From NCBI GenBank assembly GCA_965200965.1, contig OZ241744.1:160001-224000 (forward strand): a stretch of DNA of 64,000 bases, written 5' to 3'. Source of the stretch: an uncultured Candidatus Binatia bacterium. Lineage in GTDB: Bacteria; Desulfobacterota; Binatia; Bin18. Every line of letters starts with the position of its first letter. Positions within the stretch are counted from its first letter, which is position 1. A program made the translations under genes and the position numbers. The notes below the pieces were generated by a model, which saw only the letters and a list, made by a program, of their open reading frames with translations, ran no database searches and was not told where the DNA came from. Of this stretch, positions 1-64,000 are shown piece after piece.

Positions 1-2
1 GT

Positions 3-632
3 CTGATTATAACCGGCGCGGGTGAGCGGGCGTTTGTGGCCGGGGCCGATATCTCGGCTATGGTCAATATGACACCGCTGGAGGGCAAAGCGTTTGCGAG
101 TAGTGGCCTGAATGTCGGTCGGACGCTGGAAGAGTTGCCCGTTCCGGTGATTGCCGCGGTCAACGGCTTTGCCCTCGGCGGGGGAACCGAGTTGGCCCTG
201 GCCTGTGACCTGATCATCGCCGCGGACACGGCCAGGTTCGGCCAGCCCGAGATCAACCTGGGCGTGATTCCGGGCTTTGGCGGCACCCAGCGTCTCGCCC
301 GCCGGATCGGTCTGCCGCTGGCCCGCGAGTTGATCTATACCGGGGAGATGATCGACGCCGAGACCGCGCTGCGCTACGGCCTTGCCAACCGCGTTGTGCC
401 ATTGGCCGAGTTGATGATCGAGGCCAAAGCCTTGGCCCGGAAGATCGCGACCAAACCACCGATTGCCATTCGCCAGGCCAAGGCGGCGATCAATTCGGGA
501 ATTGACATGGACATCGCCAACGCCAGCCGGTTTGAGGCCGAGGCATTTGCCATGACCTTTGCGACCAAGGACAAGCAAGAAGGCATGAGGGCGTTTCTGG
601 AAAAACGCGAGGCCACGTTTACGGGCACCTAA
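3..632 (+). CDS. Enoyl-CoA hydratase/crotonase (5'-truncated by window edge)
   Basis: Frame open from base 3 ([16 protein letters not shown]); motifs [19 protein letters not shown] and [20 protein letters not shown] with both catalytic Glu. Confidence 0.93.
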
Positions 633-697
633 CAGGTCTCCCCCTCTTGTCTCCAATCAGGTATATGTTGCGGACCGTTGTGTGCCAGGGAGGAAAC

Positions 698-2335
698 ATG
701 AACAAACACGAATGGCTGGCCCGGAAGTATCCCAAGCAGGGCGAGCGGCTGGAACGCTTTTCGACCGTCTCCGACATGGAGCTTGCCCCGCTGTACACCC
801 CCGAGGACAAGAACAGGACGGATGATGAGCGGAACATCGGCCTGCCGGGCGAATATCCGTATACCCGCGGGGTGTATCCGAATATGTACCGCGGCAAGTT
901 CTGGAGCATGCGCCAGTTTGCCGGCTTTGGCACGCCTGAGGATACCAATCAGCGCTTCAAGCTGCTGCTGGCCGAGGGCCAGAACGGCCTGTCAACCGCC
1001 TTTGATATGCCGGTCCTGATGGGCTACGACGCCGATAATCCACGCTCGCTGGGTGAAGTTGGCCGCGAGGGCGTGTCGGTCTCAACCCTGAACGATATGG
1101 AACGCCTGTTTGACGGCATTCCGCTCGATACAGTCACTACTTCGATGACCGTCAACTGCACCGCCAGCATCATTCTGGCCATGTATATTGCGGTGGCCGA
1201 TACACAGGGCGTGCCACGCGTCCAGCTCGGCGGGACGATCCAGAACGACATGCTCAAAGAGTATATCGCCCAGAAAGAGTGGATCTGCCCACCTGAGCCG
1301 GCGGTGCGGATTGTCACCGATATGATTGAGTTCTGCGCCAAAGAAGTGCCGCGCTGGCATGCGGTGTCGATCTCCGGCTACCATATCCGTGAGGCCGGGG
1401 CGACCGCGGTGCAGGAATTGGCCTTTACCCTGGCCGACGGCATCGGCTATGTGCAGTCGGCCCTGGAACGCGGCCTGGATGTGGACGAGTTTGCCCCCCG
1501 GCTGTCTTTTTTCTTTGATATCCACAACGACTTCTTTGAGGAGATTGCCAAACTGCGGGCGGCCCGGCGCATGTGGGCCAGGATTATGAAGGAGCGCTTT
1601 GGTGCCAAACAGCCCAAATCGCTGTTGCTGCGTACCCACTGCCAGACCGCGGGGGTGAGTCTGACCGCCCAGCAGCCGATGAATAATGTCGTCCGGGTCG
1701 CCATCCAGGCCCTGGCCGGGGTATTGGGCGGAACCCAGTCGCTGCACACCAACTCAATGGACGAGACCCTGGCCCTGCCAACCGAGCAGGCGGTGATGGT
1801 GGCCCTGAGAACGCAGCAGATCATTGCCGAAGAGAGTGGCGTGACCAACACGATCGACCCCCTGGGCGGCAGCTGGGCGATTGAGGCCCTGACCGACCGA
1901 ATTGAGCAGGAAGCCTTGGCCTACATCGAACGCATTGACGAGCTGGGCGGGATTATCAACGCCATTAGCACCGGCTACCCGCAGAAGGAGATTGCCGACT
2001 CGGCCTACCGGTATCAGCAGCAGCTCGATGCCGGCGAAAAAATTATCGTTGGCGTCAATAAGTATCAGGTTCCGCCCGAAGAACGCTCGCTCGATATCCT
2101 CAGAATCGAACCCGAAGTCGAGCGCAGCCAGATTGAGCGGGTCAAAAAGCTCAAGGCCGAACGCAATCAGGCAACGGTCACCGAACATCTCGGTCGGGTC
2201 CACGCCGCGGCCCGCAATGGCACCAATCTGATGCCACCGCTGATTGAGGCGGTCAAAGCCTCCTGCACCCTGGGTGAAATCTCAGATGTCTATCGTGACG
2301 TGTTTGGCGTGTACCGGGACCCGGCCTGGCTGTAG
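698..2335 (+). CDS. icmA: B12-dependent acyl-CoA mutase large subunit, isobutyryl-CoA mutase-like
   Basis: Methylmalonyl-CoA mutase family motifs ([29 protein letters not shown]); RQFAGFG and KEYIAQKEW carry the Phe/Gln of ICM; ATG 698 follows GGAGG. Confidence 0.82.
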
Positions 2336-2359
2336 GCGTGAGTAACGGAGGGTGGCTCT

Positions 2360-2776
2360 GTGTCCGACAAGAAAGTATTGCGTATTCTCGTGGCCAAAGC
2401 CGGCCTGGACGGCCATGACAGGGGAGCCAAAATTATTGCCCGTGCTCTGCGTGACGCGGGTTTTGAGGTGATTTACACCGGACTCCATCAGACGCCGGAG
2501 ATGATTGCCGAGGCCGCGGTCCAAGAAGACGTGGATGCCATCGGGCTGAGCATTCTGTCTGGAGCGCACCTGACGCTCTTTCCGGCCATTCTGAGCGCAC
2601 TTGACGAGCGGGGGGCTGAGGACATCGCGGTCTTTGGCGGCGGGATTGTGCCCGATGACGATATCCCCCAGCTCAAACAGGCCGGAATCAGAGAGATTTT
2701 TACGCCCGGGGCGAGCACCCAGACGATTGTGGACTGGATTCACGGGAACGTGGAACCACGCGCCGGAGTAGTCTGA
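2360..2776 (+). CDS. icmB: Cobalamin-binding small subunit of acyl-CoA mutase
   Basis: DxHxxG motif (GLDGHDRG), SILSGAH; directly after the large subunit. Confidence 0.85.
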
Positions 2777-2779
2777 GGC

Positions 2780-3988
2780 GTGACCTACGATGTGGCGATT
2801 ATCGGGGCGGGGCCGGCCGGGACGGCCACCGCTCTCTCTTTGCTGAAGGCCGAACCGAGGCTTGGCGGTAATATCCTGCTGATCGATAAGGCACTCCACC
2901 CCCGCGACAAGATCTGTGCCGGGGGACTCATCCCCCATACCCTCGCCTGTCTTGACGAGCTTGATGTCCCGCTCAGCATTCCCCATGTCACGGTCGGACG
3001 GGCCGCGGTGCGTGTCCCGCCCGACCGGCAGGTGAGGTGCGAGGACGGCGGCCTGTGTTCGATCGTCCGGCGTAAGGAGTTTGACTTTTTGCTCGTTCGT
3101 GCGGCCGAAGAGCGTGGGGCCGCGGTCCGCCAGGCTGAGAAGCTGCTTGACGTGGTGCGAGAGGCAGACGGGGTCCGGGTGATGACCGATAAACACACCT
3201 ATCAGGCCCGGGTTGTGGTCGGGGCTGACGGCTCGGGCAGCCGGGTGCGCCGCCGGCTCCTCGGGCCGGAGTGTGCGCCGATTGGCCGGGCGCTGATGTG
3301 TGATGTGCCGCTGGCCGACACCGACTGGGACGGGTTTGGTCAGCACCGCTACGATTTTAACTTTCTGCCCGTTCCCCACGGCTTGCAGGGCTATCTGTGG
3401 GCCTTTCCGTGCCTCATCGGTGGGCTGCCGCATGTCAATATCGGCATCTACGCCTTGGGCCGAACCCGGCTGGCCAACGCCGAGTTGCGGCGTCTGCTCG
3501 GTACCGAGGTCGCCGCGCTGACCGGACCGGCCTGCCGCCGGCCGGCCTATCGCCTGCGGGCTTTTCCTATCTGTGGCTACCATCCTCGTCGCGCCCTGGC
3601 CGGCCGGCGAGTGGTGTTGGTCGGCGATGCGGCCGGGGCCGAGCCGCTGATGGGCGAGGGCATCTCTTTTGCATTTGAATACGGCAAGTTTGCGGCCGGC
3701 GAAATTGTGTCGGCACTGCGTAGCCGGGGTGTCGATTTCAGCGGCTATACCGAGCGCTTCGCCCGCTCCAGAGTCGGCAAGAAGCTGTTCCGTTTGGCGG
3801 TCACAAGCCGACTGTTCTACGGGCCGGCTTGGCGCGTGTGTTTCGGTCTGGCCGCCCGGAGTCGGCACCTTCAGTCGGTCGGGCTCAAGTGGTACAACGG
3901 GGTCGAGGGCTGGCATCAGCGGAGCGGCTGGGAGGCCGTCCGGGCGGTGTTCCGCTCGCCCTCAGACCTGCCGTCGAGCCAGCCTTGA
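2780..3988 (+). CDS. FAD-dependent oxidoreductase, geranylgeranyl reductase family
   Basis: GAGPAG, RDKICAGG, VVGADG, GYLWAFP, LVGDAAG...GEGI motifs. Confidence 0.85.
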   Translation: MTYDVAIIGAGPAGTATALSLLKAEPRLGGNILLIDKALHPRDKICAGGLIPHTLACLDELDVPLSIPHVTVGRAAVRVPPDRQVRCEDGGLCSIVRRKEFDFLLVRAAEERGAAVRQAEKLLDVVREADGVRVMTDKHTYQARVVVGADGSGSRVRRRLLGPECAPIGRALMCDVPLADTDWDGFGQHRYDFNFLPVPHGLQGYLWAFPCLIGGLPHVNIGIYALGRTRLANAELRRLLGTEVAALTGPACRRPAYRLRAFPICGYHPRRALAGRRVVLVGDAAGAEPLMGEGISFAFEYGKFAAGEIVSALRSRGVDFSGYTERFARSRVGKKLFRLAVTSRLFYGPAWRVCFGLAARSRHLQSVGLKWYNGVEGWHQRSGWEAVRAVFRSPSDLPSSQP

Positions 3989-4021
3989 GGCGGTGGCCGG
4001 CGTTGAGGAGAAAGAAGACCG

Positions 4022-4312
4022 ATGGCTGACCGGAAAAAGACCTCCGCCGGCAAGACCCAGGCCCGCCGAAAAAAAGCTGTGCCGCCCCAGAAAAAGCGAC
4101 GCTGGTTGCTGCCCAAGTTTCTGCTCATCATCGGCTGTGTAGCCGTACTCGGCTTTCTTGGAATCGTGCTGTTTCTTGACAAAGAGGCGCGTCGAATGGG
4201 AATCTTTCAGGCCCAGCCCGGCCAGGACGCCGCCCCAGCCCCGCTTGAGGGAGACTATACGCCGGGTGAGAAGCAGCAGTTGGAGGCGATTCTGGAGTCC
4301 GAAGACCGCTAG
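4022..4312 (+). CDS. Small single-pass membrane protein, hypothetical
   Basis: Basic N-terminus followed by one hydrophobic helix; RBS GAGGAG upstream. Confidence 0.6.
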   Translation: MADRKKTSAGKTQARRKKAVPPQKKRRWLLPKFLLIIGCVAVLGFLGIVLFLDKEARRMGIFQAQPGQDAAPAPLEGDYTPGEKQQLEAILESEDR

Positions 4313-4321
4313 GACATGTGT

Positions 4322-5137
4322 ATGGACTCTGTTGACGAACTTCAGCGTCCGATTTCGCTGCCCGCCCCGCCCCGGCGGATTGTGTCGCTCGTGCCGAGTA
4401 TCACCGAAACGCTGTTCGCCCTTGGCGCGGGCGCGTCTGTCGTGGGAGTGACCAGCTTCTGTACCCATCCGCCCCAGCAGGTGGCCGGCCTGACCAAGGT
4501 CGGCGGCACCAAAAATCCCGACCTGGAAGCCATCCTGCGCCTGCGGCCCGATGTGGTCATCCTGAACGAAGAGGAGAACCGGCACGAAGATTTCGCCTGG
4601 CTGGAGGAGCGTGTGGGCGTGTATGTGACCGCGCCCCGGACGGTCAGGGATGGGATCGACATGATTGAGCGGCTGGGGCGGCTGACCGGCCATGCGGAAG
4701 ACGGACAGACCTTGGCCCACGCCCTGCACCGGCAGGCTGACCGCCTGGCAACACGCCAGCCCCGTTTGCGCGTCTTCTGTCCAATCTGGCGCAAGCCCTG
4801 GATGTCGTTTAGCGCCCGGACCTACAGCGATGATATGCTGTGGACCTGTGGCGGGGAAAATATCTTTCGGGCCAAGCCCGAGCGCTACCCCACAGTCAGC
4901 CTCGACGAGGTGGCCGCGGCCGACCCGCACATCGTGGTCCTGCCAAGTGAGCCGTATCCGTTTGCCGCCAAACACCTCATCCATCTGAAACCCCTGGCCG
5001 AAACGGTCGCCGGGACAATGGGCCATGTGTACTGTGTTGACGGTATGGCGCTGTGCTGGTACGGGCCGCGGATTGCCGACGGGCTGAGCCAATTCAGCCG
5101 CCTGTTCGCCACGGTGCGCGCCAGCCTGGACGACTGA
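4322..5137 (+). CDS. Helical-backbone metal receptor (BtuF/cobalamin-binding-like)
   Basis: RRIVSLVPSITETL, VGGTKNPD, NEEENR, LPSEPYPF, WYGPR motifs; no signal peptide. Confidence 0.82.
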   Translation: MDSVDELQRPISLPAPPRRIVSLVPSITETLFALGAGASVVGVTSFCTHPPQQVAGLTKVGGTKNPDLEAILRLRPDVVILNEEENRHEDFAWLEERVGVYVTAPRTVRDGIDMIERLGRLTGHAEDGQTLAHALHRQADRLATRQPRLRVFCPIWRKPWMSFSARTYSDDMLWTCGGENIFRAKPERYPTVSLDEVAAADPHIVVLPSEPYPFAAKHLIHLKPLAETVAGTMGHVYCVDGMALCWYGPRIADGLSQFSRLFATVRASLDD

Positions 5138-5138
5138 C

Positions 5139-6500
5139 ATGGCCCGTACCGACGACGCGCTGCGCAAAGTCCCACCCCAGAATGTTGATGCTGAGGAATC
5201 TGTCCTGGGCGGCATCCTGATCGACGCCACCGCCCTCGACCGGGTAATTGAGGTCATGGGCGAGGCCGACTTCTACCGCGAGTCCCACCGCAAAATCTTC
5301 CGCGCCATGCTGGGCCTGAGCGAGCGGGGGGAGCCGATAGACCTGATCACGCTGAACGACAGCCTGCGCGGCCGGGACGAATTGCAGGCTGTTGGCGGGG
5401 CGACCTACCTGGCCGAACTCGTGGATCGCGTGCCGAGCGCGGCCAATATCGCCACCTATGCCCGCCTGGTGCGCGAGAAGGCGGTCATGCGCAGCCTGAT
5501 CAGCGTCTCCAACGAGATCTCTGAGCGCTGCTACGACGGCCAGGAGGATATCGAGACCTTTCTGGACGAGGCCGAACGCCTCATTTTTGACGTGTCCGAA
5601 CAGCGTGTTCGTCCGGCGTTTACCAAGGTCGGCGATATGATCATGGACACGATCAAGACCGTGGAGCAGCTCTACGAGCGCAAGGAGCTGGTCACTGGCG
5701 TGGCGACCGGCTTCCTGGACCTCGACCGCATGACCGCCGGCCTCCAGCCCGCCGACCTGATCATCATCGGTGCGCGGCCGAGCATGGGCAAGACCAGCTT
5801 CGCCCTGAACATCGCCCAGCACGTCGCCCTCCATCATCAGGTCGCGGTTGGCGTCTACTCGCTGGAAATGTCCCGCGACCAGCTTGTCCTGCGTATGCTG
5901 TGCTCTGAGGCCCGGGTTGACCTGTCCAAGGTCCGCACCGGCTACCTGGGCGAGCGCGACTTTCCGCGTTTGGCCCTGGCCGCCGGCCGCTTGGCCGAAG
6001 CGCCGATTTTCATTGATGATACCCCGGCCCACAACGTCCTGGAGATGCGGGCCAAGTCCCGCCGGCTCAAACGGGAAGCCAATGTCGGGCTGATCGTCGT
6101 CGATTACCTCCAGCTGATGCGCGGCCTGACCGCGGAGGAAAACCGCAACCAGGAGCTGTCCGAAATCTCCCGCAGCCTCAAGGCCCTGGCCAAGGAACTG
6201 AATGTGCCCATTGTGGCCCTCTCGCAGCTCAACCGCCAGGTCGAACAGCGCGCCGACAAGCGCCCGGTCATGTCGGATATTCGTGAGTCCGGCAGCATAG
6301 AGCAGGACGCCGATGTCATTATGTTCATCTACCGGGATGAGATGTACAAGGCCGACTCGCAGGACGAGGGCGTGGCCGAGGTCCTCATCAGCAAGCAGCG
6401 CAACGGCCCGACCGGTACCGTTCGCCTGGCCTTCCGCCGCGAATACACCCGCTTTGAGAATCTGGTTGAGGACATGGAAGAAGGCGAGGAAGAGGAGTAA
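5139..6500 (+). CDS. dnaB: Replicative DNA helicase DnaB
   Basis: PPQNVDAEESVLG, Walker A ARPSMGKT, VVDYLQL, LSQLNR, RESGSIEQDAD. Confidence 0.98.
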   Translation: MARTDDALRKVPPQNVDAEESVLGGILIDATALDRVIEVMGEADFYRESHRKIFRAMLGLSERGEPIDLITLNDSLRGRDELQAVGGATYLAELVDRVPSAANIATYARLVREKAVMRSLISVSNEISERCYDGQEDIETFLDEAERLIFDVSEQRVRPAFTKVGDMIMDTIKTVEQLYERKELVTGVATGFLDLDRMTAGLQPADLIIIGARPSMGKTSFALNIAQHVALHHQVAVGVYSLEMSRDQLVLRMLCSEARVDLSKVRTGYLGERDFPRLALAAGRLAEAPIFIDDTPAHNVLEMRAKSRRLKREANVGLIVVDYLQLMRGLTAEENRNQELSEISRSLKALAKELNVPIVALSQLNRQVEQRADKRPVMSDIRESGSIEQDADVIMFIYRDEMYKADSQDEGVAEVLISKQRNGPTGTVRLAFRREYTRFENLVEDMEEGEEEE

Positions 6501-6509
6501 GGGGGAGGT

Positions 6510-6765
6510 ATGGCTTCACTAGCCTTTGACACCTGCGCCTTTGTCAAAGCTCTGACCCAGGCCGGGATGCCGGAAGAGCAGGCTGAGGTCCTGGCGCGGT
6601 CGCAGGCGACAGTGCTTGACGAGAAGCTGGCGACAAAACGGGGCCTGAAAGAACCGGAAGCCCGTCTGACCCACGATCTGAGAGAATTGGAGATGCGGAT
6701 GACCCCGCGCCTCGGCTCAATGATGGTCGTGGCGGTCGGGGTGGTGGCTGGTGAAGCTGTTGTGA
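6510..6765 (+). pseudogene. DUF1640/CCDC90-like coiled-coil membrane protein, frameshifted near its 3' end
   Basis: AFDTCAFVKALTQAGMPEEQAE...LATKR...GSMMVVAVGVV; the family-like end LVKLL-stop (TGA 6763-6765) lies in another frame after ~6747. Confidence 0.65.
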
Positions 6766-6905
6766 AGTGCGGTGTACCTCTCCCCACCGCCAGGATCTCA
6801 AAGCGCCGCCCCCTAACAGAGCAACATTGCAGGATTTTTTCGCCAGTGTTTCAAGCATCCCCGCGTGAACGCTCATGCGTTTCCTGGTTTGGAGCCAGTG
6901 CTTGA
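6762..6905 (-). ncRNA. Putative omega/re-RNA-like guide scaffold or element right end downstream of the TnpB/Cas12-like gene
   Basis: Inverted pair TCAAGCA (6851-6857)/TGCTTGA (6899-6905) enclosing CTGG/CCAG and GCGT/ACGC stems; terminal hairpin GCGGTG/CACCGC (6769-6790) followed by ACTTCAC on the minus strand. Confidence 0.35.
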
Positions 6906-8642
6906 TTATACAGCAAATTTTTTGCTGCATTGAGGTCGCGGTCAACTTCATGCCCCTTGGGACAGTCCAGCAACAGCGCGTCGCGGGGCCCTTGCAGCGG
7001 AACCCGATGGTCTGCACACAGGGACGATGACTGCGCCGCCTCCCTCTCGATATACTGGCCCTGACTCTTACGGCTTGCCTCTTTGAGATAGCGTCGCAGG
7101 ACCGACAGGCCGGCGAACGCCCGTTGCTTCTCTGCCCGCCTCAGCCTTCCGCCCTTCTTCTGCTCCGCCATCTCCTTCAGCGACAGCGCTTCTGCGTTCA
7201 CCTGCTTGTATTGTTGGCAGACCTTATAGGCCCACTGCCGAGAATAGTTGTCTCGTATCCGTCGGATACGCCGGTCGAGGCCACGATGTTCCCGATCAAT
7301 TCGGGTGGTCCGGTTTGCCCAATCCTGGAGCGGACCAACAGCCGGATGGTCCGGGGGAAGCGCGGCGAGGAGGGTCAGGAGACGTTGCCGACTCACCGTC
7401 TTCGGCTTCTGCCCGCTCTGCTGGTCGTTCTTCTTCCTCATCTTCTAATACATCCTCCACTATCACCCGCGCTTTTTCCGGGAGCGATTCCGTATGGCCT
7501 TCAAAGCCTTTCTTGAGAGCCTCTTTGATCTTGTGTGTCTGCTTGTCCATATCCCCCTGCAAGCCCTCATAGCCGTACCGCCAGCGCGTGACGATTGTAG
7601 AGGGGAGCGTCAATACCTCCTCGTGTCCATCCTCTCCTGCCAGGGCTGCCACCCGAATCCCATTCCTATTGTCCACGAGACGATACCCGATATCTATGCC
7701 GCAGGCGTGGTCTGAGGGCGTTGGCCGATAAAAGTCGGGCTTCGGAACCTCGCAGATGACAAGCAGCTTCCATTCCATTCGTGGTGCTTGCCTCCGTCCC
7801 TCTTTCCCAGCGATCCGCCAGCCGCGCTGGACTATCTGCCGTCCGACGAGATCGACCGACTTGATACGGACACCGGACGGCAAGGGGCGATGATAGGCAA
7901 GCTCAAAGGCAAGATAGGGGCTCTCCCGGCGGATGCGGAGGGTGCAGCGTCGGCGTTTCGGTTTTTCTGTTATCCAGTCGCCAAGAACAAACCGTCCGCC
8001 ATCCTCTTCTGCTTTCTGGAGCGTGAGCCCACCAGGGTACCACTCGGTAAAGTGGACATTGTACAGCGGCCAATACTTCGGCTTCAGCAGTGCCCCCTTC
8101 TTGCGATTCTCTCGTAGAGCGGTCAAGAAGTCGTCACGGATACGCTCTTTATTGCCTTGAACAGATATGTGGCCGTGCGCATGGCCTTCATCTTTTCGTC
8201 CCATTCGGTCCGATGGGCCGCAACAGTCGCCTTCTTCTCGGTCTTGGTTTGCTGTTTTGCTGCCTTGAGGCGTGAGTAAGCCTCGTTCTTCTGTTGCCGA
8301 AGAGTTGACGATGTTCGGTCTTCTGTTGCACTTCGGGTGTTTGTTTCCGACTCCGGTTCTGGACAGACAGGTTCTTGATGTCCTGCCTTACCTGCTTGAG
8401 GCACGCATCCAGAGGTCAACCTGCTTCTGGGCGGTTTTAACCTGTGGGGTTTCCGCAATGAGAGCCTGATACTCCTCAGTGTCCTGGGTTGCCGATCCGC
8501 ACAAGATCGTTCCAATAGTCCAGCCGGCTCGTGCTTCGTCTTTCATACAGCCGGGAGCGTGTTCAAAGGAGTGCATACCAGGGAGGTCGGCACGATAGGC
8601 GTAGACGGGGAGCGGGTTGTCATTGAGGCGTTTGCGGGGCAT
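6851..8642 (-). pseudogene. Cas12m-like/large TnpB RNA-guided RuvC protein (~597 aa reconstructed), split by about six single-base indels (true pseudogene or sequencing errors)
   Basis: Fragments give YWNDLV, a basic helical REC-like region, YHRPLP..RIK, RuvC-I GIDIGYR, RuvC-II VNAEAL, Cys/His finger CADH...CPKGH and RuvC-III DRDLNAAKNLL; ATG 8642 with AGGAGA RBS. Confidence 0.8.
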
Positions 8643-8647
8643 GGCGT

Positions 8648-9292
8648 CTATCTCCTGCTGGCCGGGGACAGGTCCCGGAGGAGGCGGCGGACTTTTGCCT
8701 CGACCTGCTGGCTCAGGATAATGTCGCTGATCATGGCTACGGCGTCGGCCCCCGCGGCCAGCGCGGCTGGGGCACGTTCGGCGCTGATGCCGCCGATGGC
8801 CACAATTGGCAGGCTGGTCTGGGCGCGTATCCCGCGCAACTGGTCCAGTCCCCGGGCGGTGTAGCCGGTCGCCTTGGTCTGGGTGCCGAACAGCGGTCCA
8901 AAGCCGATATAGTCCGCCCCCTCGCGCTCCGCGGCCACGGCCTGAGCCGCGTCATGGGTTGAGACACCGATAATTTTGTCCGGCCCCAGCACACGCCGGG
9001 CCGCGGCGTAGGGCAGGTCGTCCTGGCCGATGTGCAGCCCGTCGGCGTCCACCGCTCGGGCAATGTCGGCCCGGTCGTTGATCAGCAGCAGGCAGCTGTG
9101 TTGCTGGCAGATGGCCCGCGTCTGGCCGGCAATGGACAGAAAGTCGCGGGTCGATTGCGCCTTGAAGCGTAGCTGCACGAGCCGGGCACCACCGGCACAC
9201 ATCTGGCGAGTCAGTTCATGCCACGCCAGCTCCGCTCGGCCCAGCGTATCGGCGATGGCGTACAGCGGACTTGGAAAAGCGAACGGGGTCAT
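8648..9292 (-). CDS. thiE: Thiamine-phosphate synthase
   Basis: VQLRFK, INDRADIA, GLHIGQDD, IGVSTH, TQTK, AIGGI motifs. Confidence 0.95.
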   Translation of the reverse strand: MTPFAFPSPLYAIADTLGRAELAWHELTRQMCAGGARLVQLRFKAQSTRDFLSIAGQTRAICQQHSCLLLINDRADIARAVDADGLHIGQDDLPYAAARRVLGPDKIIGVSTHDAAQAVAAEREGADYIGFGPLFGTQTKATGYTARGLDQLRGIRAQTSLPIVAIGGISAERAPAALAAGADAVAMISDIILSQQVEAKVRRLLRDLSPASRR

Positions 9293-10753
9293 TTATTTCT
9301 TGGGTTCGATATTCAGGCTGGTCATCTTCTTGCGCAACGTGTTGCGATTGATGCCGAGCAGCTCGGCCGCCCTGAGTTGATTCCCAGAGGTATGCTCCAG
9401 GGTCAACTCAATCAGGGGTTTTTCGACCTGGGCAAGAATGCCGTCGTATACATCGCCGGCCTCGAGCGAGGCGGGGTGTTGAAAATAGGCGCTCAGCTTG
9501 CGCCGGACAAGGTCTTCGAGAGACAACTCGGCAAAGTTTTCCGGGAGGCCAGGCGGGGCAGCCGGCAACGACAGGTCGGTCCGGGTCAACAAGCGCCCGG
9601 GGGCCAGAACGGCGGCCCGCAGCAGCGTATTTTCCAGTTCACGCACATTGCCCGGCCACGAGTGATGGACCAACATGGCCTCGGCCTCGGGCGTCACCCC
9701 GTTGACCCTGGTCCCCATCTCGCGGTTGATCTTTTCCAGAAAATAGGTGGTCAGGGCAGGAATATCCTCCCGCCGCTGACGCAGGGCGGGCAGGGTGATC
9801 GGCACTACCTGAAGGCGGAAGAAGAGGTCTTCACGAAAGCGCTGCTGTCTGACCGCCAGGGCGAGGTCCTGATTGCTCGCGGCAATGATCCGGGTATTGA
9901 CCTGAACTACATCGCGGCCGCCCAGCCGGGTGATTTCCCGTTCTTGCAAGACCCGCAGCAGTTTGGTCTGGAGGGCCGGCGGCATATCGGCCACTTCATC
10001 CAGAAACAGGGTGCCGTCGGTGGCCTGTTCAAACTTGCCGAGCCGCCGTTCAACCGCGCCGGTGAAGGCACCGCGTTCATGGCCAAAGAACTCACTTTCC
10101 AGCAGCTCGAGCGGAACAGCCGAACAGTTAATCCCGATAAACGGCGCACGCCAGCGGGGCGAGTGGTGGTGAATGACCCGGGCGACGAGTTCCTTGCCCG
10201 TACCGCTCTCGCCCTGCAACAGGACAGTGGCGTCGCTCTTCACAATCCGGCCGATCGTCTTATACACCTGCTGCATGGCCGGGCCGTGGCCAATCATATG
10301 TGCGGTGCGGCCCTCAACCGCGGCAGACGGCGGCGACGGCTGGCTGTCAGTCAGGCGGCTGACCTCCAGGGCGCGCATGACCAGGGCTTTGACTTCTTCG
10401 AGATCAAAGGGTTTGGTCAGGTAATCAAAGGCACCGCGCTTCATGGCCTCGATAGCGTTATCGAGGGTCGTCTGGCCGGTCATGATGATAATCGGGGGGT
10501 GGCGCGGTTGGTCTGCCTGCTGGGTCTGGAGCAGAATGTCGAGACCGCTGCGTTCCGGCATTCGGATGTCAAGCAGGGCCACGTCAAAAGCCTGGCTGGC
10601 CAGCGCCTCTGAGGCCCGCGCCCCGTTGTTGACCGTTTTGACCGTGTGTCCCTCGTCGCGCAGGGTGTCGGCCAATACGCGCCGGATGAGTTCTTCGTCG
10701 TCAGCAATAAGAATAGTGCCCGGCGGGGCCTCAAAGGGGGTGCTGTGTTGCAT
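9293..10753 (-). CDS. ntrC: Sigma54-dependent response regulator, NtrC
   Basis: Receiver domain (LLDIRMP), GESGTGKE, GAFTGA, C-terminal GNQLRAAELLGINRNTLRKK HTH. Confidence 0.88.
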   Translation of the reverse strand: MQHSTPFEAPPGTILIADDEELIRRVLADTLRDEGHTVKTVNNGARASEALASQAFDVALLDIRMPERSGLDILLQTQQADQPRHPPIIIMTGQTTLDNAIEAMKRGAFDYLTKPFDLEEVKALVMRALEVSRLTDSQPSPPSAAVEGRTAHMIGHGPAMQQVYKTIGRIVKSDATVLLQGESGTGKELVARVIHHHSPRWRAPFIGINCSAVPLELLESEFFGHERGAFTGAVERRLGKFEQATDGTLFLDEVADMPPALQTKLLRVLQEREITRLGGRDVVQVNTRIIAASNQDLALAVRQQRFREDLFFRLQVVPITLPALRQRREDIPALTTYFLEKINREMGTRVNGVTPEAEAMLVHHSWPGNVRELENTLLRAAVLAPGRLLTRTDLSLPAAPPGLPENFAELSLEDLVRRKLSAYFQHPASLEAGDVYDGILAQVEKPLIELTLEHTSGNQLRAAELLGINRNTLRKKMTSLNIEPKK

Positions 10754-10759
10754 GGCGGC

Positions 10760-11908
10760 TCACGACCGGGGGTGGGGGCTGATGGGGAGATAGACCTGGA
10801 AGTGCGCGCCGTGGCCGAACTCGCTTTCGACCCGGATGGTGCCGCCGTGCTGGGCGATAATCCGTTGGCTGACGGGCAGTCCTAAGCCCGTGCCTTGGCT
10901 TTTGGTGGTGAAGAAGGGGGTGAAGAGTTGGGGCAGATGCTCGGCGGCAATGCCCGGCCCGTTATCGCTGAAGTCGATTGACAGGAAGCGACCCTGCCGC
11001 GCCCGGTCGTTGCGCTCGCCGCGTAACAGGTGGAAGTCGGTCGCCATGCGGGTTGACAGGGTCAGGCTGCCGTGGCGGCAGCCGTTGAGGGCCTGGAGGC
11101 TGTTCTTGATGAGATTGCGAAAGACCTGGGCCAGCGCCGCTTCGTCTCCCAGCACATCCGGCAAACTGGGGTCAAAGTGGGTCTGGATTACAATCTCGGG
11201 CGACACAGCCGCGCGTTCGAGCAGCAGCACATCGCTCAGGACCTTATGGACATTGATCGGTTGCAGGGCAAAGCGGAGTGGGGCGGCCAAGTGCAGGAGC
11301 TGTTCCAACAGCCTGCTCAGGCGGTCAATTTCTCGAATCATGACCGTGGTATACTCCTGCGCACTGTGGCCTGCTGACGGGCCGCTGAGCCGGCTGTGCA
11401 GGAGTTGAGCCGTTCCCCGGATACCAGCCAGGGGGTTTTTGATCTCATGCGCCAGCCCGGCGACGACCACCCCCAGTTGGGCCAGGTGGTCGGCGCGGCG
11501 TTCTTCTTCGGCCAGCTCTTTCTGGTAGCGCAAATCGTGCAGGACGAGGCTCAGACCCAGCAGCCGTGTTGTGTCGCTAAAGATCGGCGAACAGGTTGCC
11601 CGGGCCGGGGTCAAGCGCTGCCGGCGACTGGTGATGATCCCTTCGCTGGCGGTTGGGCTGTAGGCCGAATGCAGCGTCCGCTCAATAATATCGACGATCC
11701 AGGCGTTGGCGGCAAAGACTTGGCTGTAGGGCAGGTGGCCGGCCTGGGCCGGCGACTGGCCGATGAGGGTTGCCGCGGTCGGGTTGAGAAAGGCAACCCG
11801 CCGGTCTTGATCAATGACAACAATGCCCTCTTCAAGGCTGGCCAGGATGTGCTCCCAGGCGTTGGCAGGAAAGGCTGGCTGAGACATGGGGGGTGGCCGT
11901 GAGTCCAT
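10760..11908 (-). CDS. ntrB: PAS-domain histidine kinase, NtrB
   Basis: PAS domain, AHEIKNPLAGIRGTAQLL H-box, DNGPG, FFTTK, GTGLGL; upstream of ntrC. Confidence 0.88.
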   Translation of the reverse strand: MDSRPPPMSQPAFPANAWEHILASLEEGIVVIDQDRRVAFLNPTAATLIGQSPAQAGHLPYSQVFAANAWIVDIIERTLHSAYSPTASEGIITSRRQRLTPARATCSPIFSDTTRLLGLSLVLHDLRYQKELAEEERRADHLAQLGVVVAGLAHEIKNPLAGIRGTAQLLHSRLSGPSAGHSAQEYTTVMIREIDRLSRLLEQLLHLAAPLRFALQPINVHKVLSDVLLLERAAVSPEIVIQTHFDPSLPDVLGDEAALAQVFRNLIKNSLQALNGCRHGSLTLSTRMATDFHLLRGERNDRARQGRFLSIDFSDNGPGIAAEHLPQLFTPFFTTKSQGTGLGLPVSQRIIAQHGGTIRVESEFGHGAHFQVYLPISPHPRS

Positions 11909-11988
11909 CGGACCTCTCATCGCAAACGGCAGTTTTATTGTCAAGGTGGGCTTGCCAAAGCGTCGTGCCGGCGGATATGGAAGGGGCT

Positions 11989-12264
11989 ATGCGCTATTCC
12001 GAAGCCGAGTGCCGGGCGGCAGCCGAAGCCCTGGTGAGCAGGCTGAGCGACAAGGACCTGATCCAACTTCGGACCGGGCCGCGGCACGGTGTTGAGAAGC
12101 TGGCCCAAGCCTTGCTTGACAATTTCCGCCAGGAAGAGGAATTGCGACGCGAAGCCGAGCGGCTGGCCGAGGCGCATATGCCGGCCGGTCAGGCGGTAGA
12201 CCGCCACAAGGTCGTCCAGATGATTACCCAACGCTTGGCCGAAGAGCGCAACTTCGTCTTATGA
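11989..12264 (+). CDS. DUF507-like protein
   Basis: C-terminal RLAEERNFVL pattern; paired with a second similar gene; RBS GGAAGGGG. Confidence 0.65.
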   Translation: MRYSEAECRAAAEALVSRLSDKDLIQLRTGPRHGVEKLAQALLDNFRQEEELRREAERLAEAHMPAGQAVDRHKVVQMITQRLAEERNFVL

Positions 12265-12530
12265 GCCGTGTATCCGACAATCGTATTGCGGCCCTGGCCC
12301 GGCTGACGCTCCGGGTCCTGGCCAGTCAGGGCCGGCTGACCAACGAGCGGACCGCCCTGGCCGAGAGTAAGCGTGTGCTGGCCGAACACTTCCAGATTGA
12401 CGATAAAATCGACGCGCTGGTGCGGCGCAAAATCGCCTCGCTGTCGCGACGGATTGTGCCAGGCAGCGCCGAATGGAGCGTGTTGTACCGCCGCTACTTT
12501 GAGGAGGAGCGACGCAAGCGCAAATTCTGA
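12261..12530 (+). CDS. DUF507 family protein
   Basis: VRRKIASLSRRIVPGSAEWSVLYRRYFEEE motif; ATGA overlap with the previous gene. Confidence 0.78.
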   Translation: MSRVSDNRIAALARLTLRVLASQGRLTNERTALAESKRVLAEHFQIDDKIDALVRRKIASLSRRIVPGSAEWSVLYRRYFEEERRKRKF

Positions 12531-12540
12531 AGGCTGTTGC

Positions 12541-12568
12541 TTGACAAGCGCGCCAGAGTGATTAAGTT
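12541..12568 (+). promoter_or_regulatory. Putative sigma70-type promoter of groESL
   Basis: TTGACA (12541-12546), 16-nt spacer, TAAGTT (12563-12568). Confidence 0.4.
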
Positions 12569-12646
12569 GCCGGAGATTCTACCGCGGGGCCTCAGCCCCG
12601 TGCGCTTACGACAACAATTATCCTCAGAGAAGAAAGGAGAGGAGGC

Positions 12647-12934
12647 ATGAAAATTCGACCCTTACAGGATCGGATCATCGTAAAACGGATGGAAGAAGAG
12701 GAGAAGACCGCGGGCGGTATCATTATTCCTGACACGGCCAAAGAGAAGCCCCAGGAGGGCAAAGTCATTGCCGTGGGCAAGGGCAAGGTCGGGGAAGACG
12801 GTAAGGTGCAGCCCTTGGACGTGAAACCCGGTGACAAGGTCCTCTTCGGCAAATACGCGGGGACCGAGATCAAACTCGAAGGTGAAGAACACCTGATCAT
12901 GCGGGAAGACGATCTTCTCGGCGTGGTTGAATAG
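12647..12934 (+). CDS. groES: Co-chaperonin GroES
   Basis: [24 protein letters not shown]. Confidence 0.99.
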
Positions 12935-14611
<1,677 letters not shown>

Positions 14612-14637
14612 GCCCTTGTGTGTCACCCCGACAATGC

Positions 14638-14675
14638 ACAACGGCCCTGCTCGGATTTCCGGGCGGGGCCGTTGT
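14638..14675. terminator. Hairpin between convergent groEL and npdG, probable bidirectional terminator
   Basis: ACAACGGCCCTGCTCGG-ATTT-CCGGGCGGGGCCGTTGT, 17-bp stem with G-U pairs. Confidence 0.65.
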
Positions 14676-14696
14676 CGCATCTGGAGCTTGGCGCGC

Positions 14697-15353
14697 TCAG
14701 GCGCTCGGCAGGCCGGTGATCCGAATGCCGGCCGAGTGGACTTTGTTGCGGATATTGAGGCGAATCAGCAGGGCGGTGATAGGCTCAATCAGGCTCGCCG
14801 CTTCCAGAGGACCGACATCAACCGCGTTGATATTGAGCTTGGCGATCAGTTCGATCACGCGCAGCCGGGCTTCTTTGGGCGAGCCGCACACCAGCACATC
14901 ACAGTCAATCTCGGCCTTGACATCGCGCAGCAGATGGGCCGAGATGTTCTGGAGAGCGCACACCACGCTGACCTGCTCGCCCAGGATGTCCCGCGCCTCC
15001 TCGGAGGCCGAGCCGGCCGCTGGCATAATGACCCGCCGGCCATTATCCGGGTCAAGCGGAACAGACACATCGACAAATATCTTGCCCTGGAGCTGGTCTT
15101 TGACGCTCTCCAGGGTGGGGATGTGGGCGGAGTACGGAACGGTCAGGACAACGATATCGGCCGCGGCCGCGGCACGCGGATTGTCCGTGCCGACCAGGAG
15201 CGGTCGGCCCAGCTCCTGGTTAAGTTCGGCCGCCACCCGTTCGCCCTTCTCCTTTTGCCGCGAGCCGATAATGACCTCCTCACCGGCCAGCGCCCAGCGG
15301 AGCGCCAGCCCCGGTCCCTGTTCGCCGGTCCCGCCTACAATCGCAATTTTCAC
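14697..15353 (-). CDS. npdG: NADPH-dependent F420 reductase (F420H2:NADP+ oxidoreductase)
   Basis: MKIAIVGGTGEQGPGLALRW, IIGSR, GSASEE, NISAHLL, SAGIRITG. Confidence 0.92.
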   Translation of the reverse strand: MKIAIVGGTGEQGPGLALRWALAGEEVIIGSRQKEKGERVAAELNQELGRPLLVGTDNPRAAAAADIVVLTVPYSAHIPTLESVKDQLQGKIFVDVSVPLDPDNGRRVIMPAAGSASEEARDILGEQVSVVCALQNISAHLLRDVKAEIDCDVLVCGSPKEARLRVIELIAKLNINAVDVGPLEAASLIEPITALLIRLNIRNKVHSAGIRITGLPSA

Positions 15354-15373
15354 CCTTGTCGCTCCTTCCAGAC

Positions 15374-16276
15374 TCAGTCAAAAAACTCTTCCACATTGCC
15401 CGACACGACCGGAATAGTCTGCACCGCGTTGTTGCGAAAAATACGGAACAGAACCGTCTCACCCGCCGGTCGGCTCCACAGCTGTTGATAAAAGGCCGGG
15501 CGGTCCGAGATTTTCTGGTTGTCTATGGCCAGCACCACATCGCCGGCCTTCAGACCGGCCGTATCACCCGGTCCGCCGGGCAGAATCCCCGCCACCACCA
15601 GATGGTTGCGCAGGGTATGTGAGTACAGGCCGATCCAGGCGCGGGATGGGCGGGTGATGCGGCGGCCGTAGCGGAGCAGCTCGTCCCGATGGTCTTGAAA
15701 GTTTTCGACCGGAATGGCCAGGGAGAACTTCCCGACTTCGTTGAGATTCAGCGACACGACGCCGGTCATCCTGCCGTGCATGTCGAACATCGGGCCGCCA
15801 CCCAGGCCGGGATTCATGGCCGTGCTGATCAGCGCCCGGTCAAGCGAGTACTCCCAGTAGGCGTCAAACGGTGAGACCGAGGTCAGACCGCCGCCGCTGA
15901 CCCGCCGCCCGTTTTCCTGACCAGAGCCGGCGGCGATGAACACCTCGTCACCGGGCTTCAACTCCTGGGAAGAACGCAGCGGCACGGCCGGAAAGCCGCT
16001 GCTCGGAATTTTGATCACGCCCATGCCGCTGGCAAAGTCCTGGGCGACCACCTCGGCGTCCGCCTGGCTGTTGTCGAACAGGCTGACTTTGACCGTACTG
16101 GCCCCAATGATGATGTAGTTGACCGTGAGGATGTAGCCGTTTGGATCGACAATGGTCCCCGAGCCCATGCGTTCCGGGCCGAGAAGCGGGGCGGAGTGGT
16201 GGTGCTGGGGGACGGTGACATGGATACTCACCGTCGAAGGCACTACCTGTTCAATGAGCTTCACGGAGGCGTTCAC
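15374..16276 (-). CDS. S1C/HtrA-like trypsin-fold + PDZ protein with degenerate catalytic residues
   Basis: GSGTIV..GYILTVNY, MNPGLGGGP, PDZ AGLKAGDVV; GTG start 16276 after GGGAGG. Confidence 0.8.
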   Translation of the reverse strand: MNASVKLIEQVVPSTVSIHVTVPQHHHSAPLLGPERMGSGTIVDPNGYILTVNYIIIGASTVKVSLFDNSQADAEVVAQDFASGMGVIKIPSSGFPAVPLRSSQELKPGDEVFIAAGSGQENGRRVSGGGLTSVSPFDAYWEYSLDRALISTAMNPGLGGGPMFDMHGRMTGVVSLNLNEVGKFSLAIPVENFQDHRDELLRYGRRITRPSRAWIGLYSHTLRNHLVVAGILPGGPGDTAGLKAGDVVLAIDNQKISDRPAFYQQLWSRPAGETVLFRIFRNNAVQTIPVVSGNVEEFFD

Positions 16277-16502
16277 TCTTCCTCCCTCACACAAGAGATT
16301 CATCAAGCCTAATGCCTGATCGAGCGAAGCGCAACCCCTGGACCGGCCCAGAGCGGATGTGGTATAGGGGGGCTGCGGGTTGGCCGCCGGGGAGTGGCGG
16401 ACCGGGTTCCGGATGCCCTTCCACCGCTCTTTTTTGGCCGGTTGGCAGCTTGGGCCGAATCTTATACGCTCTCGCCCCAACTGCTGAGACGAGAGACCGG
16501 GT

Positions 16503-18686
16503 ATGAGCACACCACATCCCGAGCGTGCCGGGCGCACGCTTTCTGAGTATAACTCCAAACAGCTTTTAGCCGGCTATGGGGTGTCCGTTCCCCAGGAGAC
16601 GCTGGTTGAGAGTCCTCAGGCCGCGGTTGAGGCGGCCAGCCGTATCGGTTTTCCGGTTGTGGTCAAGCTGTGTGGCGACCGGATCGCTCACAAAACCGAG
16701 CGAGACCTGGTCCGCCTGGGGCTGTCCGACGCCGAGGCGGTCCACCGGGCCGCCACCCAGTTGTGGCAGCGGCGTCAGCCCGAAGACGGCGATGTTGGCC
16801 TGCTGGTGACCGAGATGGTTCATGGCCGACGGGAGCTGATTGCCGGGATGATCCATGACCCGCAGTTCGGGGCGTGTGTCCTGGTTGGTCTGGGCGGTAT
16901 TCTGGCCGAAGCGGTCGGAGATGTGGCCTTTGGCTTGGCTCCGCTGGAGCCGGCCGAGGCGCTGCGCATGGCCGAGGCGCTCCAGACCCGCCGCCTGCTG
17001 CAGTCCTTCCGGGGCGAGCCAGCCCTCGATATGGATGCCTTGGCCGTCGCCCTGGTCGGCCTCGGACGGCTGGCGGCTGAGCGTCCAGATATTCACAGTG
17101 TTGATGTGAATCCTGTTATTGTGGCGGGGGGCAAACCGGTTGCGGTTGACGCGCTGGTCGAACTCGGCGCACCGCACCCCGTCCCGCCTGTCCCGCCCGC
17201 CCGTCGGCCCGAGGAGATACTGGAACGTTTTCGTCCCCTGTTCCATCCGCGCGGGATTGTGCTTGCCGGGGCTTCGAGCCACCCCGGCAAATTTGGCTTT
17301 GTGTCGCTGCACAATCTGCGCCGCTTCGGTTATACGGGCGATATTTTCCCGGTCAATCGGGACGGAGCGGAGATTCTCGGCACGCCGACCTATCGGGATA
17401 TTGCCGAGATTCCACCCGGCAAAGCCGACCTGGTGTTTGTGTGTACGCCGGTTGGGGCCAATGTCGGCCTGCTGCGGGCCTGCGCACAACGCGGCGTTCG
17501 GGCGGCATTTGTGGCCAGCGGCGGCTACCGCGAGGCCGGCCCGCAGGGACGCCGCTTAGAAGACGAGTTGGTGGCAACTGCTAATGAGCTGGGTATGGTC
17601 CTGGCCGGACCCAACGGCCAGGGTGTGATCTCAACCTCGGTGTCGATGTGCGCCCAGATTGTCGCCCCCTATCCCCCTGCGGGGCGGATTGCGGTGGTCA
17701 GCCAGAGCGGGAACCTGCTGTCGTCCTTCCTCAACTACTCGGTCCAGACCGGGGTGGGGGTGAGTAAAGCGATTTCGGTTGGCAACTCGGCCCAGACGAA
17801 TATCGCCGATTACCTGGAGTATTTTGCCGCTGACCCCGAGACGGATGTAGTGCTGGCTTATCTGGAAGGCATTCCTGACGGGCACGGCTTTGTCCAGGCC
17901 GTGCAAAAACTGACCCCCACCAAGCCCCTGGTTGTGCTCAAAGGGGGGGTAGCGACGGCCGGTCAGCGGGCAGCCCTGTCCCATACCGGCTCGCTGGCTA
18001 CCGACGACCGCGTGTTCCAAGGCGTGTGCCGTCAACTCGGCATTCTGCGTGCCCCGAGCGTTGAGCACGCCTTTGAATGGGCGGCCAGCTTGGCCACCCA
18101 GCCGTTGCCGGCCGGCCGGCGGGTGATCGTGTTTACCACGGTTGGCGGCTGGGGGGTGCTGACGGCCGATGCCTGCACCCAGGCCGGGCTGGAGCTGATT
18201 GCCCTGCCCGAGGAGATTGAAGCCAGGATCAGCAGCATGGTGCCGGACCGCTGGAGTCGGAATAATCCGATCGATCTGGCCGGCGGAGAAACCCGCGATA
18301 CCGTTCCCGAGATTCTTGATCTGCTGTGCGGCCATCCCGATGTTGATGCGGTCTTGCAGTTGGGCTTGGGCATACAGGGTGCTACCGCCAATCTGTTTCA
18401 GACCGGCCAGTTCTACCCCGGCCACGGCCTGGACCGCATGGCCGATTTTCACCAACGCCAGGAACGGCGCTATGCCCAGGCCGCGGCCGCGGCCTCACAG
18501 CGCCACGCCAAGCCAGTGCTGAGCACGACCGAACTGGTCTATACCGACCGGGACTACGCCAACGCCGGCCCGCTGGCCGTGCGCGAAACAGGCCGGGTGT
18601 GCTACCCCAGCGCCCATCGAGCCGTTGCCGCCCTTGGCGCGCTGGTGGAGTACGCGCGGTTTCGTCGGCAGGTTGTTGCCCTGTGA
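16503..18686 (+). CDS. Acyl/acetate-CoA ligase (ADP-forming), ATP-grasp domain N-terminal and CoA-binding domains C-terminal
   Basis: LSEYNSKQLL, GFPVVVK, HKTE, DVNP..AVDAL, then GAS..PGKFG, GPNGQG, SQSG, SHTGSLA, NPIDL. Confidence 0.9.
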   Translation: MSTPHPERAGRTLSEYNSKQLLAGYGVSVPQETLVESPQAAVEAASRIGFPVVVKLCGDRIAHKTERDLVRLGLSDAEAVHRAATQLWQRRQPEDGDVGLLVTEMVHGRRELIAGMIHDPQFGACVLVGLGGILAEAVGDVAFGLAPLEPAEALRMAEALQTRRLLQSFRGEPALDMDALAVALVGLGRLAAERPDIHSVDVNPVIVAGGKPVAVDALVELGAPHPVPPVPPARRPEEILERFRPLFHPRGIVLAGASSHPGKFGFVSLHNLRRFGYTGDIFPVNRDGAEILGTPTYRDIAEIPPGKADLVFVCTPVGANVGLLRACAQRGVRAAFVASGGYREAGPQGRRLEDELVATANELGMVLAGPNGQGVISTSVSMCAQIVAPYPPAGRIAVVSQSGNLLSSFLNYSVQTGVGVSKAISVGNSAQTNIADYLEYFAADPETDVVLAYLEGIPDGHGFVQAVQKLTPTKPLVVLKGGVATAGQRAALSHTGSLATDDRVFQGVCRQLGILRAPSVEHAFEWAASLATQPLPAGRRVIVFTTVGGWGVLTADACTQAGLELIALPEEIEARISSMVPDRWSRNNPIDLAGGETRDTVPEILDLLCGHPDVDAVLQLGLGIQGATANLFQTGQFYPGHGLDRMADFHQRQERRYAQAAAAASQRHAKPVLSTTELVYTDRDYANAGPLAVRETGRVCYPSAHRAVAALGALVEYARFRRQVVAL

Positions 18687-18789
18687 TAGAAAACAGGCTA
18701 AGGATTTGGTGCTGTCCTCTCGGCTCTTGTCCGGTGGCTGAGGAGGGGGTATAAGGCCGTTTTGACAGGGGACCCGTGAGTTGTCTGAA

Positions 18790-19191
18790 ATGGATGCGAC
18801 TGCATACAAGGACATCAAAAGCAGGCTCCAGCATCTGTATACAGATGACGACCGCCCGTGGTTGGTGGGGTTCAGTGGCGGGAAGGACAGCACCCTTGTT
18901 GCTGCCCTCATCTTCGAGATCGTTCTCTCGCTTCCTGTGGAAAAACGGAGAAAGCCCATCTCTATCGTCTGCACAGATACCCGCGTCGAGATTCCTGCCA
19001 TCGTCGAAATGACAGAAGGAACCTTGCGGAAGATGCGTGCGTATTCTGAAAAGAACGGGCTCGGTATAGATGTGCATCTCCTGAGACCTCCTGCTGACCA
19101 GTCGTTCTGGGTCAACATCATTGGGCGTGGGTATCCTCCAATTTTGCTGAACTTGCGGAATGCGGAGTACACTTCTCGCCTCACACCTTAA
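18790..19191 (+). pseudogene. dndC: Truncated DndC (DNA phosphorothioation sulfurtransferase, PAPS-reductase family), N-terminal fragment
   Basis: RPWLVGFSGGKDST, TDTRVEIP, SFWVNIIGRGYPP, then loss of similarity before the expected RWCT motif; visibly AT-richer than flanks. Confidence 0.8.
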
Positions 19192-19385
19192 CGGCATCAA
19201 AACAACGAAGAATTCTCGGAAGAACTCTTGGCCGTGAACTTCAGAAAGCCGAAGCTGCGCTACGTTTGCAAGGCAGCTTAGTTGTCGGGCCGGCAAGGCA
19301 ATTCTGGCGTGACAAAGGGAATGAGTGAAGATTGATAGACGGTGAAAAGCAGGCCGAGGCGTCTCGGCCCTTGCAGTGCTGTGTG

Positions 19386-19895
19386 TCACGATGGAAAATC
19401 GGCCAAGTCGGCAGAGGCGATCCTGCCCGGCTCCAGCCACGCCCGGACCGCCAGCACGACGATGCTGGCCATGCCCCAGCTCAGGCCGACCACAACCCCG
19501 CAGTCAAGAATGCCGCGCCACGGCTGGCTGATGTAGCGAAAGACGACGATCAGCCCGACAATGCCAAGGGTCAGGGTGTAGATGGACAGGAGCCGGCGGC
19601 GGGTAGCGTGAAAATAGCCCATACAGAACAGCGGGGCCAGCAGCAGGCGCAGGAAGGACGGACGCTCACGCAGCACCCGGGCGCGGGCAACCACGCGCGG
19701 GGCAAAGGATTTCTGGAATCCCATATAGCCCTCTGAGTGGGCCATAAAGGCCGTGTTGAGGATGAGCAGGCTCCAATGACGCCAGTCCCAGGCGTGGCCA
19801 AACGCTTCGATTGACCGGCCCAGGAGGTGAACAACCGCGTAGGCCAGCATGGCCATAATGCCACCCAGCCCCCAAAGACTTCCTAGACGAGCCAA
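19386..19895 (-). CDS. Integral membrane protein, hypothetical
   Basis: Four hydrophobic segments; SEGYMGFQKSFAPRV and PWRGILDCGVVVGL look like conserved motifs. Confidence 0.7.
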   Translation of the reverse strand: MARLGSLWGLGGIMAMLAYAVVHLLGRSIEAFGHAWDWRHWSLLILNTAFMAHSEGYMGFQKSFAPRVVARARVLRERPSFLRLLLAPLFCMGYFHATRRRLLSIYTLTLGIVGLIVVFRYISQPWRGILDCGVVVGLSWGMASIVVLAVRAWLEPGRIASADLADFPS

Positions 19896-20223
19896 TCAGC
19901 CCCCTTCCCATCCATTTTTCCGTCCTCCCTGTGCTACCGATATCGCCCGCCTGTGGCAAGCCGCCAGACCCCTGTGACACGCAGCCGAGCGGTGACAAGG
20001 CTGCGCGGGTGCGCTGCAACCAGCTTGGCGCGGCACTCTTGACTGAGCGCCTGCCGGATGTTTACGGTCGGCCAGGACTGCACCCCAGCAAACGAGAGTG
20101 TTATGCGGGTGATTGGCGGGGCGCGCTGTTGCCAGGCTATGCTGCTGATGGACGGGGTGGTGCGGGCTATGTATCGGCAGGCCGAGCCGCAGCCCTTAGC
20201 ACCCGAGTGGGGAGGCGTACCGG

Positions 20224-21417
20224 ATGCTAAATCGAGCCGAAAGTCGGCGTATGCGGGCGGTTCAGTCGCCGATCATTCCAGTCGTTGCCGAGCTGATCCG
20301 CGCCAACCCCGGCACACTGTCCTTGGGCCAGGGCGTGGCCTACTACGGCCCGCCACCCGAAGCGCTCGAAGCCGTCCGTGGCTTTGAGGCTGACCCGGAG
20401 AACCATAAGTACACACTCGTCCAGGGCATTGAGCCGCTGTTAGAGGCGATTGACCACAAGCTGTGCCAGGAGAATGGCATGGCCCTGGACGCTGGGCAGC
20501 GCATCGTGGTGACGGCCGGGAGCAATATGGCCTTTATGAACGCCCTGATGGCGATTGCCGACCCAGGCGACGAGATCATTCTGCCGCTGCCCTACTATTT
20601 CAACCACGAGATGGCCATTGTCATGCTGAACTGCCGGGCGGTATGTGTGCCGAGTGATGAGCACTATCAGCTCCGGCTCGACGCCATCAGCAGGGCCATC
20701 ACCGAACGGACCCGGGCGGTTGTCACCGTCTCGCCCAACAACCCGGCCGGTGTGGTCTATCCAGAAGCCGAGCTGCGGGCGGTCAACCGCCTGTGTGGCC
20801 AAGCCGGCATCTACCACATCAGCGACGAGGCGTATGAGTATTTCACCTATGACGGGGCGCAGCATTTCTCGCCCGGCTCGGTGGCCGGCAGCGGTGCCCA
20901 TACCATCTCGCTGTACTCGCTGTCCAAGGCCTACGGCTTCGCCAGTTGGCGCATCGGCTGGATGGTCGCGCCAGCCCACCTGTATCCGGCGATCACAAAG
21001 GCCCAGGACACGATGCTGATCTGCCCGCCGGTCGTGTCCCAACACGCCGCGGTGGCCGCCATGCGTGTCGGGTCGGCCTATTGTCGTGACAAACTCACGG
21101 CCATGACCGTGACCCGCCAAGTCGTGCTGCGGGAGCTGAACGCGGTGTCCAAACTGATCGGCCTGCCCCGGTCCGACGGGGCGTTCTACTTTCTGCTGCG
21201 GGTGCGGACTGCCATGCCGCCGCTGACCCTGACCGAGCGGCTGATCCGTGAGCATCGGGTGGCGGTCATCCCCAGCACCGCGTTTGGTCTGAGCGATGGT
21301 TGCTACCTGCGGCTGGCCTATGGGGCCTTGAGTGAAGAGGTGGCCGGCGAGGCGGTCGGCCGGCTGGCGCGCGGGCTACGGGAACTTCTCGATGAAACGC
21401 CGGTCTCCTCTCCTTGA
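20224..21417 (+). CDS. PLP-dependent aminotransferase class I/II
   Basis: SLGQG, SPNNPAG, SDEAY, SLSKAYGFASWRIG. Confidence 0.94.
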   Translation: MLNRAESRRMRAVQSPIIPVVAELIRANPGTLSLGQGVAYYGPPPEALEAVRGFEADPENHKYTLVQGIEPLLEAIDHKLCQENGMALDAGQRIVVTAGSNMAFMNALMAIADPGDEIILPLPYYFNHEMAIVMLNCRAVCVPSDEHYQLRLDAISRAITERTRAVVTVSPNNPAGVVYPEAELRAVNRLCGQAGIYHISDEAYEYFTYDGAQHFSPGSVAGSGAHTISLYSLSKAYGFASWRIGWMVAPAHLYPAITKAQDTMLICPPVVSQHAAVAAMRVGSAYCRDKLTAMTVTRQVVLRELNAVSKLIGLPRSDGAFYFLLRVRTAMPPLTLTERLIREHRVAVIPSTAFGLSDGCYLRLAYGALSEEVAGEAVGRLARGLRELLDETPVSSP

Positions 21418-21431
21418 GGGTGAAGCAAGGG

Positions 21432-23132
21432 CTAACGGAAGGCTTCGCTGAACGCCTGCCGTTGCTGCGTACTGCCCAGCATAATGAGTTCACTGCCCCT
21501 CATGAGCGTTGTCGCCGGAAGCGGGTTGGTCATCACATGCCCGTTGTGCTGAATGCCGATGACATTCAGCCCAGTCCGGGCACCAATCTCGCTTTCCACC
21601 AGGCTCAGGCCGACCAGGGCGTTAGGCAGGGCAACGGTAAACAACTCCACCCCCTCTTCCAGAATCCCCAGTTCATAGCCTTGCAGCAGCGAGAAAACCT
21701 GCTCAACCCCAAGCGACGCATAGCTCAGCACAAAGTCTGCACCGGCCCGGTGAATCGCCTCCAGATTCCGCTCGTGGGTAATGCGGCTGACAATGCGCAG
21801 CTCGGGGTTGAGACGCCGGCAGTAGATCGTCAGATAGATGTTCATGGCATCGTCGTTGGTGGTCAGCAGTACCGCGGGGGCGTGGTGGAGGCCGGCCCGC
21901 ATCATCACCTCGCGGTCGGCGGCATTGCCGATGAAGAGCTTGTCGGGAAGGGAGGCGAGGCGCTCACGCAGCGCCTCGTCATGTTCCAGCAGGTGGACCG
22001 GGAGCTGCTGGCGCTTGAGCGCCCGGGTGGCGGCGCAGCCGACTTTGCCGCCGCCAATGACCAGGACCGGATTGTAGTTCGTGTCATAGATGACCAGCAG
22101 GGTGTTGAGTTCCAGCATCTGTTCGGCCGTTCCCACCACGACCACTACGCTGGTATTGGCCAGATAGGTGTCGGGCGAGACCGGCACTAGCCGCCCGCGC
22201 TCCCACATGCCGACGATGGTGACGCCGAGGGCTTCGCGCAGCCCGGTGTCGCGGATGGTGCGGCCGGCCAGGGGCGTGTTGTGGACCGGAAACTCGGCCA
22301 CATGCAGGTCTCTGAAGCGGCCAATCTCGTGGGCTTCGGCATGGCCGGTGTTGACCCGGTTGGCCAGCCGCTCCCCCAAGCGTTGTTTGAGGGGCAGGAC
22401 ATGGGTGCAGCCGCTGAGCTCCAGAATATCAATGGAGTCCTCGTTTTCGACGGTGGCCAGCACTGGCACCTGGCCGGCGACCTCGCGGACGGTCAGGGTG
22501 ATGTTGGTGTTGAGCGTATCGGCGCTGTCGGCCAGGACCAGGCGGGCCTGCGCGGCGTGGACTTTTTCATAGGTTTCACGGCTGTCCAGCTCGCCGGTGA
22601 TGACCGAAACGCCGTTTTGGTGCAGCCGGGCGGCAGCGCTGGGGTCGGGTTCAATGACGTAATAGGGAATGTTATGCAGCCGCAGGCGCTCAATCAGCCC
22701 GGGCGCAAGGGTATTATAGGCACAGATGACCACATGTCCGCTGGCCCCGGGCGACGCCTGGCGTGGCGCTTGCAGCCGGACCTGGGCCTCGAGCCAGGGG
22801 GCGTAGAAGAAACGGATAAAGGTAAATGGCAGGACAATGAGCAGCAGGACAATGCCCGACAGCAGGACCACCATGCTGAACAGCCGGCCGATATCTCCGC
22901 TGAAGGTGATGTCGCCAAAGCCGAGCGTGCTCATCACCGTCAGCGTCCAGTAGAAGCCGGTCAGCCACGAGTGGTTCTGATCCTCGTCGTAGAGCATGAT
23001 GAGGTGAAAGAGGACCGAGAAGACGATCATTGTGCCGGCCAGAAAGGCGAGCAATTTGAGCAGCGCCCCGATATTCCGGCGGGTTTCCCGATCGTTCAGA
23101 AAATAGGCCAACTGCGGGCCGAGCAGCTTCAT
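21432..23132 (-). CDS. Potassium channel protein with two TM helices and tandem RCK (TrkA-N/TrkA-C) domains
   Basis: Filter TVMSTLGFGDI; GHVVIC and VLVIGGGKVG RCK_N; two RCK_C segments. Confidence 0.9.
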   Translation of the reverse strand: MKLLGPQLAYFLNDRETRRNIGALLKLLAFLAGTMIVFSVLFHLIMLYDEDQNHSWLTGFYWTLTVMSTLGFGDITFSGDIGRLFSMVVLLSGIVLLLIVLPFTFIRFFYAPWLEAQVRLQAPRQASPGASGHVVICAYNTLAPGLIERLRLHNIPYYVIEPDPSAAARLHQNGVSVITGELDSRETYEKVHAAQARLVLADSADTLNTNITLTVREVAGQVPVLATVENEDSIDILELSGCTHVLPLKQRLGERLANRVNTGHAEAHEIGRFRDLHVAEFPVHNTPLAGRTIRDTGLREALGVTIVGMWERGRLVPVSPDTYLANTSVVVVVGTAEQMLELNTLLVIYDTNYNPVLVIGGGKVGCAATRALKRQQLPVHLLEHDEALRERLASLPDKLFIGNAADREVMMRAGLHHAPAVLLTTNDDAMNIYLTIYCRRLNPELRIVSRITHERNLEAIHRAGADFVLSYASLGVEQVFSLLQGYELGILEEGVELFTVALPNALVGLSLVESEIGARTGLNVIGIQHNGHVMTNPLPATTLMRGSELIMLGSTQQRQAFSEAFR

Positions 23133-23323
23133 ACGCAAAACCCTGGGAGGTAACGCTACGCGAGGGATATCAGGAAGGAGAAGACTGATGAGCGATTTGA
23201 CGGACGAGTAGCGGTGGTTAGCGGGGCCGGCAACGGCCCGGGCCGAAGTCACGCTCGGTTTCTGGCCTTGAGGTATCTGGGGGCAAAACAGTGCTGCTCC
23301 GCCAGCGTGTTTCGCCACACAAC

Positions 23324-24022
23324 TCACCCGGATTTTCTCAACAGTCCTCCTCTGCTGCCGACCCGGACAAACGGCAGGGCGTGGGACGCGATAAACTCGG
23401 CATAGGCCTGAAGCGAGCCGTCCTCTATCCCTCCCTCTTTACAGTCAGCAACGAGGACGGCACCACCGGGAACGATGTGAGGCCAGAGTTTGTCAAGTGT
23501 GTGCTTGGTGGGGAGGTAGAGGCTGATGTCGAGCGAGGCCACGGCGATTGGGCCGATGGCTTCCCAGTCTACTTCCTGACAGTCTCCGGCAATGACTGTG
23601 AAGCCCTTGTATCCGAGGCGGTGAAGGGTGTTCTTGAGGATGGCAGGGGAGCCGTGTCGGAACCTGTCCATCTCCGACCTCTTCTTACCGCGATACATGA
23701 CTTCGTAGCGCATGGAACTCTCTGAGAAGCCTCTGAAGGTGTCAATCAGTATGACCGGCGCTGGATTTGCCGTGCAGCGCATATGCTCAAGCAGAAAGAC
23801 GGATGTGTAACCCCATCCGCACCCGATCTCGCAGACCGTCCCCCCCGTCTCTTTGGTCGATTCGATCGAATTGACAAGGCAGGCAAGTTCGAGCGGCTCA
23901 AGGCGAGAACGGTATTTGGGGAATACCAAATCCCGCAACGGCCAGGGCACACCGTAGACTATCTTTTTGAGAAAACCATAGGTATTGGGAGTGAAGAATG
24001 TCTTCAATACCCTGCCCGCCAT
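23324..24022 (-). CDS. TylF/MycF/NovP-related O-methyltransferase
   Basis: EIGCGWGYTS, IDTFRGF, IAGD, LDISLYLPT, PGG motifs. Confidence 0.75.
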   Translation of the reverse strand: MAGRVLKTFFTPNTYGFLKKIVYGVPWPLRDLVFPKYRSRLEPLELACLVNSIESTKETGGTVCEIGCGWGYTSVFLLEHMRCTANPAPVILIDTFRGFSESSMRYEVMYRGKKRSEMDRFRHGSPAILKNTLHRLGYKGFTVIAGDCQEVDWEAIGPIAVASLDISLYLPTKHTLDKLWPHIVPGGAVLVADCKEGGIEDGSLQAYAEFIASHALPFVRVGSRGGLLRKSG

Positions 24023-24101
24023 TGTGACTGATCGACTCCGCGCTCCCGCCAGATTTCTTCGTGTTTCCAAGTTTCGATCAGACAGGCCGGCAGGTGGGGG
24101 G

Positions 24102-25031
24102 TCACTCTTCTTCTGCCAAGGCGGTGCTGAGATAGCGTTCAGACGAGCTGGCCAGGATGACCACAATCAGCCGGCCGGTATTTTCCGGGCGGGCGGCGAC
24201 TCGGAGGGTGGCCCACACCGCGGCCCCGCTGCTGATGCCGGCCGGAATGCCTTCTTGTCTGATGACCCGCCGGGCGGTGGCCAGCGCGTCTTCGTCTGTG
24301 ACCCGGACGATTTCGTCGATCAGCCCGGTGTTGAGAATGGCCGGGATAAAGCCGGCACCAATGCCCTGGATTTGATGCGCGGCGGGCGGACCGCCGGACA
24401 GCACAGCCGAGCGGTCGGGCTCGACGGCAACGGCCCGGAAGCTCGGCTTCCTGGCCTTGAGGACCTCGGCCACGCCGGTAATCGTCCCCCCGGTGCCCAC
24501 GCCGCTGACCAGCATATCGACCCGGCCGTCGGTATCGTCCCAGATTTCAAGGGCGGTCGTGCGGCGGTGGATGTCTGGATTATTCGGGTTTTCAAACTGC
24601 TGGGGAATAAAGGTGTCGGGCAGTGTTGTGGCGATCTCTTCGGCCTTGCGGATGGCACCGGGCATGCCCTGTTGGGCCGGGGTCAGCGCCAGTTCTGCGC
24701 CTAGCAGACGCAGCAGGCTGCGGCGTTCCATGCTCATTGAGTCCGGCATGGTCAGGATCAGCCGATAGCCGCGGGCGGCACACACAAAGGCCAGCGCAAT
24801 CCCGGTGTTACCGCTCGTCGGTTCAACGATCACGGTGTCCGGGCCGATTGCGCCGTCCCGTTCCGCGGCGGCAATCATGTTATGGCCGATCCGGTCCTTG
24901 ACGCTGCCGAGCGGATTAAAAAACTCCAGCTTCGCGTACACCTCGGCACGAAGACCGCGCGTCATCCGGTTGAGGCGGACAAGCGGGGTGTGGCCAATGG
25001 TCTCGGTGATGTCTTTGAAGAGGCGTGCCAT
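24102..25031 (-). CDS. cysK: Cysteine synthase A
   Basis: [37 protein letters not shown]. Confidence 0.97.
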
Positions 25032-25143
25032 CGGGTTCCTCACGCTCTTGGAGAGCACCCCAGTGTACGCGTAAGTGCAGACCTCTGGCAAGCGGAGGTT
25101 TTCCAATCAGAGGAGGAAAAGAACAGGGGAGGGAGATCCCGGT

Positions 25144-25935
25144 CTAAATCCCTTCCCCGTCCCGATTCTGAACGGCGTCGTACTCACGCTGAAAGCGACC
25201 GCTCTCAATTGAGCAGTGCATGCCGCACTCTTTGAGCGCACCGTTCTCCCACCACCAGCGTCCGGCCCGGTGGTCTTCTCCGACTGAGATTGGCCGGGTA
25301 CACGGCTCACAGCCGATGCTGGTATAGCCCTGCTCGTAAAATGGATGGACCGGGACGCGGTGGGCGCGCACATAGTCCCAGACCTGCCCTTCGGTCCAGT
25401 CTGCCAGCGGATTGAGCTTCACCAGCCCGCCGTGGTCATGGTCGGCTTCGACTTTCTGGATGCCGGCCCGGCTGCTGAGCTGATCGCGGCGCAGGCCGGT
25501 GACCCAGGCGTCAAGTGAGGACAGGACGCGGCGTAGGGGCAGGACTTTGCGCGTGTGGCAGCACAGCCGGCGCAGGTCTATGTCCTGGTAGAACAGGTTC
25601 ATGCCGTGGCGGCGGACTACGCTTTCGACCTGGACGGCGTCCGGGAAATAGACCTCGATGTCCGTCTGGTAATGGTCCCGGGCGGTGTCGATCAAGGTAT
25701 AGGTGTCCTGCGGCAGCCGGCCGGTGTCAATGGTGAACACCCGGACCGTGGGATCAAGCCGCCAGGCCATGTCAAGAACGACCATGCCGTCGGCCTGGAA
25801 GCTGGTACAGATCGCCAGCCGCGAGCCAAAGCGTTCCAGGGCCCAGCGCAGCACGTCTTGGGGGGAGCGTTGTTCATAGCTGGCGGCCAGGGCGTGAATA
25901 GCCGGTTCGTCCAGGCCGATGTGCTCCATCATCAT
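25144..25935 (-). CDS. cysH: Assimilatory APS/PAPS reductase, Fe-S (APS) type
   Basis: IDTGRL, CC..RK, TGLRRDQ, SIGCEPCT, ECGMH. Confidence 0.93.
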   Translation of the reverse strand: MMMEHIGLDEPAIHALAASYEQRSPQDVLRWALERFGSRLAICTSFQADGMVVLDMAWRLDPTVRVFTIDTGRLPQDTYTLIDTARDHYQTDIEVYFPDAVQVESVVRRHGMNLFYQDIDLRRLCCHTRKVLPLRRVLSSLDAWVTGLRRDQLSSRAGIQKVEADHDHGGLVKLNPLADWTEGQVWDYVRAHRVPVHPFYEQGYTSIGCEPCTRPISVGEDHRAGRWWWENGALKECGMHCSIESGRFQREYDAVQNRDGEGI

Positions 25936-25972
25936 GGGCGTCTACTCCGTCCGTTCGGCTGGTGGTGAGAGT

Positions 25973-27799
25973 TCAGACCGAGCATTCGCCTTCTCCCCGT
26001 TCGAGTTTGTAGAGCGTTGAGCGGTTCCAGTCGATGAAGTCGCTCTGGTGCTGTTCGTCAAATTTCATCGGCAGGGACAGGTCTCTGATCATCTCCTCAA
26101 ATGTCTCCACCCCGGTCCGGTCCAGAAAGGCATTGAAGGATTCGCCGGCCCGGCGCTCGTCCTGGTAATAGCGAAGAAAGCGCTCGGTCGCCTCGGGCGC
26201 GCGTTTTGCGGGCACACGGACCCGCAGGCGCTGGGCGATGCGCGCCCGGCCGTCGTCGTACTGGCCGCCGAGCATGACGATATAGCCCGGCACTTGGCGT
26301 CCGTCGAACTTCATGGCCGCGCCATAAAAGCCGATGTTGGCGATATGGTGGCGGCTGCAGCCATTGGGGCAACCGCTCATTTTGATGTGGATCTGCCGGG
26401 TCAGGGGATCGTCGATCTGGAGGGCTTCCAGGCGTTGCTGCACGGCCGCGGCCAAGCCCATTGAGTTGGTGATGCCGAGCTTGCAACTCTCGGTCCCCGG
26501 GCAGCTGACCACGTCGGTGATCTGTCTCGCCCCGGCTTGGCCGAGGTCCAGGGCGCTCAGCCGGGTCCACACATCGTACAGACTCTCGTTGCGAACCCAG
26601 CGCAGGACGATATTTTGCTCGTCTGTGGTCCGGGCGTTGCCGCCGCTGAAGTCGCGCATGGTCTGGGCTAGGCCCCGAAATTGCTCAGGATTCAGATCGC
26701 CGCGCGATACCTTGACCTCGGCCGTGGAAAATCCGGCTTGGCGCTGGGGCCGGACATTCGAGGCCAGCCAGGCCTTGAATGCCTGTTGGTCGCCGTTGGG
26801 GCTACCAGGATTGAGCGGCTTTTTGGGTGCCCGGGCTTCTTCCTCGTCCATGAACTGGAGCGGATCAGGATCAAAGTTCCGCTCCTTGACCCAAGCGCCC
26901 CGCATTTCTTCGTCAACCAGCTCGCGGAAAGCGTCTATGCCAATACGGTCAATCAGGAACTTGATGCGGGCCCGGGCCCGGTTGACACGCAGTTCATCGC
27001 TGCGGTTGAAAATACGCAGCATGGCCTCGGCCACCTTGAGGTAGGCCTTGACCGACACAAAGGGGTAGAGGCAGGAGCCGATGCGGGGCAGAATTGAGGT
27101 GCCGCCCCCAGTCCGCACCTCAAAGCCTTTTTGGCCGTCTGTGATCCGGGGGATAAGGCCCAGATCATGAATACCCGAAACTCCCAGGTCTCGGTCGGTG
27201 CTGGAAAACGAGACCTTGAACTTCCGGGGCAGATTCTGGGTCAGCGGGCTGCGGATAAAGTAGCGCACCAGCGCCCCGGCATACGGGGTGGGGTCAAACA
27301 GCTCGCCCGGCGCTACACCGGCAAACGGGTCGCACACTACATTGCGGACCGTGTTGCCGCAGGCTTCACGGGTGGACAGGGCGCGGTCGCCCAGCAGGCG
27401 AATGGCCTTGGCCGCCTCAAGCAGCGGGATATGGTGAAACTGCACATTCTGGCGGGTGGTAATATGGCCTTTTTTCAGCGGCGTGTATTGCTCGGCCACA
27501 TCGGCCAGGGCGTCGAGCTGGTCCGGGCTGACCCCGCCAAAGGGCAGCTTGACCCGGATCATCTGGGCGTTTGGTTGACGCTGACCGTAGACGCCTTGGC
27601 GCAGGCGAAAGCCCATGAAAACCGGTGCCTCTGTCTCCGCCCTCAGAAATTTTTGGGTCTCAGTGTCGAAGTCATCAAATTCCTGTTCAAGGATTGGAAT
27701 GACGTGACCGGGGATGTTCTGGTAGACTTCTGGATTATCGAGTGCCCCGACTTTTACCTCTTGAGATGCCGGCTGGCTTTCCTGGGTTTCGTTTGTCAT
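25973..27799 (-). CDS. Siroheme sulfite (nitrite/sulfite) reductase
   Basis: GVYGQRQ, TTRQN, ACGNTVRN, LPRKFK, CPGTESC and SGCPNGC siroheme/4Fe-4S ligands; first gene of the cys operon. Confidence 0.92.
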   Translation of the reverse strand: MTNETQESQPASQEVKVGALDNPEVYQNIPGHVIPILEQEFDDFDTETQKFLRAETEAPVFMGFRLRQGVYGQRQPNAQMIRVKLPFGGVSPDQLDALADVAEQYTPLKKGHITTRQNVQFHHIPLLEAAKAIRLLGDRALSTREACGNTVRNVVCDPFAGVAPGELFDPTPYAGALVRYFIRSPLTQNLPRKFKVSFSSTDRDLGVSGIHDLGLIPRITDGQKGFEVRTGGGTSILPRIGSCLYPFVSVKAYLKVAEAMLRIFNRSDELRVNRARARIKFLIDRIGIDAFRELVDEEMRGAWVKERNFDPDPLQFMDEEEARAPKKPLNPGSPNGDQQAFKAWLASNVRPQRQAGFSTAEVKVSRGDLNPEQFRGLAQTMRDFSGGNARTTDEQNIVLRWVRNESLYDVWTRLSALDLGQAGARQITDVVSCPGTESCKLGITNSMGLAAAVQQRLEALQIDDPLTRQIHIKMSGCPNGCSRHHIANIGFYGAAMKFDGRQVPGYIVMLGGQYDDGRARIAQRLRVRVPAKRAPEATERFLRYYQDERRAGESFNAFLDRTGVETFEEMIRDLSLPMKFDEQHQSDFIDWNRSTLYKLERGEGECSV

Positions 27800-27813
27800 C
27801 TGTCACCTCCGTG

Positions 27814-27838
27814 AATGTCTATTAGTTCTATAGATATT
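27814..27838. promoter_or_regulatory. Rrf2-type operator box 1
   Basis: AATGTCTAT-N7-ATAGATATT, 9-bp inverted repeat with one mismatch. Confidence 0.7.
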
Positions 27839-27913
27839 GGGGGTAGTGTGATTATGGCTATTGCGGTGTGTATGTCAAGCCGGGGGTGTCTCAAGGCCGA
27901 GTTTTGACATTTT

Positions 27914-27938
27914 ATTGCCTACAAATTAGATAGACATT
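27914..27938. promoter_or_regulatory. Rrf2-type operator box 2
   Basis: ATTGCCTAC-N7-ATAGACATT abutting the rrf2 ATG; same spacing as box 1. Confidence 0.65.
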
Positions 27939-28403
27939 ATGAAACTGTCAAAAAAAGCGGAGTATGCGCTGCGTGCCCTGACGTGTCTGGGCGCGCCCGG
28001 GGCACCACCGGTGTTGTCCATTCAGGAGATTGCTGACCGGGAGAAGATCCCCAAAAAATTCCTGGAACAAGTCCTGCTCGCCCTCAAAAAAGCCGGTCTT
28101 GTCCAGAGCAGCCGGGGCAAAGCCGGGGGCTACACACTGCAAGCCGCGCCGGCCCGGGCCACCCTCGGCGACATTATTCAGGCGATCGAAGGGCCGTTTG
28201 CGCCCTTGCCGTGCGCGGATAGTGCGGCCCCGGTCAAGTGTCCGGATTGCCCCAGTTTGGAGCATTGCTGGCTGCGCGGAGTGATGACAGAAGTCGGGCA
28301 GGCGGTAGCGGCCGGCTGCGGTCGGTTTACGCTGGTCGATTTATGTCGGCGGGCCGCGGCGGGCCGGCGGCGGTCAGGCCAGGCCTTGATGTATGAGATT
28401 TAG
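27939..28403 (+). CDS. Rrf2 family transcriptional regulator (CymR/IscR-like)
   Basis: MKLSKKAEYALRAL, IPKKFLEQVL, SSRGKAGGY, Cys cluster, LMYEI tail. Confidence 0.92.
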   Translation: MKLSKKAEYALRALTCLGAPGAPPVLSIQEIADREKIPKKFLEQVLLALKKAGLVQSSRGKAGGYTLQAAPARATLGDIIQAIEGPFAPLPCADSAAPVKCPDCPSLEHCWLRGVMTEVGQAVAAGCGRFTLVDLCRRAAAGRRRSGQALMYEI

Positions 28404-28496
28404 GCCACGCTTGACTCTGTGGGCGGGCTTTCCTAATGTTCGCGCACAGGTTTTCACAGGTGGCTCGTACGCCACACGACAAGCAAGGGGGCGTGT

Positions 28497-29114
28497 ATGG
28501 ACCGCAAATTATTTGACTATCTCGCCTGACCGTTCGCCATGAGGACGAGGATCGTGCTCAAGGAAAAAGCTCTCGATTTTGAACGGATTCTTATCGACCT
28601 GCCCGGCAAGGAACAAAAACAGCCCTGGTTTTTGGCGCTCAATCCATACGGCAAGGTTCCGGTGCTGGTTGAAGAAGGTGCCTGGGTGGTTGAATCTGCC
28701 CTGTGCAACGAATACCTCGAAGAGCGATACCCCACGCCCCGGCTGGCACCCACAGATGCTCGGGACAAAGCCGAGATGCGTTTGTGGGTCGAGTTTTGTA
28801 ATAGTCAGTTCGTTCCGCCGGTGCTGAGCATCATGTACGAAAAACGTAAACCGGCCGAAGAGCAGAATGCGGACAAAATCCGGCACAACCAGGAAAAGCT
28901 CGCAGCCCTGCTACCACACCTTGAGCAGCAGTTAGGCGGGCGTGACTACCTGATGGGTGAATACGGTATTGCTGACCTGAGCTTCACGCCTTTTCTGACC
29001 CTGGCCGAGCGGGCGGGCGTTGATTTCGACCTGTTTCCAAACGTTGCCATCTGGCATCAGCGGCTCAAACAGCGGCCTGGCTATGAAGAGGTGAAGATCG
29101 GGTTTGCAGCCTGA
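28497..29114 (+). CDS. Glutathione S-transferase, probable selenoprotein (UGA at 28527-28529 read as Sec)
   Basis: RBS AAGGGGG then ATG 28497: MDRKLFDYLA-UGA-PFAMRTRIVLKEK, NPYGKVPVL, ESALCNEYLEE, YGIADL. Confidence 0.85.
28540..28560 (+). other. Bacterial SECIS-like hairpin
   Basis: TGAG-G-ACGA-GGA-TCGT-G-CTCA; G-containing apical loop about 19 nt after the UGA. Confidence 0.6.
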
Positions 29115-29144
29115 GAGGTGTCAGAGCCTCTGCTGTCCACGTCA

Positions 29145-30749
29145 ATGAAACGCTCCGCCGCCCGCCGCCCGCCCGCTCCGCTTCTGAGCACGGCTCCGAA
29201 CTATCCCCGGTGGCGGGCGAGCGGGATGGCGGCACTCAGCCTCGTCTTGCTGTCCGCCCCGCAGCTCAGCGCCCAGACGGCCAAGCTCTATCTGGACTCC
29301 GCGGTCGCGGCCATGGGCGGGACCGAGGCCCTGCTGGCAATTCAGAGCCAGCAGATCATGGCCTGCGGAGAAAACTTCGAACCCGCCCATGCTATTCGTC
29401 CCGGCGGCCCAGCGCCCAAGGTCTCGCGCTTCTGCTATATCCTGCTGCGCGACTTTGCCGGCGGCCGCTACCGCTATGAGTGGCAACGCGACACCTTTTT
29501 CCCGGTTCCAGACCGGTCAAGCTACACAGAAATCAGCGACGGCTACAGCGGCCTTATCCTTGGTGCCGATGGCCCACGCAGCCCCCGCCAGCGGCCGGCG
29601 TCGGCCGCCCGGATTGCCATGCGCAAAAAAGAACTTGGCCGGTCGCCCGTCTCGGTGCTGCTGACGGCTCTGTCCCGACAGACCTCGCTCCTGCGGCTGC
29701 GCGATCAGCTCATTCGTGGGCGGCTGCACCATGTGATCGCCTACGATGACGGCGGGAAATCGGTCGTGGCCGCCCTCGACGCCCGGACCCGCCTGCTGAC
29801 CAGAGTCCAGTTTCTCGAAGATGATCCCCTGTACGGCGATAGCCACAACGAACTCTTCTTCGCCGATTGGCGGCAGGTGGGTGAGATCACAATGCCATTT
29901 TCCTCCCTGTGGCGGGTGAACGGCCAACGCATTATGACCGAACGAGTTGAGTCGATTGACAGTAACGTCCCGATTGCAGACGACGCCTTTGCGCTGCCGC
30001 CGCATATTGTACAGGCCGATAATGGCAGTCCGGCCCGGGGTGAATTGAGCTCGCACTGGCTGTTGCGCCAGATCGCTATGGCCAGCCCGGTGGATGAGGA
30101 GCAAACCCGGATTCGGATGCGTGATGTCGCCCCAGGGGTGGTGCATGTCACCGGAGGCAGCCATCACAGCTTGGGCATCGCCATGACCGACCACATCATC
30201 GTTGTGGAAGCTCCGCTGTACGAGGCGCGCTCGCTGCGGGTTATTGACAGCCTGGAGCGGCGGTTTCCCGGTAAACCCCTGCGGACGGTCATCAATACCC
30301 ATTTTCATGCTGACCACGCCGGCGGACTGCGAACCTATGTCGCGGCCGGCATCAGCCTGGTCACCAGCCAGGCCAACGCGGCGTTTTTGCAACGGATTGT
30401 AGATGCCCCGCATACCGTTATGCCCGACCGTTTGCAGCACTCTCCGAGGCCGGTGGTTATTGAAACCGTTGGGCGGGACAAGAAAGTCCTGACCGACGGC
30501 CCCAGGACGGTCGAGATCTATCCGGTTGACACCTCGCACGCCGAGGGCATGTTGATGGTGTTTCTGCCCCAAGACAAGCTGCTGTTTGTGGCCGACCTGT
30601 TCTCTCCAGGCTCCCGGCGTCAGGTTCGAGCCGGGAGCCAGGAGGTGCTGGCGGCGATTGAAGCCTACGGCCTCGAGGTCAAGCGGCTGGTCGGGGGACA
30701 GGGCGGTCTGGCTCTCATCGCCGAGTTGTACCAGGCAGCCGATGAGTGA
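29145..30749 (+). CDS. Exported MBL-fold metallo-hydrolase with N-terminal extension (start uncertain)
   Basis: Signal-peptide-like LSLVLLSAPQLSA; NTHFHADHAGG, HAEGML, FVADL. Confidence 0.8.
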   Translation: MKRSAARRPPAPLLSTAPNYPRWRASGMAALSLVLLSAPQLSAQTAKLYLDSAVAAMGGTEALLAIQSQQIMACGENFEPAHAIRPGGPAPKVSRFCYILLRDFAGGRYRYEWQRDTFFPVPDRSSYTEISDGYSGLILGADGPRSPRQRPASAARIAMRKKELGRSPVSVLLTALSRQTSLLRLRDQLIRGRLHHVIAYDDGGKSVVAALDARTRLLTRVQFLEDDPLYGDSHNELFFADWRQVGEITMPFSSLWRVNGQRIMTERVESIDSNVPIADDAFALPPHIVQADNGSPARGELSSHWLLRQIAMASPVDEEQTRIRMRDVAPGVVHVTGGSHHSLGIAMTDHIIVVEAPLYEARSLRVIDSLERRFPGKPLRTVINTHFHADHAGGLRTYVAAGISLVTSQANAAFLQRIVDAPHTVMPDRLQHSPRPVVIETVGRDKKVLTDGPRTVEIYPVDTSHAEGMLMVFLPQDKLLFVADLFSPGSRRQVRAGSQEVLAAIEAYGLEVKRLVGGQGGLALIAELYQAADE

Positions 30750-31206
30750 GCACGACGACTGGATGGCCCGGGCGCTTGACCAAGCCCGGTGTGCCGAGCA
30801 GGCCGGCGAGGTGCCGGTCGGCGCGCTGGTCGTCCGGGACGGCACATGTCTCGGCCGGGGTCATAACCGGCCGATCGGCCGCCATGATCCGACCGCCCAC
30901 GCCGAGATTCAGGCCGTGCGTGAAGCCGCGCGGACGGTCGGCAATTACCGGCTGCCTGGCGCGACCCTGTACGTCACGCTTGAGCCGTGTGTGATGTGCA
31001 TGGGGGCGCTCATTCAGGCCCGGGTCGGGCGGCTGGTCTTTGGCTGTCCTGATCCCAGGGCCGGGGCGGCTGGCTCGGTGTATGACTTGGCGCATGACGC
31101 GCGTCTGAATCACCGGATTGAGGTTGTGGCCGGGGTCCAGGCCCAAGATGGCCAAGCCCTGTTGCGGCGTTTCTTCCAGGCCAGGCGTACAGGCAGCCCG
31201 GGCTAA
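30742..31206 (+). CDS. tadA: tRNA adenosine(34) deaminase
   Basis: GEVPVGA, DPTAHAE, LEPCVMC, LNH. Confidence 0.95.
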   Translation: MSEHDDWMARALDQARCAEQAGEVPVGALVVRDGTCLGRGHNRPIGRHDPTAHAEIQAVREAARTVGNYRLPGATLYVTLEPCVMCMGALIQARVGRLVFGCPDPRAGAAGSVYDLAHDARLNHRIEVVAGVQAQDGQALLRRFFQARRTGSPG

Positions 31207-31273
31207 GGCACCGCTGTCCCAGCGCTCTTTACGCCTGTAACGGAAATGCCGTATAGTACACACTCAGCCGTGT

Positions 31274-31365
<92 letters not shown>

Positions 31366-31434
31366 ACGGATGACGCCCGGCTTGAACCGGCTCCCCTGGC
31401 AGGGGCGTGATCCTGTATACGAAGACGCGCAGCC

Positions 31435-32643
31435 ATGGATATTGGAATCGGTATCGCCCTGCTGGCCGGCTTTCTGTCGTTTGCCTCTCCGTGTGTCTTG
31501 CCCATTGTACCCGGCTATCTGACGTTTATTACCGGCCTGAGCTTTGATGAGCTGAGCCAGGGGCGCTCACGGGTCATACTGGGCGGCCTGCTGAAGAGCC
31601 TGCCGTTTGTGCTGGGTTTCTCGCTGGTCTTCATTGCGCTCGGTGCCGGCGCGTCAGCGCTGAGTGTCCTGCTGCGCTCACATCTCGGTTTGCTCAAGGG
31701 TATTGCTGGCGCTGGGATCATGCTGCTCGGGCTTCACCTGACCGGGCTTGTTCCCATCCCCGGTCTGTCACGAGAGCGCCGTTTTTCCGGCCAGGACACG
31801 CCGCCCGGAATGGTCCGGGCGTTTGTTGCCGGACTGCTGTTCGCCTTTGGCTGGACCCCATGTGTGGGACCGATCCTGGCCGCTATTCTGGCCCTGGCGG
31901 CCACCGCCGAGACCCTGGGCCAAGGGGTGTTGCTGCTGGCCGTCTATTCGCTCGGTCTGGGCATTCCGTTCATCCTGGCAGCCGCCTTTTTGAACGGATT
32001 TCTGGCCATGTTTGGCGGGCTGAAAGCCCATCTGCGCCGGCTTGAGATTGCCGGCGGCACCTTGCTGATGGTGGTCGGAGTTCTGGTCTTCAACGACAAA
32101 ATGTCGTGGCTCTCCTCCCGCCTGACGTTTCTCAACCCTGAAGAGTTGCTGGTTGCGACTGAGCCGGCAGCTCCAGCGGCGCACAACCCGGCTGAGAGCC
32201 GCTACGGCAGCTATAATTTCACCCTTACCACGATTGATAGCGAGCAGGTCAGCCTGGCCGACTATTACGGCAAGGTCGTCCTGGTCAACTTCTGGGCACC
32301 CTGGTGCGGCCCGTGTGTGGTTGAGACGCCGGCCCTGGTGCGGATGTATGACAAGTACAAGAGCCAGGGCTTTGCGGTCATTGGCGTCGCCCTCCAGAGC
32401 GAAGAGGACGGGGTCAAGCAGTTTGTTGAAACATACCGCATCCCCTACGCCATTGGTCGGGATACCGAGCAGGCCATCGGTCTGCGCTACCAGGTGTTTG
32501 CCCTGCCCAGCAGCTTTCTGTTCTCGCCCGACGGCAAGGTCAAGCGGGCCTTTACCGGGTTTATCGCCGAAGAAGCCCTCGAGGCCGAGCTGAAAAAGCT
32601 GCTGCCGGCCCCGCCACCGCAGCGTATGGCCCGTCAACCCTAG
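31435..32643 (+). CDS. CcdA (DsbD-type) cytochrome c biogenesis protein fused to a TlpA-like thioredoxin
   Basis: SPCVLP and WTPCVGPIL in the membrane domain; VNFWAPWCGPC in the C-terminal domain. Confidence 0.92.
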   Translation: MDIGIGIALLAGFLSFASPCVLPIVPGYLTFITGLSFDELSQGRSRVILGGLLKSLPFVLGFSLVFIALGAGASALSVLLRSHLGLLKGIAGAGIMLLGLHLTGLVPIPGLSRERRFSGQDTPPGMVRAFVAGLLFAFGWTPCVGPILAAILALAATAETLGQGVLLLAVYSLGLGIPFILAAAFLNGFLAMFGGLKAHLRRLEIAGGTLLMVVGVLVFNDKMSWLSSRLTFLNPEELLVATEPAAPAAHNPAESRYGSYNFTLTTIDSEQVSLADYYGKVVLVNFWAPWCGPCVVETPALVRMYDKYKSQGFAVIGVALQSEEDGVKQFVETYRIPYAIGRDTEQAIGLRYQVFALPSSFLFSPDGKVKRAFTGFIAEEALEAELKKLLPAPPPQRMARQP

Positions 32644-32663
32644 ACAGGGTGGGGGGAAGAAGC

Positions 32664-32753
32664 ATGATCCAGGGTATGTTTCACATCAATATCAAGGTGA
32701 CCAACTGTGAACACGCACTCGGATGTTCCCACATGATGGGCTTCAGATTATAG
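32664..32753 (+). pseudogene. Remnant of a VOC/glyoxalase-family gene
   Basis: RBS GGGGAAG; MIQGMFHINIKVTNCEHALGCSHMMGF resembles the VOC N-terminus (H-x-x-I-x-V...GF); stops after 29 aa. Confidence 0.45.
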
Positions 32754-32756
32754 CCT

Positions 32757-33104
32757 ATGCCGACCGCCACAAAAAAACGTATCTACCGGGTCGTTTTCTC
32801 AAATCACGGACAGGTCTACGAAGTCTACGCCAAAAGTGTGAGCCAGGGCGGCCTGTTTGGCTTTGTCGAGGTCGAAGGGCTGATCTTTGGCGAAAAGACC
32901 AGCTTGGTCGTCGATCCTTCAGAGGAAAGCTTACAGCGTGAGTTTTCGGGCGTCGAGCGAACCCATATTCCCCTGCACACCGTTATCCGCATCGACGAGG
33001 TTGAGAAACGCGGCTCCAGCACGATCCGCGTCGTGCCCGAATCCAGCGACAAGGTTACGCCCCTGCCAACGCCGATCTACACGCCGACAAAGCCCGACAG
33101 CTAG
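32757..33104 (+). CDS. DUF1820 family protein
   Basis: IYRVVFSNHGQVYEVYA, VVDPSEE, IRIDEVEKRG. Confidence 0.85.
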   Translation: MPTATKKRIYRVVFSNHGQVYEVYAKSVSQGGLFGFVEVEGLIFGEKTSLVVDPSEESLQREFSGVERTHIPLHTVIRIDEVEKRGSSTIRVVPESSDKVTPLPTPIYTPTKPDS

Positions 33105-33134
33105 ACCCCGCTCCCCAAGGATGGAACGACAGGC

Positions 33135-34691
33135 ATGAGCTGGCAGAAGGAAGTTGACGGCCTTGAACTCCGTCGCCGGCTGGCCCTCGAACACGGCGGT
33201 CCAGAGGCGGTCAAGCAGCAGCAGGCCAAAGGGCGACTGGCCATTCGCGAGCGTTGTGCCGGGCTTCTTGATGAGGGGTCGTTTCGTGAGCAGGGCCGGA
33301 TTGCCGGCTATGCAGAAACCGATGACAGCGGCCAGTTGCGGGCCTTCTCGCCGGCCAACTATGTGCTCGGCTTTGGCAAGATCAACGGCCGGCCGTGTGT
33401 AGTTGGCGGCGAAGACTTTACCCTGCGGGGCGGCTCACCTACGCCGGCCGGCCTGCGCAAGAGCGTGTATATTGAAGAGTTGGCCGCCCAGTACCGCGTT
33501 CCCCTGATCCGCTTTCTGGAGGGCGGCGGGGGCAGCGTGCCGCGCGGCAAAGGCCAGGGCGGGGGTGACGGCGGCAGCGCGGCTAACGCGCCCCACCGCT
33601 TTCTGTCGGTCATGCGCGTCATGGGCGTGGTCCCGGTCGTCTCCGCCGCGGTCGGGGCGGTTGCGGGTCTGCCCGCGGCCAGACTTGTCGCCTCGCACTT
33701 TTCGGTCATGACCAAACATACCGCCCAGGTGATGATTGCCGGGCCAGCGATTGTCGAGCGGGCCTTTGGCCGCCTCTACAGCAAAGAAGAGTTGGGCGGG
33801 CCGCAGGTGCATCTGGCCAGCGGGGTGGTCGATAATGTGGCCGACGATGAACATGGGGTACTGGACCTGATCCGCCGCTTTCTCAGCTATCTGCCGAGCA
33901 ATATCTGGGAGACGCCCCCGCTGGCCGACTGCAACGATGACCCCAACCGCCAGGACGAAGCACTGCTCTCAATCATTCCGCGCAACCGCCGGCGGGCCTA
34001 TCCGATGCGGCGGATTATTGAGGCCGTTGTTGACCGTGGCTCGTTTTTTGAGCTGGCCCCGCAGTACGGACAGTCGCAGATCACCGGCCTGGCCCGGCTG
34101 AACGGTCATCCGGTCGGGGTGCTGGCCAACGATCCGAGGTGGTTTGCCGGGGCCATGACTGCTGCCGCCGCCCAGAAAGTACGTCGCTTCGTTGATCTGT
34201 GCGACACGTTTCACCTGCCGGTGGTGAGCCTGGTTGACGAGCCGGGTTTCATGATCGGCCCTGAAGCCGAACAGGCGGCCACCATCCGCCACGGCACGGC
34301 CACCCTGTTTGCCATCATGCAGTCCAGCGTCCCCTGGATCTCGGTCATTGTGCGCAAGATGTACGGCGTGGCCGGGGCGGCCCACTTTGCCTCGGGTGGC
34401 ACAGTCCTGGCCTGGCCGTCGGCCGAGACCGGGGCGCTGCCGATTGAGGGCGGCGTGGCGGTGGCGTTTCGCCGCGAGATTGCCGCCGCGCCCGACCCGG
34501 ACGCCAAGCGTCGCGAGATTGAGGAGCGCATCGCCGGCCAGCGCAACCCCTACACCCGGGCCGAGAACTTCAGCATCCACGATATGATTGATCCCCGCCA
34601 CACGCGACCGTCCCTGTGTGACTGGGTTGAACTGATCCAGCCCCAGTTGAAAGCCCACCTCGGCCCCCGGGCGTATACAATCCGGCCCTAG
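33135..34691 (+). CDS. Acyl-CoA carboxylase carboxyltransferase (beta) subunit
   Basis: DFTLRGGS, EELGG, GVVDN, GLARLNG, VDEPGFMIG, IDPRHTR. Confidence 0.9.
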   Translation: MSWQKEVDGLELRRRLALEHGGPEAVKQQQAKGRLAIRERCAGLLDEGSFREQGRIAGYAETDDSGQLRAFSPANYVLGFGKINGRPCVVGGEDFTLRGGSPTPAGLRKSVYIEELAAQYRVPLIRFLEGGGGSVPRGKGQGGGDGGSAANAPHRFLSVMRVMGVVPVVSAAVGAVAGLPAARLVASHFSVMTKHTAQVMIAGPAIVERAFGRLYSKEELGGPQVHLASGVVDNVADDEHGVLDLIRRFLSYLPSNIWETPPLADCNDDPNRQDEALLSIIPRNRRRAYPMRRIIEAVVDRGSFFELAPQYGQSQITGLARLNGHPVGVLANDPRWFAGAMTAAAAQKVRRFVDLCDTFHLPVVSLVDEPGFMIGPEAEQAATIRHGTATLFAIMQSSVPWISVIVRKMYGVAGAAHFASGGTVLAWPSAETGALPIEGGVAVAFRREIAAAPDPDAKRREIEERIAGQRNPYTRAENFSIHDMIDPRHTRPSLCDWVELIQPQLKAHLGPRAYTIRP

Positions 34692-34711
34692 CCGTGATGC
34701 GAGGAAGAACT

Positions 34712-35602
34712 ATGAGCGTGACTTTGGATTGGCTCGGCTGCGCCACATTTCGGCTCAGCATTGACGGGCTGGTTGTTTTTCTGGACGCCTATATTGACCG
34801 CGTACCGAGCGCGGCCCAAACCGGCATGACCACCGAGGATGTGCATCAGGCCGACTGGATTGTGGTTGGTCACTCACATTTCGATCATCTGTACGGGGCT
34901 GAGCGAATTGCCAAAGCGACCGGGGCGACCATTATCGGCTCCTACGAGTCCATCCGCATCATGGCCGCTCAGGGCGTCCCGGAGGACCAGCTCATGCCGG
35001 TGGCGGGCGGTGAAAACATTCAGCTTGCACCACAGGTGACGGTCAATGTGTACCCCAGCCAGCACTCGTGTGTGTGGTCAAAGACGGCCATGCCGGACTC
35101 CGACGCGGTGTGTATCGGGGAGTTGGGCGTGACCTACCAGGAGCAGGCCGAGCGGCTCAAAGACTTATGGGCCCAGCTCAGCGCGCTGGGCGGGGAAGTA
35201 CTCGAACACCTCAAAGTCTCGGCCCAGGGTGCGCGCGGCGACGGCGGAGCGCTGGTGTATCTGTTTGAAACGCCACACGGCTCATTGCTGTATCAAGACA
35301 CGTCTGGACACTGGAGCGGCATTGTGCGCAATCTGCGTCCCGATGTGGCGATTGTTGCCGCGGCCGGTCGGGGTAACATCGACGGTGAGCCGATTCAGGG
35401 CTCGCTGGCCCAGTTTGTTGCCCGCCAAGTCGAGATGCTCCGCCCCCAGGGGGTTGTTCTGGGCCACCACGACAACTGGCTGCCAGGTTTCTCCAAGGCG
35501 ATTGATACAGCACCGATTCGGCAGGAACTGGCCCGCTGGGTGCCACGGACAAAACTGCTTGAGATGGGCTATCTGGAGGCGTATCCGATTTTTGAGGGGT
35601 GA
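34712..35602 (+). CDS. MBL-fold metallo-hydrolase
   Basis: WLGCATF, GHSHFDH, GHHD. Confidence 0.85.
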   Translation: MSVTLDWLGCATFRLSIDGLVVFLDAYIDRVPSAAQTGMTTEDVHQADWIVVGHSHFDHLYGAERIAKATGATIIGSYESIRIMAAQGVPEDQLMPVAGGENIQLAPQVTVNVYPSQHSCVWSKTAMPDSDAVCIGELGVTYQEQAERLKDLWAQLSALGGEVLEHLKVSAQGARGDGGALVYLFETPHGSLLYQDTSGHWSGIVRNLRPDVAIVAAAGRGNIDGEPIQGSLAQFVARQVEMLRPQGVVLGHHDNWLPGFSKAIDTAPIRQELARWVPRTKLLEMGYLEAYPIFEG

Positions 35603-37044
35603 GCCGACGGGGCTGCTGTCGCCGCTTGACTACGTCGCTCGTCAAGCAGCCGGTGTAGCTCGATGTGGCGCTGGCGGCTGAGGCTGATGCGGCTGAGCAG
35701 GACCAGCGGAATCAGAAAGCTGGCCGACAGCCCCGGCCCGACAATAAAGCCCAGATTCCACACCACATCGGGGTTAAGCGTGCCCGGGGCCGCCCCTGGG
35801 TCCAGCCCGACCAGATCAATCACTATCCCGCCGGCCAGCTGCCCAAAGCCGGTGGTAGCCTTGGTGGCAAACGCCTGACCGGCGTAGAACACACCCTCTT
35901 TGCGCGTGCCGGTGTCATACTCGTGTTCGTCAATAATGTCAGCAACGATGGACGGGACCATGATCTGGGTCAGGACGAGGGCTGTGACCCCGACATAGCT
36001 CTGGGCCAGGGCCAGAGGAAACAGCCACGGGTCGCCGTTGGCCGGCAGGACATCGATCAGCCGCAGGCTGAACCACCAGCCGCCGTTCAGAATGGCGACG
36101 CCCAGCGCCAGCAGCAGAATCCGGCTTTTTTCCAGCCGCCGGCCGAGCGGTCTGACCAGGGCAAAGGCACTGCCGGTGGCCAGCAGAAACGGGATGGCGA
36201 ACAGGGCGAGTTGCCGGGCCGAAAACTCCCAGAAGTAGGTGTTCACATACAGCAGCAGGCTGGCGTAGAGGCCGCTGCTGCCCAGCGCAAACAGCAGGGC
36301 GACAAACAGCCAGCGGAAGTTGTGGTTGCCGAGAGCGTGGTACATGTCGATGAACGGCTGGCGCAGGCGAAAGGTTTGGGGCGCGGCCGGCGGGACCGGC
36401 AGATGGGGAATCTCGCGCCAGGTGAAGATGCAGGTGAGCGCTCCGACGAGCAGCACAAAGCCGGCCGACAGGTTGCCGTAGACCGTGTAGTTCTCGGCGA
36501 TAAGTCGTCCGTCTGTGCCGTCCTGGGGCTGAAACACAAAGGCCAGCGACAGGGCCGGCAGGGCCACGCCGGCCAGCCAGCCGAGCGAGGTCTTATAGCC
36601 CATGATGACCGACCGTTCTTCGTAGTCCTGGGACAGTTCTGCGCCGAGGGCGTCGTGGGGGATGGAGAAGATCGTCAGAAAGGTCCGCAGCAGGACCGAC
36701 ACCACGCTCAGCCACACAAAGGTGGTGAACTCGTCCAGATCCGAGGGGGGAGAGAACAGGAAGACAAACGACACGGCCAGGGGCACGAGGGCGGCGGCCA
36801 TCAGCGGGTGTCGGCGGCCGTAGCGGGAGCGGTAGTTATCGGAAAAGGAGCCGACGATGGGGTCGCTGAAGGCGTCGCTGCACAAGCCGATCAGGGCCGC
36901 CAAGCCGGTCAGTGTGCCCGATACACCCAGGACCTGGGTGTAGTAGAACATCACAAAGTTGACGAAGGCGGCGTCTTTGGCGGCAAAGGCCATGCGGCCG
37001 ATGCCGTAGGCGAGTTTGGTCCTGAGGCTGAGTGTCCGGTTCAC
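35569..37044 (-). CDS. MFS transporter, glycoside-pentoside-hexuronide family
   Basis: KLAYGIG, DAFSDPIVG, GRRHP, ELSQDYEER, ADIIDE..GTRKEG. Confidence 0.9.
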   Translation of the reverse strand: MNRTLSLRTKLAYGIGRMAFAAKDAAFVNFVMFYYTQVLGVSGTLTGLAALIGLCSDAFSDPIVGSFSDNYRSRYGRRHPLMAAALVPLAVSFVFLFSPPSDLDEFTTFVWLSVVSVLLRTFLTIFSIPHDALGAELSQDYEERSVIMGYKTSLGWLAGVALPALSLAFVFQPQDGTDGRLIAENYTVYGNLSAGFVLLVGALTCIFTWREIPHLPVPPAAPQTFRLRQPFIDMYHALGNHNFRWLFVALLFALGSSGLYASLLLYVNTYFWEFSARQLALFAIPFLLATGSAFALVRPLGRRLEKSRILLLALGVAILNGGWWFSLRLIDVLPANGDPWLFPLALAQSYVGVTALVLTQIMVPSIVADIIDEHEYDTGTRKEGVFYAGQAFATKATTGFGQLAGGIVIDLVGLDPGAAPGTLNPDVVWNLGFIVGPGLSASFLIPLVLLSRISLSRQRHIELHRLLDERRSQAATAAPSAHPSKIGYASR

Positions 37045-37273
37045 AGGCGGTCCTTGGGCGGCATATTAGCCGGGGCTGGACTGGGCTTGTCAATGGGGCG
37101 CAGACCTTTTCAGGCCGGGTCCTCAGCCGTGCTTGAGCCAAGGCTGCGCGTTTTTGAAAATGACTGCCACGAACGTCAGGTCTCCGACATGTTCTTGCTC
37201 GGCCCGGAAGCCTGGGCTAGTTTCGCCGCGTGGAAGACGAAGGCAGAGCGATGCATCCAGGAAGGAGGACGAT

Positions 37274-37729
37274 ATGGACGAACCGCATGTCCGGGGCTGG
37301 CGCAAGCCGGCTGAGCAGGCTGGCGGCTTCCGTCATGCGGTGGCCGCTACGCAGTCCGACAGCCTGAGGGTTGAGGTGCAGGCCGGACCGTTTGCCTGGA
37401 CCCTTGATGAGCCGCAGGCAATGGGCGGGCGGGGGAGTGCGCCGGACCCGGTGACAGCGTTTCTGGGCGCGCTGTGCGGTTGTCTGCTGCTGTCGGTGCA
37501 GATTACGGCCCGGGCCCGGGGGGTTCCGCTGGACGGGGCGACGATCTCGGCCAAGGCGAATGAAAAGGGCTTTGTGAAAACGATTGCGCTCAGGCTGACC
37601 GTCCGCAGCAGCGCGCCCCAAGAGCAGGTCCGCACAATTGTCGAGCGGGCGGAGAGGGGCTGTTACATCAAGGGGCTGCTCAAAGAGGCGCTTGATTACC
37701 GGCTGAGCCTGGAGCTTGAGATGGTCTGA
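37274..37729 (+). CDS. OsmC/Ohr family protein
   Basis: DEP..MGG.GSAPDP...LGALCGC and AERGCY; RBS AGGAGG. Confidence 0.85.
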   Translation: MDEPHVRGWRKPAEQAGGFRHAVAATQSDSLRVEVQAGPFAWTLDEPQAMGGRGSAPDPVTAFLGALCGCLLLSVQITARARGVPLDGATISAKANEKGFVKTIALRLTVRSSAPQEQVRTIVERAERGCYIKGLLKEALDYRLSLELEMV

Positions 37730-37795
37730 GGGGAAGGGACAGGGCCGGCCTTGCGGGGGAAGGAGCAGGCTGCTGTTGCTGGGGCAGCAGCCGGT

Positions 37796-37889
37796 TGCCT
37801 GAAAACGGGGCAGGTCGGTGGCAGCTGCTCCAAAAAAGGCGTGCGGATTTGGGCATTTGGCCGGAGGCGATTTCGGCATCGTTCTTGCT
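37796..37889 (+). promoter_or_regulatory. Putative NtrC-like enhancer site and sigma54 -24/-12 promoter upstream of phaEC
   Basis: TGCCTGAAAACGGGGCA (TGC-N11-GCA, 37796-37812) and CGGCATCGTTCTTGCT (GG-N10-GC, 37874-37889). Confidence 0.5.
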
Positions 37890-38083
37890 CGTGTCATCTG
37901 ACTGCAAGAAACATCTCACGCCGGCTTCACAGGTTTGTCACCAAAGAGACATGAAATGCAGCTAAGCAGAACAAAACACCGGCGGGAGTCACCTGGGTGA
38001 CGAAGGCCGGCTTGAGGAGCGGCAGGCGGCTGCATTATCGTGCCTGCACGAGCAAGAATGGACAGGGAGAAGGAGACCAGAGC

Positions 38084-38542
38084 ATGGCAGAGACGGCAAT
38101 GAAGAGAGGGATGAACGAGTTCCTGACCGCCTGTACGGCCCTGTGTGTGGATCTGCCGTTCGCCGGCCTGCGGATGGGGCTGGGGATGAGCAACGAGAAG
38201 GAAGCGACTGAGGCGGCCTGGAAGGGCTATGACGCCACAGTCAGGCTCACCTCCACGGCCATTGATGAGCTGTACCGCAACCCGCTCGTGGGTCAGCTTG
38301 CGGCCTCGGCCCTGGACGGGATGCTGCGCGTCCAGAGGGCCGGCACTGCTCTGACCGGGGCAGCGTTCACCGGCCTGTGGCGGGCCGTCGGCCTGCCGAC
38401 CGCGGCAGAGGTCCAGACCCTGCGCGAAGAAGTCCGCGCCCTGGCCGAGAAGAGCCAGCCGGTTGAGGTGCAGGTCAAGCCCAGAATCAAGCCGGCGGCC
38501 AAGACCAGCGAAGTGGTCCATCTCCACAGCAAAGTGGCCTAG
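38084..38542 (+). CDS. phaE: PhaE-like/PHA synthase accessory subunit (short)
   Basis: GLPTAAEVQTLREEVRAL coiled-coil resembling the PhaE C-terminus; directly upstream of class III phaC. Confidence 0.55.
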   Translation: MAETAMKRGMNEFLTACTALCVDLPFAGLRMGLGMSNEKEATEAAWKGYDATVRLTSTAIDELYRNPLVGQLAASALDGMLRVQRAGTALTGAAFTGLWRAVGLPTAAEVQTLREEVRALAEKSQPVEVQVKPRIKPAAKTSEVVHLHSKVA

Positions 38543-38561
38543 CCCAGACGAGGACCGAACG

Positions 38562-39647
38562 ATGTCTGTACTCACCGAACTTCCCAAATACTGGCTTGAC
38601 GGCGCGGTGCGCGGCCTGCACGGCTTCCGCCGCGGGATTGGCGAAGCCTACCCGGCTGGGGAAGATCCGCCCCCGACCACCCCGTATGAACTGGTCTATG
38701 AGGGCGGCAAAACCCGCCTGCGCTACTATCCAGCGATTGGCCGGCCGCTGGCCACCCCGATCCTGATCTGCTACTCGCTGGTCAAGCGGCCCTTCATCCT
38801 GGATCTCCTGCCCGGCCGCAGCGTGGTTGAAACCCTGACGAAGAGCGGCCTGGAGGTCTATTTCATCGACTGGGTTCCGCCCACCCAGGCCGACAGTTGG
38901 CGGGGCTTTGACGCCTATGTCAACGGCGACTTGGCCAACGCGGTGCGGGCCATCCAGATCCGTGAGGGTGTCGATCGGGTGTCGCTGCTCGGCTACTGCT
39001 TTGGCGGCCTGCTGACCACCATGTACGCCGCCCTGTATCCAGACCAGATCAGGAATCTGGTCAACTTCACCCTGCCGTTCGACATGAGTGTGCGTGAGTT
39101 GCCGACCCAGGCCCTGATGGAAAAGATATCGCCCCAGACCATGAAGCTGATGACTGAGGTCTACGGCAACTGCCCGGCCTGGTTCATGAAAGCCTCGTTT
39201 GACGCAATGGCCCCGGTCCATCATGCACTGGATAAATATGTCGGCCTGTATCGGGGCAGGGAGAACAAGGACTATGTCCAGATGTTTGACCTGTTCGAGA
39301 AATGGATGAACAGCGATGTGCCAATGGCCGGCCAGATTTTCCGCGAAACGATTGAAGAGTTGTCCCGGAAAAACGCCCTGGTCAAAAACGAGTTTCAGAT
39401 TCGGGGCCAAGCCGTTGATCTTCAGAACATCACCTGTCCGGTGCTGAATGTCATTGGCCAGCACGACGATGTGGTGCATCCCAAGTCCAGCCTGCCCCTC
39501 GTTGAGCTGGTCGGTGGTGAAGATGCGACCAACCTGGTCTTTCCGACCGGCCATATCGGGGCCGCGGTCAGCACCAGTGCCCAGAAAAAACTCTGGCCCC
39601 AGGTTGGCAGGTGGCTGCGTGAGCGGGACAGCCTGCTCGGTCACTGA
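38562..39647 (+). CDS. phaC: Class III poly(hydroxyalkanoate) synthase PhaC
   Basis: ILDLLPGRS, YFIDW, lipase box GYCFGG, catalytic D (HDDVV) and H (TGHIG). Confidence 0.88.
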   Translation: MSVLTELPKYWLDGAVRGLHGFRRGIGEAYPAGEDPPPTTPYELVYEGGKTRLRYYPAIGRPLATPILICYSLVKRPFILDLLPGRSVVETLTKSGLEVYFIDWVPPTQADSWRGFDAYVNGDLANAVRAIQIREGVDRVSLLGYCFGGLLTTMYAALYPDQIRNLVNFTLPFDMSVRELPTQALMEKISPQTMKLMTEVYGNCPAWFMKASFDAMAPVHHALDKYVGLYRGRENKDYVQMFDLFEKWMNSDVPMAGQIFRETIEELSRKNALVKNEFQIRGQAVDLQNITCPVLNVIGQHDDVVHPKSSLPLVELVGGEDATNLVFPTGHIGAAVSTSAQKKLWPQVGRWLRERDSLLGH

Positions 39648-39684
39648 GCGCCGTAGCGGGCGCTGACCCACCGCATCAACAGAC

Positions 39685-39712
39685 AGGGCAGCCACTCCGG
39701 GCTGCCCTTTTT
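39685..39712 (+). terminator. Rho-independent terminator after phaC
   Basis: AGGGCAGCC-ACTCCG-GGCTGCCCT followed by a T run. Confidence 0.8.
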
Positions 39713-39799
39713 GATCGTGCCGAAGGCCGCGGCTTGCTTGAGCCCGGGCCGTGCGAGTGCTTGAATAGCGTCGCCGTCGGGCAGACTGGGGAACAGACG

Positions 39800-42337
39800 A
39801 TGCGTGATGCGGACCTTGCCGTTCCGGCTCCGGCAAGCGACAGCCTTCTTGCCGACTATCAGCCGGCGGGGGGCTACGACGAGCTGTGCGTCGCGCCCCA
39901 ACAGCCGCGCCCCCACTGGCAGTATGTCATGCGGGCGCTCGACAGCCTTGGCCGCCAAGTCCTGCTGGGCCGCGAACAGGAAGTCCGTCGCCGGCTGCAC
40001 GAGGGCGGCGTCACCTATCAGTATGCGGATAGCCGGGGCAGAGGCCGACCGTGGGCGCTTGACCTGATTCCGGTCCTGCTGACCAGCCAGGAGTGGCGCG
40101 TTATTGAGCGCGGCCTGATCCAGCGCGCCGAGTTGTTCAACCTGATCCTGGCTGACCTGTACGGCCGGCAGCGGCTCATCCGGGACGGCCTCCTGCCGCT
40201 GGAGCTGATCTATGACCATCCCGGCTTTTTACGCGCCTGTGTCGGCGTCCGCCCGGCCTCCGAACGCTTTCTGTTTTCCTATGCGGCCGATCTGGTCCGC
40301 ACCGGCGACCGCGGCCCGTGGGTCATCGGCGACCGCAGCCAGGCACCCTCCGGGGCCGGCTACGCCCTGGAGAACCGGTTGACCCTGGCGCGGGTCTTTC
40401 CAAGCCTGTACCGCGACGCCCAGGTGCATCGCCTGGCCCTGTATTTTCGGACCCTGCGCCACTCGCTGGCCAGTCTCATGCCCCGCCCGGAGAAGCCGGG
40501 GCGGACCGTGCTGCTAACGCCCGGGCCGGGCAACGCAGCCTATTTTGAACACGCCTCTGTCGCCCAATACCTCGACTACACCCTGGTGCAGGGCAGCGAC
40601 CTGACCGTCTGGGACAGCCGGGTATGGCTCAAGACTCTGGACGGCTTGCAGCCGGTTGACGTTATCCTGCGTCGGGTTGACGACGCCTGGTGTGACCCAT
40701 TGGAGTTGCGCAAAGACTCGCTGCTGGGCGTGCCCGGCCTCGTCCAGGCCACGCGCACCCGGCAGACCGCGGTGGCCAACCCGCTGGGTGTGGGCCTCCT
40801 GGAAAATCCCGGCCTGCTGGCCTTTTTGCCCGGGCTGTGCCGGGCACTGCTGGGCCAGGACTTGCGGCTGCCGTCGGTGGCGACCTGGTGGTGCGGCGGA
40901 GCGCCGGAATGCCGCTATGTGCTGGACAATCTGGACCGCCTGGTGATTAAACCCACCGGCCCGCATGTCGGCGCTGAAACTGTCTGGGGGGCGCAGCTGT
41001 CCGCGGCCGAGCAGGAAGCGCTGGCCAGCCGCATCCGGGCCAAGCCGCACCGCTATGTCGGCCAGGAGTTGATCGCGGCCTCCACCGCCCCCACGTTTGT
41101 GGAGGGAAAACTGCGCCCACGGCCACTGGCGCTGCGCAGTTTCCTGGTGGCGCGCGACGATGCCTATGTGGTCATGCCGGGCGGGCTGGCGCGGGTAGCC
41201 GCCGGCCCGGACGCCTGGCAGGTGTCGGACCAGAGCCGCGGGCTGAGCAAAGATATCTGGGTCCTGGCCTCAGAGCCCGAGCAGACGCTGAGTCTGCTGC
41301 CGCCGGCCGGCCGCTCGGTCGTCCTCACCCGCAGCGGCGGAGAGATTCCAAGTCGGGTGGCCGATCATCTGTTCTGGCTCGGACGCTATACCGAACGCCT
41401 GGAGGGCAGCGCCCGGGTGTTTCGAGAGATGCTGGTGCGGCTGCTGGACACCGAGGCTGTCCACCACGACCCCCACCTGCCGGGCCTGCTGTCCGCGGTG
41501 ACCCATACGGCCGTGACCTGCCTGCACCTGACGGGCAACGGGGGCAAGCAAGGGCTGGTGGCCGACGAGCCCGAGCTGCTGGCGGTCATCCTGGAGCCGG
41601 CCCGCCCGGGCAGCCTGCGCGCGACCCTCGATGCCCTGTTGCGGGCCGAGCGGACGGTCCGCTACCGGCTGTCCGACGATACGGCCCGGGTGTTGCACAC
41701 GCTGGACCAGGAACTCTCCCCGGGTCTGAGCCTGGAACAGACCGTGCAAAGTCTGTCGCGGGTGATTGATGGGCTGGCCGCCTTTACCGGGATGGTGGCC
41801 GAAAACATGACCCGGGGCCAAGGCTTTCGCTTCCTGGAGATGGGCCGGCGGCTGGAACGCGCCCTGCACACTATCAGCCTGCTGCGGGTGGCCTGCGAGA
41901 TGGCCCCCGGCGGCCAGAGCCGGCTGTGGGAGGTGGTGCTGAGCATGACCGACAGCCGGCGGACCTATCGCCGGCGCTACGCCAGCCAGGTAGACGCCCG
42001 GGCCGTGCTTGACCTGTTGTTGCACGATGAGAGCAACCCCCGCTCGCTCGGCTATCAGTTGGGCCGCCTCCAGGAGCACGCCGATGGATTGCCCCGAAAG
42101 GCCAGCCTGCCCCACCGTAGCCCGGCCCAGCGCCTCGCCCTGCAAGCCCTGACCGAGTTGCGCACAACAGATGTCGAAGGGCTGTCCGAGGCGGTGTGGC
42201 CCGGGACGGTGTATGAAAAGCTGGCCGGGCTGTTTGGCCGGCTGGGAGGCCGGCTGCTGACCCTGTCCGACGCCCTGAGCCAGACCTACTTCAGCCACAT
42301 TGAGAGCCAGCAGCAATTGACCGCACACCAGGCATGA
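39800..42337 (+). CDS. Circularly permuted type 2 ATP-grasp protein fused to an alpha-E domain
   Basis: RPWALDLIP, QAPSGAGYALENR, DPLELR, MPGGLARV, SKDIWV; alpha-E LFWLGRYTER, GRRLER, NPRS. Confidence 0.92.
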   Translation: MRDADLAVPAPASDSLLADYQPAGGYDELCVAPQQPRPHWQYVMRALDSLGRQVLLGREQEVRRRLHEGGVTYQYADSRGRGRPWALDLIPVLLTSQEWRVIERGLIQRAELFNLILADLYGRQRLIRDGLLPLELIYDHPGFLRACVGVRPASERFLFSYAADLVRTGDRGPWVIGDRSQAPSGAGYALENRLTLARVFPSLYRDAQVHRLALYFRTLRHSLASLMPRPEKPGRTVLLTPGPGNAAYFEHASVAQYLDYTLVQGSDLTVWDSRVWLKTLDGLQPVDVILRRVDDAWCDPLELRKDSLLGVPGLVQATRTRQTAVANPLGVGLLENPGLLAFLPGLCRALLGQDLRLPSVATWWCGGAPECRYVLDNLDRLVIKPTGPHVGAETVWGAQLSAAEQEALASRIRAKPHRYVGQELIAASTAPTFVEGKLRPRPLALRSFLVARDDAYVVMPGGLARVAAGPDAWQVSDQSRGLSKDIWVLASEPEQTLSLLPPAGRSVVLTRSGGEIPSRVADHLFWLGRYTERLEGSARVFREMLVRLLDTEAVHHDPHLPGLLSAVTHTAVTCLHLTGNGGKQGLVADEPELLAVILEPARPGSLRATLDALLRAERTVRYRLSDDTARVLHTLDQELSPGLSLEQTVQSLSRVIDGLAAFTGMVAENMTRGQGFRFLEMGRRLERALHTISLLRVACEMAPGGQSRLWEVVLSMTDSRRTYRRRYASQVDARAVLDLLLHDESNPRSLGYQLGRLQEHADGLPRKASLPHRSPAQRLALQALTELRTTDVEGLSEAVWPGTVYEKLAGLFGRLGGRLLTLSDALSQTYFSHIESQQQLTAHQA

Positions 42338-43218
42338 TCTCCTACACCGTCGTCCATACTACCCGCTACCGCTACAGCCTGCCGGTGCCCCACTGCCAGA
42401 ATGAAGCCCGTCTGCTGCCGCGCTGCTCCGATCGTCAGCAGTGTCAGACCGGCCGGCTCCAGATCACCCCGGCCCCCGCGGTCTACGAAGAGCGCGAGGA
42501 TTTTTTTGGCAACCGGGTGGTGTACTTTGCGGTTCAGGAAGCCCATACCGTGCTGGAGGTCAGCGCGGAGAGCGCGGTGACGCTCAGCCCTGCCGCCCTG
42601 CCGGCCCTGTCGGCCTCCCCGGCCTGGGAGGAGGTCGGCCGCGGCTTGGTCCATGCTCTCGATCCCGAGCGGCTGGCCGCCCGTCAGTTTGTGCTGGACT
42701 CAGCGCTGATCGCCGCCGGCCCGGCTTTTGCCGCCTATGCCGCTCCGTCGTTTCCGTCCGGGCGGCCTGTGCTCGAAGCGGTCCACGAGCTGATGCAGCG
42801 CATCTACCATGAACTGACCTATGACCCGCACTTCACCACCGCGGCCACCCCGGTCCACGAGGTCCTGGCCCACCGCCGGGGGGTGTGTCAGGACTACGCC
42901 CACCTGGCCATTGCGTGTCTCCGCTCCCTGGGTCTGGCGGCCCGCTATGTCAGCGGCTATCTCGAAACCGTAGCCGCGTCCGGCCAGGCCGAATCGGCAT
43001 CCCTGGTCGGGGCCGCGGCCTCCCACGCCTGGGTGTCGGTCTACAGCCCCGGTCAGGGCTGGGTGGATTTTGATCCAACCAACAACCTGCTGCCAACCGA
43101 GCAGCATATTGTCCTGGCCTGGGGCCGGGATTACAGCGATGTGACGCCCCTCAAAGGCGTAGCGTTTGGTGGCGGGACGCACAGCCTGGAGGTGGCGGTT
43201 GAGGCCCGGCGGGCCTAG
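42334..43218 (+). CDS. Transglutaminase-like protein
   Basis: HTTRYRY, DFFGN, GVCQDYAH, ARYVSGY, SHAW, FDPTN, GRDYSDV. Confidence 0.93.
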   Translation: MISYTVVHTTRYRYSLPVPHCQNEARLLPRCSDRQQCQTGRLQITPAPAVYEEREDFFGNRVVYFAVQEAHTVLEVSAESAVTLSPAALPALSASPAWEEVGRGLVHALDPERLAARQFVLDSALIAAGPAFAAYAAPSFPSGRPVLEAVHELMQRIYHELTYDPHFTTAATPVHEVLAHRRGVCQDYAHLAIACLRSLGLAARYVSGYLETVAASGQAESASLVGAAASHAWVSVYSPGQGWVDFDPTNNLLPTEQHIVLAWGRDYSDVTPLKGVAFGGGTHSLEVAVEARRA

Positions 43219-43422
43219 TTTCTGGTGCCTCGCTCGGGGCTTGGAGCAGGTGAAACTGTCCAGTCCTGCCGGCCCCACAGGGCAGAACCGATGGCCACCA
43301 GGGCCCGTCCCCACCGCCCACCCACGGGCGGGGAAGAGGGACACTGCGACACCCCAGAGAAGGAACCGCCTCACGGGGGCATTCAAGGCCGGGTGGCCGG
43401 GACTGGCAAGCCGCGGGCCGCC

Positions 43423-46400
43423 TTATTCCTCGGATGCACGGACCCCCGTAATCATGAAGTTCTGGCTGGCCTCCTGCCACTCCAGCCGCACCTGCCCGCC
43501 GGGAGACGGAAAATCGGCCACGACCGTCTGACCGCTCGCCCCCCGCACGAACTCGTCGCCGAGGGTGGTGACGGTAAACATGGCCCTGGCAAACTCCACG
43601 CCGTCGGCCAGCACCCGCACGGTGTGGGCACCGTCGCCCAGCAGGTTCCAGTTGAACAGCAGGCCAAAGCCGACATCGGCCCGGCCGTCGCACGAGCCGG
43701 CCCGGGGCACATCGGCCCGGCTCGTGCCGCTGGCCGCCACGAGGCGGTGCTCGCCGTCAAGCTCCACCTCGACCCGCCCGGCCTCGCATACCCAGCCCGA
43801 GATGACGCTGATGCCGCTCTGAAAAGACCTCGGGGCGGGGTTCTCCAACACGCCGGTCGGCCGCTCTTCCGCGGCCGGCGGGGGTGGGAGGTCAGCCGCC
43901 GGAGCAGGAGCCGCGGCGGGGTCGGCAGGAGCCAGCATGAAACTCTGGGAGGCTTCTTGCCACACCAGCCGCAGCGGCTCTTCGCCCGCGGTGGGGAAGT
44001 CGACGAGGGGGGTCGCCCCGCTCGCCCCCCGCACGAACTCGTCGCCGAGGGTGGTAACGGTAAACGTGGCCCTGGCAAACTCCACGCCGTCGGCCAGGGC
44101 GCGCACGGTGTGCTCGCCGTCGCCCAGCAGGTTCCAGTTGAACAGCAGGCCAAAGCCGACATCGGCCCGGCCGTCACACTCGCCGGCCTGGGACACATCG
44201 GCCCGGCCCGTGCCGCTGGCTGCCACGAGGCGGTGCTCGCCGTCAAGCTCCACCTCGACCCGCTCGGCCTCGCATACCCAGCCCGAGATGATGCTGATGC
44301 CGCTCTGAGAAGACCCCGGGGTGGGGTTCTCCAGGTAGCCCAGCCGCAGGACATCAACGCTCAGCACATAGGCCCCGGTCTGGTTCCCCTGGCCGGCCAC
44401 GGCCAGCCGGTAGGTCCCGGCGGCGGCCGGCACAGCGAGGCGGAAGTTGGCACCGGCACCGCTGTTGTCATCGGTGACGGCGGCCAGCCCCGGCCCGGAC
44501 AGGGTGCCGGTCACGTCGGTCTCGCCGGTCGTGCGGACCAGCAGCAGGCCGGCCCGCTCAAGGGTCACTTCATAGAAGTTGATCTGGCCCGGCTGGCTGA
44601 TGTGGCCGCTCACGGGGGTGCCCGGGGTCACGGGGGTGCCCGGCTGGGTGGTACCGCCCGTGCCTCCGCCCGTGCCTCTGGCGGGGTTAGCCGGCCTTGT
44701 ACCGCCCGTGCCTGCGGTGGGGTTAGCCGGCCTCGACGGGCCGGTGGGGTCAGGCTGTAGGCTGGCCACGCCAAAGAAGGAGAACTCGGCGACCTCGGCG
44801 CAGACTTGGCCGGCGGACGCCGTTGAGGGCAGCACGGCCCAGGCCGTGCCGTCAAAGCGCACAAGCCGCAGGTTGGCCGCATTGGTCAGGCTGGACGGTA
44901 TGGGCAGACACACGCGCACGGGCGCGCTCAGCCGGCCGTGGACCGGCCTGTCGTCCACGGTCTGCGGAACGAGATCGACCAGGATGGGTGTGCTCCCGAA
45001 GTCAAGCCGGTCGGTTGTGCTGGTCGCCGCGGCCAGTGCCAGGGTGGCCGTGGGGCGGAGCGCGGGGGCCAAGCTGGCTGGTGCCCGGAAGTAGGTTTCC
45101 TCGACCTTGTTGACAGTCGCGGGTGAGGTCGTGCCCATGACCTGACCGGTGGGGAGGATGGGCGGCAGGGTAGCGGTCGTCTGTCGTTGCACACTGAGGG
45201 TGGCGGTGTTGCCGGAGATGCCGGGCTCTATCGTGATCGTGTCAGCGGTCATGGCTGTCAGGGACCCGGCCAGGGTGTTGCCGGTCCCGGTCGTCGCCGG
45301 GAAATCGGCGTCGCCGGTCCAGCCGCCCTGCCCGAGGACATCGGCCCCTCCGCTGCCGGTGACGATGTTGTTGTGGCCCCTGATTGTGACGGTGCTTGAG
45401 CTGGCCATGCCGCTGGAGCCGCCGAGGAAGACGAGCCCAGAGCGGCCGGCCCCGCTGACGAAATTGTCGTTCAGGGTGGCGGTGACGGTGTTCGAGCTGG
45501 CGGGGCCGGTGGCGGTGCCGAAGCGGGCTATGCCGCCAGACACAGCGATGCCGTAGGAGCTGCCCGACTCCTGCAAGATGGTGTTGCCTGTCAGGGTGGC
45601 GTTGACGCGGTTGTTGTTCCCGTCAAGCAGGCCACCCACCACGCTGATGGCCAGAGGGTCTGTGGACATGTTGTCTTTGATCTCGACGTCCAGTCTGCCG
45701 GACGAGGCCGGGGTGGTGGTGGCTAAGGCCCCCACGCAGCCGAAGTTGGAGCCGCCTATGGCCAGAATGCCGGGGGTGGTAGTGGCCGTGCCATTGCCGG
45801 CCAGGGTGTTGCCGGTGATGTAGGCATCCAGGGAGTTTCCGCCGTCAGCCTGCCGGGTACCGCAGGATTCAGCCACTAGCACGATGCCGCCGCCGGTGTT
45901 GTCGATAATGCGGTTGTTCTGAATAAAGACGTTATCAAAGGGAGGCGAGGTTATACCCCCAATTGAAAATGTAAATGATATGAGCTCACGAAAAAGAGGA
46001 GAAAGACCGTCAAAATTACTGGCGGCCAGGATGCCCGCAGCAGGCATATTGCGGATCGTCAGGCCGGTGAGGAGGGCGGATACAGTGACAGTGCTGCTGA
46101 TGACCAGCCCATTCCCGTCGGCGGGGAGATTACTTCCGTCCAGCGTGATATCGGGCGTCCCGTCGTCATTGAGGTCGCCGTCAAGGGAGATTGTGTTTTC
46201 GCACAGATGTGGTAGTATGTCGGCCACGGTACCAATGTCCGGGCCGTCAAAGCTGAGGGTGAGGGTCTGACCGGCCAAGCTGCGATCAAAGGTGATGGTG
46301 TCCGGCCCAGGTGTCTTGTTGGCCCAGATCAAGGCTTCGCGCAGGGAGAGGGTGGAGGGGAGGGAGGTGGCGGTGATATTGGTCCCGCACGCATCGGTCG

Positions 46401-47072
46401 TGGGGTCAAAGGCGGCGAAGGGTCCCTCGGCCTTGTCCGTGAGCGTGTTGACGGTGAGCCTCGTGGACAGGTAAGGCGCTGATCTTGTGGCCACTTCCGT
46501 TCCTGCAGTCTCGCTGAAGACGAAGACATTGTCCAGCAGCAAGTACCCCAGTCCGCTCGGCACCGTGGGCTGCGCGGACAGGCTGTTGAAGCTGAGGTCC
46601 AGGTACTGCAGGTTGCTGAGGCCGGCGAAGAGGGTGCCGGGCAGGGTGGACAGGCTGTTGAAGCTGAGGTTCAGGTACTGCAGGTTGCTGAGGCCGGCGA
46701 AGAGGGTGCCGGGCAGGGTGGACAGGCTGTTGAAGCTGAGGTCCAGGTACCGCAGGTTGCTGAGGCCGGCGAAGTCGCCCGCTTGCAAGGCAAGTAATCT
46801 GGCTTCCTCAAATCTGGTATAAGATATCTTCAGAGAGAAGAGGGAGGCGAGGTGGGTAGTGGTGACATCACCGCAGGCAGACACGCCGGGGATCAGGGCG
46901 ACAATAGCATCTCGGACCTGCGGGGTCCGGTCGCAGACGGGCGGGTTCGGCAAATGGGACGAACTCACCGCGGCAGACGGGCTGAGCAGCAGGACGCTGA
47001 GGAACAGCAGGCCAGATAGGAGAAAGCGGATACGTTGGGAAACGGGCGGGGGGGGGGGGGGGTAGTATACAT
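43423..47072 (-). CDS. Large secreted/surface protein with LRRs, a beta-helix-like region, a PPC-like module and a duplicated C-terminal domain; signal peptide out of frame at a C15 tract
   Basis: 1181-aa ORF 43423-46968 extends upstream in frame into RIRFLLSGLLFLSVLLLSPSAA; ATG 47072 with GGAAGG RBS is separated from it by C15. Confidence 0.8.
43453..44333 (-). repeat. Tandem duplication of a ~130-aa C-terminal domain (copies ~43453-43847 and ~43936-44333)
   Basis: Near-identical DNA encoding LENP..SxQSGIS.ISGWVCEA...GFGLLFNWNLLGDG.HTVR...WQEASQ.F twice. Confidence 0.9.
46576..46774 (-). repeat. 72-bp tandem repeats encoding 24-aa leucine-rich repeats (2.75 copies)
   Basis: Unit GGACAGGCTGTTGAAGCTGAGG...GGGCAGGGT starting at 46576, 46648 and 46720; protein FAGLSNLQYLDLSFNSLSTLPGTL. 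Confidence 0.93.
47048..47062. repeat. G15/C15 homopolymer (simple sequence repeat)
   Basis: Only long homopolymer seen in the window; begins 10 nt into the LRR gene's reading frame. Confidence 0.9.
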
Positions 47073-47151
47073 TAGTGCCTTCCCAGAGGAGAGGATTGAT
47101 CCCTGAATAGCAACATAGTTATGGTTTTGCAAGTCCCCGGGGGGAGAAGCG

Positions 47152-47709
47152 ATGAATGCTGCTGTACAGCTGTACCTCATCCGCCACGGCCGGCCGCTGG
47201 CCGGATTTGGCGAAGACCCCGACCCCGGACTCGACGCGCTGGGCCGGCGGCAGGCCGCGGCCGTGGCCAACGATCTGCAAGCACTCGGCCCGCTCCCGCT
47301 TCTGACCAGCCCGCTGCAACGCGCCCGCGATACCGCGGTCCCGTTTGAGCGCATGTGGCAGTGCCAGGCACGCGTTGAGCCGGCGGTGGCCGAACTGCCC
47401 TCGCCCGGCCGGGAGTTGGCCGAGCGGGCGGCCTGGATTCGTCGCGTCCTGCGCGCTCGCTGGAGTGAGCTGCCGGCAGTGCATCAGGACTGGAGAGACC
47501 GCCTGATCGCGTTTCTGGGCGGCCTGCAAACGTCAAGCCTGATCACCACCCATTTTGTCGCCATCAATGCCGCGGTGGGCGCGGCAAGCCACGATGACCG
47601 CCTAGTCTGTTTTGAACCCGATCACTGCTCCTGCACGGTGCTTGAAGCGACCGCCGGCACGCTCTGCCTCGTGCGCCTCGGGCGTGAGCGACAGACCCCT
47701 GTCAACTGA
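47152..47709 (+). CDS. Histidine phosphatase family protein
   Basis: LYLIRHG, TSPLQRARDTA, THF. Confidence 0.9.
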   Translation: MNAAVQLYLIRHGRPLAGFGEDPDPGLDALGRRQAAAVANDLQALGPLPLLTSPLQRARDTAVPFERMWQCQARVEPAVAELPSPGRELAERAAWIRRVLRARWSELPAVHQDWRDRLIAFLGGLQTSSLITTHFVAINAAVGAASHDDRLVCFEPDHCSCTVLEATAGTLCLVRLGRERQTPVN

Positions 47710-47800
47710 TCCTTGCCTTCCCTCGCCTTGACGACCCCCTGCGCCGGGTGATTGAAAGGGGGAAGACCGCCTGTCAGAGGTACAACAGGAGAGACGCGCG

Positions 47801-48889
47801 ATGGCCACCCCCCAAGCCGTAGAGATCAGTCCGCTCACCTCGCTGACCGCGGAGACCGCCCCGGTGCTGGCCCAGCACCGCTTTGATGAGGCCGCGCTGA
47901 CCCGCTACATGACCGCGCATATTGAGGGCTTCAGCCCGCCGCTGTCGGTTGGACAGGTGCGGGGCGGGATGTCGAACCCGACCTTCATCCTGACCGATGG
48001 GGCCGACCGGCGCTATGTGCTGCGCAAAAAGCCGCCGGGCACGCTGCTGCCCTCGGCCCACGCGGTCGATCGCGAGTTTCGGATCATCTCGGCCCTGTGG
48101 CAGACCGCGGTACCGGTCGCCAGACCCTATGCGCTGTGCCAGGACCCCTCGGTGCTGGGGGTTGATTTCTACATCATGGGCTTTGTTAAGGGCCGGGTGT
48201 TTCGCGGCTATGCCTTGCCCGAGTTGGAGCCAGACCAGCGGCGGGCGGTGTATGAAACCATGCTCGACACCCTGGCCGCAATCCACCGGGTGGACTTCCG
48301 GGCGCTGGGGCTTGCCGACTATGGCCGGGTCGGCGGCTATATGGGCCGCCAGCTCAGGCGTTGGTCCCAGCAGTACGCGGCCAGTAAAACAGACGAGCTG
48401 CCGGCAATGGAACGGCTCATGGCCTGGCTGCCCGAACATCTGCCGGATGACGATGAGACGACGATCGCCCACGGCGATTTCCGCCTGGAGAACCTGATCT
48501 TTCACCCGACCGAGCCCCGGGTGCTGGCGGTGGTGGACTGGGAACTCAGCACCCTTGGCGCGCCCCTGTCCGACCTGGCCTATACCTGCCTGCCCTATCA
48601 TGTGCCGGACGATATCCGGGGCGATATCACCGGGCTTGATTTTGCCACCTGCGGCATTCCCTCCGAGCAGGAGGCCGTAGCCCGCTACTGCCGGCAGATG
48701 GGCCGCCCACAGATCGAACACTGGAACTTCCATGTGGTGTTTTCGCTCTTCCGGCTGGCGGCCATTGTCCAGGGGGTGTACAAACGGGCACTTGACGGCA
48801 ACGCCAGCTCCCCGGAAGCCATTACCCGGGGCGAAAAATGCAGGCAGTTGGCGACCGCGGCCTGGGCCCTGGTTGAGCGCGGCGTATAA
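47801..48889 (+). CDS. Phosphotransferase (APH/ACAD10-kinase-like) family protein
   Basis: GGMSNPT, LRKKPPG.LLPSAHAVDRE, HGDFRLENL, VDWELSTLG. Confidence 0.92.
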   Translation: MATPQAVEISPLTSLTAETAPVLAQHRFDEAALTRYMTAHIEGFSPPLSVGQVRGGMSNPTFILTDGADRRYVLRKKPPGTLLPSAHAVDREFRIISALWQTAVPVARPYALCQDPSVLGVDFYIMGFVKGRVFRGYALPELEPDQRRAVYETMLDTLAAIHRVDFRALGLADYGRVGGYMGRQLRRWSQQYAASKTDELPAMERLMAWLPEHLPDDDETTIAHGDFRLENLIFHPTEPRVLAVVDWELSTLGAPLSDLAYTCLPYHVPDDIRGDITGLDFATCGIPSEQEAVARYCRQMGRPQIEHWNFHVVFSLFRLAAIVQGVYKRALDGNASSPEAITRGEKCRQLATAAWALVERGV

Positions 48890-48904
48890 GCCAGGGAGAG
48901 ACCC

Positions 48905-49993
48905 ATGAGCGACGCCCTGGCCGAGCCGCTGCCGCTGATCTCGCTGACCACCGATACCGCCCCGGTGCTGGCCCAGCACCGCTTCGACCAGGCCAGCCTT
49001 GAGCGCTACCTGGGCCGTCACTTGGCCGACTTCAGCCCGCCCATGCAGGTCGGCCAGATTCGGGGCGGTATGTCCAACCCGACCTTTGTGCTGCGCGACG
49101 CGGCTGGCCGGCGCCATGTGCTGCGCAAAAAGCCGCCGGGCACGCTGCTGCCCTCAGCCCACGCGGTCGATCGCGAGTTTCGGGTCATCTCCGCCCTGTG
49201 GAACACCGCGGTGCCGGTCGCCAGGCCCTATGTGCTGTGTCAGGACCCGGCGGTGATTGGCACGGATTTCTATCTGATGGATTGTATTGATGGGCGGGTG
49301 TTGCGCGGCTATGCGCTGCGCGACATGGCACCGGCCGAGCGGACCCGGGTCTACGCGGCAATGGTTGAGACCATCGCCAGCCTGCACCAGGTGGATTTTC
49401 GGGCGGTCGGTCTGGAGGACTATGGGCGGGTCGGCGGCTATATGGCCCGCCAGGTTGGCCGCTGGACCAGGCAGTACGCGGCCAGCAAAACCGAAGACAT
49501 CCCTGAGATGGAACGGCTCATGGCCTGGCTGCCCGAGCACCTCCCGGCCGATGACCAGACCACCATTTCCCACGGCGACTTCCGGCTGGAGAACCTGATT
49601 TTTCATCCGACCGAGCCGCGCGTACTGGCGGTGGTGGACTGGGAGCTCAGCACGCTTGGCTCGCCGTTTGCCGACCTGGCCCATAACTGCCTGCCCTACC
49701 ATGTGCCGGATGAGAGCCGGGGCGATATCACCCGGCTTGACTACGCCGACTATGGGATTCCGTCTGAGGCCGACTATGTGGCCCGCTACTGTGTGCTGAC
49801 CGGCCGCGACCGGATTCCGGACTGGCCCTTCTACATTGTGTTTGCCCTGTTCCGTATTGGGGCGATCATCCAGGGGGTGTACAAGCGTGGGCTTGACGGC
49901 AACGCCAGCTCGCCCCAGGCCCTTGGCTACAAAGAGCAATGCCGGCAGATGGCGGTCGCCGCCTGGGAGTTAGTCCGGCGGGGCCTTGAGTAG
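48905..49993 (+). CDS. Phosphotransferase (APH/ACAD10-kinase-like) family protein, tandem paralog
   Basis: Same motifs as the upstream gene; long stretches of near-identical DNA. Confidence 0.92.
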   Translation: MSDALAEPLPLISLTTDTAPVLAQHRFDQASLERYLGRHLADFSPPMQVGQIRGGMSNPTFVLRDAAGRRHVLRKKPPGTLLPSAHAVDREFRVISALWNTAVPVARPYVLCQDPAVIGTDFYLMDCIDGRVLRGYALRDMAPAERTRVYAAMVETIASLHQVDFRAVGLEDYGRVGGYMARQVGRWTRQYAASKTEDIPEMERLMAWLPEHLPADDQTTISHGDFRLENLIFHPTEPRVLAVVDWELSTLGSPFADLAHNCLPYHVPDESRGDITRLDYADYGIPSEADYVARYCVLTGRDRIPDWPFYIVFALFRIGAIIQGVYKRGLDGNASSPQALGYKEQCRQMAVAAWELVRRGLE

Positions 49994-51196
49994 CCGCACG
50001 CTCACCCGGGGCGGGGAGAGAAAGATGTCGGCGGCGTTGCGAAGCGTGTCCGGGTCGGCGCTGTCGAGCAGCAGGCCGAACACCGACAGGCGGTGCGAGC
50101 CGCTCTCCAGACGCCCGATCTCAGAGAACTGAAAGCCGAAGTGGGGCAGCGCGCCGCCGTAATAGGCGCGTTGCTCAAGCTTGGCCAAGCCGTCCTCAAG
50201 CCGGGGGATGAGGACAAGCGTGCGGCCGCTCGGCAAACGTACGGCCGCCCAGCGATCGGGGCGCTTGTCCGGGACTGCCGGAGACCGGGAGCCGTTTGGC
50301 GGCGGATGCGCCCCGCGCCGGTCCAGAAAATCAAAATAGGCCGTAAACTCCCCCTCGGCCAGCACCAGCCGGGGCGGGATTTTCAGCTTGATCCGGGCGC
50401 TGCCCTCGACAAAATCGCGGTAGAACAGCAGATTGACCCGGCCAGAGGTGCGCAGGCCAAACGGCAGCGGCACCCAATAGCGGGCCTGGCGGATGACCCG
50501 GACCGGGCCCGGCCGGTAGCCGCGCAGGCCGCTGCGCAGTTCGGCCTCGGTGCGCCGGAAGCGCAGCAGGCCGCTCAGCAGGCGGACCTCAGCGTCGGCT
50601 TTTATCCCGGCTATGGTATTGGTTCCCAGGTCGCCCAGCCGCTCAACCGGGGCAAAATGGGTCGGCAGCGGCGCGTCAAAGGCCAGGGCGTAGCGCTCGG
50701 CATACACCCGGTCGGTGGCCGGGTCGTAGCGGGCGTAGGGTCGGGTGGTGGCCTGTGTGGTGGTTGGGGCAAAGATGCCCACATAGACGAAACCCAGCCG
50801 GCTGGGCTGTTCTCCAATCTGGACCTCGGCCCACCCCTCGGCCTGCTCGGGCAGGGCGGTCGGGTCGCCACGCTGGCCAAGGTCACGGTTCATCACCACA
50901 ATGGCGTCGTTGGCGTCAAAGACCTCGGCCGGGTTGTCGCGCGTAGCTTTGGGGCCGTGGCTCACAATCCAGCGTTGTCGCTGGTCGCGTTCATCAACCT
51001 GAAACGGAATCGGGCCTGGGGTGTGGTCGTGGAAGGCGTAGACCCGAAAGGCAGCCAGGGGCCGGTTGTGGAAAAAGGGGGCGAGGCGGCCCTCGATGAG
51101 GCTTGCGCCGGGTGGTGGAGAGGGGAAGCCGGGAGCGGCCGGCAGGAGCAGGCCGGCGGCGAGCAGCAGGCGGTGGAGAACGATGGATCGGATCAC
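49970..51196 (-). CDS. Exported hypothetical protein
   Basis: Signal-peptide-like N-terminus; PIPFQVDERD and GPVRVIR motifs; ATG overlaps the cofE stop. Confidence 0.65.
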   Translation of the reverse strand: MIRSIVLHRLLLAAGLLLPAAPGFPSPPPGASLIEGRLAPFFHNRPLAAFRVYAFHDHTPGPIPFQVDERDQRQRWIVSHGPKATRDNPAEVFDANDAIVVMNRDLGQRGDPTALPEQAEGWAEVQIGEQPSRLGFVYVGIFAPTTTQATTRPYARYDPATDRVYAERYALAFDAPLPTHFAPVERLGDLGTNTIAGIKADAEVRLLSGLLRFRRTEAELRSGLRGYRPGPVRVIRQARYWVPLPFGLRTSGRVNLLFYRDFVEGSARIKLKIPPRLVLAEGEFTAYFDFLDRRGAHPPPNGSRSPAVPDKRPDRWAAVRLPSGRTLVLIPRLEDGLAKLEQRAYYGGALPHFGFQFSEIGRLESGSHRLSVFGLLLDSADPDTLRNAADIFLSPPRVSVRLLKAPPD

Positions 51197-51945
51197 CGGA
51201 ACAGGTCGGCTTCGGCGGGGCGGATCAAGACCTGCCCGCTGCCTTCGGCCGGGATGTACTGGTAGCCACGGATGATGACGGCTGGGACGGCGGCGTTCTT
51301 TTCCATCAGCAGGCCGGCCGCGCAGGCGAGTTCGTCGGCAACCGAGATGATGGTGTGGTGCAGCTCCCGGCCCTGGAGGTCGTGGCCGCCGCGCAGGTCA
51401 AGCAGACCCGCAAAGCCTGAGACGCCTAGGGCAAACTCGACGAGGCCGTCACGCCACGGACGCCCAAAGGTGTCGGTGATGACAATCCCGATGGAGAGGT
51501 GGCGGCGGGCCCGGATGGCTAGGCGTATGTCCCTGGCCGAGCGGTCGGGGTCTTCGGGCAGGACGATGACGATATCGTCGCCGAGGGTGTTGGAGGCGTC
51601 AACGCCAGCGTTGGCGCACACCCAGCCCTGTTTGGTCTCGGTGATGACGACGCCGTTTTTCATCATGACGATGCGTTTGCTCTGTTGCAGGACGACCTCG
51701 ACGATGCGCGGGTCTTTGTCCCACTGCTGGGCGATCTGGTGGGCAAAAGGTGAGGGGGTGACGGTCTTGAGATCGACCACCGCGCCCTCGGCCTTGGAGA
51801 CAATTTTTTGACACATGACCAGGATATCGCCGTCTTTGAGGCCGACCTTGGCGCGGTCAATGGCGTTGAGCAGGAGCGAGACGAGGTCGTCGCCGGGTTG
51901 AATCTGGGGGATGTCGGGGATGGGGATGAGGGCGATGGTGCTCAT
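51193..51945 (-). CDS. cofE: Coenzyme F420-0:L-glutamate ligase
   Basis: IQPGDDL, QKIVSKAEG, CANAGVDASN, LPEDPD, TDTFGRPWR, ADELA. Confidence 0.95.
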   Translation of the reverse strand: MSTIALIPIPDIPQIQPGDDLVSLLLNAIDRAKVGLKDGDILVMCQKIVSKAEGAVVDLKTVTPSPFAHQIAQQWDKDPRIVEVVLQQSKRIVMMKNGVVITETKQGWVCANAGVDASNTLGDDIVIVLPEDPDRSARDIRLAIRARRHLSIGIVITDTFGRPWRDGLVEFALGVSGFAGLLDLRGGHDLQGRELHHTIISVADELACAAGLLMEKNAAVPAVIIRGYQYIPAEGSGQVLIRPAEADLFR

Positions 51946-51954
51946 AGCCACTCC

Positions 51955-52920
51955 TCAGAGCCGGTGTGCCGCTCGGCTCCCTGCCAGGGCAATGACTGTC
52001 CGGGCCAGGGCAATTGACGTGTCCATATCGGTCATGATCGTGTCGGTCACGCGAACCGTCAGCCCTTGGGCTTGCAGGCCGGCCTGGTGGGCCGCGTCTT
52101 GGGCGTCAATCACAAAAGCGTCCAGAAAGTCGGCGTACAGGCCGGCCACGCCAGCCGCGGAGGCTTCGATGCCAAGGCCGCTCAGCATACGGTCGGCTGG
52201 TCCCTTGATCGGCTTGCCGGCCACGAGCGGGTTGATGCCAACAACCGCCGCAGGGGTCTGGCGCAGGGCGTCTCGGACGCCTGGCAGGCCAAGAATCGGC
52301 CCGATGCTGACAAGCGGGTTGCTGGGCGGAAGAATGACCAGGTCCGCGGACCGGATAGCCTCACACACGCCCGGGGCCGGGCGGGCGTTGGCCAGCCCGC
52401 GCAGTTCAACTCGCCTGACCCGGCCCTCGCCGCCGCGTTTGACAAAATACTCCTGAAACGGCAGGGGGCCGGCTTCGGTGTGGACGACTGTGCGGACCGG
52501 GTCGTTGCTCATAGGCAGGACGGTAGCGCGCACCCTCCAGGCTCGGGCGATAGCCGCAGTGACCTGGCTCAGGGTCCGGCCCTGTCGCAGCTGCTGGGTG
52601 CGGAACAGGTGGGTCGCCAAGTCGGCATCGCCCAGACCGAACCAGGTCTCGGGATAATAGCGTTGCAGGGCGGCAAGACAGCGGAAGCTCTCGTCCGGCA
52701 GACCCCAGCCTTTGGCGTGATCAACGGCGTTGGCCAGCGTGTAGGTGATGGTGTCAAGGTCGGGGGAGACATACAGGCCGAAGAAGTCGTCGTCGTCGCC
52801 GGTGTTCACCACCACACGCAGCCTGGCCGGATTGATGGCGCACACCAAGCCGCGCAGAAAGCGAGCGGCCCCTACCCCTCCGGCAAGGGCGGTAATGGCG
52901 AGATCGTCACCGGCCGGCAT
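51955..52920 (-). CDS. cofD: 2-phospho-L-lactate transferase
   Basis: LAGGVGAARF, NTGDD, SPDLDT, LGDADLATH, FQEYFV, PSNPLVSI, KGPA. Confidence 0.96.
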   Translation of the reverse strand: MPAGDDLAITALAGGVGAARFLRGLVCAINPARLRVVVNTGDDDDFFGLYVSPDLDTITYTLANAVDHAKGWGLPDESFRCLAALQRYYPETWFGLGDADLATHLFRTQQLRQGRTLSQVTAAIARAWRVRATVLPMSNDPVRTVVHTEAGPLPFQEYFVKRGGEGRVRRVELRGLANARPAPGVCEAIRSADLVILPPSNPLVSIGPILGLPGVRDALRQTPAAVVGINPLVAGKPIKGPADRMLSGLGIEASAAGVAGLYADFLDAFVIDAQDAAHQAGLQAQGLTVRVTDTIMTDMDTSIALARTVIALAGSRAAHRL

Positions 52921-52923
52921 GTG

Positions 52924-54210
52924 TCAGTGAGCAGCCGCCCGCTTCTCGCGTTCAAAGGGGTGGACATAGCGGAACTGCTCTGAGGCGGTCAGTTTGCGGT
53001 AGGAACCGAACTGCTCGTCTGGATTCTCGACCGTGTCAAGCGGGCTCAGCGCCTCGTCTTGCCCGCTGAAGACCGTCCGCAGTGTGTATGTGGTCCCGCG
53101 TTCGGCTGGGGTCCGGCCAATATCACGGATCAGACGGCGGAGTTCTTTGGGCGGGACGAGCTGTCCGTACTGGGCCCCGGCGGAGGTGGAAATACTCTCG
53201 TTGATGAGAGTCCCGCCCAGGTCGTTGGCCCCTACGTTCAGCAGATACTGGGCCAGCTTTGGACCCTCTTTGACCCACGACGACTGGATATTCCGAAAGG
53301 TCGGGCCGAGCATCAGCCGGGCGACGGCGTGCATCTTGATGACTTCCGTGCCAGTTGCCCCTTGGCGCACGTTTTTGACCAGTTTGCGCTGGTACATGGG
53401 CGCTTCCTGGTGAATCAGGGACAGGGGGACGAACTCGGTAAAGCCGTGGGTTTCCTTCTGGATGTCGCGCAGCAGATTCATATGCCTGACCCAGTGGAGC
53501 GGGGTCTCGATATGGCCGTACATGATCGTCGAGGTGGTCGGAATGCCGAGGCTGTGGGCGGAGGTGATGACCTCAATCCACTGTTGGGTGGTGATGCGGC
53601 CCGGGGCAATACGATCGCGGATGTCCTGGTCAAGAATTTCGGCTGAGGTGCCGGGCAGGGTATCGAGGCCGGCGTCCTTGAGGGCGGCCAGATAGTCGGG
53701 AATAGAGACTGCCGCCCGGGTGGCACCGTACAAGACCTCTTCGGGCGAGAAGGCGTGAATATGCAGGTCTGGGAGGGCCTTTTTGACCGCGCGGGTCAGA
53801 TCGATATACAACTTGCCGTTCATCTTGGGCGGCAGACCGGCCTGCATACAGACCTCGGTGGCCCCCATGTCAACGGCCTCTTGGGCCCGCCGGATAATCT
53901 CCTGTTCGGGCAGAAAATAGCCCTCTTCCTCCCGATACTCCCGGCTGAAGGCGCAGAAGGTGCAGTGTTTGATGCAGACATTGGTGAAGTTGATGTTCCG
54001 GTTGACGACATAGCTCACGACCTCGCCGACCTGACGCCGGCGCATCTCGTCGGCAACGAGGCTCACGGCCTGGAGGTCAAGCCCGTTCGCCTGGCACAAG
54101 CGCAGTCCCTCCTGCCAGGATACTTCCTGTTCGTCCAAGGCCCGGTGCAGAATGGTGCTGACCTGGGGGTCAATATGTTCAAGCATACTCGCAAGACCGT
54201 TGGGTGCCAT
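52924..54210 (-). CDS. cofH: FO synthase subunit CofH (radical SAM)
   Basis: NRNINFTNVCIKHCTFCAF, PGTSAEIL, TIMYGH, IQSSWVK, DLGGTLINESI. Confidence 0.94.
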   Translation of the reverse strand: MAPNGLASMLEHIDPQVSTILHRALDEQEVSWQEGLRLCQANGLDLQAVSLVADEMRRRQVGEVVSYVVNRNINFTNVCIKHCTFCAFSREYREEEGYFLPEQEIIRRAQEAVDMGATEVCMQAGLPPKMNGKLYIDLTRAVKKALPDLHIHAFSPEEVLYGATRAAVSIPDYLAALKDAGLDTLPGTSAEILDQDIRDRIAPGRITTQQWIEVITSAHSLGIPTTSTIMYGHIETPLHWVRHMNLLRDIQKETHGFTEFVPLSLIHQEAPMYQRKLVKNVRQGATGTEVIKMHAVARLMLGPTFRNIQSSWVKEGPKLAQYLLNVGANDLGGTLINESISTSAGAQYGQLVPPKELRRLIRDIGRTPAERGTTYTLRTVFSGQDEALSPLDTVENPDEQFGSYRKLTASEQFRYVHPFEREKRAAAH

Positions 54211-54296
54211 AGCAGGTCTCCTTAGTGGGGAGCGAAATTGGGGAGCGAAGAGTGTCAATACTTCAGACCGAAACAAGGACGGAGAGCACAGCCTGC

Positions 54297-55478
54297 TCAG
54301 GCGTTGATCTGGGCCTGCAACTCCTCGGTCCGCGGCCGCAGGGCCGGCGGCAGAAAGCCAGGCCGGTTGATATACTCCTGGTAGATGGCCAGCCGTTCAC
54401 ACAGCCTGAATCCCTCCTCCCGACAGGTCTGGGCCAGGGTGTCCAGATGCGGCCAAGCTGCTTCCGGGTTGACATAGTCTTTGGTGACTGGCGAGATGCC
54501 TCCCCAGTCGTTAATGCCGGCCCGCAGCAGGAGGCGATGATCGGCCGGGTTCAGGTTGGGCGGGGCTTGGATGTTCATCTGGCCGCCGAGCAGCAGCCGG
54601 GCGACGGCCACCGTTCTGGCCACTTCCAGGCTCTCTGGCTCGGGGGCGTCGGCCATGCGGGTATCGGGTTTGGCCCGGAAGTTCTGGATGATGACCTCTT
54701 GGATATGTCCGTATTGCTGATGGATGTCACGGATGGCCAGCAGGCTCTTGACCACTTCTTCGCGCGTCTCTCCGATGCCGATCAGAATTCCGGTCGTAAA
54801 GGGAATCTCCAACTCGCCGGCTTCACGGATCATCTTGACCCGTACCGCCGGCTCTTTGTCCGGGGCCGAAAAATGGGCCAAGCCGCGTTGGCGGAGCCGA
54901 GGGCTGATATTTTCCAGCATCAGGCCCAAGCTCACATTCACATCTTTGAGCCGTTGCATCTCGTCGTAGCTCAGGATGCCGGCGTTGGTGTGGGGCAGGA
55001 TGCCGTAGGACAGGGCGATCCGGCACGCTTCGTAGACGTATGCGGTTGTCGTCTGGTGGCCGAGATCGGCCAGCGTTGTGCGGTAGACCCGAGAGACCAG
55101 TTCCGGCTTGTCGCCGAGGCACATCAGGGCTTCTTTACAGCCCTGAACCTGACCGCGGGCGAGCCACTGGCGGAGGTCGTCGCGGGTCATGGTCCAGGCC
55201 GCGGGATCGCGCGGGTCCTTGCGAAATGTGCAGTACGAGCACCGATCGCGGCACAGGTTGGTGACCGGCAGAAAGAGCTTGCGTGAGTAGGTGACTGTCC
55301 GCCCTTTGTGACGGTCACGCAACTCGCCTGCGGCCGCCAGTAAGGCCGGGAACTCCTCGTCGGTGCAGTGGATGAGGCGATAGCCCTGGGCGGCGGACAG
55401 CGGCACGCTCTCTTCTGTACGGGCGAGGAACTGGTCAAAGCTCAGAGAAACATGTTTGGAAACAGGCTCGGGCGGCAT
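54297..55478 (-). CDS. cofG: FO synthase subunit CofG (radical SAM)
   Basis: TYSRKLFLPVTNLCRDRCSYC, PHTNAG, QEVIIQNF, QAPPNL, DWGGISP. Confidence 0.95.
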   Translation of the reverse strand: MPPEPVSKHVSLSFDQFLARTEESVPLSAAQGYRLIHCTDEEFPALLAAAGELRDRHKGRTVTYSRKLFLPVTNLCRDRCSYCTFRKDPRDPAAWTMTRDDLRQWLARGQVQGCKEALMCLGDKPELVSRVYRTTLADLGHQTTTAYVYEACRIALSYGILPHTNAGILSYDEMQRLKDVNVSLGLMLENISPRLRQRGLAHFSAPDKEPAVRVKMIREAGELEIPFTTGILIGIGETREEVVKSLLAIRDIHQQYGHIQEVIIQNFRAKPDTRMADAPEPESLEVARTVAVARLLLGGQMNIQAPPNLNPADHRLLLRAGINDWGGISPVTKDYVNPEAAWPHLDTLAQTCREEGFRLCERLAIYQEYINRPGFLPPALRPRTEELQAQINA

Positions 55479-55595
55479 ACGGCTCCCATCAATCAAAGCG
55501 AGAGGGTAGTCAAGGCGGGCCGGAATGTCAACCGTTGTGTGGCGATTTTCTCACTTCTCTGTGATATCACCTGTCTGCCGGCTTTTTGGGGCGCT

Positions 55596-55961
55596 TCAGC
55601 CCGTGTGCCGGGGCGTCGTCGCTGCCCCAGACAGCCGGCGACGGAGACGAACAAGGCCCACCGCGGTACACACCACGCCGAGGCCGAGCATCAGCCGGCC
55701 GCTCTCCAGCACGACACGGTAGAAGTCCAGCTTGGCCCGGGCGATCTCCCAGCGCTCACGCGCTTCGCTGGGGATATAGCGCTGAGCGCCACGAAAGACC
55801 TGGGCGGTCGCCGCTCTGACCTGTGGAGTCATGGCATCCAGAACTGCCTGGTACTCGTTCACCTTTGTCAGGGCGGTGACTGCGTTGCCTAAACCCAGCA
55901 CCAGGAAGACCAGCCCGGCAATGAACAGGTAGTTTCGGGCCAGCAATTGTGTTATGCTCAT
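55596..55961 (-). CDS. Two-TM membrane protein, hypothetical
   Basis: Two hydrophobic helices flanking a soluble loop. Confidence 0.55.
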   Translation of the reverse strand: MSITQLLARNYLFIAGLVFLVLGLGNAVTALTKVNEYQAVLDAMTPQVRAATAQVFRGAQRYIPSEARERWEIARAKLDFYRVVLESGRLMLGLGVVCTAVGLVRLRRRLSGAATTPRHTG

Positions 55962-56051
55962 GAAAAGCCCTCGCCCGGCCCTTAGCAGTCTCAAAGGGGG
56001 AGCGTCAAGGCGTCCAGTCCTTTTCCGCTGTGTGAGATAAGGAAGGCGAAC

Positions 56052-56824
56052 ATGTCGAAGGTGGTGCTGAGCCAGAGAAAGAACCGGGTCCGATGGATCA
56101 CGATCAATCGACCCGAGCGGCGCAACGCCCTGGATAGCGAGACGGTTTTTGGGCTGAAGGAGGCCCTTGACGAGGCGGGTCGAGATCCCGACAGCCGAGT
56201 GATTGTGCTCACCGGGGCGGGCGGGGCATTTTCTTCGGGTGCCGACCTGCGGGCCGAGCGGTCTGAGGGTGGACCGCCAGGGGATGTCATGGAAGACGGT
56301 TTTAACGCTGTGATCCGCGCGATTTGGAACCTGCCCAAGCCGGCGATTGCGGCCGTTGACGGCGTGGCGGCCGGGTTCGGCTGTTCCTTAGCCTTAGCCT
56401 GCGATGTGCGCCTGGCCTCCTTGACGGCCCGCTTTTCGCTGATCTTCGTGCAACGCGCGCTCACCATTGATGGGGGAGCCAGCTATCTCTTACCCCGGCT
56501 GGCAGGCCTCAAAGGCGTGGAGATGGCGCTGACCGGAGAGGTCGTGGATGCCGAGCAGGCCGAACGGATGGGCTTGGTGAATCGGGCTGTGCCCCACGAC
56601 ACCTTCCAGGCCTACAGCGCCGAGTACGCGGAAAAATGGCCAAACAAGCCCCGCTGGCCCTGGCCACGATCAAGGCTTCACTCCACCACGCTTTGGAGCA
56701 CAGCTTAGACGAGGTGTTGACCTCCGAGATGGCCGCGCAGCGGAAGATGGTCCGCACGGCCGACTTTCGGGAGGGACGGACCGCCTTTTTAGAGAAACGA
56801 GAGCCCCGTTACTCCGGCCGCTAG
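56052..56824 (+). pseudogene. Enoyl-CoA hydratase/isomerase with a one-base frameshift in an A5 run (~56632-56636)
   Basis: NRPERRNAL, FSSGADL, AAGFGCSLALACD; C-terminus APLALATIK...DFREG..AFLEKREP continues in another frame. Confidence 0.8.
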
Positions 56825-56850
56825 CGGCCGGTCGAGTCTGAGAAGAAGCC

Positions 56851-57582
56851 ATGGCGCGTTTTTTTATCGTCGGAGATATTCACGCCTGTCCGGCCGAGCT
56901 TGAGGCGCTGCTGAGCACCTTAGCCCTTGAGGCCGAGGATCGGATCGTCTTTTTGGGCGACTATATTGATCGTGGACCTGGAGCCCGTGAGGTGATCGAC
57001 CTGCTGTTAGGTCTGCGGGCCAGCCGGGTCTGCCGGCTGACATTCCTCAGGGGCAACCATGAGGATATGTTCCTCGACTTTCTCGGGTACGGGGGACTTC
57101 ATGGTGACGCATTTCTGATGAACGGCGGGATCCAGACCCTGCACAGCTATGGCTGCTGGCCCGATGCGAGTTCAGCGGCCACGCGTATCCCCAAGACACA
57201 TATTGAGTTTCTGCGCGGCTTAGCTCTCTCCTTTCCCAACCAAGGTCTCGGCCACGCTTCGGGTCACAATGTTGTGTGCGTCCACGCCGGTATTGATCCC
57301 TCGCGCTCACTCGCAGACCAACAGGCTGAACACCTGTTGTGGATTCGTCAGGAGTTTATCAATAGCCGTCACCCCCTCCCGTACACGGTGGTGTACGGCC
57401 ACACGCCCCAGCCTGAGGTCTGCTTTCATCTGCCCTACAAGGTCGGGATTGATACGGGCCTTGTCTACGGAGGACGCTTATCCTGTCTTGAGTGGAACGG
57501 CAAGACCCTGTACCAGGTGGCAAAGGGCAGTCGGCAGGTGAGGGAATGTGATGTCAGCAAACAGTGGTCGGCGGCCGGATAG
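56851..57582 (+). CDS. Metallophosphoesterase (PPP-family Ser/Thr phosphatase-like)
   Basis: GDIHA, LGDYIDRG, RGNHE, VHAG, GHTP, IDTG. Confidence 0.93.
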   Translation: MARFFIVGDIHACPAELEALLSTLALEAEDRIVFLGDYIDRGPGAREVIDLLLGLRASRVCRLTFLRGNHEDMFLDFLGYGGLHGDAFLMNGGIQTLHSYGCWPDASSAATRIPKTHIEFLRGLALSFPNQGLGHASGHNVVCVHAGIDPSRSLADQQAEHLLWIRQEFINSRHPLPYTVVYGHTPQPEVCFHLPYKVGIDTGLVYGGRLSCLEWNGKTLYQVAKGSRQVRECDVSKQWSAAG

Positions 57583-57670
57583 TGATGGCCGCTGAGCCTG
57601 TGGCCGAGCGGGCTTGCCGAGTTGGGTCATTGTCGGCTAATATCCCTGTCTGTCCTGCTAAGGACGCTGT

Positions 57671-57744
57671 GGCGACGTAGCTCAGTAGGCTAGAGCGAGG
57701 GTCTCATAATCCCTAGGTCGGCAGTTCGATTCTGCCCGTCGCTA
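57671..57744 (+). tRNA. tRNA-Met(CAT), most likely elongator
   Basis: GGCGACG/CGTCGCT acceptor stem, CT-CAT-AA loop, GTTCGATTC T-loop; CCA not encoded. Confidence 0.9.
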
Positions 57745-57796
57745 CGCTTCACTCCCGTGTAGACACCGCCTCAGAACCATCCCAAGGAGAACAGCT

Positions 57797-57898
57797 ATGG
57801 ATCCCCTCGCTATTTTTATGCAGACTGTTGCCGCGGTAGCCGTGCTTTTTGCCGCGGTAGCCGGGGTGGCTGTGCTGGTAAGCGGCAGGAAAGACTAA
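57797..57898 (+). CDS. 33-aa single-TM small protein
   Basis: Strong RBS AAGGAG; MDPLAIFMQTVAAVAVLFAAVAGVAVLVSGRKD-stop; below the ORF-track length cutoff. Confidence 0.5.
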   Translation: MDPLAIFMQTVAAVAVLFAAVAGVAVLVSGRKD

Positions 57899-58572
57899 CC
57901 CCCCAAGCCTCGGCCAAACGGCCAGGTCTCGCTTTTGGGTGGCGGAAGCTGAAGCGCGACCGGTCTGCCATTGGCCAGGATGGTTGTTCGGGTCAGCAGT
58001 TCTTGAGCCGAGAGTTCCTCATTCAGAAAGGCGTGCAAGGATTGTTCCGAGAAATAGAACCGTGCTTCGCTCGCTTCACCAACCTGACTCGGATCGTCAA
58101 GGGCCCGGTTCAGCTCCTCAAGGCTGCCGTAGGGTCTGGAGTAGTAGTGGAGGGCTAGCAGGATTCCGTCGGCCGGAAATTCCAAGGTCCGAAGAGCCAG
58201 AAATGACTGCGCTACAATTTTGGTCCACAGGTCAAGAAGCCGGTCGGTTTGACTCAGCATGAGAGAGTTATAGATCAGGCCGGTTTGCACCCGAAAAGTC
58301 AGGAAGGTCTGTTCTTGCCGGGTCTCAATACCGGTCACTTCCACAGATGCGGTGAGCAGGCCGCCGCTGCGTCTGGCGGTGTCGAGCAAACGGCCTAGGA
58401 GGGCGATCGTATCGGGTCCATATTTTTGGTGCACTTCCTGTAACAGTTCCGCTAAGCCTAGCGGGAGTGATTTGTTCCAGGGGGTTGGGTCGGCAGAAAA
58501 AGCCACGCCCGGGACACACAGGCTCCAAACCAGAAGGCCGGCGGACACACAGGGAAAGACGTATCTTTGCAC
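57895..58572 (-). CDS. Exported hypothetical protein
   Basis: Signal-peptide-like N-terminus ending VAFSA; fills the gap between tRNA and tilS. Confidence 0.6.
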   Translation of the reverse strand: MQRYVFPCVSAGLLVWSLCVPGVAFSADPTPWNKSLPLGLAELLQEVHQKYGPDTIALLGRLLDTARRSGGLLTASVEVTGIETRQEQTFLTFRVQTGLIYNSLMLSQTDRLLDLWTKIVAQSFLALRTLEFPADGILLALHYYSRPYGSLEELNRALDDPSQVGEASEARFYFSEQSLHAFLNEELSAQELLTRTTILANGRPVALQLPPPKSETWPFGRGLGG

Positions 58573-58628
58573 AGCCCGGTATCATGCCAAGCTTCTTGCG
58601 GCTTCACAAGGGGCTGCACGGTCGGTGT

Positions 58629-60134
58629 ATGGAAGGTCAAACCCCCCGTCTGAGGGTGAGAGCGCGCGGGCGTTTTTTGCCGCTTGAACGGAAGGTCAAA
58701 ACCGCCCTGGCGCGGTTTTTTTGGTCCCCAGGACATGGTGGTCCGGGCAACCGGGCCATCCGTCTCGGGGTCGGGGTTTCGGGCGGACCGGACTCTGTGG
58801 CCCTGTTGAGCGCTCTGCTGGCCCAGCCAGACCGCCTGCACCTCAGCGTCCTCCACGTTAACCACGGGCTGCGGCCGGAAGCCGACCACGAGCAACGGCA
58901 GGTCGAACGGTTGTGTCGGCTGTGGTATCTGCCCTGCCTTGTGAAAAAACTGGACTCATCCCCTCCCCCGCACGGCCTTGAAGCCTGGGCGCGCAAGGAG
59001 CGCTACCAGTTTTTTGAAGCGGTGATGGAGCGAGAGGGGCTGGACTATCTGGCTCTGGCCCACACCCGGGACGATCAGGCCGAAACCGTGCTGTTTCGGC
59101 TCCTGCGGGGCGGTGCCCGGCGCGGCCTGAGCGGTATTCCGCCAAGCCGCGCGGTCGGAACGCGGGGGGACAAGCATCTCATTCGCCCGCTGCTGGACTG
59201 TAGCCGGCAGGAAGTCTTGGAGTATCTGGCCGACCACCGGCTGTCCTCTGTGACCGATCCCAGTAACGCCGACCTCAGCTATGCCCGCAACCGCATTCGG
59301 CACCGCCTGCTGCCTCTGCTGGCGACCGAGTTCTCGCCTCGCATCTCTCACCATCTGGTCCATTTGGCCGACACCCTACGCGAGGAAGAGGCCTGGCTCG
59401 AAACCGCTACGACCGCGGCTCGGCTGCGCGTCCAGCATGAGCGGGAGGGCGGTCCAGCCCTGGGCGTCCGGGCCTGGGTGGCTGAGCCGCTCGCCCTGCG
59501 AGTGCGGATCTTACGCCAGTGGATCGAATGCGCCGACCCCGGCCGCGAGCTTGGCTTTCTGCACCTTGAACAGGTCCGAGCCTTGGCAGAGGGGCGGGTT
59601 CGGGGTACGGTTGAACTGCCTGGCAGCCTTCAGGTCCGGGTTGAGCGTGGCTATCTTATTGCCGAACCAAAACGGTTCGTTGCCGAACCCTACGCCCACC
59701 CCCTCGTGTGTGGACAAGGGCTGAGGCTGCCCGCTGTTCCCCACGTCCCCGGCAGCGGCTGGCAATGTTGGCTGAGCGAGCCGAGCGCTTGGCACGCTTC
59801 GCCGACCCGGGTGCGGACGGCCGATCGGTGGCGGACCTTCTTTGACGCCGGGCTGCTGTCGTCGGGACTCAGGGTTCGGAGTGTGCGCCCCGGAGATCGC
59901 ATTTTTCCTCTGGGCATGGCTGGCCGAAAGAAGATTCACGATATATTCAGTGACGCCAAGCTGCCGCGCCGGCTGCGTCAGATTTTTCCCCTGGTCGTTT
60001 TGGGGGATGATGCTTCTGATGTGGCGTGGGTACCCGGCCATGTCCGGGGGAAAACCGCGCTGGTGACGCCGGCCACGCGCTCGGTGTGTCAGTGTGTGGT
60101 CAGCCCATTGCCGGAGAAAGCGGAACTGTGTTAG
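58629..60134 (+). CDS. tilS: tRNA(Ile)-lysidine synthetase (start uncertain)
   Basis: [36 protein letters not shown]. Confidence 0.95.
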
Positions 60135-60165
60135 GTTGTCGGCGCGTAACGGAAAGGGGCAAGGA

Positions 60166-62004
60166 GTGAACAAGGTTTCACACAATCTCGCTTTATGGCT
60201 GGTATTGGGGCTCATGATTCTCCTGCTGTTTAATTTATTCAGCCGCCAGCAGCCCCGGCGGCCCGAGGTCGTGTTCAGCGATTTCTTTGCCTACCTCAAA
60301 AACGGGGATGTCTCCGAAGTCACCATACAGGGACAGACGATTCACGGTCGCTTCAAGGACGCCCAAGGCTTTAAGACCTATGCGCCGCGGTATTATCCCG
60401 ACTTGATGAGTACGCTGCACGAGCAGGGGGTGCGGATTACCGTCCGGCCCGAGGAGGGCGACCCGTGGTACGTCGCCGTCTTAGTCCAGTGGTTTCCGAT
60501 GCTGCTCCTCATCGGTGTCTGGGTGTTCTTCATGCGCCAGATGCAGATGGGCGGGGGCAAGGCCATGTCGTTTGGCAAGAGCCGGGCCAAGGTGCTGACT
60601 GAGAATCAGCAAAAAGTCACTTTCAGTGATGTTGCGGGTATCGAAGAGGCCAAACAAGAACTGGAAGAGATCATCGCCTTTCTGAAAGATCCCAAAAAGT
60701 TTACCCGCCTGGGCGGTCGTATTCCCAAGGGCGTGTTGCTGGTTGGTGCACCGGGAACCGGAAAAACGCTGTTGGCCCGGGCCATTGCCGGCGAGGCCGG
60801 GGTTCCATTCTTCTCGATCAGCGGCTCAGATTTTGTCGAGATGTTTGTCGGGGTCGGTGCCTCCCGTGTCCGCGACCTGTTTATCCAGGGCAAAAAGCAG
60901 GCCCCCTGCCTCATCTTCATTGACGAGATCGATGCGGTTGGACGCCACCGTGGGGCGGGGCTGGGCGGCGGCCACGACGAACGCGAACAGACGCTGAACC
61001 AACTCCTGGTCGAAATGGACGGGTTCGAGGCTAGTGAGGGGGTCATTCTTATCGCCGCCACCAATCGGCCCGATGTCCTTGACCCGGCCCTGCTGCGGCC
61101 GGGGCGGTTTGATCGGCGGGTGGTTGTGCCCCGTCCGGATGTCCGCGGCCGCGAAGAGATTCTGCGTGTCCACAGCCGCCATGTGCCAACCGACGAGAGC
61201 GTTGATGTCGAAACTCTAGCCCGTGCAACGCCGGGTTTCTCCGGGGCCGATCTTGAGAATCTGGTCAACGAGGCCGCCCTGCTGGCCGCCCGCCAAAACA
61301 AAGAAAAAGTCAGCATGGAAGACTTTGAGTTGTCCAAAGACAAGGTCTTGATGGGAGCCGAGCGGCGCAGTCTGATCCTGATGTCTGAAGAGAAACGCAA
61401 CACTGCCTATCACGAGGCGGGCCATGCGCTCGTCGCCGGACTCACCCCGGGCACCGATCCGGTCCACAAGGTCTCGATTATCCCGCGTGGCATGGCGCTC
61501 GGCGTGACCCAGCAGGTCCCGGTCGACGACCGTCATACCTTCTCCAAAGAGTATGTGCTCAAGCGTCTGGCGGTTATGTTCGGCGGTCGAGTGGCGGAAG
61601 AACTCGTGCTCGGTCATACCACAACCGGCGCGGGTGACGACATCGAGAAAGCGACCGAACTAGCCCGTCGTATGGTGTGTGAATGGGGTATGAGCGAAAA
61701 GCTCGGTCCGATGACGTTTGGGAAAAAAGATGAGCAGATTTTTCTGGGCCGTGATTTCACCCAGATGAAAGAATACTCTGAACAGACAGCGATTGAGATT
61801 GATACTGAGATCCGGCGGATCATCATGAACGCCTATGAGCGGGCCAAGGTACTGTTGCAGACCAATATTGAGGTCTTGCACAAGATGGCCGAGCAACTCC
61901 TGGAGAAAGAAGTCCTGGACGGAGCCGAGATCGCCGAGATGATTAAACTCTTCAGCAAAGATCCAAACGCGGTGAGCGGTCCACCGGCATCAGCCGAGGA
62001 CTAG
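60166..62004 (+). CDS. ftsH: ATP-dependent zinc metalloprotease FtsH
   Basis: Two TM helices, [17 protein letters not shown] region, HEAGH; GTG after AAGGA. Confidence 0.98.
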
Positions 62005-62146
62005 TCCGAAAGCTAAGGCCACCCATGCCGCACATCGTCCGTCTTGGCCACCGGCGCTCGGCCACTCTCCTCGGCGGATGCCCCCGCCTCAGCCGACAAA
62101 CGCCGTCCCTGTCCGAGCGGGGTGTGGGAGCAGCAGCCTAAGCTCC

Positions 62147-62902
62147 ATGTCCGATCTCTTCATTCAACTGCGCTGGCAAGACCTCCTTGACGTCGTCCTC
62201 ATTGCCTGTGGGGTATACTGGATCATCCACCTGATCCGAGGGACTCGGGCAGTGCAGATGTTGGTCGGCCTCGTTTTCCTGTTTCTAACCTATCTCGGCT
62301 CTCAGGTTCTGGAGTTGTACACCTTGAACTGGATGCTGGACAACTTCCTCGGCTCTATCCTGCTCGTTATTGTTGTGCTGTTTCAGAACGATATCCGTCG
62401 GGCCTTGACCGAGATGGGGCGCGGGTCCTTGCTCGGGGCACATACCCGAAGCACATATGCCTCGGTTGTTGAGGAGGTGAGCCGGGCTGCGGTTTCGCTG
62501 GCCTCAAAACGGATTGGGGCGTTGATTGTCCTGGAGCGAGCCGTCGGGCTCAACGAGTACATCGGGGGCGGTACCCCGCTTGATGCCCAGGTGAGTAAAG
62601 AACTGCTGGGGAGTATTTTTCTGACCGCCTCACCGATTCATGACGGAGCGGTTGTCATTCAGGCCGGGCGGATTACCGCCGCGGGATGTTTTTTGCCGCT
62701 GACTGTCAATCTCGGCGTGAGTAAAAACCTCGGCGCTCGCCATCGGGCGGCAATCGGGCTGACCGAGGAAACCGATGCGGTTGTTGTGATAGTATCGGAA
62801 GAGGAGGGGGCGGTGGCATTGGTGCGGGAAGGGCGGATCGAACCTGACTTAGATGTCGGCACCCTTCGCGCCTCGCTCCTGCAGTTTTTTGTCCATGCTT
62901 GA
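62147..62902 (+). CDS. cdaA: Diadenylate cyclase CdaA
   Basis: Three TM helices, PIHDGA and RHRAA DAC motifs. Confidence 0.95.
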   Translation: MSDLFIQLRWQDLLDVVLIACGVYWIIHLIRGTRAVQMLVGLVFLFLTYLGSQVLELYTLNWMLDNFLGSILLVIVVLFQNDIRRALTEMGRGSLLGAHTRSTYASVVEEVSRAAVSLASKRIGALIVLERAVGLNEYIGGGTPLDAQVSKELLGSIFLTASPIHDGAVVIQAGRITAAGCFLPLTVNLGVSKNLGARHRAAIGLTEETDAVVVIVSEEEGAVALVREGRIEPDLDVGTLRASLLQFFVHA

Positions 62903-63908
62903 ATACGGCTTCCACCTCCTGGGGCGGGTCATCTTTCGGAACATCTTCGCCAAAGTGTTCTCTATAGTCTTTGCCGCCGGATTGTGGCTGATGGTGAATG
63001 CTGGAGAGCGGGATACCGAAAAGTCGCTGACCGTTCCGCTCGAATGGCGGAATCTGCCATCCCACCTGGTCGTAACCGGAGCCGAGGTTGATTCGGTCGA
63101 TGTCCAAGTCCTCGGACCGCGCACCCTGTTGGGTTTACTCAACCAACCTAAGATTGTGCTGGATCTGACCGGGATGCGTCCCGGTCAGTCGTCTTTCCGG
63201 ATTGGGGCCGAGCGGCTCAGTTTGCCGCGCGGGGTGCGGCTGGTGCGGATCAGTCCGTCTCAGATCAACCTCGATATTACCCGGATTGAGACGCGCACCG
63301 TGCCGGTCCATCTTGAGGTACAAGGCGAGCCAGCCTCGGGCTATCAAGCCGGCGAGATGGAACTCGTGCCCGACACTGTCGAGGTCACCGGTCCAGCTCC
63401 TGCTGTGGCCCGTCTGGAGTCGGTGCTGACCGAGCCTCTGCAGCTGAGTCGGCTGACCCAATCAACGACGCTTGATCTCGATTTGATACAGCCACAGGAT
63501 GAGCTGTTGTCCTACAACTTGGCGCAGGTTCGCGTTCGGGTTGAGATTCAGGACGTGATGATCTCGCGCGCCTTCCAGCAGATCGCGTTGACCGTGCGCA
63601 ATACGGACTTCCTTGCCGCGCTGTCTCCGACCACGGTCGATGTTGTTGCACGCGGCCCGCAGCGGGTGCTGGAACAGCTCCAGTTGAGTGAGCAGGAGGT
63701 CTTTATTGATGCGGCCGGACACGAGCCAGGCACGGCACCAGTCGCCATAACGGTGCTGGTGCCACCGGGGGTGGAGATTGTCTCCCAAGAGCCGAGAGAG
63801 GTGTCTCTAACCCTGACGAACGGGCGAGCCGCTCAGCCGGGTGAAGAAGACCCGGACGCTGGAGAGCATCCCGCCGGGGCGGGCGAACAGGAACAGCCAC
63901 CAAAGTGA
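62895..63908 (+). CDS. cdaR: CdaR/YbbR-like regulator
   Basis: N-terminal TM then three YbbR-like repeats (V.V.GP); overlaps cdaA. Confidence 0.85.
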   Translation: MLEYGFHLLGRVIFRNIFAKVFSIVFAAGLWLMVNAGERDTEKSLTVPLEWRNLPSHLVVTGAEVDSVDVQVLGPRTLLGLLNQPKIVLDLTGMRPGQSSFRIGAERLSLPRGVRLVRISPSQINLDITRIETRTVPVHLEVQGEPASGYQAGEMELVPDTVEVTGPAPAVARLESVLTEPLQLSRLTQSTTLDLDLIQPQDELLSYNLAQVRVRVEIQDVMISRAFQQIALTVRNTDFLAALSPTTVDVVARGPQRVLEQLQLSEQEVFIDAAGHEPGTAPVAITVLVPPGVEIVSQEPREVSLTLTNGRAAQPGEEDPDAGEHPAGAGEQEQPPK

Positions 63909-64000
63909 ATGATGATGACTACCTCATCAGGAAGAGAGCATCGTTCACTTTGCACAGGTACGAGCGAGAGGGGCGGGCCTATGACAGACAATAGCAATGG

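Follow-up and report, generated by a model that had tools for sequence, protein, structure and literature searches.

The 64,000-nucleotide stretch of Candidatus Binatia DNA analyzed here, which we call the window, carries a gene for a glutathione S-transferase (GST) fold protein with an early in-frame TGA. This codon most likely codes for an active-site selenocysteine (Sec) and is not a stop. The features of the locus are as follows, in window coordinates.

27851-27878, minus strand: near-consensus sigma-70 promoter (TTGACA-16-CATAAT, 11/12) facing the sulfite reductase operon, before the Rrf2 gene
27939-28403, plus strand: Rrf2-family regulator gene, divergent from the genes for sulfite reductase, APS reductase and cysteine synthase
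28485-28491, plus strand: Shine-Dalgarno (SD) site AAGGGGG, 5 nt ahead of the ATG at 28497
28497-29114, plus strand: gene for a 205-residue GST-fold protein, predicted Sec at residue 11
28527-28529, plus strand: in-frame TGA, predicted Sec codon, in a U-P-F-A motif at the start of helix α1
28539-28541, plus strand: internal ATG (Met15), the wrong start taken by gene callers, overlapping the base of the hairpin
28540-28560, plus strand: predicted bacterial SECIS, a stem of nine positions with one G·G mismatch and the loop GGA at 28549-28551
28656-28661, plus strand: Val54-Pro55, cis-Pro loop of the predicted glutathione site (P55 invariant in 117/117 aligned sequences)
28692-28697, plus strand: Glu66-Ser67, predicted contact for the glutathione γ-glutamyl group (E/D and S conserved)
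29118-30749, plus strand: gene for a metallo-β-lactamase-fold protein of 543 residues, directly 3' of the GST gene (no resistance family over cut-off)

The frame from the ATG at 28497 comprises 205 codons, and its sole internal stop is the TGA at codon 11, in the context D-Y-L-A-TGA-P-F-A-M-R-T-R-I-V-L. The terminal stop at 29112-29114 is also TGA. The original prediction of a TGA in frame at codon 11 within A-U-P-F-A is thus confirmed in the sequence. In the ORF list, the gene begins only at 28539, giving a 191-amino-acid protein that is 14 residues short. At codon 11, public contigs show TGA. Positions 28497-28569 are unchanged in contigs of four of four public runs compared (four studies, one or two of them possibly the source of the window), so that the start, the TGA and the hairpin are identical even in a strain that differs at 17 other places in the stretch. 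Among the public data sets listed as sharing sequence with the window, over half of it or more or over a small share, five are labeled sponge metagenome; none is an RNA data set, which bears on expression in neither direction.

Three locus searches returned 87 Ca. Binatia records with over 55% identity that cover the site, which reduce to 57 distinct orthologous sequences; L090 and L151, cut at contig ends before the site, were left out. Codon 11 is TGA in 56 of these and TGC in one, and TAA or TAG was never seen there. Ahead of the TGA, the residues K-L-F-D-Y-L are 98-100% conserved as amino acids with freely variable codons. Among 301 genomes of the class, the clade is confined to the window's order, where 46 of 50 genomes match across the site; TGA is present in 45 of them and absent from one. 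One of the remaining genomes has a match cut by a contig end, and three have no close match. The column had been predicted to be the Cys site of Cys-type GSTs, and the homologs agree: the orthologs have TGA or, in one lineage, TGC, and 97 more distant relatives have mainly Cys (49) or Ser (40). The nearest relatives outside the clade are uncharacterized Binatia GSTs at 36-47% identity, with the motifs CPFC, CPFA or SPYC. Six of the records (L065, L076, L085, L088, L089 and L092) are titled "uncultured Enterobacteriaceae" yet carry the Binatia-type gene. These titles look like mislabels, and at least three of the records match genomes placed in the window's family.

The start signal is also conserved. 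SD energies were computed against an anti-SD motif, and the duplex at the upstream ATG of this gene has an energy of -10.3 kcal/mol. The mean over the 57 orthologs is also -10.3 kcal/mol at the upstream ATG, compared with +0.4 at Met15; values of -5 kcal/mol or lower occur at the upstream ATG in 57/57 and at the internal ATG in 0/57. An in-frame ATG lies 9-12 codons upstream of the TGA in every ortholog, and one of them (L019) has Gln (CAG) in place of Met15. The predicted ribosome-binding site and ATG at 28497 are therefore well founded. In the database, 98 of 110 clade proteins are nevertheless called from Met15, with an MRTRIV start.

Downstream of the TGA lies the hairpin TGAG-G-ACGA-GGA-TCGT-G-CTCA, with its GGA loop 19 nt past the TGA and a G·G opposition at 28544/28556. 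Folded alone, the 25-nt hairpin has an energy of -9.4 kcal/mol (z -3.45), a value that one of 200 shuffled sequences equals; it is no longer significant when 54 or 74 nt of context are included (z -0.50 and -0.65). Bacterial SECIS elements are described in excerpts of PMC13188914 as having a loop of 3-9 nt, a G in the first two loop positions, a spacing of 16-37 nt and a minimum free energy of -7.5 kcal/mol or lower. The hairpin here has a 3-nt loop beginning with G, a spacing of 19 and -9.4 kcal/mol, in agreement with all four. A loosely defined hairpin of the same geometry follows 4246 of the 113131 TGA triplets in the genome (3.75%), so a lone hairpin is weak evidence and it is conservation that settles the matter.

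The GGA loop is invariant in 57/57 orthologs. It forces AGG at Arg+7, where all 57 have this codon although AGG accounts for just 5.7% of the Arg codons of long ORFs in this genome; two other conserved Arg positions have CGN codons only. The pair 18/24, formed by the silent third positions of Thr+6 and Ile+8, is G-C in 40 orthologs and A-U in 17, with no mismatch. The Arg+5/Val+9 pair is A-U in 25, G-U in 16, G-C in 13 and broken in 3, and the G·G mismatch of this gene's hairpin, found in 2 of the 57, is among those broken pairs. We also counted pairs in 37 hand-picked sequences, 35 of this clade and 2 of a second lineage described below, which give 36 distinct rows. Paired cells reach 97.2% versus 32-50% for slid partners, and two-sided changes occur at three pairs; since the rows are kin, these counts stand for fewer events than sequences, and shuffle controls overstate their significance. 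A hairpin of bacterial SECIS geometry with a G-containing loop about 19 nt downstream had been proposed from this one sequence, and it proves to be conserved and covarying.

We then looked for the machinery that Sec insertion needs, as the original prediction had advised, and all of it is in the genome. The single contig encodes selA (582 bits), selB (367) and selD (396), all above curated cut-offs, together with a tRNA-Sec(UCA) detected by two methods. Among 51 tRNAs, the UCA anticodon occurs only in tRNA-Sec. In selD, too, the frame contains a TGA, and a GGC-loop hairpin follows it at +18. Family-wide, selA is present in 53 of 55 genomes and selD in 54 of 55. A glutathione synthetase above cut-off and a GCS2-family ligase are also encoded, so the co-substrate is likely made. 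SelB carrying Sec-tRNA would bind the GGA-loop hairpin and insert Sec at the TGA, and we regard this step as close to certain.

Several observations on selenoproteins fall outside the GST gene. In genus g8, all 28 genomes searched have a selD without an in-frame TGA, in an open frame of about 760 residues; the other genera, unlike g8, have the Sec type. A motif-and-hairpin scan of the window's genome was too noisy to use as a whole (1996 candidates, the 3.75% background, and the selD hairpin missed), and only two leads were taken from it. Outside the window, at G000:C1:3294461-3294560 (+) (L234, L236), lies a candidate micro-selenoprotein, tiny and zinc-ribbon-like, reading C-P-I-C...C-R-N-C-G-F-I-E-S-TGA-H-D-C. 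Four of four congener sequences (L237-L240) keep the TGA and have a stop right after H-D-C, which is lost in the window's genome; the congeners also have a GGC-loop hairpin at +19 that lies largely beyond the stop and in one of them shows a compensatory change. About 10 further genomes of the family have matches that contain the TGA. This candidate has no NCBIfam match, and no matching row was recognized in the table of PMC13188914 as far as its excerpts go. Another ORF, L233:327-860 (-), at about 444226-444759 of G000:C1, reads H-W-TGA-P-F-C (a UxxC motif) followed by a hairpin, and had no NCBIfam match at 1e-6. Judged by these features, it is probably another selenoprotein of this genome, which we take to be AhpC/TSA-like. 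Elsewhere in the window, ARAGORN calls a tRNA-Phe(AAA) at 16513-16602 (-), inside a long coding frame, and this call is probably spurious.

The predicted protein is a GST by domain and by fold. Pfam GST_N and GST_C are both above cut-off (PF13409 at 73.2 bits against a cut-off of 25), and no NCBIfam family reaches its cut-off. An AlphaFold2 model, built with Cys at residue 11 and 117 sequences, has a pLDDT of 96.5, with β1 at residues 3-7 and α1 at 12-23. The listed start at 28539 would therefore delete the first β strand and the active site, as had been argued. A model from 27 rows has an N-terminal pLDDT of 57.7, because 25 of those rows are database proteins truncated at Met15. Against known GST structures, the model reaches a TM-score of up to 0.91 and a Z score of 26.9, with an rmsd of 2.0 over 202 residues. 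In the fold searches, the model pairs with phi, delta, epsilon, nu and Ure2p enzymes (20-29% identity), and no one class stands out. By sequence, the best solved relatives are SspA-like (E 1.6e-24); omega enzymes are distant (E about 1e-17), weaker than both the SspA-like and phi matches. Pfam, the model and the fold searches agree on the two-domain build, a thioredoxin-like N domain and an all-helical C domain. GSTs form dimers.

The residues expected at a glutathione site are conserved: K41 (the basic residue before α2), V54-P55, E66-S67 and D160. The roles of the cis-Pro loop and the E-S pair at this site are described in excerpts of PMC4138524. C70 and C101 are invariant in 20 clade rows. 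Residues 11-14, U-P-F-A, fit the C-P-[F/Y]-A motif, with the helix running from residue 12. Taken together, the locus very probably holds a real, mis-annotated, Sec-containing GST.

The family has precedents. Sec-GSTs were predicted in 2005 from the Sargasso Sea (four sequences; PMC1088965), and the GOS survey of 2008 had 12 sequences (PMC2398784); in its excerpted text, PMC1976440 gives none for its data set. PMC9312934 keeps the family as predicted and uncharacterized, and PMC13188914 (2026) lists a GST-like family under "predicted with high confidence," going by the excerpts of both. Neither Binatia nor Binatota is mentioned in the main text of the latter. Outside subscription journals, we found neither a biochemical characterization of any natural bacterial Sec-GST nor a paper on selenoproteins of Binatia. 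The original prediction called Sec-GSTs rare and little characterized. The family is still listed as predicted only; "rare" understates what is known of a family listed since 2005 and found here in 46 of the 50 genomes searched in this order.

The GST-like prokaryotic selenoprotein family, as described in part in these sources, shares with the window protein the PF13409 N-terminal domain, Sec at the Cys position of homologs, a U-P-aromatic motif that lies about 11-15 residues into the protein, and a bacterial SECIS in frame. The four sequences of 2005 fall into V-T-U-P-W-V and R-R-U-P-[YW]-A groups, whereas this clade reads Y-L-[AP]-U-P-[FY]-A, a distinction drawn by eye only. This clade is near-fixed in one Ca. 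Binatia order (sponges, soils and sediments), in contrast to the sporadic family in the excerpted surveys of 2005-2026. On the sequence evidence, it is most likely a new branch of the family predicted in 2005, its lineage differing by eye from the sequences of that year. Natural Cys-GSTs have the same motif at the start of α1, namely, omega (CPFA), lambda (CP[F/Y]A), DHAR (CPFC/S) and beta enzymes, and have in common with the window protein the cis-Pro loop, the E-S pair and the two-domain GST fold (PMC4138524, in part); the window protein differs in its predicted selenium in place of sulfur. In omega GSTs, an N-terminal extension puts the motif near residue 35, whereas the window protein has 205 residues and no extension. 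The engineered seleno-GSTs excerpted from PMC9944854 (rat T2-2 and human Z1-1) also have Sec at the GST glutathione site, but they are artificial Ser-to-Sec variants with peroxidase activity, and the window protein is natural. An algal family (PMC7539508) likewise has predicted Sec/Cys GST pairs but is eukaryotic, and the likeness is one of excerpted description only.

The single TGC version (L065, L140, L235 and P0008; genome G274) is nested inside the TGA clade in both of our trees, one of which is a quick tree. Its frame is intact, and the GGA hairpin is still there, containing an A·C mismatch. G274 retains selA, selD with its TGA, and a partial selB at a contig end. Because the TGC version is nested in the TGA clade, keeps the hairpin and sits in a genome that retains the Sec genes, its sequence reads as a Sec-to-Cys reversion. 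With these genes kept, loss of the Sec machinery does not explain it. Bacterial Sec-to-Cys substitutions are rare and documented mainly for FdhA and SelD, according to excerpts of PMC13188914, so the present revertant, in which the hairpin persists, adds modestly to these cases. The gene can apparently also be lost: in a congener (G007; L040, G007:C2:301842-302457), an early stop in codon 5 and a single inserted base near codon 98 break the copy, while eight neighboring ORFs match without stops.

Two other types of Sec-GST were seen. The second lineage (family f4; L038, L039 and L219-L230) encodes proteins of 186 residues, about 39% identical to the window protein, that read H-T-U-P-Y-A-H-R-T-R-I-V-L. 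In this other family, 47 of the 48 matches that span the site carry TGA there, and several of its genomes have two or three copies. All 12 loci inspected have the TGA and an AGGA-centered hairpin, with a weaker stem in two, and the SECIS is nearly the same as that of the window gene despite the low protein identity. In this family, selB was found in 35 of 41 genomes; it was missing from the search results for G027 (240 contigs, 100% complete by markers) and five others, so the link to the machinery is less clean for the second lineage. A third type (L037, G025:C15:397043-397627, -) reads U-P-Y-C and has a 7-pair hairpin with a GAT loop. At the thresholds used, it was found only in its own genome among the 301 of the class and in 0 of 251 of the phylum. 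Two related database proteins, P0171 and P0261, start just past the motif, as if truncated.

When the residues coded by the SECIS are masked, each lineage has good support and the three do not group. In topology tests, all three together are weakly rejected (p-AU 0.038), and A+B (0.079) and A+C (0.070) are not rejected; these values come from 42 hand-chosen rows with long branches, 12 residues masked from the active site onward, and groups that were named once a first tree had been seen. The sequences suggest independent gains of Sec among the Binatia GST lineages.

What the enzyme does may be judged from its Cys counterparts. By analogy, the full-length protein of 205 residues with Sec at codon 11 probably removes glutathione from small-molecule adducts. 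The motifs CPFA and CP[F/Y]A belong to the omega and lambda Cys-GSTs, enzymes that carry out deglutathionylation. Excerpts of PMC4138524 describe GSTs with Cys at the start of α1 as attacking glutathione adducts, becoming glutathionylated and being freed by a second glutathione (GSH), mostly without conjugating or peroxidase activity. In the window protein, the selenolate at the start of α1 would attack the glutathionylated substrate and release the product, leaving the enzyme carrying glutathione as a selenyl-sulfide. A second GSH would then free the enzyme and yield GSSG. The motif has no second Cys, so a cycle of the monothiol type is expected. We consider this selenolate and selenyl-sulfide cycle, modeled on Cys-GST chemistry, somewhat better than an even prospect.

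The main rival is that the same selenoprotein acts as a glutathione peroxidase, in which peroxide would oxidize the selenol and two GSH would re-reduce it. The engineered Sec-GSTs have glutathione peroxidase activity near that of natural enzymes (PMC9944854, in part), so selenium may change the reaction, and their Sec position and glutathione site match those of the window protein. However, natural Cys-GSTs mostly have no peroxidase activity (PMC4138524, in part), and the clade has a natural Cys version with an intact frame, which fits a chemistry also possible for Cys. We judge peroxidase function to be a serious but distinctly less probable reading than deglutathionylation.

A less probable reading still is that the enzyme handles sulfur or selenium together with its neighbors, reducing glutathione persulfide, S-sulfoglutathione or selenodiglutathione under Rrf2 control. 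An Rrf2 gene does end 93 bp before the GST gene, and it is divergent from genes for sulfite reductase, APS reductase and cysteine synthase. Within 1.6 kb upstream, the Rrf2 gene is present in 17 of 29 neighborhoods, and sulfite reductase is nearby in 16; the metallo-β-lactamase-fold gene downstream is the most conserved neighbor, at 26. In 12 of the 29, however, the Rrf2 gene is absent, and the neighborhoods are kin rather than independent. Further downstream are tadA, tRNA-Ser and a thiol-disulfide oxidoreductase gene that is presumably ccdA-like. The housekeeping gene tadA is also kept (20/29), so the arrangement resembles gene order that was simply inherited within a single family. Read from the gene order, the neighborhood is compatible with such inheritance and does not show shared function. 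The GST gene had been described as just downstream of a sulfur regulator. Its position is right, but "sulfur" goes further than the data, as the Rrf2 gene scores 68 bits against a CymR cut-off of 195 and is found in the 17 neighborhoods only. Between 27750 and 31400, the sole good promoter match is the one facing the sulfite reductase operon, and the two terminator-like sites (3.1 expected) do nothing to define a GST transcript. Also in the window, a short ORF at 18781-19191 (+) contains an S-G-G-K-D-S motif, and we assume it to be a truncated DndC/PAPS-reductase-like fragment.

It is quite unlikely that Sec is inserted into a non-catalytic binding or regulatory protein of GST fold, similar to SspA. 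The two best sequence matches of solved structure are named SspA and have C-P-F at the same place, but the NCBIfam SspA equivalog scores 53.1 bits against a cut-off of 314. In addition, Sec and the SECIS are kept across an order, which indicates selection on the chemistry of the residue.

More improbable again is a real stop at the TGA, with translation of 191 residues from Met15 or a dead gene. This would agree with the database calls from Met15 and with the broken congener copy. It would leave the start without an SD in 57/57 orthologs, one of which has Gln there, and would not account for the conserved residues upstream or the TGC version; the thioredoxin-sheet strand β1 would also be lost. 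Finally, reading of TGA as Trp, Gly or Cys under an alternative genetic code is largely excluded, as nothing beyond the in-frame TGA itself points to it, the gene's own stop is TGA, the sole UCA-anticodon tRNA is tRNA-Sec, and the selA and selB frames have no internal stops.

The reading of this gene as a Sec-containing GST has practical consequences for the family. About 100 database protein clusters of the clade are without their active site and need re-annotation. The clade is a clean test set, as it is near-fixed across an order and its SECIS is well defined. The natural Cys revertant is about 70% identical to the window protein and can be expressed without Sec machinery; its nested position makes it one half of a ready-made natural Sec/Cys pair for testing what selenium adds. 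A bolder and rather speculative proposal is that Ca. Binatia Sec-GSTs arose more than once, in two or three lineages, that two of these converged on a GGA-loop SECIS in R-T-R-I-V, and that they are natural glutathione peroxidases of GST fold. If true, they would be the natural counterpart of a GST-fold peroxidase activity so far seen only in engineered seleno-GSTs.
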